From NCBI GenBank assembly GCA_964270895.1, contig OZ185437.1: a DNA stretch of 64,000 nucleotides. One strand, given 5' to 3'. Numbering within the stretch: the first letter of the stretch is position 1; each line of letters opens with the position of its first letter. This document shows positions 1 through 64,000 of the stretch, one piece after another. Both the position numbers and the translations under genes were made by a program. Below the pieces are notes generated by a model, which was not told the origin of the DNA, did no database searches, and was given only the letters and a program-made list of their open reading frames with translations. The DNA comes from Podarcis filfolensis. Its lineage: Eukaryota.

Positions 1-500
1 AGGATTGCCTGCCAAATCTCCCAATCACTGGACCCCTAGTGGGTGAAGCCTCGCTGGTGGACTGTGAGTCAGAAGTTCCCACTCTGGTCCGCCAACCACG
101 CCAAGACCCCTCTACGTGGTCTGCAGCATATTCAGGGCACCGTGTTAAAATGCTCTTGTTGGAAATCTCTGTCCAGAAGCCCAAGGGTGGAGCCTATGGC
201 CATAGAGGTTCCAGCAGCAGCCTGAAGGTGGCCTTCACACTAGATAGGCATCTTGTAGAGGCAATAATCCCCGGCACAACCCTGAAATGTCTAAGCCCTC
301 CAGCAGGAGGCTGAGGCAGATATGCACCCAATGTCTGAGCCGAAATCCACCTATGTCTGGAATCAATAAAGTTGTGGCCAATTTTATCCCAGGTGGTTGT
401 CCGATTGACTTTATTCAGCACACACTTGCTATAGACATGGCACCCGGAGTGGTCTTGGTGTTGCGACTGGGATTACAACTTGTGGGAACACCATAGAAAC
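1..500 (+). mobile_element. LTR/DIRS-like retroelement remnant, truncated by the window start; boundaries approximate
   Basis: GC-richer block ending in aatcaataaagttgtggccaa (361-381), identical to the reverse complement of 16139-16159. AATAAAGT (365-372) pairs with ACTTTATT (408-415). Family assignment is from recall only. Confidence 0.4.
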
Positions 501-557
501 CTATGACATACATTTGGCCCAGATTGGGATTGAAGGCATCTATTTCTAAAATAAACT

Positions 558-910
558 GGGACGCGGGTGGCGCTGTGGGTTAAACCACAGAGCCTAGGAC
601 TTGCCGATCAGAAGGTTGGCGGTTCGAATCCCCGCGATGGGGTGAGCTCCCGTTGATCGGTCCCTGCTCCTGCCAACCTAGCAGTTCGAAAGCACGTCAA
701 AGTGCAAGCAGATAAATAGGTAACACTCCGGCGGGAAGGTAAACGGCGTTTCCATGCGCTGCTCTGGTTCGCCATAAGCGGCTTAGTCATGCTGGCCACA
801 TGACCCGGAACCTGTATGCCGGTTCCCTCTGCCAATAAAGCGAGATGAGTGCCACAACCCCAGAGTCAGCCACGACTGGACCTAATGGTCAGGGGTCCCT
901 TTACCCTTTT
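558..910 (+). mobile_element. Sauria SINE (Squam1-type), full length
   Basis: tRNA-derived head gggacgcgggtggcgctgtggg with a B-box-like ggttcgaatccc. BovB-like tail segment gagtcagccacgact resembles BovB gagtcggacacgact at 48822-48836. Ends ggtccctttacc. Confidence 0.92.
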
Positions 911-2641
911 TAAACATAGCATGCTATAGAATGAAAGGATACATTAGTTAATTGGATTTTTAAAAATCTTGCTGCTGCTGCTGCTGCTGCTGCTGTTATT
1001 TGTTAAATTTCTAAGCCACCCTTCTTCCCAAAGGAGCCCAGGGTGGCAAACACCAAAACAGTAAAACAATACTGTTAAAAATAAAATAAAGAAATCAGGT
1101 TTTCAGCAGACCAATGTTTCTTCCAAACCAGTAGTAAACAATGGGTTTTCACAGGGAAAGCAGCAGAGCACCCCCCCCCAAAAAAACCCCGCTCAGACCC
1201 ATTACTTGAAATCACTTGAAATCGAGGGACAAATAGAAGTTTGGATGGGACATTAATTTAGGCAGATTTTTTTAGACTCAGCTAGTTTGACTTCTGCGTC
1301 ATGTGGTGTCAAACATAAGATTTGTGGGCCTCTTCAGGTCACTTTAGAGGGTTCCAGTGTGACCCACAGCTAACCTACCATTCTTCATACACGTCGTTCT
1401 GTTTTCTGTGCTAGAAATCCACTAATTCACTCTTTGCTGTTGTGTTCAAGCTACAAATGCTTAAGGATAGACATATTGCCACAGCTGTGAGAACTGTATT
1501 TCAGCTTCCCCAATTTATGGTGGAATTGATGGTTTGGTGTTGAGTTCAAGTAGAACTAACATTTTTCAGTGGAAAATTATTGGCTTTGCCTCAGATGTCT
1601 ACGCTGGGTGGGAATTTCCCATCCAACTCATTTGAGTTTGACACCACTGGATTGAGCTAATAAATTGTTCCTACAAGCTCTATATCCATGAGAAATGTTT
1701 ATTTTAACTGAAGTGTGTTTGTGTGTGTGTGTATGTGCTTGACATAAATAAAATTCCCCCTTTAGAGATATGTATGGGGGTGGTGGAAGGGGGTGGATGG
1801 CCAAACTAACAAAAAATGTAATAGATTTTGTTGCAATTTAAAAATAAGCTTATTTTTAAAAAACCAAAACCAAAACGGAATTCTCTTTTCCCTTGATACC
1901 GAGGAGATACAATTTCACAGTAGGTAAATGCAGTTTTGTCAATGAGGGAATTAACTAAATTTGATCAGATAACACATTTCAGTGATTCGTTGTCTCACTC
2001 AGCAAACTCCACTGTGCATCATGGGAAGCATTGCATTACTCTTTGACTGACGGTGGATTTTTGTTGACTTTAGACCTGGAATAAAGTATGAGATAATGTG
2101 TCTACAACATTATAGTTCCCAACAGATAACACTACACTTGGTTACTGTGTTTTTCTTTCCTGCCAGCTCTAGAGGGTATAAACGAGAGATGGATAAAAGA
2201 CTGGTGCATCGGAGCATTAAAATAAGAAATCACTGAGCATTCAGAATTATTAGTGTCCTGAGATGGCAATTACAATAAAAGCCTATTTGAGTTTTATACA
2301 GGAGACATATTTATGACATTAAAGTATGAGTTACAAAGTGCTTTCCCCCACTCACCTTGTGGTCAAATACACATGTAATTTATTTGCGTCATAGTACTGC
2401 TGATAAATTCTATGACATTTCCCCATACATAATTATTTTTAAATCTCATTAAATTTGCTGAGAAAACCTATGGCTGGACTAATATTTTAATAGTTAATAA
2501 GGAGATAACCGTTAGAAGTAAAGATTTCTACTAAATGAAGATTTAGTATTTATTATTTCTCAAAGGAAATGGATATTTTTATCATTATGTTACAAAGAAA
2601 CAATATGAACATTTATAGTAATAGAAAAAGCAATGCCAATA

Positions 2642-2891
2642 CAGTCGCACCTTGAATCCCAAACGCCTTGCGAGTCAAACATTTTGGCTCCCTAACGCCG
2701 CAAACCCGGAAATGAGTGTTCCAGTTTGCGAACCTTCTTTGGAACCTGAACATCCAACGGGGCTTCTGCAGCTTCCGATTGGCTGCAGGAGTTTCCTGCA
2801 GCCAATCGGAAGCCCTGATTTGGTTTCTGAACATTTTGGAACTCAAACGGACTTCTGGAATGGATTCCGTTCAACTTCCAAGGTACCACTG
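2642..2891. mobile_element. Tc1/mariner-type (pogo/Tigger-like) MITE
   Basis: TA at 2640-41 and 2892-93. TIRs cagtcgcaccttg / caaggtaccactg. Internal perfect 20-bp inverted repeat at 2771-2790 / 2794-2813. Confidence 0.85.
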
Positions 2892-3015
2892 TATTTTGAA
2901 ACCTAGTTTATAGCAAAGGAAAACCATGACACAGAGTAGAATGAGTTCAATTTTGCCCATGGCTTTTGCTGTTGGACGCACATGAAGGCTACTTGGTGTT
3001 TTGATTAACATAACA

Positions 3016-3387
3016 ACGTGGGTGGCGCTGTGGGTTAAACCACAGAGCCTAGGACTTGCCGATCAGAAGTTCAGCGGTTCGAATCCCCGCAACGGGGTAA
3101 GCTCCCGTTGCTTGGTCCCTGCTCCTGCCAACCTAGCAGTTCGAAAGCACATCAAAGTGCAAGTAGATAAATAGGTCCAGTGGGAAGGTAAACGGCATTT
3201 ACCTTCCAGCTGGAAGGTAAATGGCATTTCCGTTCACTGCTCTGGTTTGCCAGAAGCGGCTTAGTCATGCTGGCCACATGACCCGGAAGTTGTACGCTGG
3301 CTCCTCGGCCAATAAAGTGAGATGAGCCCCGCAACCCCAGAGTTGTCCACGACTGGACTTAATGGTCAGGGGTCCATTTACCTTTAC
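3016..3387 (+). mobile_element. Sauria SINE, near full length
   Basis: Colinear with 558-910. Ends ccatttacctttac. Carries an internal inverted duplication at 3196-3223. Confidence 0.92.
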
Positions 3388-4501
3388 TATCATTAAGACT
3401 ACATAAACACCAGTCTTTGGGCATGTGGATCTTTTGCATCTGCTTGGTGTATACTAATGAGCCGAAGCAGGTTATTCCTCTCTACATTGTTTTGTTGGGA
3501 AAACAGAAGGGATCCATTCTGTTCTGTCAAGGTTCTGGTGTGAATGCCCTCTTTGAACCAACTCAGTTTGGAGTATGCAAGGAAAGGACCTAGCATGGGC
3601 TGTTCTGGGATGGTACCTTACTGGCAAATCACGGCTGTTTACCAAGAAAAGAAAGTGGGGAGGTGGTGTGGTGCAAATACAGCACAGAAGTGCCAGATTG
3701 GCTTCACTGCTCAGATTCCAGGTGTAATAGATTTTGGAAACATCCGTATAGGTGTGCAACTACTGTGAACAGAAGGAAAGTAATACATTTGACATATCAG
3801 CTATACTTCTCTCCCCCCCCCCCCATCCCCTCATTCAGAGATGGTGAAAATCTTGAATGGCAACTTGCCTTTCCCAGAAAGCACAACCCAGGCATTCGGT
3901 CTTGTTGCCTAGAAGGCAGCAATGCCTATGCTGTACTCCCCAGACATGTATTTTTTCTGACAGGAGAAGTGTTGTCATTGCAGCAATCAGATCTGCAGAG
4001 ACCTTGTATGCTTGGATCCACTGGCTGGAATGAAGGTCTGACCCTTGCCTTGGGAGACTCTTTTACATATACTCCATGTCATTACCTCTCCCCAGCCTTG
4101 GGCATATTAAAATGAAGCCCTCTGCCACCTCACCCTTTCTTTCAAATTAAAGTCAAACCACAACTCCAGGCACAGTGCAGGCAAGTCTGATACCAGAGCT
4201 GGTCTTCAGGCAAATTCCTGCAACTCTTTTTGTACCTTCCCAGAATTAGTCTGCTGGCTTCCAACTGAATAAGTGGATGCCACACAAAATTTATCTTCTT
4301 TGCATTTATATTTTCATATTCATAGATTTTATTCTAGTTTAATGGAGATTTTCATTATCCCAACAACCAGGCTTTCCACAATGTCATCATTATGTCAGGA
4401 TATGCCTGTGCACCAAAAGATTTTTAGAATATTCCCGCACTGACAATACTTTCCAAATGTCAGTGCATGGAAGATTGTTGAATTATTGGCACTCACAATG
4501 A

Positions 4502-4828
<327 letters not shown>

Positions 4829-5683
4829 TAGAGTCATTGTTTCCCCTAGCCATTGCCGCCGTTCCTGTCTATAGTTATTCTTTTTCTTTAGTAGATCAAT
4901 GTGAGATTATGCTGCGAAGTCAGTGACATGATAACCATATAGATTGAATTTAACTGTGATGTAATCGGAGCAAATAAAATAAGTTAGGAGTGAGGACAAT
5001 GCTTCTTGGATTAGTTACATATCTCATTCCACTCAGTCAGGAATCCAGTAGGTAGCTACTGTACTTAGATGTGTGTATTTGTTCTCTCTTTTCCTGAAGT
5101 TCAGAAGTGAATGCCAGAATTTACATTCCAAGAACAGAGACATTCGCATATGAGAGATATATGAACATGCATGGAGGAATTCCAAGGTTTTCCAGTATAA
5201 AACATACCTTTCCTAAGTATACTCAATGGGTATGGAATGCTGTCTGTTGGAGGCAGTGGGAGGGGGACAGAAACCTAAGCAGGAGAGGGAGTAGAATATT
5301 GAGGAGGAAGGCATAGGCAACTAACTGGAACAGTGAACAGGAACATTCCACATCACCAACATTATGTTGCAAAACTCAGGGCTAAGCCCAAAGTAAGTCA
5401 TTGTAAGTAAGAAGGAAACAGTGCAAATAAGCAGGTGGATGTTTTCTTCAAGCTGTTTAGAAATGTAATTTTAAAATGGTGTTTTTGAACATGCTGCAGT
5501 TTATTTATGAAAAACGGTACTTAGTTTCAGCAAAAGCGAGTTATTTTATTGTATTACGTCTACCAATAAAACAGTGCATAAAAACAACCCATCTCAAATG
5601 TAAATGTTTCATGCCAGTGTGTATAGAACATAGGCTTCTGTTCTCTAGTTATTTTGTTCATGATTTCTCTCTGTTCATTTTAA

Positions 5684-5881
<198 letters not shown>

Positions 5882-8486
5882 TAGTGCTGCCCAAGCCTTT
5901 CATGCTTAAATCCGATTGGTACACAAGGTAAAATACAGGTTACAAGGTTCAGCAGGTACGTAGGAGGCAGAATGCATGGCTAAGTCCAGTCAAACAAGTA
6001 ACACCCACCCATACCTTCTTTAGAAGAGCAGGGCGGGTACAGTGATAATAGCTTGCCTGAGACTAGGCAAGCAAAGGGGGATTCCTTCAAGTGGGCTGGC
6101 TCTGGGAGGTTTGTTTGTGCTGGTATCTGTGTGTCCATGGAGATGCAGTCAAGGTTGTCTCAGCATCACTTACTCTCCAGAAGGGAAGGCTCCTCACTGG
6201 CAGGAGCAGGCTCTAGAAGCAGGAGGTTATGAGTGTCCAGTGTTGTAGGGAAGGGGCATTCTTTTGACAACCTGCTTCACCTCTCCCTAGTATCCAGATA
6301 TCCATCCTCCAGGCCATCTGTACTCGTTTGCAGCATCAGACACTATTTGGAGTCTACATTCCATTTTCCCCATCTTGCTCAGGATCCCTTTCCATTCCTC
6401 CTCAGCCCCTCTACAGCACCTCCACATGGGGTCATGACATATGTATGGTCTCAGTAGCACCAAATATATATATATTTGTCTCAAATAGTCATGGGAAATG
6501 CAGTGTGTTTTTAAGTGCCTTTGTAATTGATTCATGGCGTGTTTTGCAATCTTAGCTATTTTCTTTTCATTCACAAGGTGTGTTATTTGTCGTCATGATT
6601 GTGTTCAGAGATTAGATTAGGCACCTATAGGGTATGCAGTACCATGCAACCTGGTGTCTTAACCCATGTGCTGAACTCCTCATGTGCAGCATTCATATGC
6701 CAGTGATTTACAGAACAACCCAAAACCTCTTTGGACAGTGGTGGTGGTGGACATAGATGTCTCTCTGTCCAGCCCTGCAAGGCTAACTTCACCACCTGCT
6801 AGCTGCCACCGTCATCATTACATTCTGGTGACGATCCCCACCTTCTACCTGTCAAACTAGTGGGTGTGGGGTGGAGTTTCCACTGTTAAGATCACATCTG
6901 CTGCCATTGTGTGATTCCTCTTAGCTTGAACTCTTGAAGCCAATTTTCATGGGCATTGGAGGCTACAGGAACTGGGGGAATTGGCCAAAATCTCCTTCCT
7001 TCCTCTTCCATTAGTGAAGTCAATCACTGGATCACAAATTCCTTCTGTGATCAGAAGAAGTAACTGAATTCCATCCTACAAGACCTGCCCCCAAATAAGG
7101 TGTATGGGATTGCAGCAATCATGATTTCGAATACTTTGGACAGCATCCAATGTTTTTCTGTATAAATGAAGGCACCTCCACTAGAGTTGTGCTATTGAAA
7201 GGGGTCACTGTAGGGGAAGTCATTGGATTTGACCCTATGTGTTTTTTTGTCTTCTGCTACTTATAAAAATATAGTTCCAGATTCAAAGATTGGGGGTGGG
7301 TAGCATTTCATTATCATGTAACAAATTGTTCAGCAGTGTTGTATTGTTTGCTAGTTTGGGGAGGGAGGGGTAGTGTTTATGTTTATTCATCACTGGCCTT
7401 AGGATATAGGATTACTCTGTCTAGTGGCATTTGAGAATAGGAAATGCTATTCTCAGCATCTCGGAATGAATCAAGTAAGTAAGCCTGCTTTATTTATCTC
7501 TGGAGAACCTTGCAGCTAGTCAAGTTTCCATTTTTGGAAGATGAATGCATTAGGATCCCTAGCTGCTAAAGCTTTAGCCAGGGCTATGCGGCTTGTGGCA
7601 TTTAATTAGATTTAATAAATATGCTACCACAATTTGGGGATTTTCAATCTTCTTGTGAAATATAGGAACAGATTTCCCAGGACTGCCTGCCTGCTAATGT
7701 TAAGATACCTCTGAGAGCAGCATCCCCATTCCTGAATGAACACTCTAATCTGTCCTGCAAAGTCAATCATTTTATTTATCACCTAGTATTCCAGATTGAC
7801 CCTATTACATGTTTGCTTTTCCACTAGGCTGATTTCTATTTTGTTTCATAGCACTAAAAGATGAATAATAATTACTACAGAAAATGCAATTTCTCTCTGA
7901 TACCATCTAAGAAGACTAACTTGTCAACATTATGGTTTAGAATTAGACTGAGGATTAGGAGGGAGAGGTGCCCATAGCTAGCCTGATTGTATATTCTGTT
8001 CACAGCTAGTGAAATATTAGATTTCAAGCTTTGGATTTTGATATAATGGCCCTTCCTCCCCGCCTCCCCACAAACTAATGCCATTTTCTCTACATATTTC
8101 TTTTTGTCTCCAATAAACTGCCTTCCTTTTTGTGATGACTCACATTTCTTTATATTTCGTACTTCACAAAAAGCAGGATGATTAGCTGTTACATGAATGA
8201 GCGGAACCTCTACAAAAAAATCCTCAAAAAACAGTGTTGACATTTTATAATGTTAACTACCCTCACATTTTCAGTACAATTGGGTTTTAAAGGGAGTCAT
8301 TTGCTCTCATTTCCATAATTATGCCATGCTGGCTTATTTCCTATAGCTCTCTGAAACATCCAGTGCTGGCCCAAGACATTAGCCCTTGCAAAGCCTATAT
8401 GGTTTACTCTAGCAAGAATGAACTCACATTCTACCATTTCAGGGCCTTTGCACAAATGCAGTTTGTTTGCTTGTTCATTTGTTGTA

Positions 8487-8717
8487 CAGTGATACCTTGG
8501 TTTACAACCATAATCCGTTCCAGATCCGTCTGGTTGTAAACCAAAGCAGGTTGCAACCCAAGGCATGCTTTCACCAATGCCCCCCCCCAAATGTGTTGTA
8601 ATCCATAAGTAAATGTGTTGTAATAAAAAAAAAAAGGGGACACACACTTCCGGGTTTGACATGGTTGTAATTTAAAACGGTTTTAATCCAAAGTGGATGC
8701 AAACCAAGGTACCACTG
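8487..8717. mobile_element. Tc1/mariner-type MITE
   Basis: TA at 8485-86 and 8718-19. 17-bp TIRs cagtgataccttggttt / aaaccaaggtaccactg with 1 mismatch. Confidence 0.85.
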
Positions 8718-10251
8718 TATTAATTAAATTTATCTTCTGCCCTCCCCCCCCCCCCCCAAAGGAGCCCAGGGCAGCAAACAACAAGCAATAAAACAATGAA
8801 AACTGCTTTGTATTAGTATTAGTATTTGTATTTTTTAAAAAGTATCTGTCATCATTCAAAGAAGTTTTGTAGGTGTCCCAGTGGGTTCCCCATTTAAATC
8901 AGGCAAATCTGTGATCAGTAGTTGCTGGACTACAATTCTCTTCATTGTTTGATGGCTAGGGTTCATGGGATTTGAAATCTAACACCATTTGGAGGGTCAC
9001 ATGTTTTACAGTGCTTTTTAAAGAAGCAGTATGATAATCATTGCTTCTTCTTTAAAATATACATGGAAACACAAGGGTTGGAGCTTTGTGGCATTGCTAG
9101 TACTTCCTAGATATTCCACATGTTATCCTATGCCGTAATGGGCATAGGCAACACTTGACCAAGAGAATGAGCTTTAGTATCGCCTCCATTTGCTATGTTG
9201 ATGGACAGATATTAAGAAAAATAAGGGATACATGTCATGTGACAAAGGTATTTGAGAGCAGAAGCAGTAAAGGAGTCTAGAAATGTTGTGAAATGCTGAA
9301 AAGCTGCGGAATCATTTCGCATGCTGAGTCACTGTGACTTATCTTGAGGATGACTAGTTGTATCTGCTTGCAGGCAGACTAGGTGTCTCACTCAGTGTCT
9401 GTGACTCAGGATCTGTAGTGTGTCTGTGTGAGGTGGAGCCTGTGATCTGTGAAGCCTGTTCTCAATGGAAACTCTGTATGCTCTGAAGCTAGTTTAATCT
9501 TCTGTTCATTATGCTGTTACTTGCAAACAAGTTTAATTTTAACTCAGTGAAGCTTTTATTCTTTTACTGAAGAAGACTCTGCATTATTAATTTACGTTGC
9601 GCGTCAGTACACCCAGTTTCGACTTGTGTGGGACTTCTACAGGGCTTCTACTGCTAAACAGCAACTGAATGGGAGAAGGCCTATTACTCTGTATATTGTA
9701 TTTTGCTACCGAATAGTGAGGAGCTGGGATGTAGCCACTCTAGGCAATAAAGGTCATCCATATTGCCAGGGCCTGTGGTGGAAGCATAAGCATGCCATCA
9801 ATGCAGTCGTGTAGACTGAGCCCAGTTGTGAAGCGTGTGGAGTCCAAAAACCCATACTTTGTCACTTAGCAGCAAATGGCGTTGTACATAGAATGCAGCC
9901 ATACAAAAGCCCTATTTGCTTATCCAGCGGTTTATTCCCCCCCCCCAGCTGCTTTTAGCTGAAATCAAGAATATTTCTTCTCCAAAGTAGTCTGAATCAA
10001 ATCAGTCACACTACATTCCACCCAAAAGGTGTGTTTCTTGTGGACTTGGTCTGTCGTACTCGATCTATTTAAAGTTTAGTTGTCAAAATTAAAGAGTGGC
10101 TTGACTGAATTTTGGTGTGACTGTTGTGGAACAAAAGTGACTCAAGGAATTCAACCTGATCGGTATAATGATGCTTTTATCCAACAAATCATCTTTCAGT
10201 TTGTTTAAGGAAGCCTCTGTTAGTGCAAACTAAAATCTCTGTAGTTTCTAG

Positions 10252-10575
<324 letters not shown>

Positions 10576-11832
10576 TAACACTTAAATTCTCTCTCCATTG
10601 ATTAATACTGGCCGTGTCCAATTTAAAAGAGCAATTTGTCATTTCAAAAGTAATTGAGTACCAGCTGGTTGGTAGGCAGTATAGTGTTTCACATAATAAC
10701 CTATTAGATTAACAAGGTTGATGCATGTTTTGCTGAATATTTATTATCAGTGTGACTGCCTCTAAAATCATAAGTATAATATGGAGCATAATGTCAATGT
10801 CTAGAAATCACCCTTCTGTTAATTAATTGATTTTCCCCCCATGAAACATCCTTTATAGCAGATTTATAACTGATACAATTAGAAGTCTGCTGTTACAATG
10901 TCATATTTTAGAATAACAAGATCCAAAATAAATTCATCCAAACAATGCACTTAACACTGTGTTTTGTCAGTGAAACTCGCTAATGGAATTGTGTTTACTG
11001 TTTTGAATTCTTTTGCATGTATTAAGTGTCCCCCCCTTTTTTTTTACTCTCAAGACTTGTGCATTACAATTATTAATAATACTGACAGGGACAGTGTGAC
11101 TTTAGAGAGAATAAAATAAGATCATAGTGATTTGAATCATAATAGCTAATATAATTTTACCTGAGTACATTCAGCTTCTAGTATATTGTCATGGGGCAGA
11201 AGAAAGTTCTGTTTTCCACCTTGGACATAACTAATTCCAACATCACAGAGTTTCATCTTTATTTTTATTGAAATTCTCTTTAATCTGGATGTTAAGAAGC
11301 ATTCATCCTCTCTCTGCTTCATATCCAATATAAATATAATTAAAATTAATATATTAATGTTGCATGGGCAGGCCTGGCAAGCAACCACAGTCCGTCCTGT
11401 CTTGCCTGATCTGGGGCAGGTAGCTGCAGGGTAGCTTCAAACCTACCTCTCTTCTGTGGCACAGACCCTATTTCTCTGCCAGCTTCAAAGAAGGGTTTTG
11501 TTTTATTTCTCTCTCTTTCTTTTTGTCTGTCTACCTCTCTTACTCTGAAGACTCTGTGGCTGTTTTCCTGCCCCATTCTCTACAACCTTCCCCTTCCTCT
11601 GTGGCGCTTTTTCCTACTCCAGTCTCACAATGGATTTTGTGGGGAAATTGGACTGGAATAAGAAAAAGGAAGAAATTCTGGCATGAACTCACCTGAATTT
11701 AAAATATCATTTCCATGGTTTGGCAGCCATGGTCACTATTAGAGAAAATTTAATTGAATGTTCATATTTCTATGCATACATATATTTATAGATACTTCCT
11801 TTGAATTTGAAAGTGTGTCTTACTTTGGTTGA

Positions 11833-12075
<243 letters not shown>

Positions 12076-12173
12076 TGAACTACTTCATAATAGTAGAAAT
12101 GAATTGATTGTTGATCACTCCTCTTCCCAAACCCTAGCCAAATCTAAAGAAAAACATCAGCTTGCTTACATGT

Positions 12174-12175
12174 AT

Positions 12176-12213
<38 letters not shown>
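12174..12213. repeat. (ATTT)10 microsatellite
   Basis: Direct reading of the sequence. Confidence 0.95.
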
Positions 12214-12214
<1 letters not shown>

Positions 12215-15200
12215 TGGCATGTATATGCCATCCAATCAATTATTTTCCCAGAGTGGTGTAAAACAGTAAATTACAGTTAAAAACAATCAATACAAAAATG
12301 TAAAGGAAAACAAATCACACAAGTGTAGCAGCACAAACAGCATCATGAAAGCATTATGAGGCAGCATAAAACCAATAAGTCTATGATGTAGATATCTTAA
12401 GTCTGGACAAGTATATAGATCTCTATGTTCCCAGAGTTTCAGAGTATCTTTGGCTCAGAGCCAGTCCAAGAAATTTTGCTGTCCATGGCAGAGGGCAAGG
12501 TGCCACCAGTTAATTCCATGAGCAGAGGCTGACTTTCAACACTGGCAATGGAATAACATCCTCCACTGTGCCTGGGGATGGCTGGCTGCTTCAAAGAGCA
12601 CATGATAGGCTGTGTAGCATGCAAGTCTCTGATCTCTAGTAGAAGGGAATAGGTAGGAAGCTTAAGAGGAATGTCACTGCTGCCTCACCTCAGCACCCGC
12701 TGCCTGAGTGCAGCATCTTTTTCACTTTGTCTAATGGTAAGTCTGGCCTGATCAAGTAACACACCCTCTCATTTCACATGGCGCAATGAAGCTAAAATCA
12801 CTCCTGTCTACCCCACTTATTATGCTTAAAAGAACCAGTTGCAGAATCAGGATCGATGTTGCAGGGCATTGGGCTAGATGACCATCGGGGTCCCTTCCAA
12901 CTTTACAGTTCTCTGATTCCTTCTTCCTTTTATCAAAGCATTTTTTAATACATAGTTAAATAAAGCAATATCACCATCTGCTGACAGCTAGAGAAACAAC
13001 TAACGAGGGCATCCAAGTGCATTCGGTTAATTTAACACCATAAATATGATGGAAATAAAATCCAGCTGTGGGGTACTGATTAGAAGTGGATATCAGCTAT
13101 GTGTGGAGGCCAAAAAATGAGGCAGATGGAAGTGCCAATATCCCCTCACCCTCAAGTCAGATCAGGGCCTCCCAAAAGTCTTGTATTGTTCTGTTTTTTT
13201 ATTATTACTTATTTAAGACGGGACATACACTTGAACAACACAAAAGAAAGAAAGAGAAAATTGAATTAAAATCAAAATTAAGCATGTTCTGTTTTTAATT
13301 CATTTTTCTATTCAGAATAACTCCAGGTTTTTGTATATCTCTGTTTCTCTAGGGAAGTTGGCTTTGCAAGAAGTGAGGTTGTCCCACATGTTGTCAGTAG
13401 AGCACCAAAGAGCTCTGGACTGGGTTTTTGTTGTTGTTAAAACCCAGAAGTACAGGATTTTATTTTTATTTTTTAAACCCTCGAAGTCATAAAAACCCCA
13501 GAGCTGTTCAGAACTTCACTGGCAATGTTCTGGACAGCCTCATATTGTAAAGCCTCTTGGAGACCTGTAAAACTTACATTGGAAGCATAAAGTCTATCTC
13601 AGAGGATACAAACAAACTCTGGAAAGGTTTTAAAAATGTACAAACAAGAATAAATACCACTCAGCCAGCTCTTAATTTGTTTAAAATCAGAAACACCCCT
13701 TTCACACATAGAAAATTATAGAGAAAAGTGAATCCATTCTACTTATGCCTGGACTCATTTGTCTGCAGTTAATCTACTCCAAAAGTAGTGTTGCCATATT
13801 TCCCAAAAAGAAAATCTCCTTTTTTTCTTTTTTGGGGGGAGCGAAGCTGATGAGCTTTTTAGGGACATCTCCCCACAAAATGTTTTTTGGGGGAACATAT
13901 CAGATACAGTCAAGATTTTTTAAAAAATGTTCAGATAATGATGCAAGGCAAATCTTGAGGCCCATGTACACCCCTAGTATTTATAGATCCATTGATTGCA
14001 AGCATCCATCATGTCTTTGCAGACATTTCAGTGTTATGACAACTGCTACTTAGTGTAAAAACCGGTGGTGAAGTTTGTGACTGATTTGAGTTCTGCAACA
14101 GGTTCTTCCACAACTGAATCCAACCTCTTGTCCTGCAAAAACAAAACAAAACAAAGACATCAAAATCACAGTCTTTATTTTCATTAGGTTTTCTCCCTTT
14201 AACCAAAATAACCCCTTTTCTAAATACAAATTTCACTGCCCCCACAGGCTGCCTTGATCAATTGGGAAAATTCCACATCTATTAGCACATTCCTTTGTAT
14301 GTGCAGCCTTTTCACTTCCATTGCAATGAATGAACTACCCCCAAAGAATTCTGTATCTGCACTGGCAGGGGTCTGGAGTGGAGTGGTTGTGTATAATTCT
14401 GCCTTGCAAACATGACTTCCTTGGGATATTGATAATTCCTACCTGTACTGCTGCTTCCGTATATCTTGCCATTTTTTTTTAGTCTTCCTCGTTTTCTTTC
14501 TTTAAATGCCTTTCTTCCTTTGTAATCATCTGTCATCTGCCGCTCACTTGAATCCAAGCTATTCAGTTTTGTAATGTGCCTTTTTCTGCACTGTGGAAGG
14601 TTCTATGTTTGAATATTCCTTCAAATTGAAAATATCCTCATGCTTACAAAAGTAGCAGAAAAGGGATGAGGCTTCTAGACTAGCTCATATTTTAACATCT
14701 AGATTTATAGGTGCAGGGCTTCTAAATTGGGTAACATCCATATATTTTATCCACCATCTGAAGTCTGGTACACGTAATCCTGTGCATCTGCTGCAATGCA
14801 GCTCTGCTCTGATAGAGAGCACTATCCTAACCCTTGATGACTGGGCACATAGGATGGCACTTCTGTGCCTCTCTGCTGGCCTCTGCAAGCAGAGAAGAGC
14901 ACTGCCAATGAAAGGAGGAAACCCTACCTACATGGGTGGGAAACTATCACTAGTGGTTCTCCTGCTGGCAAGAGTAAGCAGGAAGCACTGAAATGGAGCA
15001 CTTCGAGGGTGAGGTGAAAGCTTTGGTAACATCATATCCAAAGCCTGGACCCAGGCCCTTCAGCTATGCTTGCCTGGAACTGGCATAGCAAATGCAATAA
15101 AGAACTATTTTCACCATTCGCCAGCACAAGCCACCAGGTCTTAGGTCTCAGCAGTAGATTTGCCACTCCCATTCCTTCTAGACCCCACTGAAGATTGGTC

Positions 15201-15309
15201 TGTCATTTTTTGAAAACGTGACACTTCAGCAATGAATGCCTTGTTATTCCATGATCAGTTGCTGCTCTTTGATGTCATTTTGTAGTTACAAAAGTGCACA
15301 ATATTGTGA

Positions 15310-15561
<252 letters not shown>

Positions 15562-15653
15562 TAGAGGTCTACATTGTGGTCTTATAATGGCCAAACCATA
15601 GGGATGGTGAAGAAATTTGGATAGGTTCGTATTTTTATTTGGACCTCCTAATT

Positions 15654-15921
15654 CCCGGTGTGGTGTAGTGGTTAGGAGTGGTACACTTGTAATCTGGTGA
15701 ACCAGGTTCATGTCTCCGCTCCTCCACATGCAGCTGCTGGGTGACCTTGGGCCAGTCACACTTCTCTGAAGTCTCTCAGCCCCACTCACCTCACAGAGTG
15801 TTTTTTGTGGGGGAGGAAGGGAAAGGAGAATGTCAGCCGCTTTGAGAATCCTTCGGGTAGTGATAAAGCAGGATATCAAATCCAAACTCCTCCTCCTCCT
15901 CCTCCTCCTCTTCTTCTTCTT
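15654..15921 (+). mobile_element. Squam3-like tRNA-derived SINE
   Basis: A-box-like gtggtgtagtggtt and B-box-like ggttca head. Body colinear with 46030-46283. Tail aaatccaaa(ctc)n(ttc)n. Confidence 0.85.
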
Positions 15922-16079
15922 CACACTCCTGAAAAACAATATGCCAGTTGAAATGCAGTTTTCCTTCAAAGTTCACACTTGCCTGAAAGTCGCAGGTCAA
16001 TTCTCCAGCCATTATTACATCTTGCAAGCCTATATGCTTGCACAGATGGAACATTTGTGTGTGAAAATCCCCAGGAGCT

Positions 16080-16830
16080 ACCCAAATAAATAATTGTACA
16101 CATGACACGGAATATAGTTTTAGGTTATTGGCATAATTTTGGCCACAACTTTATTGATTACAGATAGTGAGTGCTTTGTTTAGGCATTGGTTCGACTAGG
16201 CTGCTCCTGACCTCAGCAGGACGCAGTACTGACGGCTGGGCCCCACCATACCATCAGTGCCGGTAAATACCATGGGGGAGCATTGGTACAGGCACATGAC
16301 TCAAGTTCACCCCAAAATGCTCCCAGGGACTCTTGCGAGGTCCTACCCCCCGAAAGAGGTCAACAAAAGCATGGGGAGTCCCTGGATTCCTTTAACGGAA
16401 TACCTGTTGCGCATTGGTTCTCTGACCTCCCCTCCACACCACCATTTTAACCAATGCCTAACCGCCAAAGCTTACAAAATTGTGACGATTGGCTACGCGG
16501 CAAGCGAAACCCAAGTGGCATCAGCCAAATGGGAAAATTCCTACTGGGCCCCTGCCCCAAAAGCAGACGACCCACGAAGGCATAGCAAGGTCACAGCAAG
16601 ACTCTAAATATAGGGAAGGGTGGGCGGGTGATCCAGTGCACGAAGCGAAAAGAGGAAGCTCAACGCAACATGCAGCAATATATAAAGATCCCTCGGTTAT
16701 TACACAACATACCTATTGGCCAGATTAGCCCAACAACCAAGGGACCACCAATCGGGTTGTTGTGGCTATCCAATTGCTCCCACCCACACAACAGTGAGGT
16801 CAGTTCTGATGATCTCACCGCAGCACATGC
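16080..16830 (-). mobile_element. LTR/DIRS-like retroelement remnant; boundaries approximate
   Basis: Several CCAAT/ATTGG motifs and a TATA-like tract near 16679. Minus-strand aataaagttgtggcc end is shared with 361-381. Motif at 16605-16635 is shared with 60502-60531. Confidence 0.5.
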
Positions 16831-16955
16831 CCTTTGTGAGGAGGACCCGATTTACAGTATAATAATGTGACGTTGAACCTCACCCTATATGTTTTATTCT
16901 TCTTTATATGTTCTGCTTCTTTAAAAGTTCCTGTGTTGCATAGATCTTGTGATAA

Positions 16956-17105
<150 letters not shown>

Positions 17106-17256
17106 TAATTTTATTATTATTTTGATTGGCATTGTGCCTCTTGTTTGTGTTTGCTAGGTATCATTCATATCATCACGCTGTTGCACGCCACCCAAAGTGG
17201 TGCAAAATTCCAGGGGTTCCAGGTGCTTATCCAGAGTGTCTTTATGAGATATGGTT

Positions 17257-17260
<4 letters not shown>

Positions 17261-17296
<36 letters not shown>
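17261..17296. repeat. (CA)18 microsatellite
   Basis: Direct reading of the sequence. Confidence 0.95.
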
Positions 17297-17299
<3 letters not shown>

Positions 17300-18074
17300 A
17301 TATTTGATGGAGGGCTCACAGCATTAACCCCCCCCCCCCGGGGTCTTCCTTCTTCCATAGCGAAGCCTTGGATTGCAGCAGAAATCAGGCATAGCTCTGT
17401 CTCCCAGCTGCCCGGCCTTCAGCCTTCTCCCACAACTCAGCTCTGGTCTTTGTCTTTCTAACTGCCAGGCAGTTGAGGGAAGGGAGGCATCCATTGGCTG
17501 TCTGGCACAGAGCCTCTTCCTTTGTTACCTTCATGGCCCATACTTGGAGGGCCATTACCTCAACAGGAAGCTAGCATGGATCTAGGAATTAGAATGGGAC
17601 TCAGGCATAGAGCCCACCCTCTAAACTCATAACAGCATTTGCCCCCCTACATAAATCCAGAACTGTCTTCACTGTGTTGCCTTTCCCCTGATATTTTTTT
17701 ATGTTAATAATGTCCAGTTTTATGGCGTGGATAAAAGGTTGTTTTATGCTTTTATTCTATACATTTGTCAATATGTGCTCATGTGTGTGTGATCTCTGTA
17801 GTTGATACAATGACAGAGTATCGTAGCAACTGCAGGCTTCGTGTAATGGTTTTGTCTGTCCTAGCCTTTCAGTCATGGAATGTTGTGTACAGCACACAGG
17901 CTGCTCTGGCAGGGTGTGCAGTTGTTGCAAAGTCTTTGAGATTTGCTGTTTTATAATTATGCATGTTGATAGTGATGTTTATGTCGAAAAATAACAGCAG
18001 GGTCAGTTAGACTTCACATGCCATTGTAGTTCCCATTGCGGGGTATTGTTAACCCCAATGGCTTATATAGAACT

Positions 18075-18198
18075 GGCATCCCCAAACTCGGCCCTCCTGA
18101 TGTTTTGGGACTACAACTCCCATCATCCCTAGCTAACGGGACCAGTGGTCAGGGATGATGGGAATGGTAGTCCCAAAACATCTGGAGAGCTGAGTTTG
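18075..18198. mobile_element. Palindromic hAT-type MITE, eroded
   Basis: ggactacaactcccatcatccct ... agggatgatgggaatggtagtcc arms, same family as 21947-22082 and 43919-44056. Confidence 0.65.
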
Positions 18199-18213
18199 TT
18201 TAACCAGAAAAGG

Positions 18214-18214
<1 letters not shown>

Positions 18215-18265
<51 letters not shown>

Positions 18266-18420
18266 TTATTTATACCTCATCTTCCCCAGCCAGAGCTGGG
18301 CTCAGGGCAGCTAACACCAATAAAATTACAGTAAAAACATAATAGGAAAAAAACAAAACAAAAAAATTAAAATACAGGGTAAAATGCAATTTAAAATGCA
18401 GCCTCATTTTAAAAGTAGCC
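18215..18420 (-). mobile_element. L2 LINE 3' end with (AAT)17 tail at 18215-18265
   Basis: The reverse complement resembles the + strand L2 end at 22230-22370 (gcc...ccagag...tataaata followed by a simple-repeat tail). Confidence 0.6.
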
Positions 18421-19939
18421 CAGTACTTATCAATAAAGGTGTGATCATTATTATTTTTATTTTAACTTGCAGACAGTATGCTTAATAACTTTCATCCTAA
18501 ATTTTTTTGGCTTTCTTGGTATACATTTAGCCCCCATGCCAGATTGCTAAAGTCAGGGGTTCCCCCCCCCCCAATCAGCAGGAGGGCACATAGTATTGTG
18601 CAAGACAGCTTACAATATATTTAAAAAGAATAAAAAATAAGTATAAATGTTACAACATGAACAGGGATCACTAAATACTTGAAAGCACAGTTGGGATGCT
18701 AATTATTCTTGCTTGTTCTCTTTCTTCACATAAGCATGGAGAATGACATCGTTTTCTGCTGCATCATGTGCTTGGATCAGGAATATATTGTATTTTATGC
18801 CAAAAAGGTTAGCACTATGTTTTCGCTTGGTAAATTACAGTACCATCCTAATCATGTCTACTCAGAGGTAAGCCCTACTGAATTAAGTGGGGCATACCTC
18901 CAGGTAAATTGGATTAGGATTGTAGCCTAAATAAAAGTAAAGTGTGACACAGCCCTCCAGTTCTATATCATTTGGACGAGGATTTGGAAATGAAGCCGTG
19001 GAATTCCTGCTAGGATACCAGGAAGTTGTTAATTGAGATTTGATCACTGGGGAACATTTTGCACACTCTCATTTACATAGTGGCACTCATGTCCTTTTCA
19101 AACTTTTTAAAACTACTGATGCAAAATAGTGGTGTCCTCCGTGCGTAGCTATGTACATCAGTGAGTCATTCATATTAGCTAGAGGTAAGCGTTACAAAGG
19201 TGACTCTTAAATTTTAAGCATGAATATAGATATTAATTATTAGTCTGATAAATAGCTTGACAGAGATTAGATTCGCCAAACATCTTTACGTTTTCCTATG
19301 CAAACATTCTATTACCTTGTAGAAGGGCAATAACAATTTTCTGTGAGACTAGGGCTTATTAGAGTATGTAGATGAAGGCACCAAATAGTCCCTTAATGTT
19401 GATATTCATCTCCTTTTAATGAGCAGTCCCAAACAAGCAAGTATACCGATAAGCATCAATAGTAATACTTATAATTGGGGTAATCACTTTTCTAAAATGT
19501 TAATGTGTGCAAATTTTTGGAAAGGCCAGATTTCCAGCTGATGATAAATATTCAGGACCAGCAATCAGCCACAGGGTATCTTTATTCTGTGGTTCAATTT
19601 CCCTATTTATTTCCACTATTTGTATGCAAAGCTTCCTGTAATTTATATGAAAAAGAGGTAATTTATTGATGATGCCAAATGAGTTTCTGAAGCTTATTTA
19701 TACAGAATGTGTTTTGAAAGGCTGCTGGTTTATAACACCTGCAGATGTTACGTCCTGGGCAGGATTCTGATATCAGTAACTTGACTATTGCTCTTACCTG
19801 CTATCCGCAAGGTTAGATCAAACCTTCTGACTTTGTGTAACAGTGGTCCATTCCAGTTGAAACATTAAGCCATAGTTTAGTGCTACGTGAAAGTGCAGAA
19901 CCTAGACTTCTGCTCTAGGGCATTGGAATTTGCTACCAC

Positions 19940-20620
19940 CAGTCTTAAAAAGGAGATTAGACAAGTTCATGGCTATCAATAACTACTCTGTCAGGCAACT
20001 GCCATCGGAACGAGAGGAGGAGGCGAGGCTCCACAATGATGCTGGAGAGGGGCCAAGCAGGGAGAGAGGCAGGTCTCCTGTTGGGGAAGAAAATCAGCGC
20101 AACACCAGGGATAGAGGGGGGCCAATGGGGGAAGCAGAGAGCAGGCTCCGTGACTCTTCACTGGACACCAGCGGGGAGAGCACAGGTCCTCCGCTACCCA
20201 CGCCCTCCCTGCGCAGAAGACTTCCGCGCAGGGAGAGTAGGAGGAGACTGGGCGTCAAACAACTTTTATGTTGGAAAAGGTTTAAGAAACGCCCACTGAC
20301 GGTTTCTGCCAGCGACTGAACAGCCACGGAGTGGATGGCTGTCCAGCGAGAAATGGTTTAACCAGCCAACCTAGCCCAGAGCGGCAGCTATTTACGCACA
20401 AGCAACCCCTAAAGCCATTACATACTCGTAATGATCACTGTATGCTACCTCCATGATCTGAGCTAGCATGCCACTGAATACCAGTTTCTGGGGAACAATA
20501 GAGGAAGAGGACTGCTACCTTTGTGTTCCACTTTTGGGCTTTCTTGGGCATCTGGTTGGGCGTTATGGAAAACAGGATGTTGGATCAGATAAGCCTTTGA
20601 TATGATCCAGCAGGGCTTTT
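19940..20620 (+). mobile_element. CR1 LINE 3' fragment split by a solo LTR
   Basis: ttaaaaaggagattagacaagttcatggctatcaat resumes after the LTR as taatgatcactgtatgctacctcc...tggatcagataagcc. Matches the reverse complement of the CR1 ends at 43795-44200 and 57193-57500. Confidence 0.6.
19989..20422 (+). mobile_element. Solo LTR, 434 bp, probably Gypsy-type
   Basis: TG...CA termini (tgtcagg...gccattaca) and a perfect 5-bp TSD tactc (19984-88 / 20423-27). Confidence 0.85.
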
Positions 20621-21946
20621 CTTACATGTTTTCCTTTACCTCTTGTCCTGTGGGACTGCAAGGAAAAATCAGAAGCATCCGCATGCTGTTTTAAACTATT
20701 CATGGTTTGAGCTTGCCTGTTGCGCTGAAACAGGTAACTAGGGGACAGGGAGATGGAGATGGACTGCTTTTCAGAATTTGCAAGGAAGTCTAATTTTTAA
20801 AAACACAATGGTCAATGGTTCTACTTCTGCTTATATTTTCAAAAGGAAAGAGCCTTAGCTAGAGTCCAAAATGGCAGTGATAGCTTTGCCATGAATCATG
20901 GCTAAAGAGTCATGTCTTAAATTAATCTGAAATATAATAAGCCTTTTTTTTTCAGCACATTACGCAACCAATTTAGGATCAGACATGAGGTGATAAATAT
21001 TATTATTTTTTAGAGAAAAAAAGGTTTCACTAAGTAAATACGAAACCAAATAAGTTAGGTTTGTGATGTGCATGTCATATTCATTTCTGTGATTACAAGG
21101 AAACACTGAAGATTAGTTTAGCATATTCTTTCTTAGTTTTGATGTGAATGTTTTTCTGTGCTCTCACTCTTTGTGCAACAATTGATTCACTGATGAAATG
21201 TTATCAGACGTACTTCCCTCGCCCACCATTCTGAATTGCTGCAATGAAAATGAATGGCAATAAATCACCATATCTTATGAACATAACCTGGACAAGTACT
21301 GATTTAATAAAAAATCTTGATTTTGTCTCTTGATTTGACCAGCAATTTTAATGTGCCAGTCCCAAGCAAGTTTACTTGAAAATCAGCTCACTGAAATCAA
21401 TGGCACTCACATCTTTTTAAAATGCTAAGTGTCAGGGCGCTTGACTGCACTGCCTGGTTTTATTGTTTTGTTTTTTTGTTTGCAGAAAAATACTTTGCTT
21501 TCAGATAGATCTATCAATACAAACAAACATCCCTCTAGAACTTAATAGCTTTTTAGCATCTCCGTGTTTGTGAAATAATTGCAGTGTGGGTAGCTTATAA
21601 TAATTTAATTGAGCAGCTAGCTACACAGAAAGTTGTGCAGAATGCACAGCCACAGCAAGCTCCTTTGACTGCTGCTAATGCGCTTGTGTGTATTGAACAA
21701 AGTAAGTTTTTCTGTGGATCAAGATGGAAGAAGAAATAGCATCAAAAGGCCTTTGTGAAGCAATTGAACATATGAACAAATTCTATCTACTTTTGTTATA
21801 TTTGCAAAGGTTTTGTTTTTGTTTTCACCTCGAGACATTTCTGTTGATATTTTCCCACTCCCTGTAGTAGGTGCAGTGGGGTGGTATTGGATTTGTCTCT
21901 AGAAGAGCAAAAAAGGCACTGGTACACATCATGCATCTGCTTGGAG

Positions 21947-22082
21947 CAGGCATAGGCAAACTAGGCCCTCCAGATGTTTTGGGACTATAACTCCCATCAT
22001 CCCTGACCACTGGTCCTGTTAGCTTGAGATGATGGGATTTGTAGTTCCAAAACATCAGGAGGGCCCAGTTTGCCTATACCTG
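21947..22082. mobile_element. Palindromic hAT-type MITE
   Basis: TIRs caggcataggcaaact / agtttgcctatacctg. 8-bp flanks gcttggag / gttttgag match at 6 of 8. Confidence 0.75.
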
Positions 22083-22229
22083 GTTTTGAGCAATCATATG
22101 CCATTAGTTGTGGTTTGGCCTCTTTCTTCTCAGTGGCTCATTCCGAGTTTTCTTCATGCCCACCTACCCTGGGTATGCAGTAAAGCACAGTATGGTTTCA
22201 TAATTGGCTGAATTGTTTGTTGTTTAGGG

Positions 22230-22371
22230 AAGTTTTTAATGACTGATGTTTTAATGTATTTTTAATCTTTTGTTGGAAGCCACCCAGAGTGGCTGGGGAA
22301 ACCCAGCCAGATGGGCGGGGTATAAATAATAAGTTGTTGTTGTTAATAAGTTGTTGTTGTTGTTGTTGTTT
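22230..22371 (+). mobile_element. L2 LINE 3' end with (TTG)n tail
   Basis: ggaagccacccagagtggctggggaaacccagccagatgggcggggtataaataataa followed by ttg repeats. Confidence 0.7.
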
Positions 22372-23852
22372 TGCTCTTAACCCAATCTCCTACCTTGAAA
22401 AATACCTGTATGGTTTGATCCACAGTGTATCTCCTTTGTTGTAAAGTTAATGAAGCTGTGGGTCTAGAAGATCATTGCTAGGATTCCCACTTCTTTATTC
22501 TGAATGTGCAACTACCTCTTTCCATTCTTTATCTTATATTAAGATATTAGGTTGCTGCTTAAGAGATAGGTGTGCTTCAGTAGCATTTTAACAAAACCTA
22601 TTCCAGATGCTTAAACCTTTTTCTTTCAAATGCAAAATGGTTTGTTGTATTTATTAAATACATGTACAGTCACCCCAAATCCAGCAAGAGTCACCCTTAC
22701 ACAAAGCACTGGAATATCCTGATGTTTCCCACTGTACAGCTGAAGGCTCTTACTCTGGCCTTCCTGTAAATTGAGCACACCCATATTTTGGGTAAGAAAA
22801 ACAAAATACGAAATGGACATACGATATCAGTGAACAGATGGGGAAACTGTCTTTGAAGAAGAGAATTGATAATAGCCTGATTTGCTAGGCATAGCAGTAC
22901 AAGTCTTTTTATGTTTCAGATGAATGACTATGGCTTAGAGTTTGCCAAAGGCACACCTAGAATCTTTATTTACCCATAGTAAAGGCATACATTCTATGTG
23001 CGTTGGTATTTTAATCAGATTGCACACCCCTAGCTACACTGTGACACCAGTTTTTAAGACCCAAGGGTTTGTAATGTAAACATTTAGCACAGTGTTTACT
23101 GTGATGTTCATTGTCTCAAAATGGTGAGGGGGAAGAGGAAAGAATATTGCATTTTTGTTTTATGCAATAATTCAGTCTCGGATTGATTGCAATAATGATG
23201 CTGCCTTTAGTGCTAGTTTTGATTGACAGCTATTGTTTTGTGGAAGAAATTAGCCATATCATCAGGTTATATTCTGTGCTACAAAGAATCATTAGCTGTA
23301 GAAAAGCCCATTTAGATTAATGGAAGAATTAATTAAATTCTTGAGTCAAAAGAGCAACAAACTCTACAAGGAGTTCATTAAAGTTATTCTCAAATTTTCA
23401 TCAGTCATACAAACAAAATGATCTGATAGAGGAAACCAAGAATTCACACACAAAATGTGACTTTAAATCTAGTTTTCTAATACATTTCCAAAATTTTATC
23501 TGCTTTTATTTTAACTAGTTCAAAACAAGTAGTATAAGAATCTCTCAGTTTCTAGCAAAAACTCATGTAGTACCTATACTGTAGTTGTTCCTAGCCTGTG
23601 AACAACTTTTTGAAGTACTTCAGCTGTACATGATTGTGCTACAAGTTGTATGTTAAGTGCTTTTTTATCTATCTGTTTCTTAAACAAGTTTCAATTTCAA
23701 GGACTAAATGCTTAAGGAGTTCCAACTGCAGTATGGGTAAAATTGCATTCTGATGGCGATAAGACAGCATTATCTTTTTACTCCCTCCCTAACTCCAAAG
23801 CAAGTTTGTTAACACGAGTGTCCCCAATCTGTTTTCATACGCCATACGTAAC

Positions 23853-23997
23853 CAGTGCTTTTTTCCCTTAAAAACAACAACGTTTAGGGGTACTCTCATT
23901 TTCCTACTCATAATGAAATACTGCCCCTCAATGAGGCCAAACCTAGATTCACAAAATGTTTAGGGGTATGCGTACCCCTGCGCCCCCCAAAGCACTG
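23853..23997. mobile_element. hAT-type MITE, 145 bp
   Basis: TIRs cagtgcttt / aaagcactg. 8-bp TSD tacgtaac / tccgtaac matches at 7 of 8. Confidence 0.75.
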
Positions 23998-24109
23998 TCC
24001 GTAACTTATATCTATGTCCTGAATAAACTATGGTCACAAATAAGTTTTGTGTCTGGATTTTCAGTTTTTGAAATATGGCCACCCTAGACAATGGTCTAGC
24101 ATATCCTTT

Positions 24110-27100
24110 TAGATAAATTTATTGTCATTGTCCGTATATACACAGTATACACAACAACGAAAATCAAACACCCCCCCAAAGACCGGGTTCACATACACAT
24201 TTACACGTATCTCCAACACTCTCATCCTATTCAGACATAATCTATAAAACATAACATAATCCAGAATATAACATAACCTATTTAAAGGCATAACATAACC
24301 TAAAACCTATCTCATTCCTTCCTACTCCCTGCTTGCTATTTCTTGCAACTGGCCCTGAGATCATTATTTAGTGCAATCAGAGCTCTTGGATAGAAACTAT
24401 TCAGAAGGCGTGTGGTTCGTGTTTTCATTGTCCTATATCTTCTGCCCGAAGGCAACAGTTCAAAGAAGTTGTGAGCAGGATGGGTGGGATCTCTCAGGAT
24501 ATTGTGTGACTTCTTCAAAGTGCGAGACGTGAAGATCTCATCCAGGGTTGGTAGTTGGAGCCCAATAACATTCTGGGCAATTTTAATTATTCTCTGTAAA
24601 GCTTTTTTATCCGTTTCGGAGCTGCTCCCATACCACGATAATACACTATAGGTTAAGACACTCTCGATGGTACTGTGATAATAGGACAGAAGTAGGTGCT
24701 GAGATAGATTCAGTCCCCTGAGCATTCTCAGGAAATACAACCTCCCCTGCACCTTCCTCACAACCATATTAATATTTGCAGTCCATGAGAGGTCCTCAGA
24801 GATATAAATGCCCAGGTATTTAAAACTACCAACCCTCTCCACCTCCTCGCCATTTATGTACAATGGTAAAAATACACTTTTCTTTCTCCTAAAGTCAATT
24901 ATGAGTTCTTTGGTTTTTTTGGTGTTAAGCATAAGATTGTTTTCTTTACACCATTGAATTAACCCCTGTACTTCTTTCCTATAAGCAGTCTCATTGTTCT
25001 CACTAATGAGCCCCACCACTGTTGTATCATCCGCAAATTTGATGATTGTGTTGGACTTATACAGTGGGGTGCAATCAAATGTGTACAGGGAATAGAGAAA
25101 GGGACTTAACACACATCCCTGAGGGGCTCCTGTGCTTAATACTAGAGTAGAAGAATAGTAAGGTCCCATTCTCACTGTCTGCGGCCTATCAGTCAAGAAA
25201 TTCCTTACCCACAGACAGATCTTCTGATGTATACCCAAATTGGTCATTTTAAGAAATAACCTGTCTGGCAGAATTGTATTGAAGGCAGAACTGTAGTCCA
25301 CGAACAACAGCCTTGCGTAGGTTCCCTGTCGTTCTAGATGACTCAGTACAGTATGGACAGCGATGGAAATAGCATCATCAGTAGATCTGTTTCTTCTGTA
25401 TGCAAACTGGAACGGGTCTAGAGTGGATGGAAGACCAGCCTTAATATGATCTAGCACCAATCTCTCAAAACATTTCATAACAACAGATGTTAGAGCTATT
25501 GGTCTATAGTCATTGAGAGATACCACCACTGACTGCTTGGGGACTGGCACTATAATCGATGTCTTCAGGCAGGTAGGGACAGAACCCTGCAACAGGGATA
25601 GGTTAAAAATGTCCGTAAATACCCCAGCTAATTCTGCAGCGCAGTCCCTAATAACCCGTCCCATAATTCCATCCGGTCCAGCTGCCTTCCTAATGTTAAT
25701 GCTCCGAAAGGCACGTTGTACGTCAGAGGTCTGTAATAAAAATGGTTGTCTATCAGTAGTAGTTTCTGATGATGTGCTGGTAGCCAATGCTGTAGTGGCG
25801 GTAGTTCCAGTTCCCACCTCAAAGCGACTAAAAAATTGATTCAGTTGATCAGCCAGGTGCGCACTGCTACTGGCCAGTTCGTTTTTAATATTTTGCCCTG
25901 TGATTTGTCGCAGGCCTTGCCATACTCGACGAGGGTCGGAGCTCTCAAAATGTTTTTCAATCCTCCGGCAGTACATAGCTTTGGCATTCCTAATGCCCTT
26001 TTTCAATTTGGCTCTGGCTTCTCTATACTGTTGCGCATCACCAGAATGAAAAGCAGCATTTCTTGCCTTTAACAGAAGATACACATCCCTGTTTAGCCAG
26101 GGCTTGTTGTTAGGGAACACCCGTATTTGTTTGGTGGTAGTGACAACATCAATGCAGCTTTTAACGTAGAACAGTACTGTCGAAGCGTATGTGTCCACAT
26201 TATTCTCCACAAAAAGCGACCACTCGGTGCTCCGAAAGCAGTCTTGAAGTTGCTCAGATGCACCTACTGGCCACACTCGTATCTCTCTAGTTGATGGTCT
26301 AATTCTGCATACGAGAGGTCTATATGATGGTATCATAAGTAAAGATATGTGGTCTGACTGCCCCAAATTGGGCAAGGGCTTGGTCTTATATCCATGCATG
26401 ATGTTACTATATACTCGGTCCAGGGTATTTCCCCCCCTAGTGGGACAATCAACATACTGGTGGAACTTAGGAAGCACAGTCCTTAAATCGGCTCGGTTAA
26501 AATCACCAGCAACCACAAATGCTCCATCCGGGTGGGCCCGCTGCTGTTTGCTAATAGCAGTTAGCAGGTGGCCCATAGCTGTAGTAGTGTTTGCATCGGG
26601 AGGTATATACACCGCTGTTATTATAACAACATTAAACTCACGTGGCAAATAAAAAGGGCGGCACTTCACCACTAGGTACTCCAAGTCAGGAGAGCAATGC
26701 GTGTCCATTTGTTTGATGTCCGAGCTCCAGTTGTTATTTATATAAACGCAAATTCCTCCTCCTCTGCTCTTCCCGGATTCAGCGGTTCTATCCGCTCTAA
26801 TTACTGAGCGTCCTTCTAGCTGCAGAAGTCCCTGTGGAAAGGAGGGATCCAGCCACGTCTCTAAAAGGACCATAACACAGCAGTCCCGGATACTTTTCTG
26901 CCGAGAGGTAATAAGCTCCAACTCCTCTACCTTGTTAGGTAAGGATCTCACATTTGATACAAGGAGACTTGGCAATGCAGGCTTGTGGGGATTTTTACCT
27001 AACCTCACTCGTAGTCCAGCCCTGCAACCCCTCTTCTGCTTACGCCCTCTCCGTTTTCTTTTCTTTCTGGCAAGGAGAGCAAGGGGAGTATCCCAAGAAT

Positions 27101-27349
27101 GTGCAAGATATGGAGGCTCTCTGATAAGCTCAGCTGGAATGTTATAGGTTGAGACCTCCTGGCTGCAACCTTCTCCTCTGCCGATACTTAAGAGCTCTTG
27201 ACGACTATAAATTTCTTGTGCCTGAGTATTCACAGTCCATAGCAGCAACAAGTTCACAAATAAAAATAAAACACAAATCACTGAATACCGGTCTTCGGAG
27301 TGCCGAGCCGCTGCAAGTGCTTGCGCCGCCATCTTAACTCCAAGTTACA
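24110..27349 (-). mobile_element. Apparently full-length Rex1/Babar-type non-LTR retrotransposon, antisense to CSMD1
   Basis: Single intact EN-RT ORF. The 3' end on the minus strand reads gacaatgacaataaatttatcta, a Rex1-like terminus. Flanked on both sides by L2 RT sequence. No TSD found. Confidence 0.85.
24336..27332 (-). CDS. Rex1/Babar-type APE endonuclease-reverse transcriptase polyprotein, 998 aa, uninterrupted
   Basis: APE motifs SNVRSL, LETW, AVYIP, GDFN, LDRVY, SDH. RT motifs KAAGPDG, YRPIALTS, QFAYR, FVDYSSAFNTI, PQGCVLSP, KFADD, KYLG. C-terminus LLPSGRRYR...RLLNSFYP is typical of Rex1/Babar. Confidence 0.95.
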   Translation of the reverse strand: MAAQALAAARHSEDRYSVICVLFLFVNLLLLWTVNTQAQEIYSRQELLSIGRGEGCSQEVSTYNIPAELIREPPYLAHSWDTPLALLARKKRKRRGRKQKRGCRAGLRVRLGKNPHKPALPSLLVSNVRSLPNKVEELELITSRQKSIRDCCVMVLLETWLDPSFPQGLLQLEGRSVIRADRTAESGKSRGGGICVYINNNWSSDIKQMDTHCSPDLEYLVVKCRPFYLPREFNVVIITAVYIPPDANTTTAMGHLLTAISKQQRAHPDGAFVVAGDFNRADLRTVLPKFHQYVDCPTRGGNTLDRVYSNIMHGYKTKPLPNLGQSDHISLLMIPSYRPLVCRIRPSTREIRVWPVGASEQLQDCFRSTEWSLFVENNVDTYASTVLFYVKSCIDVVTTTKQIRVFPNNKPWLNRDVYLLLKARNAAFHSGDAQQYREARAKLKKGIRNAKAMYCRRIEKHFESSDPRRVWQGLRQITGQNIKNELASSSAHLADQLNQFFSRFEVGTGTTATTALATSTSSETTTDRQPFLLQTSDVQRAFRSINIRKAAGPDGIMGRVIRDCAAELAGVFTDIFNLSLLQGSVPTCLKTSIIVPVPKQSVVVSLNDYRPIALTSVVMKCFERLVLDHIKAGLPSTLDPFQFAYRRNRSTDDAISIAVHTVLSHLERQGTYARLLFVDYSSAFNTILPDRLFLKMTNLGIHQKICLWVRNFLTDRPQTVRMGPYYSSTLVLSTGAPQGCVLSPFLYSLYTFDCTPLYKSNTIIKFADDTTVVGLISENNETAYRKEVQGLIQWCKENNLMLNTKKTKELIIDFRRKKSVFLPLYINGEEVERVGSFKYLGIYISEDLSWTANINMVVRKVQGRLYFLRMLRGLNLSQHLLLSYYHSTIESVLTYSVLSWYGSSSETDKKALQRIIKIAQNVIGLQLPTLDEIFTSRTLKKSHNILRDPTHPAHNFFELLPSGRRYRTMKTRTTRLLNSFYPRALIALNNDLRASCKK

Positions 27350-27775
27350 CACCTGCAGATGTGAAGAAGAAGAAGAAGAACTGTGTGTCATCACCATATT
27401 GCTGACAACATACTCCAAAGCTCCAGATGACCCCACTCAGCAGTTTCACATAGATGTTAAACAGCAGTTGGAGAGGGGGAGACTCAAACCCTGAGCAACC
27501 TTGTATTGAATGCTCCATGGGTCAGCACACTCCCAAGCATCACCCTCTAGAAATGACTATCCAAGTAGGACCACAACTACCACAAAGTGGTGCCACCCAC
27601 CCCTAACTTGGACAGCCACTCCAGAAGGATAACTTGGTTGATGGTATTGAAAGCCGCTGAGAGGTCGAGGAGAATTAACAAGGACATATTTCCCCTGTCT
27701 CTCTCCCAACAGAGGTCATCATATGGGACAACCATAGCAGTTTCTGTGCTAAAAGCAGGTCTAACCCCCAAATGA
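27350..27775 (-). mobile_element. Decayed L2 LINE RT fragment; a further remnant lies at about 24082-24106 beyond the Rex1 insertion
   Basis: Minus-strand translation gives FSTETA, LLILLDLSAAFNTI and LFNIYVKLLSGVIWSFGVCCQQYGDDTQF, with stops and frameshifts between them. Confidence 0.85.
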
Positions 27776-28357
27776 AATGGACATGACAAAAATTTCTACA
27801 TTAGGGCATGCTGTTGGAAACATGAACTTGTTATTCAGATTTTACTGGGTCAAGTTAACTCCCCAATCATTGGGATTCTTAACTTTGTGCTGCATTATGT
27901 ATGGAAACGCATGCCAGGATTTGTGATGTAGACAATCATGACAGAAGAAGATATTTCCAGCTCACAGTGGCAATCAAAGGAATCTATTAAAATCTCCTAG
28001 ATTCTGTATGCAGGGAAGGAAGGTAGTAATAGCCTACCTCTGGCTTCTGTTATTGATACATTGATCTTCCTTTCTCCTTACCTGTTTGAGTATTCCTTTG
28101 AGAAAAAGTAATTGCCAACCATAGCAGTATTGACTGTCCCTGTTGGACAGCAAGAGGAAATCTTACCCGTCATTCTGATGTTGACTTTACAGAAAAGGAA
28201 TTGTGCAAGTTCAGAACGCATTAAGGAGTGTTATCAAGGTGATTTTAAAGACCCAAGTCTATATTTGCGGTTTTAGTCTTCTTTCTTCACACTGCCTCTT
28301 GAACTTCTTGCCACACCCTTGATTTGTTATCGCTGTCCCCCCACTGTCCTCATTGTC

Positions 28358-28656
28358 AATGGTGAGCTCCCATTGCTGTGCCCCAGCTTCTGCCAACCTA
28401 GCAGTTTGAAAGCATACCAGTGCAAGTAGATAAATAGGTACCACTGCAACAGGAAGGTAAACAGTGTTTCTGTGTGCTCTGGAATCACGGTCTTTCGTGT
28501 GCCAGAAGCAGTTTAGTCATGCTGGCTACATGACCCGGAAAGCAGTCTGCGGACAAACGCCGGCTCCCTGGCGTGAAAAGTGAGATGAGCGCCACACCCC
28601 ATTGGCACCTTTGACTGCACTTAACTGCCCAGGGGTCCTTTACCTTTTACATTTAC
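28358..28656 (+). mobile_element. Sauria SINE, 5'-truncated, second tail subtype
   Basis: Core gccaacctagcagtttgaaagc...gtgcaagtagataaataggtacc. Tail cctttgactgcacttaactgcccaggggtcctttaccttt. Confidence 0.88.
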
Positions 28657-28979
28657 TATAAGACTAGGTGCCAGCAGCAGCCAGGAGTGCATTCATCTGG
28701 GATATCTGCCACCCTCTTTTCCTGTGAAGCTACACTAGCCAACCACTGAAAGCCCTAGGCAATTCACTATTACATTATTCTAATGTACTGTAAGAGGGAC
28801 TGTCTTTGAAGACAGTTCAGAAACATTAGTTGGTCCGGAACAGAAGTAGCCAATACTGTATAGGGCCCTTCAGATGTTCTTAGACTACATCTCCATCAAT
28901 GTCCCCAGCCAACATAGCCAATGGTGAGGAATGTTGGAAGTTGTACACCAAAATCAGGGATGTTAGGACAGAACATATC

Positions 28980-29070
28980 ACTGATATTGTACTGTCTACA
29001 CTGGTTACTAGTTTGTTTCAAGGTTAAATTTAAAGTGCTTATTCTTACCATTAAACTTCTGAATAGAGGT
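28980..29070 (+). mobile_element. Short decayed L2 ORF2 C-terminal fragment
   Basis: Translates LHWLLVCFKVKFKVLILTIKLLN, resembling the L2 LHWLPV...FK.L.L..KAL motif. Confidence 0.6.
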
Positions 29071-30616
29071 AAGTGCCATCTGCTCTGTAGACTTAGAATT
29101 AAAATAATTTTGAGTTGGTGCTGCTGCAGATCTTGGTGCCACAGTCTCTTTCCCAAGCTTTGTGGTTCTGTCCCAAGTACTCTCAAATTAATAGATACCT
29201 GCAGGGTGGGAGAGGCAAGACAGACAATCTCGGCTTCCACCATCCAGGTATTTCTGCCCTCCTACACACCAGGATACTTGCCTGTTTCCAAGGGACCAGA
29301 TGTGTACTGGAGGTGGCTGAATGTGCCATCTTTGAAAACAATGAAGACAATGGGAAGAATTCAAAATAAAATTTCTGCTTGCCAGACGGTATGACCTCCC
29401 CTCTGCCACCTAGGGCTTCCCTAGCTGGATGGAGGATCGAACACGTGAATAGTTTGTACACCAGGTTCCCTGTTCTGATCCAAGAGCTGGACTAGTGTAT
29501 GCCTAATTCTTAAATAAATCAGAAAATCCTGTGTATTATCTTTTTTTCAGTAGGGGAGTTGGGACTGGATTTAGTTCCCCCATGAACCCCCTTTCCCCCA
29601 CAAACAGCTGATTCTAGCTTTTCAGAGTCTTATCTTCTTGATGCAGGCCCAGCTGCTTAGTGCACACTGTTATTTCTGATCCACCTTATTCTATTATATA
29701 AATAAAGTGCTGAGAGACGTGTCTCTGCTCCTTTTTCACTGGGATACTGGATGGTGAAAATAAGATATAATTTAAACCTCAGCCACAGTTCCAGTGGCTT
29801 GAATGACAGGTGAATACTTAGATAAGACATAATTATTATAAACTCTAACTTTTGGCAATAAATGTTGTGTTCTTGGCAGAGATATACAGGTGTAAAATCA
29901 AGGGTTGCGTGGTTTCTCTCTGAAGAAGAATTGAGGCAGAGAAGCATTACATTTCAGTGGATTCCGAATCAGTTCTAAGGCAGTATTTCTAACCTCCAGT
30001 CTATGGTGTTGGATGTTTTGGCCTGCTAGCTTTCACCAGAGGCTTTTTGCTGCAGCCCCGCCCCCAGCACAGTGAATAAACTCCTACTACCTGGAAAAGG
30101 GTGTTACAGGGATGGGGCAGAACAGGGCTGGCCCATTCCGTTCTCTAGAACATCTGGGTCCTGGAGCTGGTACAGCAAAACAAACAAACAACCCCCCCTT
30201 CCACTTTTTGTCTTAACTGGTTCAAGCTGGCAGAACTTTGAGTATGGCCGTGGTTCCTCTACTCTGATTCTCACTCGTTTGCTCTATAAATGCTCTAAAT
30301 TGCTCTATAAATGTATATTTCCTTCTCTATCTTTTTTTTTTTAAAATTTAAGTAGGGCTTATAGCTCAAGTCTAACAAGTGGTATGTAGTACAGATGTAT
30401 TTTTTTCCTCCCCCAATACTTTTTATTTGTTTTGAACTCCCCCGTGGAAACGTATTGGATCACAATTTCATTTCACATTTATTAAGGGTTTACTTCTGTT
30501 CACATTCATGAGTTAATTCTCATACTTGCACAGAATTTGTTCTCTATGCCAAGGAATAAGGCTATTCGCTGCAAACTGAGACTTCATAGAAATTAAGAGC
30601 AATATTTAATTATACA

Positions 30617-30660
<44 letters not shown>

Positions 30661-30665
30661 TGTGT
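30617..30665. repeat. (TC)13(TG)11 compound microsatellite
   Basis: Direct reading of the sequence. Confidence 0.95.
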
Positions 30666-31645
30666 ATCACATACTAATATATATCACATTTCTTTTTTGT
30701 GAAACATAAGAAGCAAAGCTTTTTTGAGACTGGATCAAACAGCCTAGGGAATTTTATTTTGGTTAGTTGACAGTGTCGTGTAATGAATGCTAATATACTT
30801 TCAGAAATGTTAACTTGATTATAGTGCTGTGAGCTTTCTTGTCATTGATGGCAGTGATGCCTGGAAAATATTGGAGGTCACTGTAATGACGTGCCTGGAT
30901 GTATGTCTCGTGCCAGAGCTGGAATGGCAAAAGTATTTAACAAGCAGGAACTGGGATGAGATCACTGGGAGAGTGATCAGTATTGACATTAATGAGTTTT
31001 ATGTCCTATGCCAAAAGAGTTAGCTGACCTGTGAAGAGCATGCAGTAAGCAATTTCCTGTACAAGAGAGGCATGCTACCCTTGAAAACAGTACTTGATAT
31101 TCATAAGCTGTGAATGAGAACTACAGCATGTAAAGCATGTGGTCTAAAGAATACCTTGTCTCTGGCTCTGCAGCATGGCAGATAGAGCTCTGCCAACCTT
31201 TTCCTTTAAGCCCCCCTAAGTCTTCAGTAAGACATCTTCATGCCACACTATGTCCTGTTCAAGAGACTTGCACATGCATGTGTACACACACACACACACT
31301 TGCAGTGTGCATTATTGAACATGAATTCCTTCTGTGAGTGTGAATGAATTTCTAGATTTGCCACACCATTATATTTTGAAGCTAATTTTACTCAACAGTG
31401 AATATATAAAATGTGACCTATTACCGTTGTTTCATATGTATATACACGCCTCTGTGTGTGACTGTGTGTGTATATGTCTCTCTCTGTGCAATATATACAC
31501 ACATACATACTACTGATGGCTTTATGTATCTGTTTGTGTATTTATATTGAACTGTTCTTCCTTTCTGTCCTGCTGCTATCATTTCTTCCCTTGTGTTCAC
31601 TTAGATTATGGCATGCTTAAGTCAGGGACTTTAACGTCTTTTTAA

Positions 31646-31909
<264 letters not shown>

Positions 31910-33548
31910 TAGTTGCTGTTCTAACATATTGGGCTGGATTCATAATTGAATAGAGCAGAAACCCACAACATGGGTGCTTCCATGGTGAGAGTGATTTTTG
32001 TCCGTTCTTGCTCCCACAACTTACATCTCCTAAGGCAGTGGCTCCCAGGGTGTCTGTGTAATCTACCCAGGGGATCTGTGGCACCATTCACATGACCAAA
32101 ACTACCATAGAGATATCAAATCTTTCAAAAGCAAAGAGTCCATGGCTTAGCTTTTGAAAACAAACAAACATGGAGTCCGCAGTCCTTTACTAATATCTTC
32201 TGCTAGATCAAATTCTTTTGGTGAAGAAAAGGTATCCTCTTGAAATATTTTCAGCTCTTTGTCTCATATGAAAAGGATCAGGATAAATAAGTGATGGTTG
32301 CTTTTTCACTCTGCTTGCTGAAGAGAACTGCATAAAGTCAAAACTTGACATATTTTCCCCATCTCTCTCATCAACAAAAATTTGCTCCAGCAGAGGAACA
32401 TCAGCAATTTTCTCTTTCATATTTTCTGAGACTACCACACCTGCAACTCTTTTATATGAAGTGATATAGCTAACAGAAATCAATTGGACATGATACTCAG
32501 AAATAATCAGAATTCCTATTAATTTAAATAGGTCTTAACTGTTGCTAATTTTCTCTGGATTGGGAGTATACATTTTGCATTCAATTTAATACACTCTGCA
32601 GGAAAGGAACATGCCCTATATCAGGTCATAACCATCTAGCCCAGTACTGTCTTACTCTGAGTAACAGTCACTCTCCAGTGTTGAAGGCAAAGGCCTTTCA
32701 TACCATCTACTGGGGCTGATGCCAGCAATTAAAACTGGGACCTTTCGTGAGCAAATCTTTTTCTCTGCCACTGGGTTATGATCCATCTCCAAATATGACA
32801 GTAAACTGTCAGACAACTGTTGTTTCAGACATGTTTGCCTGCCTCTGTACATTTCTTTCTTTTTCAATGGACACTTGGAAGTTGTGGCTTCATTTAATTT
32901 TCCTTGGTATCTTCCTCCCTGTTCCTATTTCATTATTAATTCTGATTATTCTTAGATTTTTATTCTTTTCTATTGGTCCTTCTGCAAAGCAAATAAAATA
33001 GTCATTCATAATAAAATTAGTTTTGCTTGCATAATGGGCCTATCTTCTTGAAAGGTAAAACAGAGTTGATTTTCCATTTATATACCTGCTTCTCTGCCAG
33101 GGTTTCTTTTCTCTTTTTAAAGCCTTACATGCCTAATCAGACCTTTTTTGCAGTCTATGGTTTTGCTTTTCTTAGTGGTAATTGCCATATTATGATAATG
33201 TGAGAATATATTAATGCAGTCTTTCTTGATTTATAAATAAATGTATGACCTTTCTTAGTGCAAAAATCTCACTGAGGCATAGATTCTGAGCTAGCATCAG
33301 TGCTGCTAAACACTAGAATGCAGACTGCAATATTACATTTGGTCTTCTTTTGCTGAAATCTAAATAAATAGTTTGCACATGCCAAAGTTCAAGTGAGTTC
33401 TCTGTCACAGTGTTTCTGACTGCCTTTCTTTGGGCAATGCATATGTTTTAAACACATCAGCCTACACTGACAAGTCACCAGTGGACAAACATATATCGTA
33501 GCTACCAGAATATATACATTTTTGCCATAAGTATGAATATAAAATATA

Positions 33549-33769
33549 CAGTCGTACTTTGGAAGTTGAACAGAATCAGTTCTGGAAGTCCATTTAACTT
33601 CCAAACCTTTCAAAAATCAAAGTGCGGCTTCTGATTGGCTGCAGGAAGACCCGTCGGACGTTCAGCTTCCAAAAATAGTTCACAAACTGGAACACTCACT
33701 TCTGGGTTTGCAGCGTTCAGGAGCCAAAACGTTCGAGAACTAAGCTGTTCAAAAACCAAGGTATGACTG
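33549..33769. mobile_element. Tc1/mariner-type MITE, same family as 2642-2891 in reverse orientation
   Basis: TA at 33547-48 and 33770-71. TIRs cagtcgtactttgg / ccaaggtatgactg. Confidence 0.85.
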
Positions 33770-34917
33770 TAATCTAAAATTAGACCACTGAAAGTCAACA
33801 AGGAGAAGGGGTTAGGAACGGCATTGTACAATAAATAATCAATGTCCACAGCAATACTACTATTTATGTATTTATTAAATTTGTTAGTATTTCTCAGCAC
33901 AACCTAAGGCGACTTACAACCAACCAGACAATCAGACAGAACCCCTACAGAGATACATTAGGACCAAGGTGGAAAACATCCTGCCCACTTCTAAAAGGCT
34001 GCAGATAGTTAAAAGCCAAAGGCTTGGTTGTGGAGGAAATTTATTGCCTGGCACCTAAAGGACTGCTACTGCATTGCTTTGTCAAGCACTTGGTTATATA
34101 TTAGTACTACATTGTACTTCACGCTATGTCATCTTGGGAAAACACAGGGCTAGCCTTAGACCTTGACAATGGGCTTCACTAGAATATGACACTTGTTTCA
34201 ATGTTGTCATCACAAGAGTTAGATTGTTTTACTGTGGATGTATCCAGCAACATGTTCTGAACACAATAATGATACATTAACGGTGGATTTATTCTGCTTT
34301 ATTAGTTGTTCTGTGACATTTCCCCGATATGGCCACATTATCACTGTTCGAAAGCGTTGTAGCGCTACAAAAACAGGAGGGGAAAACACACAGAGAAGAT
34401 TAGTGCTATGAAAACTTAGGAGTTCCAGAAGGAGGATACAGAATATGCACTGTCTGGAAATCAAGCCATTTGACCACCACCAACCTTTTTTTTTTTTTTT
34501 ACATGCACAAAGGGTATTGACAGTGAGATCAGGCATGGCTGCTTCTCTGATAGCATGAGCTCAAATAATTTATTATAATTGTATATTTTTTATTGTCGTA
34601 ACCCACCTGGGGACTATGTGGTGAAGGGCAGATAAGGAAACACAATAAATCAAATCAGCATGAATGAGCAACAAAAAAAATGTTTGCAGGGGCCCCTAAA
34701 TATGACGATGTATTTCTAAACTATTTGATTGGTAGCCACCCTAATAATAAGCACACTGGGGTTAAAAATAGTTACAATGGAGATAGTACAGGAATACAAC
34801 TCCCCTATGAGGAAAAGTTATTATTATTATTCTTTGTTAAGAAAGAAAGAATCTTGGCATTTTAGGATTTGAAAGAGATGGATAAAAATATGCATGCTGT
34901 GGATAGAAATACTTTTC

Positions 34918-35778
34918 TTTTTTTTAAAAAAAAATAATTTTTATTAACAGGCCAATCACATCACATTATTCAAATCACATTAGTTCCAAATTATACAGCC
35001 AAATTTTAATTTTTTTTGAGGGTACCTATATATCAAGCTCCGCACGAGTCCAAAATTCCGGATAACTCCAGACATCACTCATTTTACTGCATTAATCAGT
35101 CAGTTCTATCCAGTTCGATCCGGATAGTCCTTTATTACTTTCTTTCTCATCTTGTTGTAGTCATATATTCCTTTCTTTGCGATCTCTGATGATTCTCACA
35201 AACAGACTGAAAGCTGGCGTCTCTCTGTGGGTTTTGTACTCTTCAAAAGCTCTATCACTCCGGGACAGCCTCTGTTCAACGCTTCCATAAACAAAGTTAA
35301 TCTTCGTTCTGTCCTTTATTTTTTCCAGGCTAGCCAAATAAATCAAATAGATCAGGGGGCTCTGTCAGGTCAAACTTTCAATTCCAACACTCCTTCTCTT
35401 TCGAACAATCCTGATTCTCCTCCCCCCTGTCCTTCTTTCTCCGGCAAGCCTGTCTTGGCGAGACGCCATTTTTTAACTGCGTCATAAAAAATTTCCACTT
35501 TCTCACCGTTTACCAATCTTCTCTCCTGTTGTAATCCATCCACGATCTTGTTTCTTTCTGGGGTGGAGGGTTATTATTATCACATCGTACAAAGAAAAAA
35601 AAGGGTTTTCCTTCCACCCCCCCCTCGTTCCAAACATACAGTCTCCTGGTGGTGACTCATCAAAAGATTTACTTATCCATCCGTCGCTCCCGGTCACAGA
35701 GATCCATTACTCAGCAGCCTTATCTGTCGAGCTTTACTTGATATATGTGCTTCAGCTTCATTTCCAATCGTATGTTTC
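34918..35778 (-). mobile_element. Poly(A)-type retroposed insertion, 861 bp, probably L1-mobilised; identity unresolved
   Basis: Perfect 17-bp TSD ggatagaaatacttttc (34901-34917 / 35779-35795). Minus-strand AATAAA and A-run at the left end. The target site reads TTTTC/A. Confidence 0.8.
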
Positions 35779-36088
35779 GGATAGAAATACTTTTCATCCT
35801 TCTCTCACAATAGCAGAACATGAGATCATCCAATGAAATGGAACGGTGGTAGTTGCCTCTCTCCATGAACCCATCCCTTCCTCCCTCCCTCCCTCCCTCC
35901 CTTCCTTCCTCTTCAAACCCACTCCCAACCCTTGGGGTGGAAAGGAGGAGTCAGGGAAGTCGGCTTTTGTGAGCCCAACTGCGTATGTTTTTCTGTGGCT
36001 GAAACCCTGTGAAATGTGAAATCTATAACCACAGTTTGTAACATTTTTGGCAGACTAACCTCAACCCAACAAGGAATGGGACAACCTT

Positions 36089-36466
36089 GTTGTTGTTTAG
36101 TCATTTAGTCATGTCCGACTCTTCGTGACCCCATGGACCAGAGCACGCCAGGCACTCCTGTCTTCCACCGCCTCCCGCAGTTTGGTCAGACTCATGCTGG
36201 TAGCTTCGAGAACACTATCCAACACACTATCCAACCATCTCGTCCTCTGTCTTCCCCTTCTCCTTGTGCCCTCCATCTTTCCCAAAATCAGGGTCTTTTC
36301 CAGGGAGTCTTCTCTTCTCATGAGGTGGCCAAAGTATTAGAGTCTCAGCTTCAGGATCTGTCCTTCCAGTGAGCACTCAGGGCTGATTTCCTTAAGAATG
36401 GATAGGTTTGATCTTTTTGCAGTCCATGGGACTCTCAAGAGTCTCCTCCAGCACCATAATTCAAAA
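36089..36466 (-). mobile_element. BovB (RTE) LINE 3' fragment
   Basis: Translates MRREDSLEKTLILGKMEGTRRRGRQRTRWLD. (CAA)n tail. 11-bp TSD gggacaacctt (36078-88 / 36467-77). Internal 12-bp duplication acactatccaac. Confidence 0.95.
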
Positions 36467-37399
36467 GGGACAACCTTATATCCATTCATCTCCATAGGTG
36501 CCAATGCCCTGGGGCCCTAGGTGCATGAGCACCCACAAAATTCCCCATGAAGGGGCCAGGCACCCACAAATTTCCGTGCCAGGACCATGCACGCTGCATG
36601 GCACCCATGGTCGTGGAGTCAAGCTGGCATTCCTGTTTATCTTAGTGGGTTTTGGTTCATAGAATCACAGAATTCTGGAGCTGGAAGAGTCCCTGCAGGT
36701 CATCTAGTTCAACTCCTAGGAAGGAGAGTTGAGCTAACTGTTGGATTGCAGCCACAGCACACGTGTTCTTTTGAAAGTTTATCCATATTGAGAATAACTT
36801 GGGTATAGATTACATTTGATTTAATTCCGCACTCTCTGTATGTATTTGACGAGAGAGATTTTTTAAAAAAAAATCCTAACCAAACTATAATTTCACTAAT
36901 TCTGGAATTGAAACCATGTACATTACATTGATTGGGCAGTATAGTTAAGACATTATGGCACAATCCTCTTCTGCGCTCTCCACTGAAAAAAGGGAGAGCA
37001 GTCTTTTAAAAAATCTCTTTCTACACCGAACCATTGTCTGATCTTGAAATAAATCCCATCCTTTGGTAGCATGGTGAAGAATGCAAATGAGGATGTTACA
37101 TTGCTCTGCAAACCTATGCAATAATTGAGTTCAGAACAGTGGTTTTGAAACAGTTTCTTAAGACATGTGGCACAACTCATTTCCCATTTTAAAAGGAATT
37201 CTAATTATTGCAGTAGTCTTTTGTTTAACCTTAATTAGAAAACTGTCATGGGTAGTAAAGTGCAGGGGGAGAGTAATTGGCAAAAGGATTTCACTAGCAA
37301 CGCTGGTGTTTTCTCCTTAGAATAATTATGCTAAATTGCCAGGGGAAAGCTGGAGAAACAGAGGACAATGATGAATCATTATTTTTTATTTTATTTTAG

Positions 37400-37513
<114 letters not shown>

Positions 37514-37758
37514 TAAGTACAAAACCAAAGTGTTAATTAGCAGCTGCAGTTTGTATCTGCTGATATCAAGCCCGTTTGACTGGAAAATGTCGCTTTTGCA
37601 CCTATCAGATGGTACCCTCGAACCATTGACCCTGATTATCCAGAATTAAGGGAAAGGTTTCTCCTTTTCTCATGTCTCGACTTTCCCTTTCATATACATG
37701 CTTTTTATTTAGTACACCTTCCCCTGTTCAATTAAAATGTGAATTAACATATTGATTC

Positions 37759-38056
37759 TGAAATATACTCGGGGTCGAGTGTGGATTTCATGCTCTTTAT
37801 TCAGCTCATAGTAGTGAGGAGGAATGGAAGTTCTCCCAAATGTCTGCTTTATATACACTATTTACACAATGGGCCCCACATGATTGGCTAATTCCGGGAT
37901 TCTCCTGTAGGCCAATCAGGTTGCGGATTTTACTTCCACCTGGAGCTGGATTGGGTGGCTCCTGCAGACCAATCAAACTGCTGCATTCTGGATCCTATTG
38001 TTCTAGGACCCATCAGACTGCTGCATTTTGGATCCTATTCAACTCAGTACATAACA
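37759..38056 (-). mobile_element. Solo LTR, 298 bp
   Basis: TG...CA termini and 5-bp flanks gattc / gactc (4 of 5). On the minus strand: tandem CCAAT-containing repeats, then gtatataaa, then aataaa. Confidence 0.75.
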
Positions 38057-38181
38057 GACTCATAGAACCTGCTGCTGAACGATAAGTCTCAGAATCCCCA
38101 GCAGCATGGCTCATTGGCCAGGGATGATGGGAGTTGTAGTTCAACAACATCTAGTGCACCATAGTCTAGCCACCCCTGGTA

Positions 38182-38548
38182 TAAAAAAGGTAAAGGACCC
38201 CTGACAGTTAAGTCCAGTCATGAACGACTCTGGGGTTGCGGTGCTCATCTCACTTTACTGGCCAAGGGAGCTGGCGTTTGTCCGCAGACAGTTTTTCCGG
38301 GTCATGTTGCCAGCATGACTAAGCCGCTTCTGGCGAAACCAGAGCAGCGCACAGAAACGCCATTTACCTTCCCACCAGAGTGGTATCTATTTATCTACCT
38401 GCACTGGCATGCTTTCGAACTGCTAGGTTTGCAGGAGCTGGGACCGAACAACGGGATCTCACCCCATCGCGGGGATTCGAACCGCCAACCTTCTGATTGG
38501 CAAGCCCAAGAGGCTCAGTGGTTTAGACCACAGCGCCACCTATGTCCT
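38182..38548 (-). mobile_element. Sauria SINE, full length
   Basis: Reverse complement of the 558-910 type, with an 11-bp TSD cacccctggta (38171-81 / 38549-59). Confidence 0.93.
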
Positions 38549-39203
38549 CACCCCTGGTAGAGAACACCTTATAATTGATCGAGCCAGTATTACCGTCTAC
38601 ATATTGCAGAAGAGTAGTGGGGATTTTGACAGTGTTGGTGGTTTGCCTAAGATAACCTTGTGCCTAAGGTGATATTTGAACCGTTATCTTACGTATGTGA
38701 GCTGAATAATTTAAAATAAAATGTGCAGATTAATGCAAAAGAGAGAGAAATAATTAAATCACCCCTTTGTCATGCTTGAATCATATAGAAACCAGTATAA
38801 TTTCAGTGTTCAGAATATAAAGTGACATGCGAAGAATATTTTCTGACCTGTCAATGTAATGTATGGATGGCCGTTTTATAATTGAAACTTATAAGGGGTC
38901 ATTCTACACTTCATATGATGCCTGGACGTACCAATGGGTGTATGCTGTGGTTAGTGATTTCTTGCTGGAGCAGACTTGCCCAAAGGAGTCTTTTTACCTA
39001 TAGAGGTTTCTCCATGAACTTCAATGTCAAATGCTGCCCTATGCATGAAAAAGAATCCATGTGTAGAGCTGTCAAAGTGAATGGGGAAGCCTGTTCAGAT
39101 AAGAGCTTTCTGTGTGCAATGTAGTGCTCTGTGTTGGTTCAAGTGTACAATATAGTGCTCTTCAGTTACATGAACATTGCATAAGTAATACATCATTCAA
39201 TAA

Positions 39204-39515
<312 letters not shown>

Positions 39516-40839
39516 TAGGCTTCATACATTGGCACATTGTACATTGGCCATGGGCACATTGTGGAAAGGTGAACAGTATAACAATAATATAGCCGCTGCT
39601 TTTGTGTGTTGCTTTATCCAGAGAAAAAACAGTTTTATGATTGAAATTGGAAATCCCCATCTATTCTCCACCCACTTGCTACTTCTTTTTTCTCATACAG
39701 GAGTCCTCCACAGTCACCGCCCCCTATTCTACCAGCAGGGCTCAATACAGGGAGAGTTTTTTGCATGTCTGATGTTAAGTGTAGGGAGGGATGGATGGAT
39801 CAGGTCCAACATTTACTTTTAGTAAAAAAGCATTGTTTGTGAAATCTCTCTGCCTCATTCTGAGTAGTTTTAAGTTTGAATGGTGGCTTGAAATAAAACA
39901 CTTAACACCTAACTCAATTTGATCTGTCCTTTCTCAGTCCTCTAACAAGAGGCCAGGCTACTCACTTTGCATTCCTTTCCCTTTTCTTCAGATGTGTTTC
40001 CTGGTAATCTATACATTATTCATGAGGAGAAGATAATAAGGCTATATGTTTATCATCACAAACTAGATTGAAAAGTCCCAAACGCTTCTTATCCAAATAA
40101 TTTCATGGGTAGCTAGAACTTGTTTACAACCTTCTTGGGCTCATTAGCAAATTGCAGCTGTGTCTTTAAGGGAAAGCATCTTAGGATGGATAATAATTAT
40201 GATGGTGTGATTCTTGCAGATAAATAGTCCATTGAAAGAAAGATAGGAGTCTGGAACAAAAGGAAAAGACAATTTCTCACTATTAAAAAAATAAATAGCA
40301 ATTTATGAGATTTTGGCTGTATACACATGTAGCTGTGGCAGTAAGCCTTGTACAATTAAACGGGGCTTACTTCTGAGTAGACATGTATAGGTCTGCACTG
40401 TTGGCTAATTAAAATTGGCCTGTTGTTGAACACTTAGCTAGGTATTCATTTATTTTATGTATTAACAGCTTTCCTTCCTTACATGGATTTATGTAATATA
40501 ATACACTAAGTAAAGATAATATTATGTGCTCAGCTAATTAGTTAAATTAATCAGTGTGGTTATTATAAATCCAGCTATAATGTCAGGTTCTTAATAATTA
40601 AGCTTGTTTTTTAAAATAATGCCCTGCTTGTATTTTAGGGATTTGTATAGAGGTTAGACACTAATTACTTTGTGGATAATAGAAACTGTATGGTTATAAA
40701 AGGTACCCATGTTGCAGTATGGATTCCTTTTGCTATATATATATTTTACAACATTATCTGTCTCCTGGACAGCTTTTATTAGGGGTCCCATTTGCAAAAC
40801 ACATGAGCTTGCATCATAGCTTCCATTTTCTGATTACTA

Positions 40840-41065
40840 TAGTGGTACTTCGGGTTAAGTACTTAATTCGTTCCGGAGGTTCGTACTTAACCTGAAACTG
40901 TTCTTAACCTGAAGCACCACTTTAGCTAATGGGGCTTCCCGCTGCTGCCGCACCGCCGGAGCACGATTTCTGTTCTCATCCTGAAGCAAAGTTCTTAACC
41001 TGAGCTACTATTTCTGGGTTAGTGGAGTCTGTAACCTGAAGCGTATGTAACCCGAGGTACCACTG
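40840..41065. mobile_element. Tc1/mariner-type MITE
   Basis: TA at 40838-39 and 41066-67. 18-bp TIRs tagtggtacttcgggtta / taacccgaggtaccactg with 2 mismatches. Confidence 0.87.
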
Positions 41066-41188
41066 TACGTAGTTCTGCTTATGGAGCAGTGGTTTTACGC
41101 CTCTTCTGGAAATCCATTTCTGGTGGTTGGGGGGACTCTACAGAGCAGTATGCCCCAGTGCTGTGGTTACAACAGGACTGATAGGTAA

Positions 41189-41446
<258 letters not shown>

Positions 41447-42224
41447 TAACCTTAATTCTATAATTTGAGGACTTACATAATTGTCTTCTCCTATGTAAAT
41501 CTGACAGAGTGTTAAGATCATATTCTCAGCCCCTTCTCTTAGGTTTGCATGCCATCAGGTGACTGGTTCCCAGCGAGTCTCTTTTGTTGTTGTGGCCCAT
41601 TGTCTGTAGAATTTCCTCCCCGGGGAAGCTTTCCTGGTTCTATACCTGTTTTCTTTTCATTGCCAGGTGAAGACCTCTTTCTCTTTTTTTCTTCCCTTGG
41701 GCTTGTTAGGTTTATGCATGTTGGAATTTGTTCTGTGGCAGTTTTTCCATTTTGCCTTGGTGCTTTGTATTTATATTATTTTACTTAAAATGTGAACTGG
41801 TCTGGACAATAAATGTCCTATTAAACATTTCATAATTCTCAACGCTAGAAATATATGCTTTTGTGATGTGTTCATTTATTAGCAGTTTGCTTAATGCCCA
41901 ATGATTGGAACGGAAACTAGAGTGTTTTTAGCCTTCTCTGGATTGTGGCCAGTATTGGTATGGACACAGTTAGAAAGCCACAGTATTTTTCGGAGGATAA
42001 GTGTGTAACTGGGGAAAGTTTTGAATGGAAATAAATGTAATAAACATTTTTAAGCTCATCTGGGTCCCAAGTCAAAGCTTATGTGTTCTCATTTCCCAGG
42101 CTTTTGGCTCTTAATTTGAAGGATGGCATCACAGCCTCTTTTAGTGAAGTGGGACCTTTCGTCCTTCTTTTTGCATTTGCTGTGTTTTTAGCCTTTTAGT
42201 TGTATTTCTGTGCTTTCAGTATAC

Positions 42225-42560
42225 AAAGGTAAAGGGTGAAAAAGGTAAAGAACCCCTGGACGGTTAAGTGGAATCGTGGCGCTCATCTTGCTTTCAGGCT
42301 GAGGGAGCCGGCATTTGTCCACAGACAGCTTTACAGGTCATGTGGCAAGCATGACTAAACCGCTTCTGGCGCAACGGAACACCGTGACAGAAACCAGAGT
42401 GCACGGAAATGGCGTTTACCCTCCTGTCACAGGGTACCTATATCTTTACTTGCACTCGCGTGCTTTCGAACTGCTAGGTTGGAAGGATCTGGGATAGAGC
42501 AACAGGAGCTCACTCCACCACCTTTGACTGGACTTAACCGTCCAGGGGTCCTTTACCTTT
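42225..42560 (-). mobile_element. Headless Sauria SINE with a second 3' tail in opposite orientation
   Basis: Minus-strand SINE body at 42225-42516, then a plus-strand tail at about 42517-42560. 29-bp inverted repeat 42241-42269 / 42532-42560 with 1 mismatch. Confidence 0.85.
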
Positions 42561-43067
42561 CACTATATAATATACAACAAATAATGATAAATAATAATAA
42601 TAATTTTTGTTTTATAATTAGCATGGGTTGAGGGATACTTTTACCAATGCACGTTCCATGTTTTATAAGGTGTGTTGGTGTCTTTTTAAAAAAAATATAG
42701 TATGTCTGATTACAGTTGGTGCATAAAGTCTGTATTATGATTTTTTTCTGTTACTTGAATTATGATTAGTATTTTTGCCAAATTCCTGAGGTAGGTTTCC
42801 CCTGAATCATGTTGGGCAATTTACCATTTCATTAAAGTTCCCTATTATTTTATCCAAACCATTTTGATACTTCCTCTTGTGTTGTTTCTCTCTCTGTGTG
42901 TCTCTCCACCCCCACCCCTTTTTGTATAGTACAGCCTCATTCATTCCTCCACTCTTACTCTCTATGCTAACTTCAAGCTGGCTGCAGTTGGAGAATTTAC
43001 TGAAATGAATAAAAATGCCAAACTCCTTGAGACCTACCTTCTTCAAGGCCAAGGGCATTCTATGTTC

Positions 43068-43468
43068 TGTTAATTCATAAGGGGTTTATGCATGCTGAGA
43101 AAAAAGGACAGGAAAGGGTTAAGTTAGGTGTGCTCGTTAATTTGGGGTGTGCTTGTCCTGCACCTGCAACTAGTTAAGCATGTGAGAGTTAGTCAGCTCA
43201 ATCTAAAGTATAAATACACTTGTGTTTGAAGCAAGTTTGTTCTTAGCCCCTGCTCTTGGCCAGAGCCTAGTCTGTGTTGGAATGTTGCAAGGAGACTGTA
43301 TTCTGTTGGAAGGAATGTGAATTACAACTGTATGTAACTTACAAGGTGTGGAATGGCTTTATGCTACCAGTAAAGGTACTGACTCTACCTAGAACTGTAT
43401 GGTGCTTTTCTGTTTCACTGACACTCTCCGCTGGTATGTTGAATGGGCACTCTGCACATGCCCCAACA
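43068..43468 (+). mobile_element. Solo LTR, 401 bp
   Basis: tgtt...aaca termini and a perfect 5-bp TSD tgttc (43063-67 / 43469-73). TATAAATA at 43209-16. Variant poly(A) signal AGTAAA at 43369-74. Confidence 0.85.
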
Positions 43469-43794
43469 TGTTCTGCATTTAATAATAATGTTATTATTTA
43501 TACCCCACCAATCTGGCTGCGTTGCAAGTTTTTCCCTCCTTGTTCTTGCTTTTCGGCAACCAGTTGTCGTGTTGTCCTGGTGTCTCCTTTCATCCTTCTA
43601 TATGGGGTTATGGATGAAAGAGCGGAAGAGAGAGAATATGTAGTGGAATGATAAAGGGCAGGCTGATGTTTCTTTGAAAAGCTGTGAATGTAGGTAATTG
43701 GATTATTGCTTCCCTAAAAAGCAATTACGAAAAACAGTGAATAACGCTTGCTTGCTTGTTTATTTATAATTTGCATCAACAGCATTCTTGTGTA

Positions 43795-44200
43795 AAAACA
43801 CAAGGAGAGTCCTGCTTGATTTGACCAAGGTTCATCCAGTTCAGCATCCAGGCCAACAAATTGTCTCAAGGAGCCCACAAGGAGGACATGAAAGCTATAT
43901 TATCAGTAGCATTTAGTGCAGCGGTTCTCAACCTGTGGGTCCCCAGATGATGTTGGACTACAATTCCCATCATCCCTAGCTAGCGAGGCCAGAGCTCAGG
44001 GATGATGGGAGTTGTAGTCCAACAACATCTGGGGACCTGCAGGTTAAGAACCGCTGATTTAGCTGCCTCTGGACCTGGAACTTCCATATAACCATCATGA
44101 TTAGTAGTTGCAGCCACTATTGGTGTTCACTCCATGAATCTATGCAACCTCCTTTTAAAACCATCTAAGGTGGTGATCATCACCACATCTTTTCGCACAG
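43795..44200 (-). mobile_element. Decayed CR1 LINE 3' fragment with a hAT-type MITE inserted
   Basis: gtcctgcttgatttgaccaaggttcatccagttcagcatcc...ccatcatgattagtag...ccttttaaaaccatctaaggtggtg resembles 57193-57500. Confidence 0.55.
43919..44056. mobile_element. Palindromic hAT-type MITE
   Basis: 31-bp TIRs cagcggttctcaacctgtgggtccccagatg / catctggggacctgcaggttaagaaccgctg. Flanks atttagtg / atttagct. Confidence 0.8.
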
Positions 44201-45226
44201 TTTGAGAATTATCGAGCAAGAGTGTGATAGACTTTGATTAGCCTGCATTGTCAGGCATTCTAGGTGGTTATGTTGCCAATAAATGACTATTGGAGAACCT
44301 TCATGGTGCGACAGGGAGAGAATTACGGTTCTGGCATTTACGCAGTGCTCTTCAGTACTTAAGGAAATGCAGTATACCAGAGAGGAAAGCCTTCCATTGA
44401 TTTATCTAATATGTGAATGGCTTGCATTGTACTGCAAGACGGTGTTGCATTGATTTGTAAGTAAGGTGGTGAATTTTCAAGCTTTGAACATGATTTATAT
44501 AATATGGGGCTAATTAACAAGTCATGAAGCTATCTATAAATCATGTTGCTCATTTTTTGTGTGTCTCGGCACTGATTTATAAGTCAAGTCATTCATTTGA
44601 TTTATATATCATGTCTTCGATTTACATGCCTTTACAGAGGTCAAAACTGTGATTCGGTGATGCGCCTGTCCCAATACAGCATTGCTAGGTAAAAACTGAA
44701 CAAACTGAAGCATTAGCAACAAGACATTAACAACAAGCAGACATTGGGTTAATATGTTTTTATCTGGGGGTGGTGTGGGGAGAACAGCAGCAAACCTGAA
44801 GCCTTCAGCAATGCAGATGTTTATCAGATAACTGCTATGTTTCTGTTAAAAAAAAAAAGCTCCTCTAATAGAGTAGTTGTACGATGACTATTTAAACTTT
44901 TTACTCTAAAACTTGCAAGTCAACATAGTGAACATATGAAATGCATTAAAATAGTTCTAGCTAGGTGGCATCTGTTGGGTTGAACAGAAATATTGCTTAA
45001 CTATATACTATAAATTCCTGTTGCTTATTGTATATAATTTGCCTTATGATGAGGAGGAGCCTTGTCTTAAAATATACTATTTTCAAAACATTTCCTGCCT
45101 TTGCCAATACGAAAAAACTTGAGCTGATTACCTGCAATGTTGAATATAGGGAATCATCATCCAAGCATTTCCCCCCCTAGCGATTCTGAATAAACAAGCT
45201 GGAAACCAGTGTAACTGTTACTTTAA

Positions 45227-45463
<237 letters not shown>

Positions 45464-46029
45464 TAATAATAGTTGACTCTTAGTATTCTCTCAACATTAT
45501 ATATTCAATGAAATGAGATGGAAAATTGCAGAAAACCCCAATGCATGAGGGCTGAAAATGATATCGACCACTAATAGAGATGTTCCAACATCCACGCACC
45601 ACTTCAGTTCATAACTGGGCTCAAGAAACCAAGGTGCTCCTCTCCAAAATTGGGGAACAGCTTGGTTTATTACACATTGAACTCCTTCATATCCCAGATG
45701 ACATAATTAGGTAAACAACTCCCCTTTCTCACATTTCTCCATCAGCCTCCAATTCCTCTTCCTTTCGCCTACCTGGCCACACCTGTAGCACATGGGGAAG
45801 TATTTCCTCCACTAGACCTAACAATGTTCGAGGATTTCTGAAGGTGTCTTGAACCCTCGAAAAATTATGCTGTTTCATGCATGGATTTCCAAACTGGTTG
45901 ATTGAACTGCATGTACAAATGTGTCCTAAGAACAGAGTCCACCCTCTTTGGTTCAAAAGCCAAGGCTACACACAAACTTTTTCAGTAAATGCTAAAATCT
46001 TGCCTCTCAGCTGCTTCAACACCCCTTCT

Positions 46030-46283
46030 CAGTGTGTTGTAGTGGTTAAGAGCAGTAGTCTCGTAATCTGGGGAACCGGGTTCACATCTCCGCTCCTCCA
46101 CATGCAGCTGCTGGGTGACCTTGGGCCAGTCACACTTCTTTGAAGTCTCTCAGCCCCACTCACCTCACAGAGTGTTTGTTGTGGGGGAGGAAGGGAAAGG
46201 AGATTGTTAGCCGCTTTGAGACTCCTGAAGGGGAGTGAAAGGCAGGATATCAAATCCAAACTCCTCCTCTTCTTCTTCTCCTC
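46030..46283 (+). mobile_element. Squam3-like tRNA-derived SINE
   Basis: Colinear with 15654-15921, with a (ctc/ttc)n tail. Confidence 0.85.
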
Positions 46284-47479
46284 ACCCTCTCCCCACCAAA
46301 CAACTGATCTGCAGATTTTAGCAGTTTTCAGATAACTTCCTTGCACATGTTTCTTTGTGTTGAAGCCCCTGTGTTCAATTATTTGCCTGCAGTAGTTATT
46401 CAAATATATATCACAGTTCACAATGTTGGTTGGCCTGCCCTTTGTGCACCTGGGTATATAAATTTATAAAGCGGTACTGTGTTGCCCTATTTATATTTTA
46501 AATGTAGTTTATAACTCAGCCACATATTTCAGTTCTTTCACTCTGAATCACCTCAAATTACTTTGAAATTTTGCACATTATACATAGAGGGAAAAGAGCG
46601 AATTATTCTGTGCCTTGCCTAGAATTTCAATTAATTATACTGAAATGCTATAATTAAAATAACTTTCTCACGTCCGTAAATGGATATCCTTGACAAAAGC
46701 AGAACAATGAAAATGACCAATATCATCTTCCTTTGTCATGCAAAAGAGCCAGATGGGAACCTGCATACTAAGTTGCATCATGCCTAGACATCAAATCAAA
46801 TACAACTTTTTTCAAAGCTACTAGTAGTGACTATATTATTTGTATTGTGGTTTGTTTTTTTAAGTGTATGAATAAAATGATCTATAGGTTATCGGTGATT
46901 CTCAAACTTTTTTCCGTGGATTACACTTTCAGAATAAAAATTTGCTCATGCCATACCCCATTTTTAATTGATAAGAAATAAATTGGAAAACAAAAAGAAA
47001 TAACTAGCACAGGGGAGAGTAAGTAGCAGAGGAGGCAGAAGCAAGTGATGCACTTCTCAGAGGACCTGTCTGTTACATCCAGCTTCCTATCTGTAAAAGC
47101 ACCACACCCAGAAAGTGAAAAACAACAACACACCTGTAGTTGTTCATCCTATCCATCCTATCTAACTTCCAGATGTTTTTAGAGTCTCTCTTGGAAAACA
47201 TCCACTTTGGTCTTTTGATAATTGGTCTTCATTTTTATAGTAATTACCAAAGGATTTTAGGAGGCGCTATACAACTTTCCGTGTTAAAGACATTATTGCT
47301 GTGACAGCTGCATACAGATGAGCTAAAATATTTTTATCACCTATTTTGAAATGAGGGGAGAAACATTGAAAACCTGACAGATGTGAAACCATGTTGTTTA
47401 TTATAAATTAAAAAGCAGTGTCAGGCCTTTTGTTTGTTTTTCCCATGTCTATAATAGCCTATTTGTACTGGGGAAGCAA

Positions 47480-48859
47480 GTTTGGAAAACTCAGCAGTGG
47501 CCAGAGGATTGGAGAAGATCAGTCTACATCCCAATCCCAAAGAAGGGCAGTGCTAAAGAATGCTCCAACTACCGCACAATTGCACTCATTTCACACGCTA
47601 GCAAGGTTATGCTTAAAATTCTACAAGGAAGGCTCAAGCAGTATGTGGACCGAGAACTCCCAGCAGTGCAAGCTGGATTTAGAAGAGGCAGAGGAACCAG
47701 AGACCAAATTGCAAACATGCGCTGGATTATGGAGAAAGCTAGAGAGTTCCAGAAAGACATCTACTTCTGCTTCATTGACTATGCAAAAGCCTTTGACTGT
47801 GTCGACCACAGCAAACTATGGCAAGTTCTTAAAGAAATGGGAGTGCCTGATCACCTCATCTGTCTCCTGAGAAATCTCTATGTGGGACAAGAAGCTACAG
47901 TTAGAACTGGATATGGAACTGGATATGGTTCAAAATTGGGAAAGGAGTACGACAAGGCTATATATTGTCTCCCTGGTTATTTAACTTATATGCAGAATTC
48001 ATCATGCAAAAGGCTGGGCTGGATGAATCCCTAGCCGGAATTAAGATTGCTGGAAGAAATATCAACAACCTCAGATATGCAGATGACACAACCTTGATGG
48101 AAGAAAGTGAGGAGGAATTAAAGAACCTTTTATTGAGGGTGAAAGAGGAGAGCGCAAAATATGGTCTGAAGCTCAACATCAAAAAAAGGAAGATCATGGC
48201 CACTGGTCCCATCACCTCCTGGCAAATAGAAGGGGAAGAAATGGAGGCAGTGAGAGATTTTACTTTCTTGGGCTCCATGATCACTGCAGATGGTGACAGC
48301 AGCCACGAAATTAAGAGACGCCTGCTTCTTGGGAGGAAAGCAATGACCAACCTAGACAGCATCTTAAAAAGTAGAGACATCACCTTGCCAACAAAGGTCC
48401 GTATAGTTAAAGCTATGGTTTTCCCAGTAGTGATGTATGGAAGTGAGAGCTGGACCATAAAGAAGGCTGATCGCCGAAGAATTGATGCTTTTGAATTATG
48501 GTGCTGGAGGAGACTCTTGAGAGTCCCATGGACTGCAAGAAGATCAAACCTCTCCATTCTGAAGGAAATCAGCCCTGAGTGCTCACTGGAAGGACAGATC
48601 GTGAAGCTGAGGCTCCAATACTTTGGCCACCTCATGAGAAGAGAAGACTCCCTGGAAAAGACCCTGATGTTGGGAAAGATGGAGGGCACAAGGAGAAGGG
48701 GACAACAGAGGACGAGATGGTTGGATAGTGTCTTCGAAGCTACAAACATGAGTCTGACCAAACTGCGGGAGGCAGTGGAAGACAGGAGTGCCTGGCGTGC
48801 TCTGGTCCATGGGGTCACGAAGAGTCGGACACGACTAAACGACTAAACAACAACAAACC
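47480..48859 (+). mobile_element. BovB (RTE) LINE, 5'-truncated, 1.38 kb, RT C-terminal half with one frame switch
   Basis: ORFs 47609-48034 (QAGFRRGRGTRDQI, CFIDYAKAFDCVDH) and 47965-48846 (NNLRYADDTTL, FTFLGS). Tail gactaaacgactaaacaacaacaa. 9-bp TSD gggaagcaa (47471-79 / 48860-68). Confidence 0.96.
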
Positions 48860-50537
48860 GGGGAAGCAAAGACTACATTAATATTTGTGTAGGATCTCAG
48901 TGTCCCTCCCATGCAGAGTTTGACACTGGGAGCAGGAGGCCATAAGCTTCCCATAAATATAGGACCAAAACAATTTCCATGCTCCTGCTGTCTCTGGCCC
49001 AAATGTTTAACTGGAATCTCCTGATTGCCATTGAACTGATTTATTGACTTTACACAATGTTAATAGCTGTTACTTGAATGTGCAGTACTCTCTGGGCTTT
49101 CTCAGGTACTATTCAAGAAAACATCTAATGACTGTAGAGCTTCTTTAAAAATAAAAAAAGCAGTTTAAATATTTCCTACCTTTTCCTTCCAACACTTGGT
49201 GTTATAAACTGCAGTCCTAGTCCAGGGGCCTGGGGAGTGGCCCATGGGCTTGCAAAATTATATGGATCTACAACATGCGAGAAAGAGCTCCAGTGTTAAA
49301 GAGGGAGATCTGCTATCGGATTCCCTGCTTCCTGATGCCACAGAAAGGTCCGAGGTTCTGACCAACCAGTGTCAAAACTCTGACATGGTACTGTCAAATA
49401 GTAAGCAGTTTTGGGGCTTCTTGGGAAGGGTCAGAAAAGGCTTGCATCTAAAAGATCCAAAGTCTTTTTCAGCTGCACAACACCCCCTCCTCAAAAGGAT
49501 GATTCAGATTGCAGCCTTAGAGTGACTAGAATAGTAACTGGCCAAGATTTTTTTATGTATTCAAACCTCCAGTGTGTTCAATGAAGGGAAGTCATTTTCT
49601 TTAATGTAGAGTAACTCAGCAAGTAAAACCACTGTCATACACTTAACATCTGCAAAATTTCATTGGAGCTGTATTGCGTTTTGGCAAAAAACATCAATCA
49701 GCTTTAGGCCAGGTTCTTAATGAAGAAAAAGCTACTATCTCCCCATATTAACTAGGATGTTTAAATAGTTTCAAATAGTTAAACTGCCTCCTTACATTGT
49801 TATTTTGAGCATGCTCATGGAAGAGGAAGTAAGCATTTTGTGTGCTAAACATTGAGAAATATAGTAAGACATATTTCAGCTTCTTTTCCACCTCTCACAG
49901 TCAAGTCCAACAAGAGGAGAGTCTGTCTGTAGAATCAAGTCACGTATACTCATTGTTAATTGACCCGACCCTATTGTTGAGTGGATAAAATGGGAAGGGA
50001 GTTGTGACTACAGGGATCACAAGAAACGGGAAAGTGACATTGCAGGGCAGAAGATGTTACCCAATTCAATTGATTCTTTATCCCTTTCTTTGAGGAGGAA
50101 TAACCACATGATTCATCACATTCTTCTGCACAATTGGATGCACTTCCAATTAGAAGCAGATTTATCAGTGGGATTTGATCAAAAGGAAGAATATGGTGGG
50201 TTGAATCTATTTGTGCTATTTTTAAAAAAGGTATTTCGTTGTAGTCCCACAAAGCAACTCACAAACCAAGGAAGCTTGGGGAACTCCTTGTGGCAACTTG
50301 CTTTGACAAGAGTTGGACTTTGGAGCCTCTGTCTCCAATTCAACACTCCTAGGCTTTTCCCTTTTAGAAGATTAGAGTTTTGTAAAAGCCAACCCTGTAG
50401 CTTGAAGATTTAGGGATGGCATTCCTTCTGCCTCTTTGGCCTCTCACCTGATGCTATTGGACTGGCACAGCTGAAAGGAGTTGTAGTCCAAAACATCTGG
50501 CACTAGATTAAAGAAGGAGCATTAGCTGATGATAGTA

Positions 50538-51037
50538 AGTCAAACCTCAGCTCCCGAACGCCTCCGTTTTGAAACGCTTTGGCTCCCGAACACCCGAAAC
50601 CCAGAAGTACCATATTTTTCGCTCTATAAGACGCACCAGACCACAAGACACACCTAGTTTTTGGAGGAGGAAAACAAGAAAAAAATATTCTGAATCTCAG
50701 AAGCCAGAACAGCAAGAGGGATCGCTGCGCAGTGAAAGCAGCAATCCCTCTTGTTGTTCTGGCTTCTGGAATAGCTGCGCAGCCTGCATTTGCTCCATAA
50801 GACGCACAAACATTTCCCCTTACTTTTTAGGAGGGAAAAAGTGAGTCTTATAGAGCAAAAAATACGGTAAATGTTCCGGTTTTCGAACGTTTTTCGGAAG
50901 CCTAACACCTGACGCGGCTTCCACGTAAGTGCAGGAAGCTCCTGCAGCTGATCAGAAGCCACGCCTCGGTTGTCGAACATTTTGGAAGCCAAACGGGCTT
51001 CCGGAACGGATTATGTTCAGCAACCAAGGTTTGACTG
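50538..51037. mobile_element. Tc1/mariner-type MITE (2642-2891 family) carrying a nested MITE
   Basis: TA flanks at 50536-37 and 51038-39. TIRs agtcaaacctc / aggtttgactg. Confidence 0.8.
50610..50867. mobile_element. Second Tc1/mariner-type MITE family, nested
   Basis: TA at 50608-09 and 50868-69. 23-bp TIRs ccatatttttcgctctataagac / gtcttatagagcaaaaaatacgg. Internal 28-bp inverted repeat at 50700-27 / 50739-66. Confidence 0.88.
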
Positions 51038-51678
51038 TAGTTGCAGCAGCATTTCCTGAGCACTGTTCTGTGGAGGGTACAGGTGTAGTCATGTGCCCTC
51101 AGTGCCATCTGTTCATGATCCATCAACATGCTCACCTGCACTGTCCCCACCCCCCACAGAAAATGGTATAGGCTTATTACTGAAAGGTAACCAACCATGT
51201 GAATTTGCTTTTTTGAACTCTGCTATGCCATCATCATCATTTTTAAATTTGTATACTGTCTTTCTATCTTACAGTACAAGCTGAAGAAACAAAAAATGTA
51301 CATCTTATAACAATCTAATGCAATACAAAAATGTGATAATAAAACTTGAAAATAGGCAACCTATATCAAAAAGTAACATTCAACAATCATTAGAATAGTA
51401 TTAAATAATAATAACATATAAAAGTTAAACAGAAATCCACTCAACAGTTACAATAAATAATTTCTAAACTATAATCAATAAAACAACGGCAAGCCACAGT
51501 ACATAAAATAATACAATACAAATTGAAGAGCAGAGACCAGAAGGTGGGGCAAGGCAGGTGGAAGAAGGCCTTGCCTGATGGAGTCTCTCCCCTCACAGTC
51601 TTAAACGTAAGACAAATCACTGTCCTGACTTAACCATGCATCCTTACTTTTTAACACTCCCGTTCCTTTCCTTTTCAG

Positions 51679-51856
51679 CTCCTTGTGGCTATAATGTAAC
51701 ATCTGAAAATGGTACTGTGTACTCGCCAGGATTTCCAGATGAATATCCAAATTCAAAAGATTGTACGTGGCTTATTACTGTGCCCCAGGGCCATGGAATC
51801 TATATCAATTTCACCTTACTCCAAACAGAACTAGTGAATGACTACATTGCAGTTTG
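51679..51856 (+). CDS. CSMD1: CSMD1 internal exon, 178 bp, phase 1-2, start of CUB13
   Basis: ttttcag acceptor and gtatgt donor. Translates (A)PCGYNVTSENGTVYSPGFPDEYPNSKDCTWLITVPQGHGIYINFTLLQTELVNDYIAV(W). Confidence 0.97.
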
Positions 51857-52334
51857 GTATGTGAACTTTTATTACCGTAAAGGCTGATAATTGATCGATC
51901 TGAACTTCGCCTCAATCCAGAATAATCAAACTGTTGGTGTTCATGTGTGCATGTGTATTAGTTAGTTAGTTAGTTTGTATACAGAGCAGAATTTGTTGGC
52001 TAGCAAGTTTCTATCCTGCTTGAAAGATCTGTTTTGAAACACAGGGAGGCTGTGAGAATGTGAGTCTTCTTTCCAACATGAAAGCCAGCCTGTGAAGCTC
52101 TATTTTGATTCTGGAACATTTTCCACATGAAGTTGCTTGAAAAAAAAAAAAGGATTGCATCATATTTTGTGGTCATCAATGCAAAGAAAGCACTCGGTTC
52201 TATTTCTCTTTCCCACCCTTGTCCAGGGAGTCTGAACTGACGCTTGGAGGTAGTCACAGCCTAAACATGAGTAAACAAATTAAAATTGACAAGGCAAGAG
52301 ACAGGATAACTTCTGATCCAGGGATAGGGGCCTA

Positions 52335-52930
52335 ACTTGTTGAATTAGTACCTGCAGATCTGGACATAGTAACACATGCCCTATTTATATCGCATCAGGA
52401 CTACTGCAATATGCTCTACCAAGAGCTATCTTTGAAAAGAGGTCAGAAACTTTTATTGGTCCAAATCAAATTGAGGCAGCCAAGTTGATAACTGGAGCTG
52501 CTTACTCCCTTTTTGAAACTACTGCATTGCCTTCCAGTTCATTCCTGGGCCCAGTTCAAAGTGCTGATGATGCAGCTTTAAAGCTCTTTGTGGTATGGCT
52601 TCAGGACATTTGAAGGGGTGACCTTTTATAAATGAGCCTGCCTCCTTATTAAGACTACCAATGGAGGCTTTTCTGCATGTCCCAACAAATTCTGAAATAC
52701 ATCTGATTGTAACCAAGGAGAGGCTCTGGAACTTGCTATCGCATTAGTGGACTTCCACTTAATTATATAGACATTGGTTCACCAGAACACCTGAAAGCAG
52801 CTTTACTTTTTATTTTTTAAATTGTTTTAATCTTTGCTGCTCTTAATTTTTGTGGTGTTGTTTTAATGTTATTGTCTGTTAACTGTTATTAGCTATTAAC
52901 TTTTGATAGCTGCCTTAAAGTCTTGGGGCG
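52335..52930 (+). mobile_element. Decayed L2 LINE 3' region
   Basis: Degenerate VTHAL...DYCNML and LHCLPVHSWAQFKVL motifs, followed by a T-rich 3' UTR. Confidence 0.65.
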
Positions 52931-54635
52931 GGGGGAAGGTGGAGTAAAAATATTTTTAGTAATAATTGGGTATCTTTCCTGAATAGCATTTTGAAATACT
53001 GTGGGGCACAATTTGTACCTTACCTGAATAGCACAGGAATAGCTAAAGTGCAGCTGCTTACAGGGCTACTCTGATGGGCAGTAATTATGTTGGTGGACCA
53101 ACAAATTTCGTGCATACTAGCTCTGCCTGCTAATGTCTTTCTTTTTGAGCACGTGTTGGAGAAATATGGAAATGCCAGTAATATTGGAACAAGTAGTAGG
53201 TGTCCATTACAATATATTGGATTTGAAAATAATTTTATGGGACATTTTGCACTTTCATTCTACTGTTATACCTGTCCCCAGCTGACTGGATAGGAATGGG
53301 CTATAAATTCAAAAATATATTCATTGCATAATTGTATATGCCTAACCAGCTATGATCAAAATGCCACATTTCATTGTGTTAGCAATTTAAATTAACAATG
53401 CTTTCAGTTGTGAGGGGAGCCACTGGGGCCATTCTCTTCCCAGAGGCAAATGTTTTCCCATCCATCTGCTAGCCCAAATGCTGAGTCCTAGAAATGCCAC
53501 TGCCATTCAGAGATGCCTGCTTGGGGAAAAAAACGTGTTGAATTTTTCAGATCCCTGTTTTTCTCACAGTACATATTTTGAGAAGGATTATATAGCAGAT
53601 GGGCCAGTCAGTCCTCCTTTGAACTACATACCGCCCTTTTCCTGAGTTGGTATCAAAAAGATTAGAACCACTGGGAAGGTCTAAACAGCTTATGTCTTTT
53701 GCACTAAAAAGCTGTTGATCTTTTGGTTGATAAAGAACTATTCTTTAAAGTGACATCTTAATATCTGCTCCGCCATAGGCACCTCACTGACCAAAACAGC
53801 TTTTTCATTAATAAAGGCATTAGTAAAATTTTGGAAATGTTTTTCAAGTGGACTAGAAAAGTCCCTGGTTCCTAGGAGACCAGATGCTTCATAGCCCAGA
53901 TGCTTACTAATTTGAAAAGTTGCCAGCTTTTGTGTGGCAGCGTAAAGCAATAGTGTCATTAAATGGTGTTGTTCATAGTGTCATTAACCCTGCTAGAAGA
54001 ATGGCAAAAATTGTTATATTTTTGCAAGTAGCATCAAAACCCTTTTAATTATGGTAGCTGAAATTCAGAATTGTGTATTTCTTTAAAAAATAATTTGGAA
54101 AGAAAAATCAGTTTATACACATATAAGAATAGTGTAATGCCATATTTTGTTTTGAAATGAATTATTTCTCCTGTTGAAAACAGTTTTTATTTCTCTCTTT
54201 CACTAAATATGGCACTGACATTTGTTTCATTGGCTGACATCGAACATATAATGTCAAGGCTGAGTTTTCAGTGAATAGTAAAGTGATTAAAGAACAGCAC
54301 CTATATGAAATACCCATATATTTTCTTCTATATATAACAATAGAATGAAGCACCTCAGGTGACCTCATGGCAAACTATACAGTACTGAACCTTCTTTAGT
54401 ACAAATATTACTTACATAGCTTTTCCAGCTTCTCCTAAAAGGTCAAGCTTTTCACATTGGCAGGAACGTACTTAATCGCCTTCCTAGATTTGCATGCAAA
54501 TGAATTACTATGCTACAATTGTTAGGATTAACCTGCCTTCTTGAAGATTTAAAGCTACCATCAAGAGAAAACAGAGTTAATTTAAACCTTAATTACAGGC
54601 TTTTGCTGACACTTCTCTTTTCTCTTGGTCCCTAG

Positions 54636-54781
54636 GGATGGGCCAGACCAAAATTCTCCTCAGCTGGGAGTGTTCAGCGGGAATACAGCTCTTGAGACAG
54701 CTTATAGCTCAAGCAATCAAGTCCTTCTCAAGTTTCACAGTGACTTCTCCACTGGAGGGTTCTTTGTTCTCAATTTTCATG
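54636..54781 (+). CDS. CSMD1: CSMD1 internal exon, 146 bp, phase 2-1, end of CUB13
   Basis: ccctag acceptor and gtcagt donor. Translates (W)DGPDQNSPQLGVFSGNTALETAYSSSNQVLLKFHSDFSTGGFFVLNFH(A). Confidence 0.97.
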
Positions 54782-55882
54782 GTCAGTTCTCCTCTTCTCA
54801 TCTTACAAATCGTGCCTGTGAGATAGAGGCCGCGTGTGGAGCTTTAAAGGGATATTTTCTGCCTACTGATGTTAAAATAAATTAGACTGGTTTAATTGGC
54901 ATGATATTTTCATTTAATAAAAACCTCTAGAGTAACAGTCTTTATTATCCACAGCCAAATGAGTGTTAAATATTTAATATTGAGTTACTTGGTTTTTTAA
55001 TATTTTAATGGGGAAAAACTCTGGCCCACTTAACCCTGGCCATGCACTCCTCTCTAAGTCCTAAGGACTTTCTGGTGTTAAGAAAACCCAGTGGTATCCT
55101 AATCTCCCGTTGAGAATATTTTAGCTGCTTAGAGACACGAGACATTTTTCCACTTGGAACTTTGAAACTCTTTCAGTTGTCTAGTTATATAGTTAAAGAG
55201 TCAGAGACCCGGAGAGTGGAAGGTTAAATAGCATATGTTTATTTAGGATTATTTTGATTCGTTTTCACTTTGTCACACACTTATTCCCTGGAAAAGGGGC
55301 AGGGGGGCAGCCTTTGATTTTAAAGAAAGTAGTGAGACTTCTAGCTGTAAAATACTTAGGCAAAGAAAGGGGAAAGGAAATGAAGAAGGGAAGTAAGTGT
55401 TCATGACATACAGGGGAATTGTTCTTCATTTCACATTGAAGGCCTGTGTCTCAGAAACTGAAAAGCCATGTGGCTTAGGGAAATGCTGCAAAAACTGTGG
55501 CCTCCAACTCCCATCAGCCCGAGCAAGTGTAGCCAGTGGAGAAGGATCATGGGACTTGTAATCCAACAACCTCTGCAGGACTACAGGTTCCCCATCCCTG
55601 GCTTAGGGTATGAGCTGCAAACATGCTGATACTGCCCCACTGCTACAGGGAATCAGCTGACCCAGAGACAGTCCAACAGCCTAACTGTGACTAGTTAGAG
55701 TTGTTGCAATGGCTCCAGCTCAGTAGCCATAGGCTGTGATAACTTGCTCTCAGCTTGGATCTGTTGCAAGGGTTCCAGTCAGACACAAGCCATGCTAGTG
55801 GTTATGGCATGGTATGTTGGTTGTGTAGTCAAGCACAGTTCCCAAACGATTTTTTTAAATACTTATTGAGATTTGTGCAAAG

Positions 55883-56463
55883 TGTCATGGACTGGTTGGA
55901 CGCAAAGGAATGGTGGGAGAACCAAGGGAAGAAGGCTTAGAGCCCACGGAGTGGTGGTGGAATGATGATGAGTGGTCAGAGGAAGAAGACTGGGAAGAGG
56001 TGGTGTTGGACGTTGAAGTGGTAACAGGGCTTAGTGAGCTGGGAGAGTCTGTGGCAGAGAGAAGTCAAGAAGCTGAAGCAGGCAAGGAGGGAGGTCAAGA
56101 GGCTCAGATGAGTCAGGCTGGTGAAGAGTCACGGATACCTCCAACTCTTGTTGTGACAAGCTCCCTGTCCCCCCATCTCCCAGAACCAGGAGAGGCATGA
56201 AAAGAGCAGAAAAGAGATTGGCTGCACACCTGTGCAGTCTCTGATTTCTTGGAAACATCCCTGGAGAGGAGGAGACCTAGACAGTTGTGGGGAGGTGGGA
56301 ACTTTCAGTCTCAGCAACTTGCTTTCATGTAGGAAGTACCACCAGGAATGAGTTACTGTGCTCATTAGGCCTGGCACTCAGCCAAAACTGTGGATATCAT
56401 ATTTTCACTAATAAAGAGCTAACTCCAACTTTGTGTGATTACTGACCAGCATGCTCTTTGACA
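55883..56463 (+). mobile_element. Solo LTR, 581 bp, probably Gypsy-type
   Basis: tgtca...tgaca termini and 5-bp flanks caaag / taaag (4 of 5). AATAAA at 56410-15. Confidence 0.85.
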
Positions 56464-56924
56464 TAAAGGCATGCATTTATGGAAGTAGCAGTGCCACTCC
56501 ATTTAGGAACGTTGATTCATATTCTCAGCAAGCTATGAATAAGAGCTTTCGCTTGGCTTCCAAGCCTTCCACTGTGCCCGTGTTGCACACCTTATTAAAC
56601 CATAGGTTTCTTTCCGGCTTCCCAGTCATAGTTTGTTTGCAGCGACCAAGCTGAGTGCTGTTTTCCATGTAACACAAAATCAGCCTCAATTTTGTTTCCT
56701 CCCTGATGCCGCTAAAGGTTAGCAGGGGAGAGGGAAGGAGGGACTTGCAACCTTTTGAGCAGCATGCGCCACCGCACTGCTTATTCACGTTAAAGCATAG
56801 TTTAAAATAAACAGTTGTTCAATGTGACATGTGAACCAGCTTGAGGACAGTTTCACAACTGCCAACTTGTAATGAGGCTTTGTTCTCAAAGAGATACTAA
56901 TGCAATTTTGCTTTGATTTTGTAG

Positions 56925-57005
56925 CGTATCAGCTGAAGAAGTGCCAGCCTCCGCCAACAGTTCCACAAGCTGAATTGCTTACAGAAGATGACGATTTTGA
57001 AATAG
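56925..57005 (+). CDS. CSMD1: CSMD1 internal exon, 81 bp, phase 1-1, Sushi13 first part
   Basis: tttgtag acceptor and gtgata donor. Translates (A)YQLKKCQPPPTVPQAELLTEDDDFEI(G). Confidence 0.95.
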
Positions 57006-57192
57006 GTGATAATTTTTCCTTACGTTGATACATCAGTTCTCTGTCCAGACTTTTGCACAGATGATGTTGGTGGTATTCCTGAATGCGATTTGTTTGAATT
57101 AGTCTTGGGTGAAATTTATTTATTTGAGTAAATTTATTTGTAGTAGTCATAGGTTAAATTTAACAAATCTCCTGAAATGTGCATTGCTGTTG

Positions 57193-57500
57193 CATAAGAG
57201 TAAAAGTGCCTGCTGGATCGGGCCAGTTGCCTACCGAGTCCAGCCAGATCCCTATGGGAAGCCAGTAAGCCGGACCTGAGCACGACAACACTCTCCCAAC
57301 TTGTGTTTCCCAGCAGTTCATATTCAGAGGCTTATTCAGTGAATGCCTCTGAATTCATATATATTCAGTGGAGGTAGAATGTAGGTATCTTGGCTAACAG
57401 CCCGTAATAGTCTTGTCCTCGATCCCAGTTAAACATTTTTTGGGAAAGAGGTTGATGCTCCTTGCAGCCAGCCTTTGTCAACCTGGTGCCTTCCATATGC
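57193..57500 (-). mobile_element. Decayed CR1 LINE 3' fragment
   Basis: cataagagtaaaagtgcctgctggatcgggccag...ggacctgagcac...tagtcttgtcctc, related to 19940-20620 and 43795-44200. Confidence 0.6.
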
Positions 57501-59252
57501 CTTTGACTCCAACCTTCCTCAACCCTACCGCCAAAACAGCCATGATGGCTGGCACTGATGGGAGTCGTAGTCTAACATTTACAGAGGTCAGCCGCTTGGA
57601 GAAGGCTCCTTTGAGCAGTGCATTACTTCAGCAGAGTGTAGTAATTCAAAAGCACTAGTGGCTGGCAACTGCAGATACACTATCAGTCAGTTCGATTATT
57701 TCTAACACATGGATTTTGCAAGAGGTCTGAGTTGGGCTGCACAAAACTCCTACATTTGCCTGACCTTTGAACAGAAATGAAGGTGGACAGAGAAATCCTG
57801 GGACATTTGGGGGGGGAAGAATCTATCTGAAAATTGAGTTGGGGGGCATGATTGCATTATTTTAATCAACTGTTTTATGATGTGATCAGAGAACATGCCT
57901 TTCTTTTCTTCAGTCTTTCTGCTTTTGAAATGAAGCCATAGCTTGCCAACAGAGCACTCAGCAGCATTGTTGCTTCATTCATGGGAAATGAGTCTACTAA
58001 AGTCCTGGGAATGCTGCTACTCCAGTAAGAATGCAAGGCCAACAAGCTGGAACATTCACAAGGCGCAGTTTCCCCAGCGCATGGCAACCACATTTGTCAG
58101 GCACTCTGTAGTTCAGCTGTGGCTTCATTATAAAAGGGGGGGGGGAAAGAAGAAGAAAATAAAGGGGGCAGCCCTTGGACAATCTTGTGAAAAAGTAACT
58201 AATGCCAAACAACACCCTAAATCACTCCCACTCTTCGAAAACAAATCTCTTTTTCTTTCTCCCTTTCTTCGGTAGGCATTTGGCCTTGCCAAAGACTCCA
58301 ATAATTATTGCTAAAACATTTACATGTGAACGTTTGTGCAGTGCCAGGCTTGGGACTCGTACACAATGTGTGGGTGGGTGAAAGAAAACAAAAGTTCTTG
58401 GCGGGGGGAGTTAGTGGGAGGAAGCACAGATAGCTGTTAAGAGAGCTTCCTTAAAGGTTGTGCAGACACTTTAGTGCAGAGGAAGTATGAGGAACAGAAC
58501 AAACGTTTTGCCAAACTGTTTCACTAGGGACATGTATTTCAGCAGGAAAAATAAGATTAAAAAGCAAGAGCGTACTGTTTAGCTGTCATTCTGGAGTGTT
58601 TGGCGATCAGAAATTCTTTTAATCTAATGAGTGGCATCCATTTTAAATCCATCACTAAAGTCCCATTGAAATCAATATGAAAAGATAGTCATGACTGACT
58701 TGTCCCATTTTTGTGGGAAGTAATTGTGATTCTAAATTAGTCTGCATCCTACCCTATACATTTGGAGTCTGCTCTCATTGTTTCATTCAAACACACCTGT
58801 AAACATACGGCATAAGTAAAACTGAATTATCATTCATGACTGCAATATTATTTCCCTCACTTCTTCTCCATATAGATAATTGGTCAAATTTTCTGTATAT
58901 CATCCTTGATATTTTTTTTTCATACTCTGATTTCCTATACTGTTTTACTATATTCAATTGCCCTTCTATTTTGATGTGTTTTGTGTATTTTCTCTCCCCC
59001 CCCCCACTTTTTGGTCATAGTAATAAACCCGTGGACCCCTCTTCTCAGGCATCTTACAATATATTTTATTTGCTTTTATCTGCTGTTTTAGTTAGGCTTT
59101 GAACAGCAAGCTTATTTTTAAAACTTTTTATATTGTTGTATTTTTTTTAAAAAAATGAACACTGCCTTGAGACTTTGTTGTCCAACGTGGGATAGAAGTA
59201 TCAAAAGGATATAAAAGTGCAGTCTAAATTTCTGCGTTACAAATTATTTCAG

Positions 59253-59366
59253 GTGACTTTGCCAAGTACAAGTGCCATCCTGGCTATACATTGGTTGGCA
59301 ATGACATGATGTTCTGCAAACTTAAAGCACAACTCCAGTTTGATGGTTCTCCTCCATCCTGTGAAG
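59253..59366 (+). CDS. CSMD1: CSMD1 internal exon, 114 bp, phase 1-1, Sushi13 second part
   Basis: atttcag acceptor and gtatgc donor. Translates (G)DFAKYKCHPGYTLVGNDMMFCKLKAQLQFDGSPPSCE(A). Confidence 0.95.
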
Positions 59367-60172
59367 GTATGCATGCACCAATGGTATTATATATCGGTAT
59401 TATGATGGTGTTTTCATTCACTGTGTTTCATATTTAAATTTATTTTGAACCAATGAAGTATTAAGACTGCTATGACCAAACATTGAAAATTGTTTTCTGT
59501 TTTGAATGTTCAGAATACATCCCAGCTGCATCCCAGCATGCATATCAGTACAGACCCTGTAATCCAAAACAAATGTTTTACAGAGCAATTTTACCAGACT
59601 GTGGGGTGGACAAACAACTTTTTATATACCTGTTTATGTATGCAACCATAATTTTAATGCAGGGATGCAAGGTTACTTGGTTGCTAGGATTGTAAATTAC
59701 CTAGAAAAGAGTTTGTGATGCAAGTAATAAGAAGAAACAATTATCTGTGGGAATGGGTGGATAGTACAAATTTTGGCACTGAGTGGGTGTGGGAGGGAGC
59801 TATGTGAAAGAAGTAGGAAAAGCTGAACAAAGGCGGGGAAGCGAGATTTCTCAACATGCCAATTGAATGGAGAATTGCAGCTCTAATCAGCTTTGGGGAC
59901 CAAGACCAGGTAAATGGAGCACTGAACAGTGACAAGTTGTGGGATGCAGTGTGTACTGTAGTCTCTCCTTGCAAAGATACTGGTAGCATATTTCACTGTA
60001 GACCTAAACACCCTTCAGCGACATATGCTGAATACCACACTGAACCACCTGTGAAGGCTATTAAACCAGCCTTTTGCTTCTTTGCATCTTGTGGCCAATT
60101 GTTCCTAATTACTCTGGTGTGAATTCTCCAGGCTTTGTTTGATATTCTTTATTTTGTTCTTTGGCCTTCCAT

Positions 60173-60175
<3 letters not shown>

Positions 60176-60207
<32 letters not shown>
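60176..60207. repeat. (AC)16 microsatellite
   Basis: Direct reading of the sequence. Confidence 0.95.
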
Positions 60208-60209
<2 letters not shown>

Positions 60210-60399
60210 ATGCAAACTTTTCTTTTAAGATGCAGTTTCAGCCATCGTGTTTTTGGATTCTGGCTGCCTGCTGAAAGAACTTAGGTTTGGGGTCAACTGG
60301 AAATGAGTCCCTGACCTACATCAAGGGGTAACTCCCCCACTGGATTGCACCTGGAGAGTGCTGTGGCTCGTCACCCCCACCTGAGTGTCCAGACAGAAG

Positions 60400-60700
60400 C
60401 ATCTCCCATGGAGCCCTTTAATGGGATTGCCCCAATTTGGAGGGGCTAGGCAGAGATTACAACCTTCCCCACACCCAAGAGCAACATGCGACCACAATAT
60501 ATAAATATAGGGAGGGAGGGTGAGTGATCCAACGAAAAGTGGCTGCAGTGCAAGCCACAGGCCTTCACTATATACCAGAACCCACCCCCTGGTGATCTGC
60601 CCTCACGCCCGCTCATGATTTGCCAATTTAGTGAGTGGGCAGGATCAATTTCGTAGGCTGCAGGCTCAGCATGAAAGCTTCCTTTGCTGCCTGGGAAACT
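60400..60700 (-). mobile_element. Remnant related to the 16080-16830 LTR/DIRS-like element; boundaries uncertain
   Basis: taaatatagggagggagggtgagtgatcca (60502-31) resembles taaatatagggaagggtgggcgggtgatcca (16605-35). Both are followed by cgaaaag. Confidence 0.35.
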
Positions 60701-62177
60701 GTCCCTGGGGCTTAGCACAATCTGACTTTCACTTCCTGTCTTCCCCTTCTGTGCTCTGTGTTGTCCTGAAATCTGTTCTGGAGAGATTGGTAGAAACCCC
60801 AAAACAGATTTAGAGTGTGTGCAGGGGAAGGAGAGAGGGAGACGGTTCCAATTTTCTTAGTGCTGCAACTGAATACAACTCCTAGTGATAGACTGAACAT
60901 GTGGTACATTAAAGGAATGGGAGCCAAAAATGTTCTCAGCTCCAATGCATCTACTTGCTTCAGCAGGGTTGGTAGCAGTTCAGACTGCTTTGTGCAGCAA
61001 GTTGCTCAGTGAGGAGCCAGGCCAGAGATAGTACATAGATAAAGCCAGGGAGCATTCCCTGTGAGTGATGTCCCTCCATTGCTAAGGAGCCTGAAAGGTT
61101 CAGTACACTACAGCTTTTGGCCAGCACTTTCCTCTGCTATTAAAATGTTACAGGCAATGAAGTGCCCGGAACCAAAGGTTTAGATCTTAACTACACTTCA
61201 ATTAGGAATGTCCTTTGAGCAGAACTATTTGTGCTTTTCCAAAAATCTGCTCTTGGTGGTTGGTGGACACCAAAAGTAGCATGAGAGACCATTTGGGGGG
61301 GGGATGTAGGAGGAAGACAGAATTGGCAAAAACGCCATCATTTCCCCCTTCTACCATCAGGCTCCTCCACAAGAACCCCTTCCGTTTGTTAGGATCCAAG
61401 CCAGTGTTTGAGACTCAAGGGCAAGAGACCTCCATCACTTTACAGTGGCACCCAACCCTCCCCCCTCATTATTTATTCCCATTATTTGGAAGTGTAATGA
61501 TGAGTGATGAAACATTAATGTTCCTTTCCTAGACATCTGTGTCCCTTTCTTTGATCATGACATATATCAGTCTTGTGAAACATTTACCTTTACAGTTGAA
61601 CATCTGAAGTTTCTTTCAAGTAATGAATAGCCAATTAGATATGCCAACCTGCCTGTGTCTAGAGGACAGTTTTTAGTTCAATCTTCTCTGTATCTGGAAT
61701 GCTTTGATTATTAAACACACACAAACATTGTGCACCAGATTTTCCCAGTTCTTATATGTTATTCAATAGGCCTGTGATGGCACCATCAATCATTTTCCTT
61801 TTATATAATCACTTATTATCCATTACTTCACTGGAAAATGTTCCAGGCACATGCACCTAATCAGGACATTCACTTTAGGCAGACATGGACACTCGGGTAA
61901 GCACAGAGTTTGCTGTGAATGTAAATGATTTTTCTGTGTTGAGGACTTTTTTCAGTTTACCATTATAATATCTGCTTTTATAAACCCAGTAGCCCTGATT
62001 CCCTAATTTCCTTTTGAACTGCATTCTGATGGAATTGTTGTGGTCATAACAAGCAGTGGTAGATAGTTTCCTTTATAAAGAAGTCTTCCATTCTTCTTTC
62101 AACATGTTATAAATTTCAAAAGTGGATTGAAGGTCTTTCTTTGTACCTGTTTAAAAAAGGAAAATATGGGGGAGTAA

Positions 62178-62498
<321 letters not shown>

Positions 62499-63209
62499 TG
62501 ACTGAGCTAACCAAATGTGTATACAACTTGATTGGAGTAAAGATCTTGTAACAATTCATAACTTGGGTCCAAGGTAATTTAGGAACCGGCTGAACCCTTA
62601 TGTCGCAGCTCAGTCGCTGAGATCATCTGCAGGAGCGGCACTGGTCATCCCATGAGTTGGCAAGGCTCATCGGATAACAACAAGAAATTGAAACTTTAGT
62701 GTCATCAGCCAAGTATTGTGAATTCTTCTACCAGTACAGATTCAGCAGGCGCTTTCTGTTTCAACTTTACTTTTAAAAGATGAGGTTGCTGAGGGTCTCT
62801 CCCAACCCCCACTTTTCCTATAATAATAAAAAAATCAAAACCTTGCCACACTTCAGGCAGCAGCTTGAGACCCTTCAGCATTCCAACAGTATCCATGGGA
62901 CAATCTGTCCCAGGAACACTGCTGCATTGCTGCAGATGGCCAAGCTACTGCTTGAAGTGGTTACATTTTTTGTTCATTTTTTAAGCGGAAATAAGAAAGA
63001 TACACACACCCATTTCATCTTTAAGAAGACGGCCGTCAAGCCCAAAACAAATTCTTATAATGTGCCCCTCTGTTCCCAAAGATTAATCCAATCTTCAGAG
63101 GGCACCTCACCTCCCCACCCATGTTTTCTTTTACATGAATGAAAACACACTGTCAGACTAAAATATTAATGCATACAGATTGGTTTATCAGGATTTGTGT
63201 AAGTTTTGA

Positions 63210-63428
<219 letters not shown>

Positions 63429-64000
63429 TAGTAGCCATAACCTTGGAGGCCATAATGTTGGAGGGGTGGCCAACTTTCAATATAGCTCTCAAGCTAGAAA
63501 AGTTTTGCCAACCTTGTATAGGTGGATGATTAATTAGTAGTAGCAACGATAGTAGCATAGAACTTTGCTTTGTATTGGATTCTGCTGAATGCTTCCAGCA
63601 CCTTCAATAAGAAACCGTGGTGGAAATAGTCTCACTGCCCTGGGATCTTTTTATAATGGGCAGTATATAAATTGAAATAAAAATATTTTGCTACAAAGAA
63701 GACAAAATCCCTGCATTGTTAAGATTAGTCATGCATGTGGGTAAAATTCCTTCTGAGTCCTGTCAACTGATAGCTAGCATTTGTCAATCAGAAAGTAACA
63801 AACACTAAAACTAGGGTGGGAAAATTCTCCAATAATGTGGTTTAGTAATTTTATATTCAAGACATTTTTATTCTGTCCTTCCTCCAAGAAACTAAGGAAA
63901 GCGTACTTCTACAGCCATCCATCTTGCTGCTCATTTGAACCTCACAATCGCAAGTGGCCCAGTCAGAGAGTTGCCTGGCTGTGAAGATTTGAACCAAGGT

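Follow-up and report, generated by a model that had tools for sequence, protein, structure and literature searches.

The question raised by this locus is whether a LINE with an unbroken reading frame, lying in an intron of the lizard Podarcis filfolensis, is a recent and active member of its genome and whether its lineage reached lizards from an aquatic host. The element lies in a stretch of 64,000 nucleotides of contig OZ185437.1 (assembly GCA_964270895.1), which is referred to throughout as the window. As explained below, it is most probably a complete member of a young Rex1-type family of non-LTR retrotransposons in Podarcis that is active now or was very recently; the copy would have been inserted antisense in a CSMD-type intron by target-primed reverse transcription (TPRT). 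As retrotransposons go, it is an ordinary young one, of the already known Rex1 type.

The element contains a single ORF (24336..27332; like all parts of the element, on the minus strand), which encodes 998 amino acids from ATG to TAG with zero stops or frameshifts inside, as the first-pass annotation had claimed; no other ORF of at least 300 amino acids was found in the 64-kb window. Residues 1–119 form an N-terminal leader (26976..27332), whose layout matches that of teleost relatives: it opens with MAAQ and has a hydrophobic stretch, the motif YSRQELL and, at residues 89–101, a cluster of basic residues. An MAA start is present in 27 of 99 near-full-length relatives. The leader is followed by an AP-endonuclease domain of the EEP fold, spanning approximately residues 120–330 (26343..26975), which was assigned from Pfam, catalytic residues and a structural model. 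Here, Exo_endo_phos is matched at residues 153–328 with 26.2 bits (cut-off 24.5), and all of the APE-type residues were found (N127, E158, Y242, D277, N279, D305, D327 and H328) and are unchanged across a 13-sequence family alignment. Neither the endonuclease part by itself nor a 13-sequence profile of it matched any PDB sequence, but a fold search did match: the domain model (pLDDT 89) was paired by Foldseek with the human L1 ORF2p endonuclease and TRAS1 EN (E 2e-10 to 4e-8, TM 0.62–0.70).

The reverse transcriptase (RT) domain spans residues 597–843 (24804..25544; RVT_1, E 2.5e-32), has motifs 1–7 located, including FADD at residues 766–769, and can be aligned to R2 and L1 ORF2p chains. C-terminal to it is PF09004 (formerly DUF1891; residues 850–891, 24660..24785), which is annotated on nearly all relatives too. 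Every residue of the APE and RT catalytic motifs, which had earlier been described as complete, was located in the ORF. Read from its open frame, the copy is intact, with endonuclease and RT both encoded.

The first-pass annotation had placed the element at 24110–27349 and called it a Rex1/Babar LINE with many undecayed CpGs, and each of these statements stood up to comparison. The limits are nearly exact. Three sibling copies (L003–L005) are 98.7–98.8% identical to it from 24110 to 27334/27343, and an empty-site-like joint in another species, described below, takes out 24107–27347, the inserted segment comprising the full-length copy and its junction nucleotides. The interval 24110–27349 holds 78 CpG sites at an observed/expected ratio of 0.50, compared with 0.28 window-wide and 0.28 and 0.19 in the two flanks.

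Assignment to the Rex1/Babar type is based on the single ORF, the lack of an ORF1, the Rex1 3′ block and the (ATCT)n tail of siblings. These agree with the published descriptions, in which Rex1 “universally lacked ORF1” (PMC13343379) and has a 3′ UTR with a conserved end and, behind it, an oligonucleotide repeat whose length varies (PMC6274825). The named close homologues come from teleosts and share this architecture, among them proteins of Xiphophorus and Oryzias, the taxa in which Rex1 was described; the tree holds no labelled Repbase or Dfam reference for Rex1, CR1 or L2.

The 3′ UTR is 226 nt long, from the ORF stop to the end of the element (24110..24335). Folding of five elements places a terminal hairpin at 24125..24160, with the same fold in 5/5 elements and z-scores of −1.35 to −2.9. 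The base stem, UCGUUGU/ACAAUGA, is invariant, with all seven of its pairs retained in 5/5 (one as U-G), and the upper stem varies in sequence with its pairing always kept. The terminal block is also present in elements L002, L006 (Mugilogobius), L007 (Paramisgurnus) and L008. Beyond the hairpin (24107..24123) are AATAAA at 24118–24123, one ATCT-type unit reaching to 24110, and AAA at 24107–24109. Sibling L004 has (ATCT)n at the same place as the single unit of the window copy. A tail of one unit only might impair the window copy as a source element.

The insertion site is in an intron of the plus strand (17098–31763), bounded by the end of a CUB domain exon (16990..17097, with a GT donor at 17098) and the start of a Sushi domain exon (31764..31880, with an AG acceptor at 31762–31763), the exon pieces having been searched separately. 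The host is a CSMD-type gene (CSMD1, CSMD2 or CSMD3), and the antisense orientation noted earlier is confirmed. For the host gene, this is one more antisense intronic insertion without sign of effect. The left flank (23792..24106) is a repeat of very high copy number, and the element inserted either into it or next to it; its depth in summed contigs is 4e4–1.7e5 as compared with ~10 in single-copy flank. The right flank (27348..27780, minus strand) belongs to another LINE family: it is an older RT fragment, broken and seen as stop-interrupted RT-like pieces (27350–27780), with a contig depth of 4e2–2.7e3. The remaining RT-like match in the window, at 47438–48483, is also broken and has 24–29% identity.

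In organism D, a sister species, one contig with a depth of 5.2 joins 24106 to 27348 without the element, and this joint holds five letters (ACTGC) in its place. It is likely the orthologous empty site, seen in a single contig sited between two repeats. No clear target-site duplication was found at the element junctions; a small target deletion accompanying the insertion is more likely, because the ACTGC of the empty form is missing from the filled form. The suggestion that the insertion might be polymorphic is upheld in part: the element-free joint, in one contig of another species, is evidence between species. Unique right flank is 1.2–1.4% divergent to organisms B and D.

The family of the window copy is young and has multiple copies in four lizard species, as seen in Logan contigs. 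A Podarcis muralis protein, P0001, is 98% identical to the window ORF, and its cluster of 27 members includes Podarcis lilfordi, the proteins of the two species being at least 98% alike. A second protein, P0132, is identical to the window ORF at 989 of 998 positions and is encoded by three sibling contigs, on four Logan contigs. With a single-copy flank depth of 9–11 as the yardstick, the window's species would have ~30–40 full-length and ~95 3′-end copies, figures that come from rough contig depth, since Logan depth ratios are rough and differ from true copy numbers. On the same footing, contig depth declines from 998 at the 3′ end to 406 and 319 at the 5′ end in organism A, from ~720 to 73 in organism B, and from ~3000, with 944 in the 3′ part, to 127 at the 5′ end in organism D. 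This 3′-to-5′ fall matches frequent 5′ truncation. The alternative of a domesticated host gene was rejected, as the sequence is multi-copy, many copies are 5′-truncated and it is absent from the organism D joint.

Further support for recent activity came from the pattern of substitution. The window copy differs from L003–L005 by 27 synonymous and 9 non-synonymous changes (S 692, N 2302; binomial p 6e-11), dN/dS relative to the majority sequences is ~0.1, and 12 of 13 private changes among those listed (there are at least 13) are synonymous. As the differences are mostly synonymous, the copy would derive from a selected, active sublineage and be little decayed. From the majority sequence of its own species it is separated by 26 differences in ~3.2 kb, or ~0.8% of sites. 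Read naively as decay, this value would correspond to millions of years, and it is the one point that favors an old, fixed and inactive relic, whose ORF would be open either by chance or because other copies have converted it. Such a relic is highly improbable: the mostly synonymous differences are unlike neutral decay and show no excess of non-synonymous changes or frameshifts, CpG o/e is twice the background, and the element-free joint comes from a species with a flank divergence as low as that given above. For the same reason, dating the insertion by its divergence to the majority was rejected, the differences being sublineage history and not decay.

An intact appearance could also come from assembly or polishing, since repeats of 30–100 near-identical copies are prone to being mis-polished toward the family majority, and a collapsed or consensus-polished repeat might merely look whole. 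Almost no credence can be given to this, as the copy's private differences set it apart from the majority sequences of three species and as its junctions are unique on both sides and lie within a few bases of the empty-site joint.

The RNA evidence comes from organism D, where reads cover 24120–24939 at a depth of 6–10 with the first mate on the plus strand and are near zero on the 5′ third; this coverage, from a sister-species run, is limited to 0.8 kb at the 3′ end and follows the gradient of DNA copies. A first mate on the plus strand indicates sense RNA of a minus-strand element. At the family level, then, the activity proposed earlier looks real, with many near-identical copies, low dN/dS and sense RNA reads in a sister species. 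The insertion itself is probably recent, as had been thought, given the intact ORF, the CpG o/e and the element-free joint in organism D.

In the most probable reading, that of a young and active family, the encoded endonuclease would nick the target, and the RT would recognize its own RNA by the hairpin and tail at the 3′ end and copy it where the nick was made, as do other “stringent” LINEs of the CR1 group. The insertion would be later than the split from organism D, leaving little time for decay, and the window copy could itself serve as a source element despite its one-unit tail. The majority sequences of organisms A, B and D diverge about as much as their flanks, which fits co-divergence within the genus, and the family may have been inherited vertically at least since the sampled Podarcis species last shared an ancestor.

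How the lineage reached Podarcis is a separate matter. The first-pass annotation had proposed transfer from an aquatic lineage, that is, that the family entered from an aquatic donor such as a fish, either directly or with a parasite or virus as carrier, and multiplied afterwards. In two trees the Podarcis clade does lie inside a teleost-dominated set of Rex1 lineages, on a long, bare stem branch of 0.33–0.34 changes per site, and a single clade made up of the other 40 ingroup rows is rejected by an AU test (p 1.4e-4, for a group defined after the tree was seen). In the best 120 matches of either protein search, no squamate protein was named other than those of Podarcis. In addition, a single layer of near-identical sequence dominates the contigs, and no older fragment of the family was found in the 64-kb window. 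Rex1 is also the CR1-group LINE most often transferred, with cases in sea snakes, hydrophiines and Pogona (PMC7846101, PMC8872380, PMC13343379).

What speaks against transfer is that no donor-like sequence was found. The nearest relatives outside Podarcis, namely P0003 (ERR6050763), P0004 (GCA_002003405.1) and P0021 (SRR32739766), have 61–65% protein and 65–67% DNA identity, so that similarity to a distant host far beyond host divergence is not seen, and the best named teleost matches have at most 58% protein identity. The published Rex1 transfers into snakes were based on 75–87% DNA identity to fish (PMC7846101, PMC8872380). Path lengths from Podarcis to teleost lineages are ~1.0, the same distance that separates teleost lineages within that clade, which fits ancient paralogous lineages with differential loss; ancient paralogy accounts for the tree incongruence equally well. 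Rex LINEs are moreover resident in squamates, being reported from all squamate genomes sampled (PMC6050309) and making up 1.1–1.4% of elapid genomes, and a 2026 survey reports zero CR1-group transfers within amniotes (PMC13343379). Because the majority sequences co-diverge with Podarcis species, any transfer would be older than the genus-level splits sampled. Nesting among teleost Rex1 stands beside low identity and resident squamate Rex LINEs; the data do not support an aquatic origin, and we regard it as unlikely.

A comparison of dS with fish Rex1 was dropped, as dS is saturated at 45–58% protein identity and such a test cannot decide on transfer at these distances. L009, a fish-type Rex1 under a human gut metagenome record name and apparently not human DNA, was left out of the comparisons. 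The flank of the P0004 contig has no repeat in common with the window and a CpG o/e of 0.55, a weak hint that its host may not be a lizard.

The 5′ end of the element is very short. From the insertion boundary to the ATG there is a leader of 15 nt (27333..27347), of which the last 2 nt are common to all siblings and the remainder is copy-specific and missing in the empty-site form. The leader of L003 is related (GGAGTT-type), and those of L004 and L005 are unrelated. By DNA comparison, the start codon lies inside AAGATGGCGGCG (27324..27335), a putative YY1 site of TISU-like form. The ATGGCGGCGC start is kept in the DNA of the window copy, L003, the two named teleost elements L006 (Mugilogobius) and L007 (Paramisgurnus), and L008, and the sequence upstream is unrelated. 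TISU elements lie no more than ~30 nt downstream of the transcription start, are bound by YY1 and drive translation from a very short leader. Their full consensus is SAASATGGCGGC, and with its ATG start this type is represented by TAAGATGGCGGC in the window copy and by CAAGATGGCGGC in sibling L003. The core of the YY1/TISU-like start motif is ATGGCGGC. YY1 binding and transcription depend on TISU positions 5–12 (PMC2518114).

It is tentatively suggested, from these motif comparisons, that the entire 5′ control region of this Rex1 sublineage might be the 8–12-nt YY1/TISU-type motif that holds the start codon, with transcription starting a few nucleotides upstream in flanking DNA and translation proceeding without scanning from the ~15-nt leader. 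Such a promoter would explain why copies have no common sequence upstream of the ATG, how a copy-specific 13-nt leader could be carried along by the insertion, and how Rex1 is able to do without an ORF1 or a long 5′ UTR. If so, reliance on one ubiquitous, conserved factor could help explain why Rex1 crosses species frequently as compared with other CR1-group LINEs, and such crossings might include an old entry into lacertids.

Few studies have dealt with active LINEs of amniotes beyond L1, CR1, L2 and BovB. With its tens of intact copies, a Rex1 family in so well-sampled a lizard genus provides insertion polymorphisms for Podarcis population genetics, as well as a natural system for the transcription and translation of a LINE that lacks ORF1 and has almost no 5′ UTR. 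The transfer question matters only if presence and absence across lacertids prove patchy.

The closest known system is teleost Rex1/Babar (Volff et al. 2000, via PMC6274825). It, too, encodes an AP endonuclease and then an RT in one ORF, its copies are likewise frequently 5′-truncated, and its conserved 3′ UTR end is followed by a short tandem repeat. Teleost proteins have the same N-terminal layout and are 45–58% identical over 84–100% of the length, and the Mugilogobius and Paramisgurnus elements carry the same terminal block as the window copy (TTTCGTTGT, loop, ACAATGACAATAAA). The differences are the lacertid host, an ATCT tail unit instead of ATTCT, an upper hairpin stem that is longer here (16 bp), and a distance of ~1 change per site between the Podarcis lineage and every named fish sequence.

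Rex1-Snek of sea snakes and the hydrophiine and Pogona Rex1 (PMC7846101, PMC8872380) are also young squamate Rex1 families. As here, the snake families have few full-length and many 5′-truncated, near-identical copies with transcripts detected. Unlike the Podarcis element, for which no relative with more than 67% DNA identity was found outside the genus, they have 75–87% DNA identity to fish and are absent from close terrestrial relatives, and the case for their transfer is built on these two observations.

In stringent-type LINEs of the CR1 group, such as eel UnaL2 and zebrafish ZfL2, a 3′ stem-loop and a short tandem repeat are thought to be recognized by the RT, and there is no poly(A). The 3′ stem-loop with its tandem repeat and the lack of poly(A) are the likeness to the present element; the difference is that these belong to clade L2, and to our knowledge a requirement for hairpin and tail has been demonstrated for no Rex1. 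Human L1 has an ORF1, a 5′ UTR of ~900 nt with a YY1 site in it, and a poly(A) tail. The Podarcis element resembles it (ORF2p structures 9hdr and 8sxt) in pairing an EEP-fold endonuclease with an RT, in TPRT and in having a YY1-type motif near the 5′ end, but its YY1-like motif overlaps the ATG and its leader measures ~15 nt.

The Rex1-type element contains a single ORF of 998 codons at 24336–27332 (−), and the ORF scan of the 64-kb window found no other ORF of at least 300 codons. On the same strand, Pfam places an Exo_endo_phos endonuclease at residues 153–328, barely over the curated cut-off, a reverse transcriptase (RT) at residues 597–843 (E 2.5e-32) and PF09004 at residues 850–891. The functional residues of an AP-type LINE endonuclease (APE) are complete (N127, E158, Y242, D277, N279, D305, D327 and H328), and are invariant in an alignment of the ORF with twelve relatives. 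A structure model of the endonuclease domain (pLDDT 89, pTM 0.89) matches the human L1 ORF2p and TRAS1 endonucleases by structure comparison; sequence-only searches of the PDB with the endonuclease part gave zero matches. The RT motifs are present, including FADD at residues 766–769, and the RT can be aligned to R2 and L1 ORF2p chains. The observed/expected CpG ratio is 0.50 in the element, versus 0.28 in the window and 0.19–0.28 in the flanks. These results bear out the unbroken ORF, the full set of APE and RT catalytic motifs and the many undecayed CpGs described in the first-pass annotation, as well as its statement that other LINEs in the window are broken: damaged RT pieces lie at 27350–27780 and 47418–48846. 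The latter is a remnant of a different LINE RT, with 24–29% identity to the Rex1 protein and overlapping ORFs of 150–293 aa on both strands.

The N-terminal 119 residues comprise a hydrophobic stretch, a YSRQ-type motif and a basic cluster. As this layout is common to teleost relatives, the leader is a conserved part of the protein. The ORF starts with ATGGCGGCGC, and over about its first 30 nt there is DNA-level conservation between the lizard copies (the window copy and L003, a sibling copy on a Logan contig) and three related elements, L006 (Mugilogobius), L007 (Paramisgurnus) and L008, despite a protein identity of only ~52–54%. Upstream of the start there is no conservation between these lizard copies and L006–L008. 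All copies and relatives compared retain GCG GCG at the start, a pair of rare alanine codons with CpG. The MAA start occurs in 27 of 99 near-full-length relatives only, and is thus a sublineage trait rather than one general to Rex1. The start codon is embedded at 27324–27335 (−) in the YY1/TISU-like motif ATGGCGGC, which equals positions 5–12 of the TISU element. YY1 binds at these positions, and both transcription and accurate translation when the leader is very short depend on them (PMC2518114). The ATGGCGGC motif could combine promoter and translation start.

The ends of the element were defined using sibling copies and a probable empty site. Three sibling copies on Logan contigs from other runs (L003–L005) encode a protein identical at 989 of 998 residues, and have 98.7–98.8% DNA identity to the window from 24110 to 27334–27343. 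The four copies have unrelated sequence beyond the 2 bases preceding the ATG, and at the 3′ end every copy has an identical terminal block; L004 then runs on into (ATCT)n, and the window copy into a single unit and AAA. In organism D, a coded lizard species, 24106 and 27348 are linked on one contig by five other letters and, together with the copy ends, this identifies the inserted segment as 24107–27347. The insertion brought a 15-nt leader, 13 nt of which the empty form lacks, and probably deleted five letters of the target; no target-site duplication was seen at the boundaries. The host gene agrees with the antisense intronic position proposed earlier. Exon pieces searched individually show that a CUB-domain exon (+) ends at 17097 in front of a GT donor and that a Sushi-domain exon (+) starts after the AG at 31762–31763. 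As both exons are on the plus strand and the element is on the minus strand, it lies antisense within an intron of a CUB-Sushi gene.

Both immediate neighbors are repeats. On the left, 23792–24106 (to about 24119) has a summed contig depth of 4e4–1.7e5, versus ~10 for unique DNA. Its depth is high in all three species (A, B and D), it has RNA reads on both strands, and there are internal break points near 23882, 23945, 23978–23988 and 24045. On the right, 27350–27780 (−) is a broken RT fragment of a different LINE family, with LLDLSAAFNTI and GDDTQ motifs, several stops and roughly 1e2 copies at ≥90% identity. The unique left flank (23300–23791) is covered in a second organism A sample and has no contig of ≥90% identity in B or D, unlike the right flank, which is covered in all three organisms. 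A lineage-specific indel could explain this gap, as could an effect of the filter.

The unique right flank diverges by 1.2% from B, 1.4% from D and 0.6% from the second A sample. The element-free joint in D has a depth of 5.2, about half the single-copy depth, and is likely orthologous to the window site because both breakpoints match the element ends. If so, the insertion postdates the A–D split. Neither a junction nor an empty-site contig was among those listed for the second A sample.

The best protein match, at 98% identity, is from Podarcis muralis; its 27-member cluster also includes P. lilfordi, and the stretch is present in four coded organisms from nine studies (Logan runs). Depths of these collapsed contigs are rough and are not copy numbers; unique flank depth is 9–11. 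In organism A, the best holder and probably the species of the window, depth is 998 for the 3′ part and 406 and 319 for the 5′ end. The corresponding values are about 720 and 73 in B, and 944 and 127 in D. Read roughly, these depths correspond in A to ~95 copies with a 3′ end and ~30–40 full-length copies; full-length copies are fewer in B and D. Of the differences between the ORF and L003–L005, 27 are synonymous and 9 non-synonymous (692 and 2302 sites), a dN/dS of ~0.1 (binomial p 6e-11). At 13 listed positions the window copy departs from the majority sequences of all three organisms (A, B and D), and 12 of these private changes are synonymous (per-contig counts allow at most ~3 more). Since the differences are mostly synonymous, the copy stems from a distinct sublineage on which selection still acted shortly before the insertion, and it has decayed very little since. 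The 0.8% distance to its own species' majority was rejected as a copy age, as the differences reflect sublineage history. The potentially active source element of the first-pass annotation is upheld at the family level, by tens of near-identical copies and the low dN/dS. The Podarcis family looks active, and the window copy is real, intact and, as also proposed, very probably a recent insertion, given the D joint, the little decay and the synonymous bias.

RNA is consistent with the DNA copy gradient. In organism D, raw RNA reads from ~12% of one run reach a depth of 6–10 over 24120–24939, carry D's own variants and have their first mate almost exclusively on the plus strand. In most stranded libraries this denotes RNA of the minus strand, which is the sense strand of the element. 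Depth over the 5′ two thirds is 0–3. Organism D therefore has sense transcripts containing 3′ parts; as RNA coverage parallels the DNA copy gradient, it does not demonstrate full length.

Trees were built with FastTree (117 rows) and IQ-TREE (49 rows). In both, Podarcis and the nearest non-Podarcis relative proteins (P0021, P0004 and P0003; 61–65% identity) form a fully supported clade, which is sister to a Mugilogobius-containing group and nested in further lineages that are teleost wherever named. An AU test rejected the other 40 ingroup rows as one clade (p 1.4e-4), a group picked after viewing the tree. This incongruence would fit a transfer into the Podarcis lineage that is old or whose donor is unsampled, but such a transfer is unlikely. 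Several ancient Rex1 lineages are known to coexist within one fish genome, and teleost lineages of that clade are as far from each other in path length as they are from Podarcis (~1.0). Outside Podarcis, protein searches (5.8 billion proteins) found nothing above 65% protein or 67% DNA identity. The earlier idea of an aquatic donor, read as recent transfer out of a sampled lineage, lacks support. Between A, B and D, the family's majority sequences diverge about as much as the flanks do, which places the family in the common ancestor of these organisms. Rex LINEs are resident in all squamates sampled (PMC6050309), and comprise 1.1–1.4% of elapid genomes (PMC8872380). The Rex1 transfers into snakes that have been published are based on 75–87% DNA identity to fish and absence in close relatives (PMC7846101; PMC8872380), whereas Podarcis Rex1 has at most 67% to the non-Podarcis relatives found.

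Several Rex1 pairs lie very close together although their teleost hosts belong to distant orders (Cirrhinus–Denticeps, 0.16, and Prochilodus–Channa, 0.22 changes per site), in agreement with the frequent fish-to-fish transfer reported in the literature. Separately, L009, a fish-type Rex1 element with a protein identical to the related protein P0007, comes from a record labelled human gut metagenome. Its source is probably dietary fish DNA, and it was left out of all comparisons.

The Rex1/Babar assignment holds, as the family has these published Rex1 traits: the AP endonuclease precedes the RT and is frequently missing from 5′-truncated copies, the 3′ UTR terminates in a conserved stretch with an oligonucleotide repeat behind it (PMC6274825), and ORF1 is absent (PMC13343379). 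The 3′ terminal block consists of TTTCGTTGT, a variable loop and ACAATGACAATAAA, followed by a 4–5-nt repeat. A hairpin at 24125–24160 (−) has the same fold in all five elements compared, two of the other four being from named teleosts. Its seven basal pairs (UCGUUGU/ACAAUGA) are kept in all five, and the upper stem varies in sequence and length with pairing always retained. AATAAA and a short repeat follow the hairpin, an arrangement repeated in the four other elements. The (ATCT)n tail (L004, 3292–3313; window, 24107–24117) is an ATAG microsatellite. A squamate survey associated no TE with ATAG expansion and linked Rex LINEs to AATAG (PMC6050309); the Podarcis family may be a seed of ATAG repeats. 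The window element is a further example of an already known Rex1 type, and its 3′ terminal block is common to the teleost Mugilogobius and Paramisgurnus elements and two further relatives.
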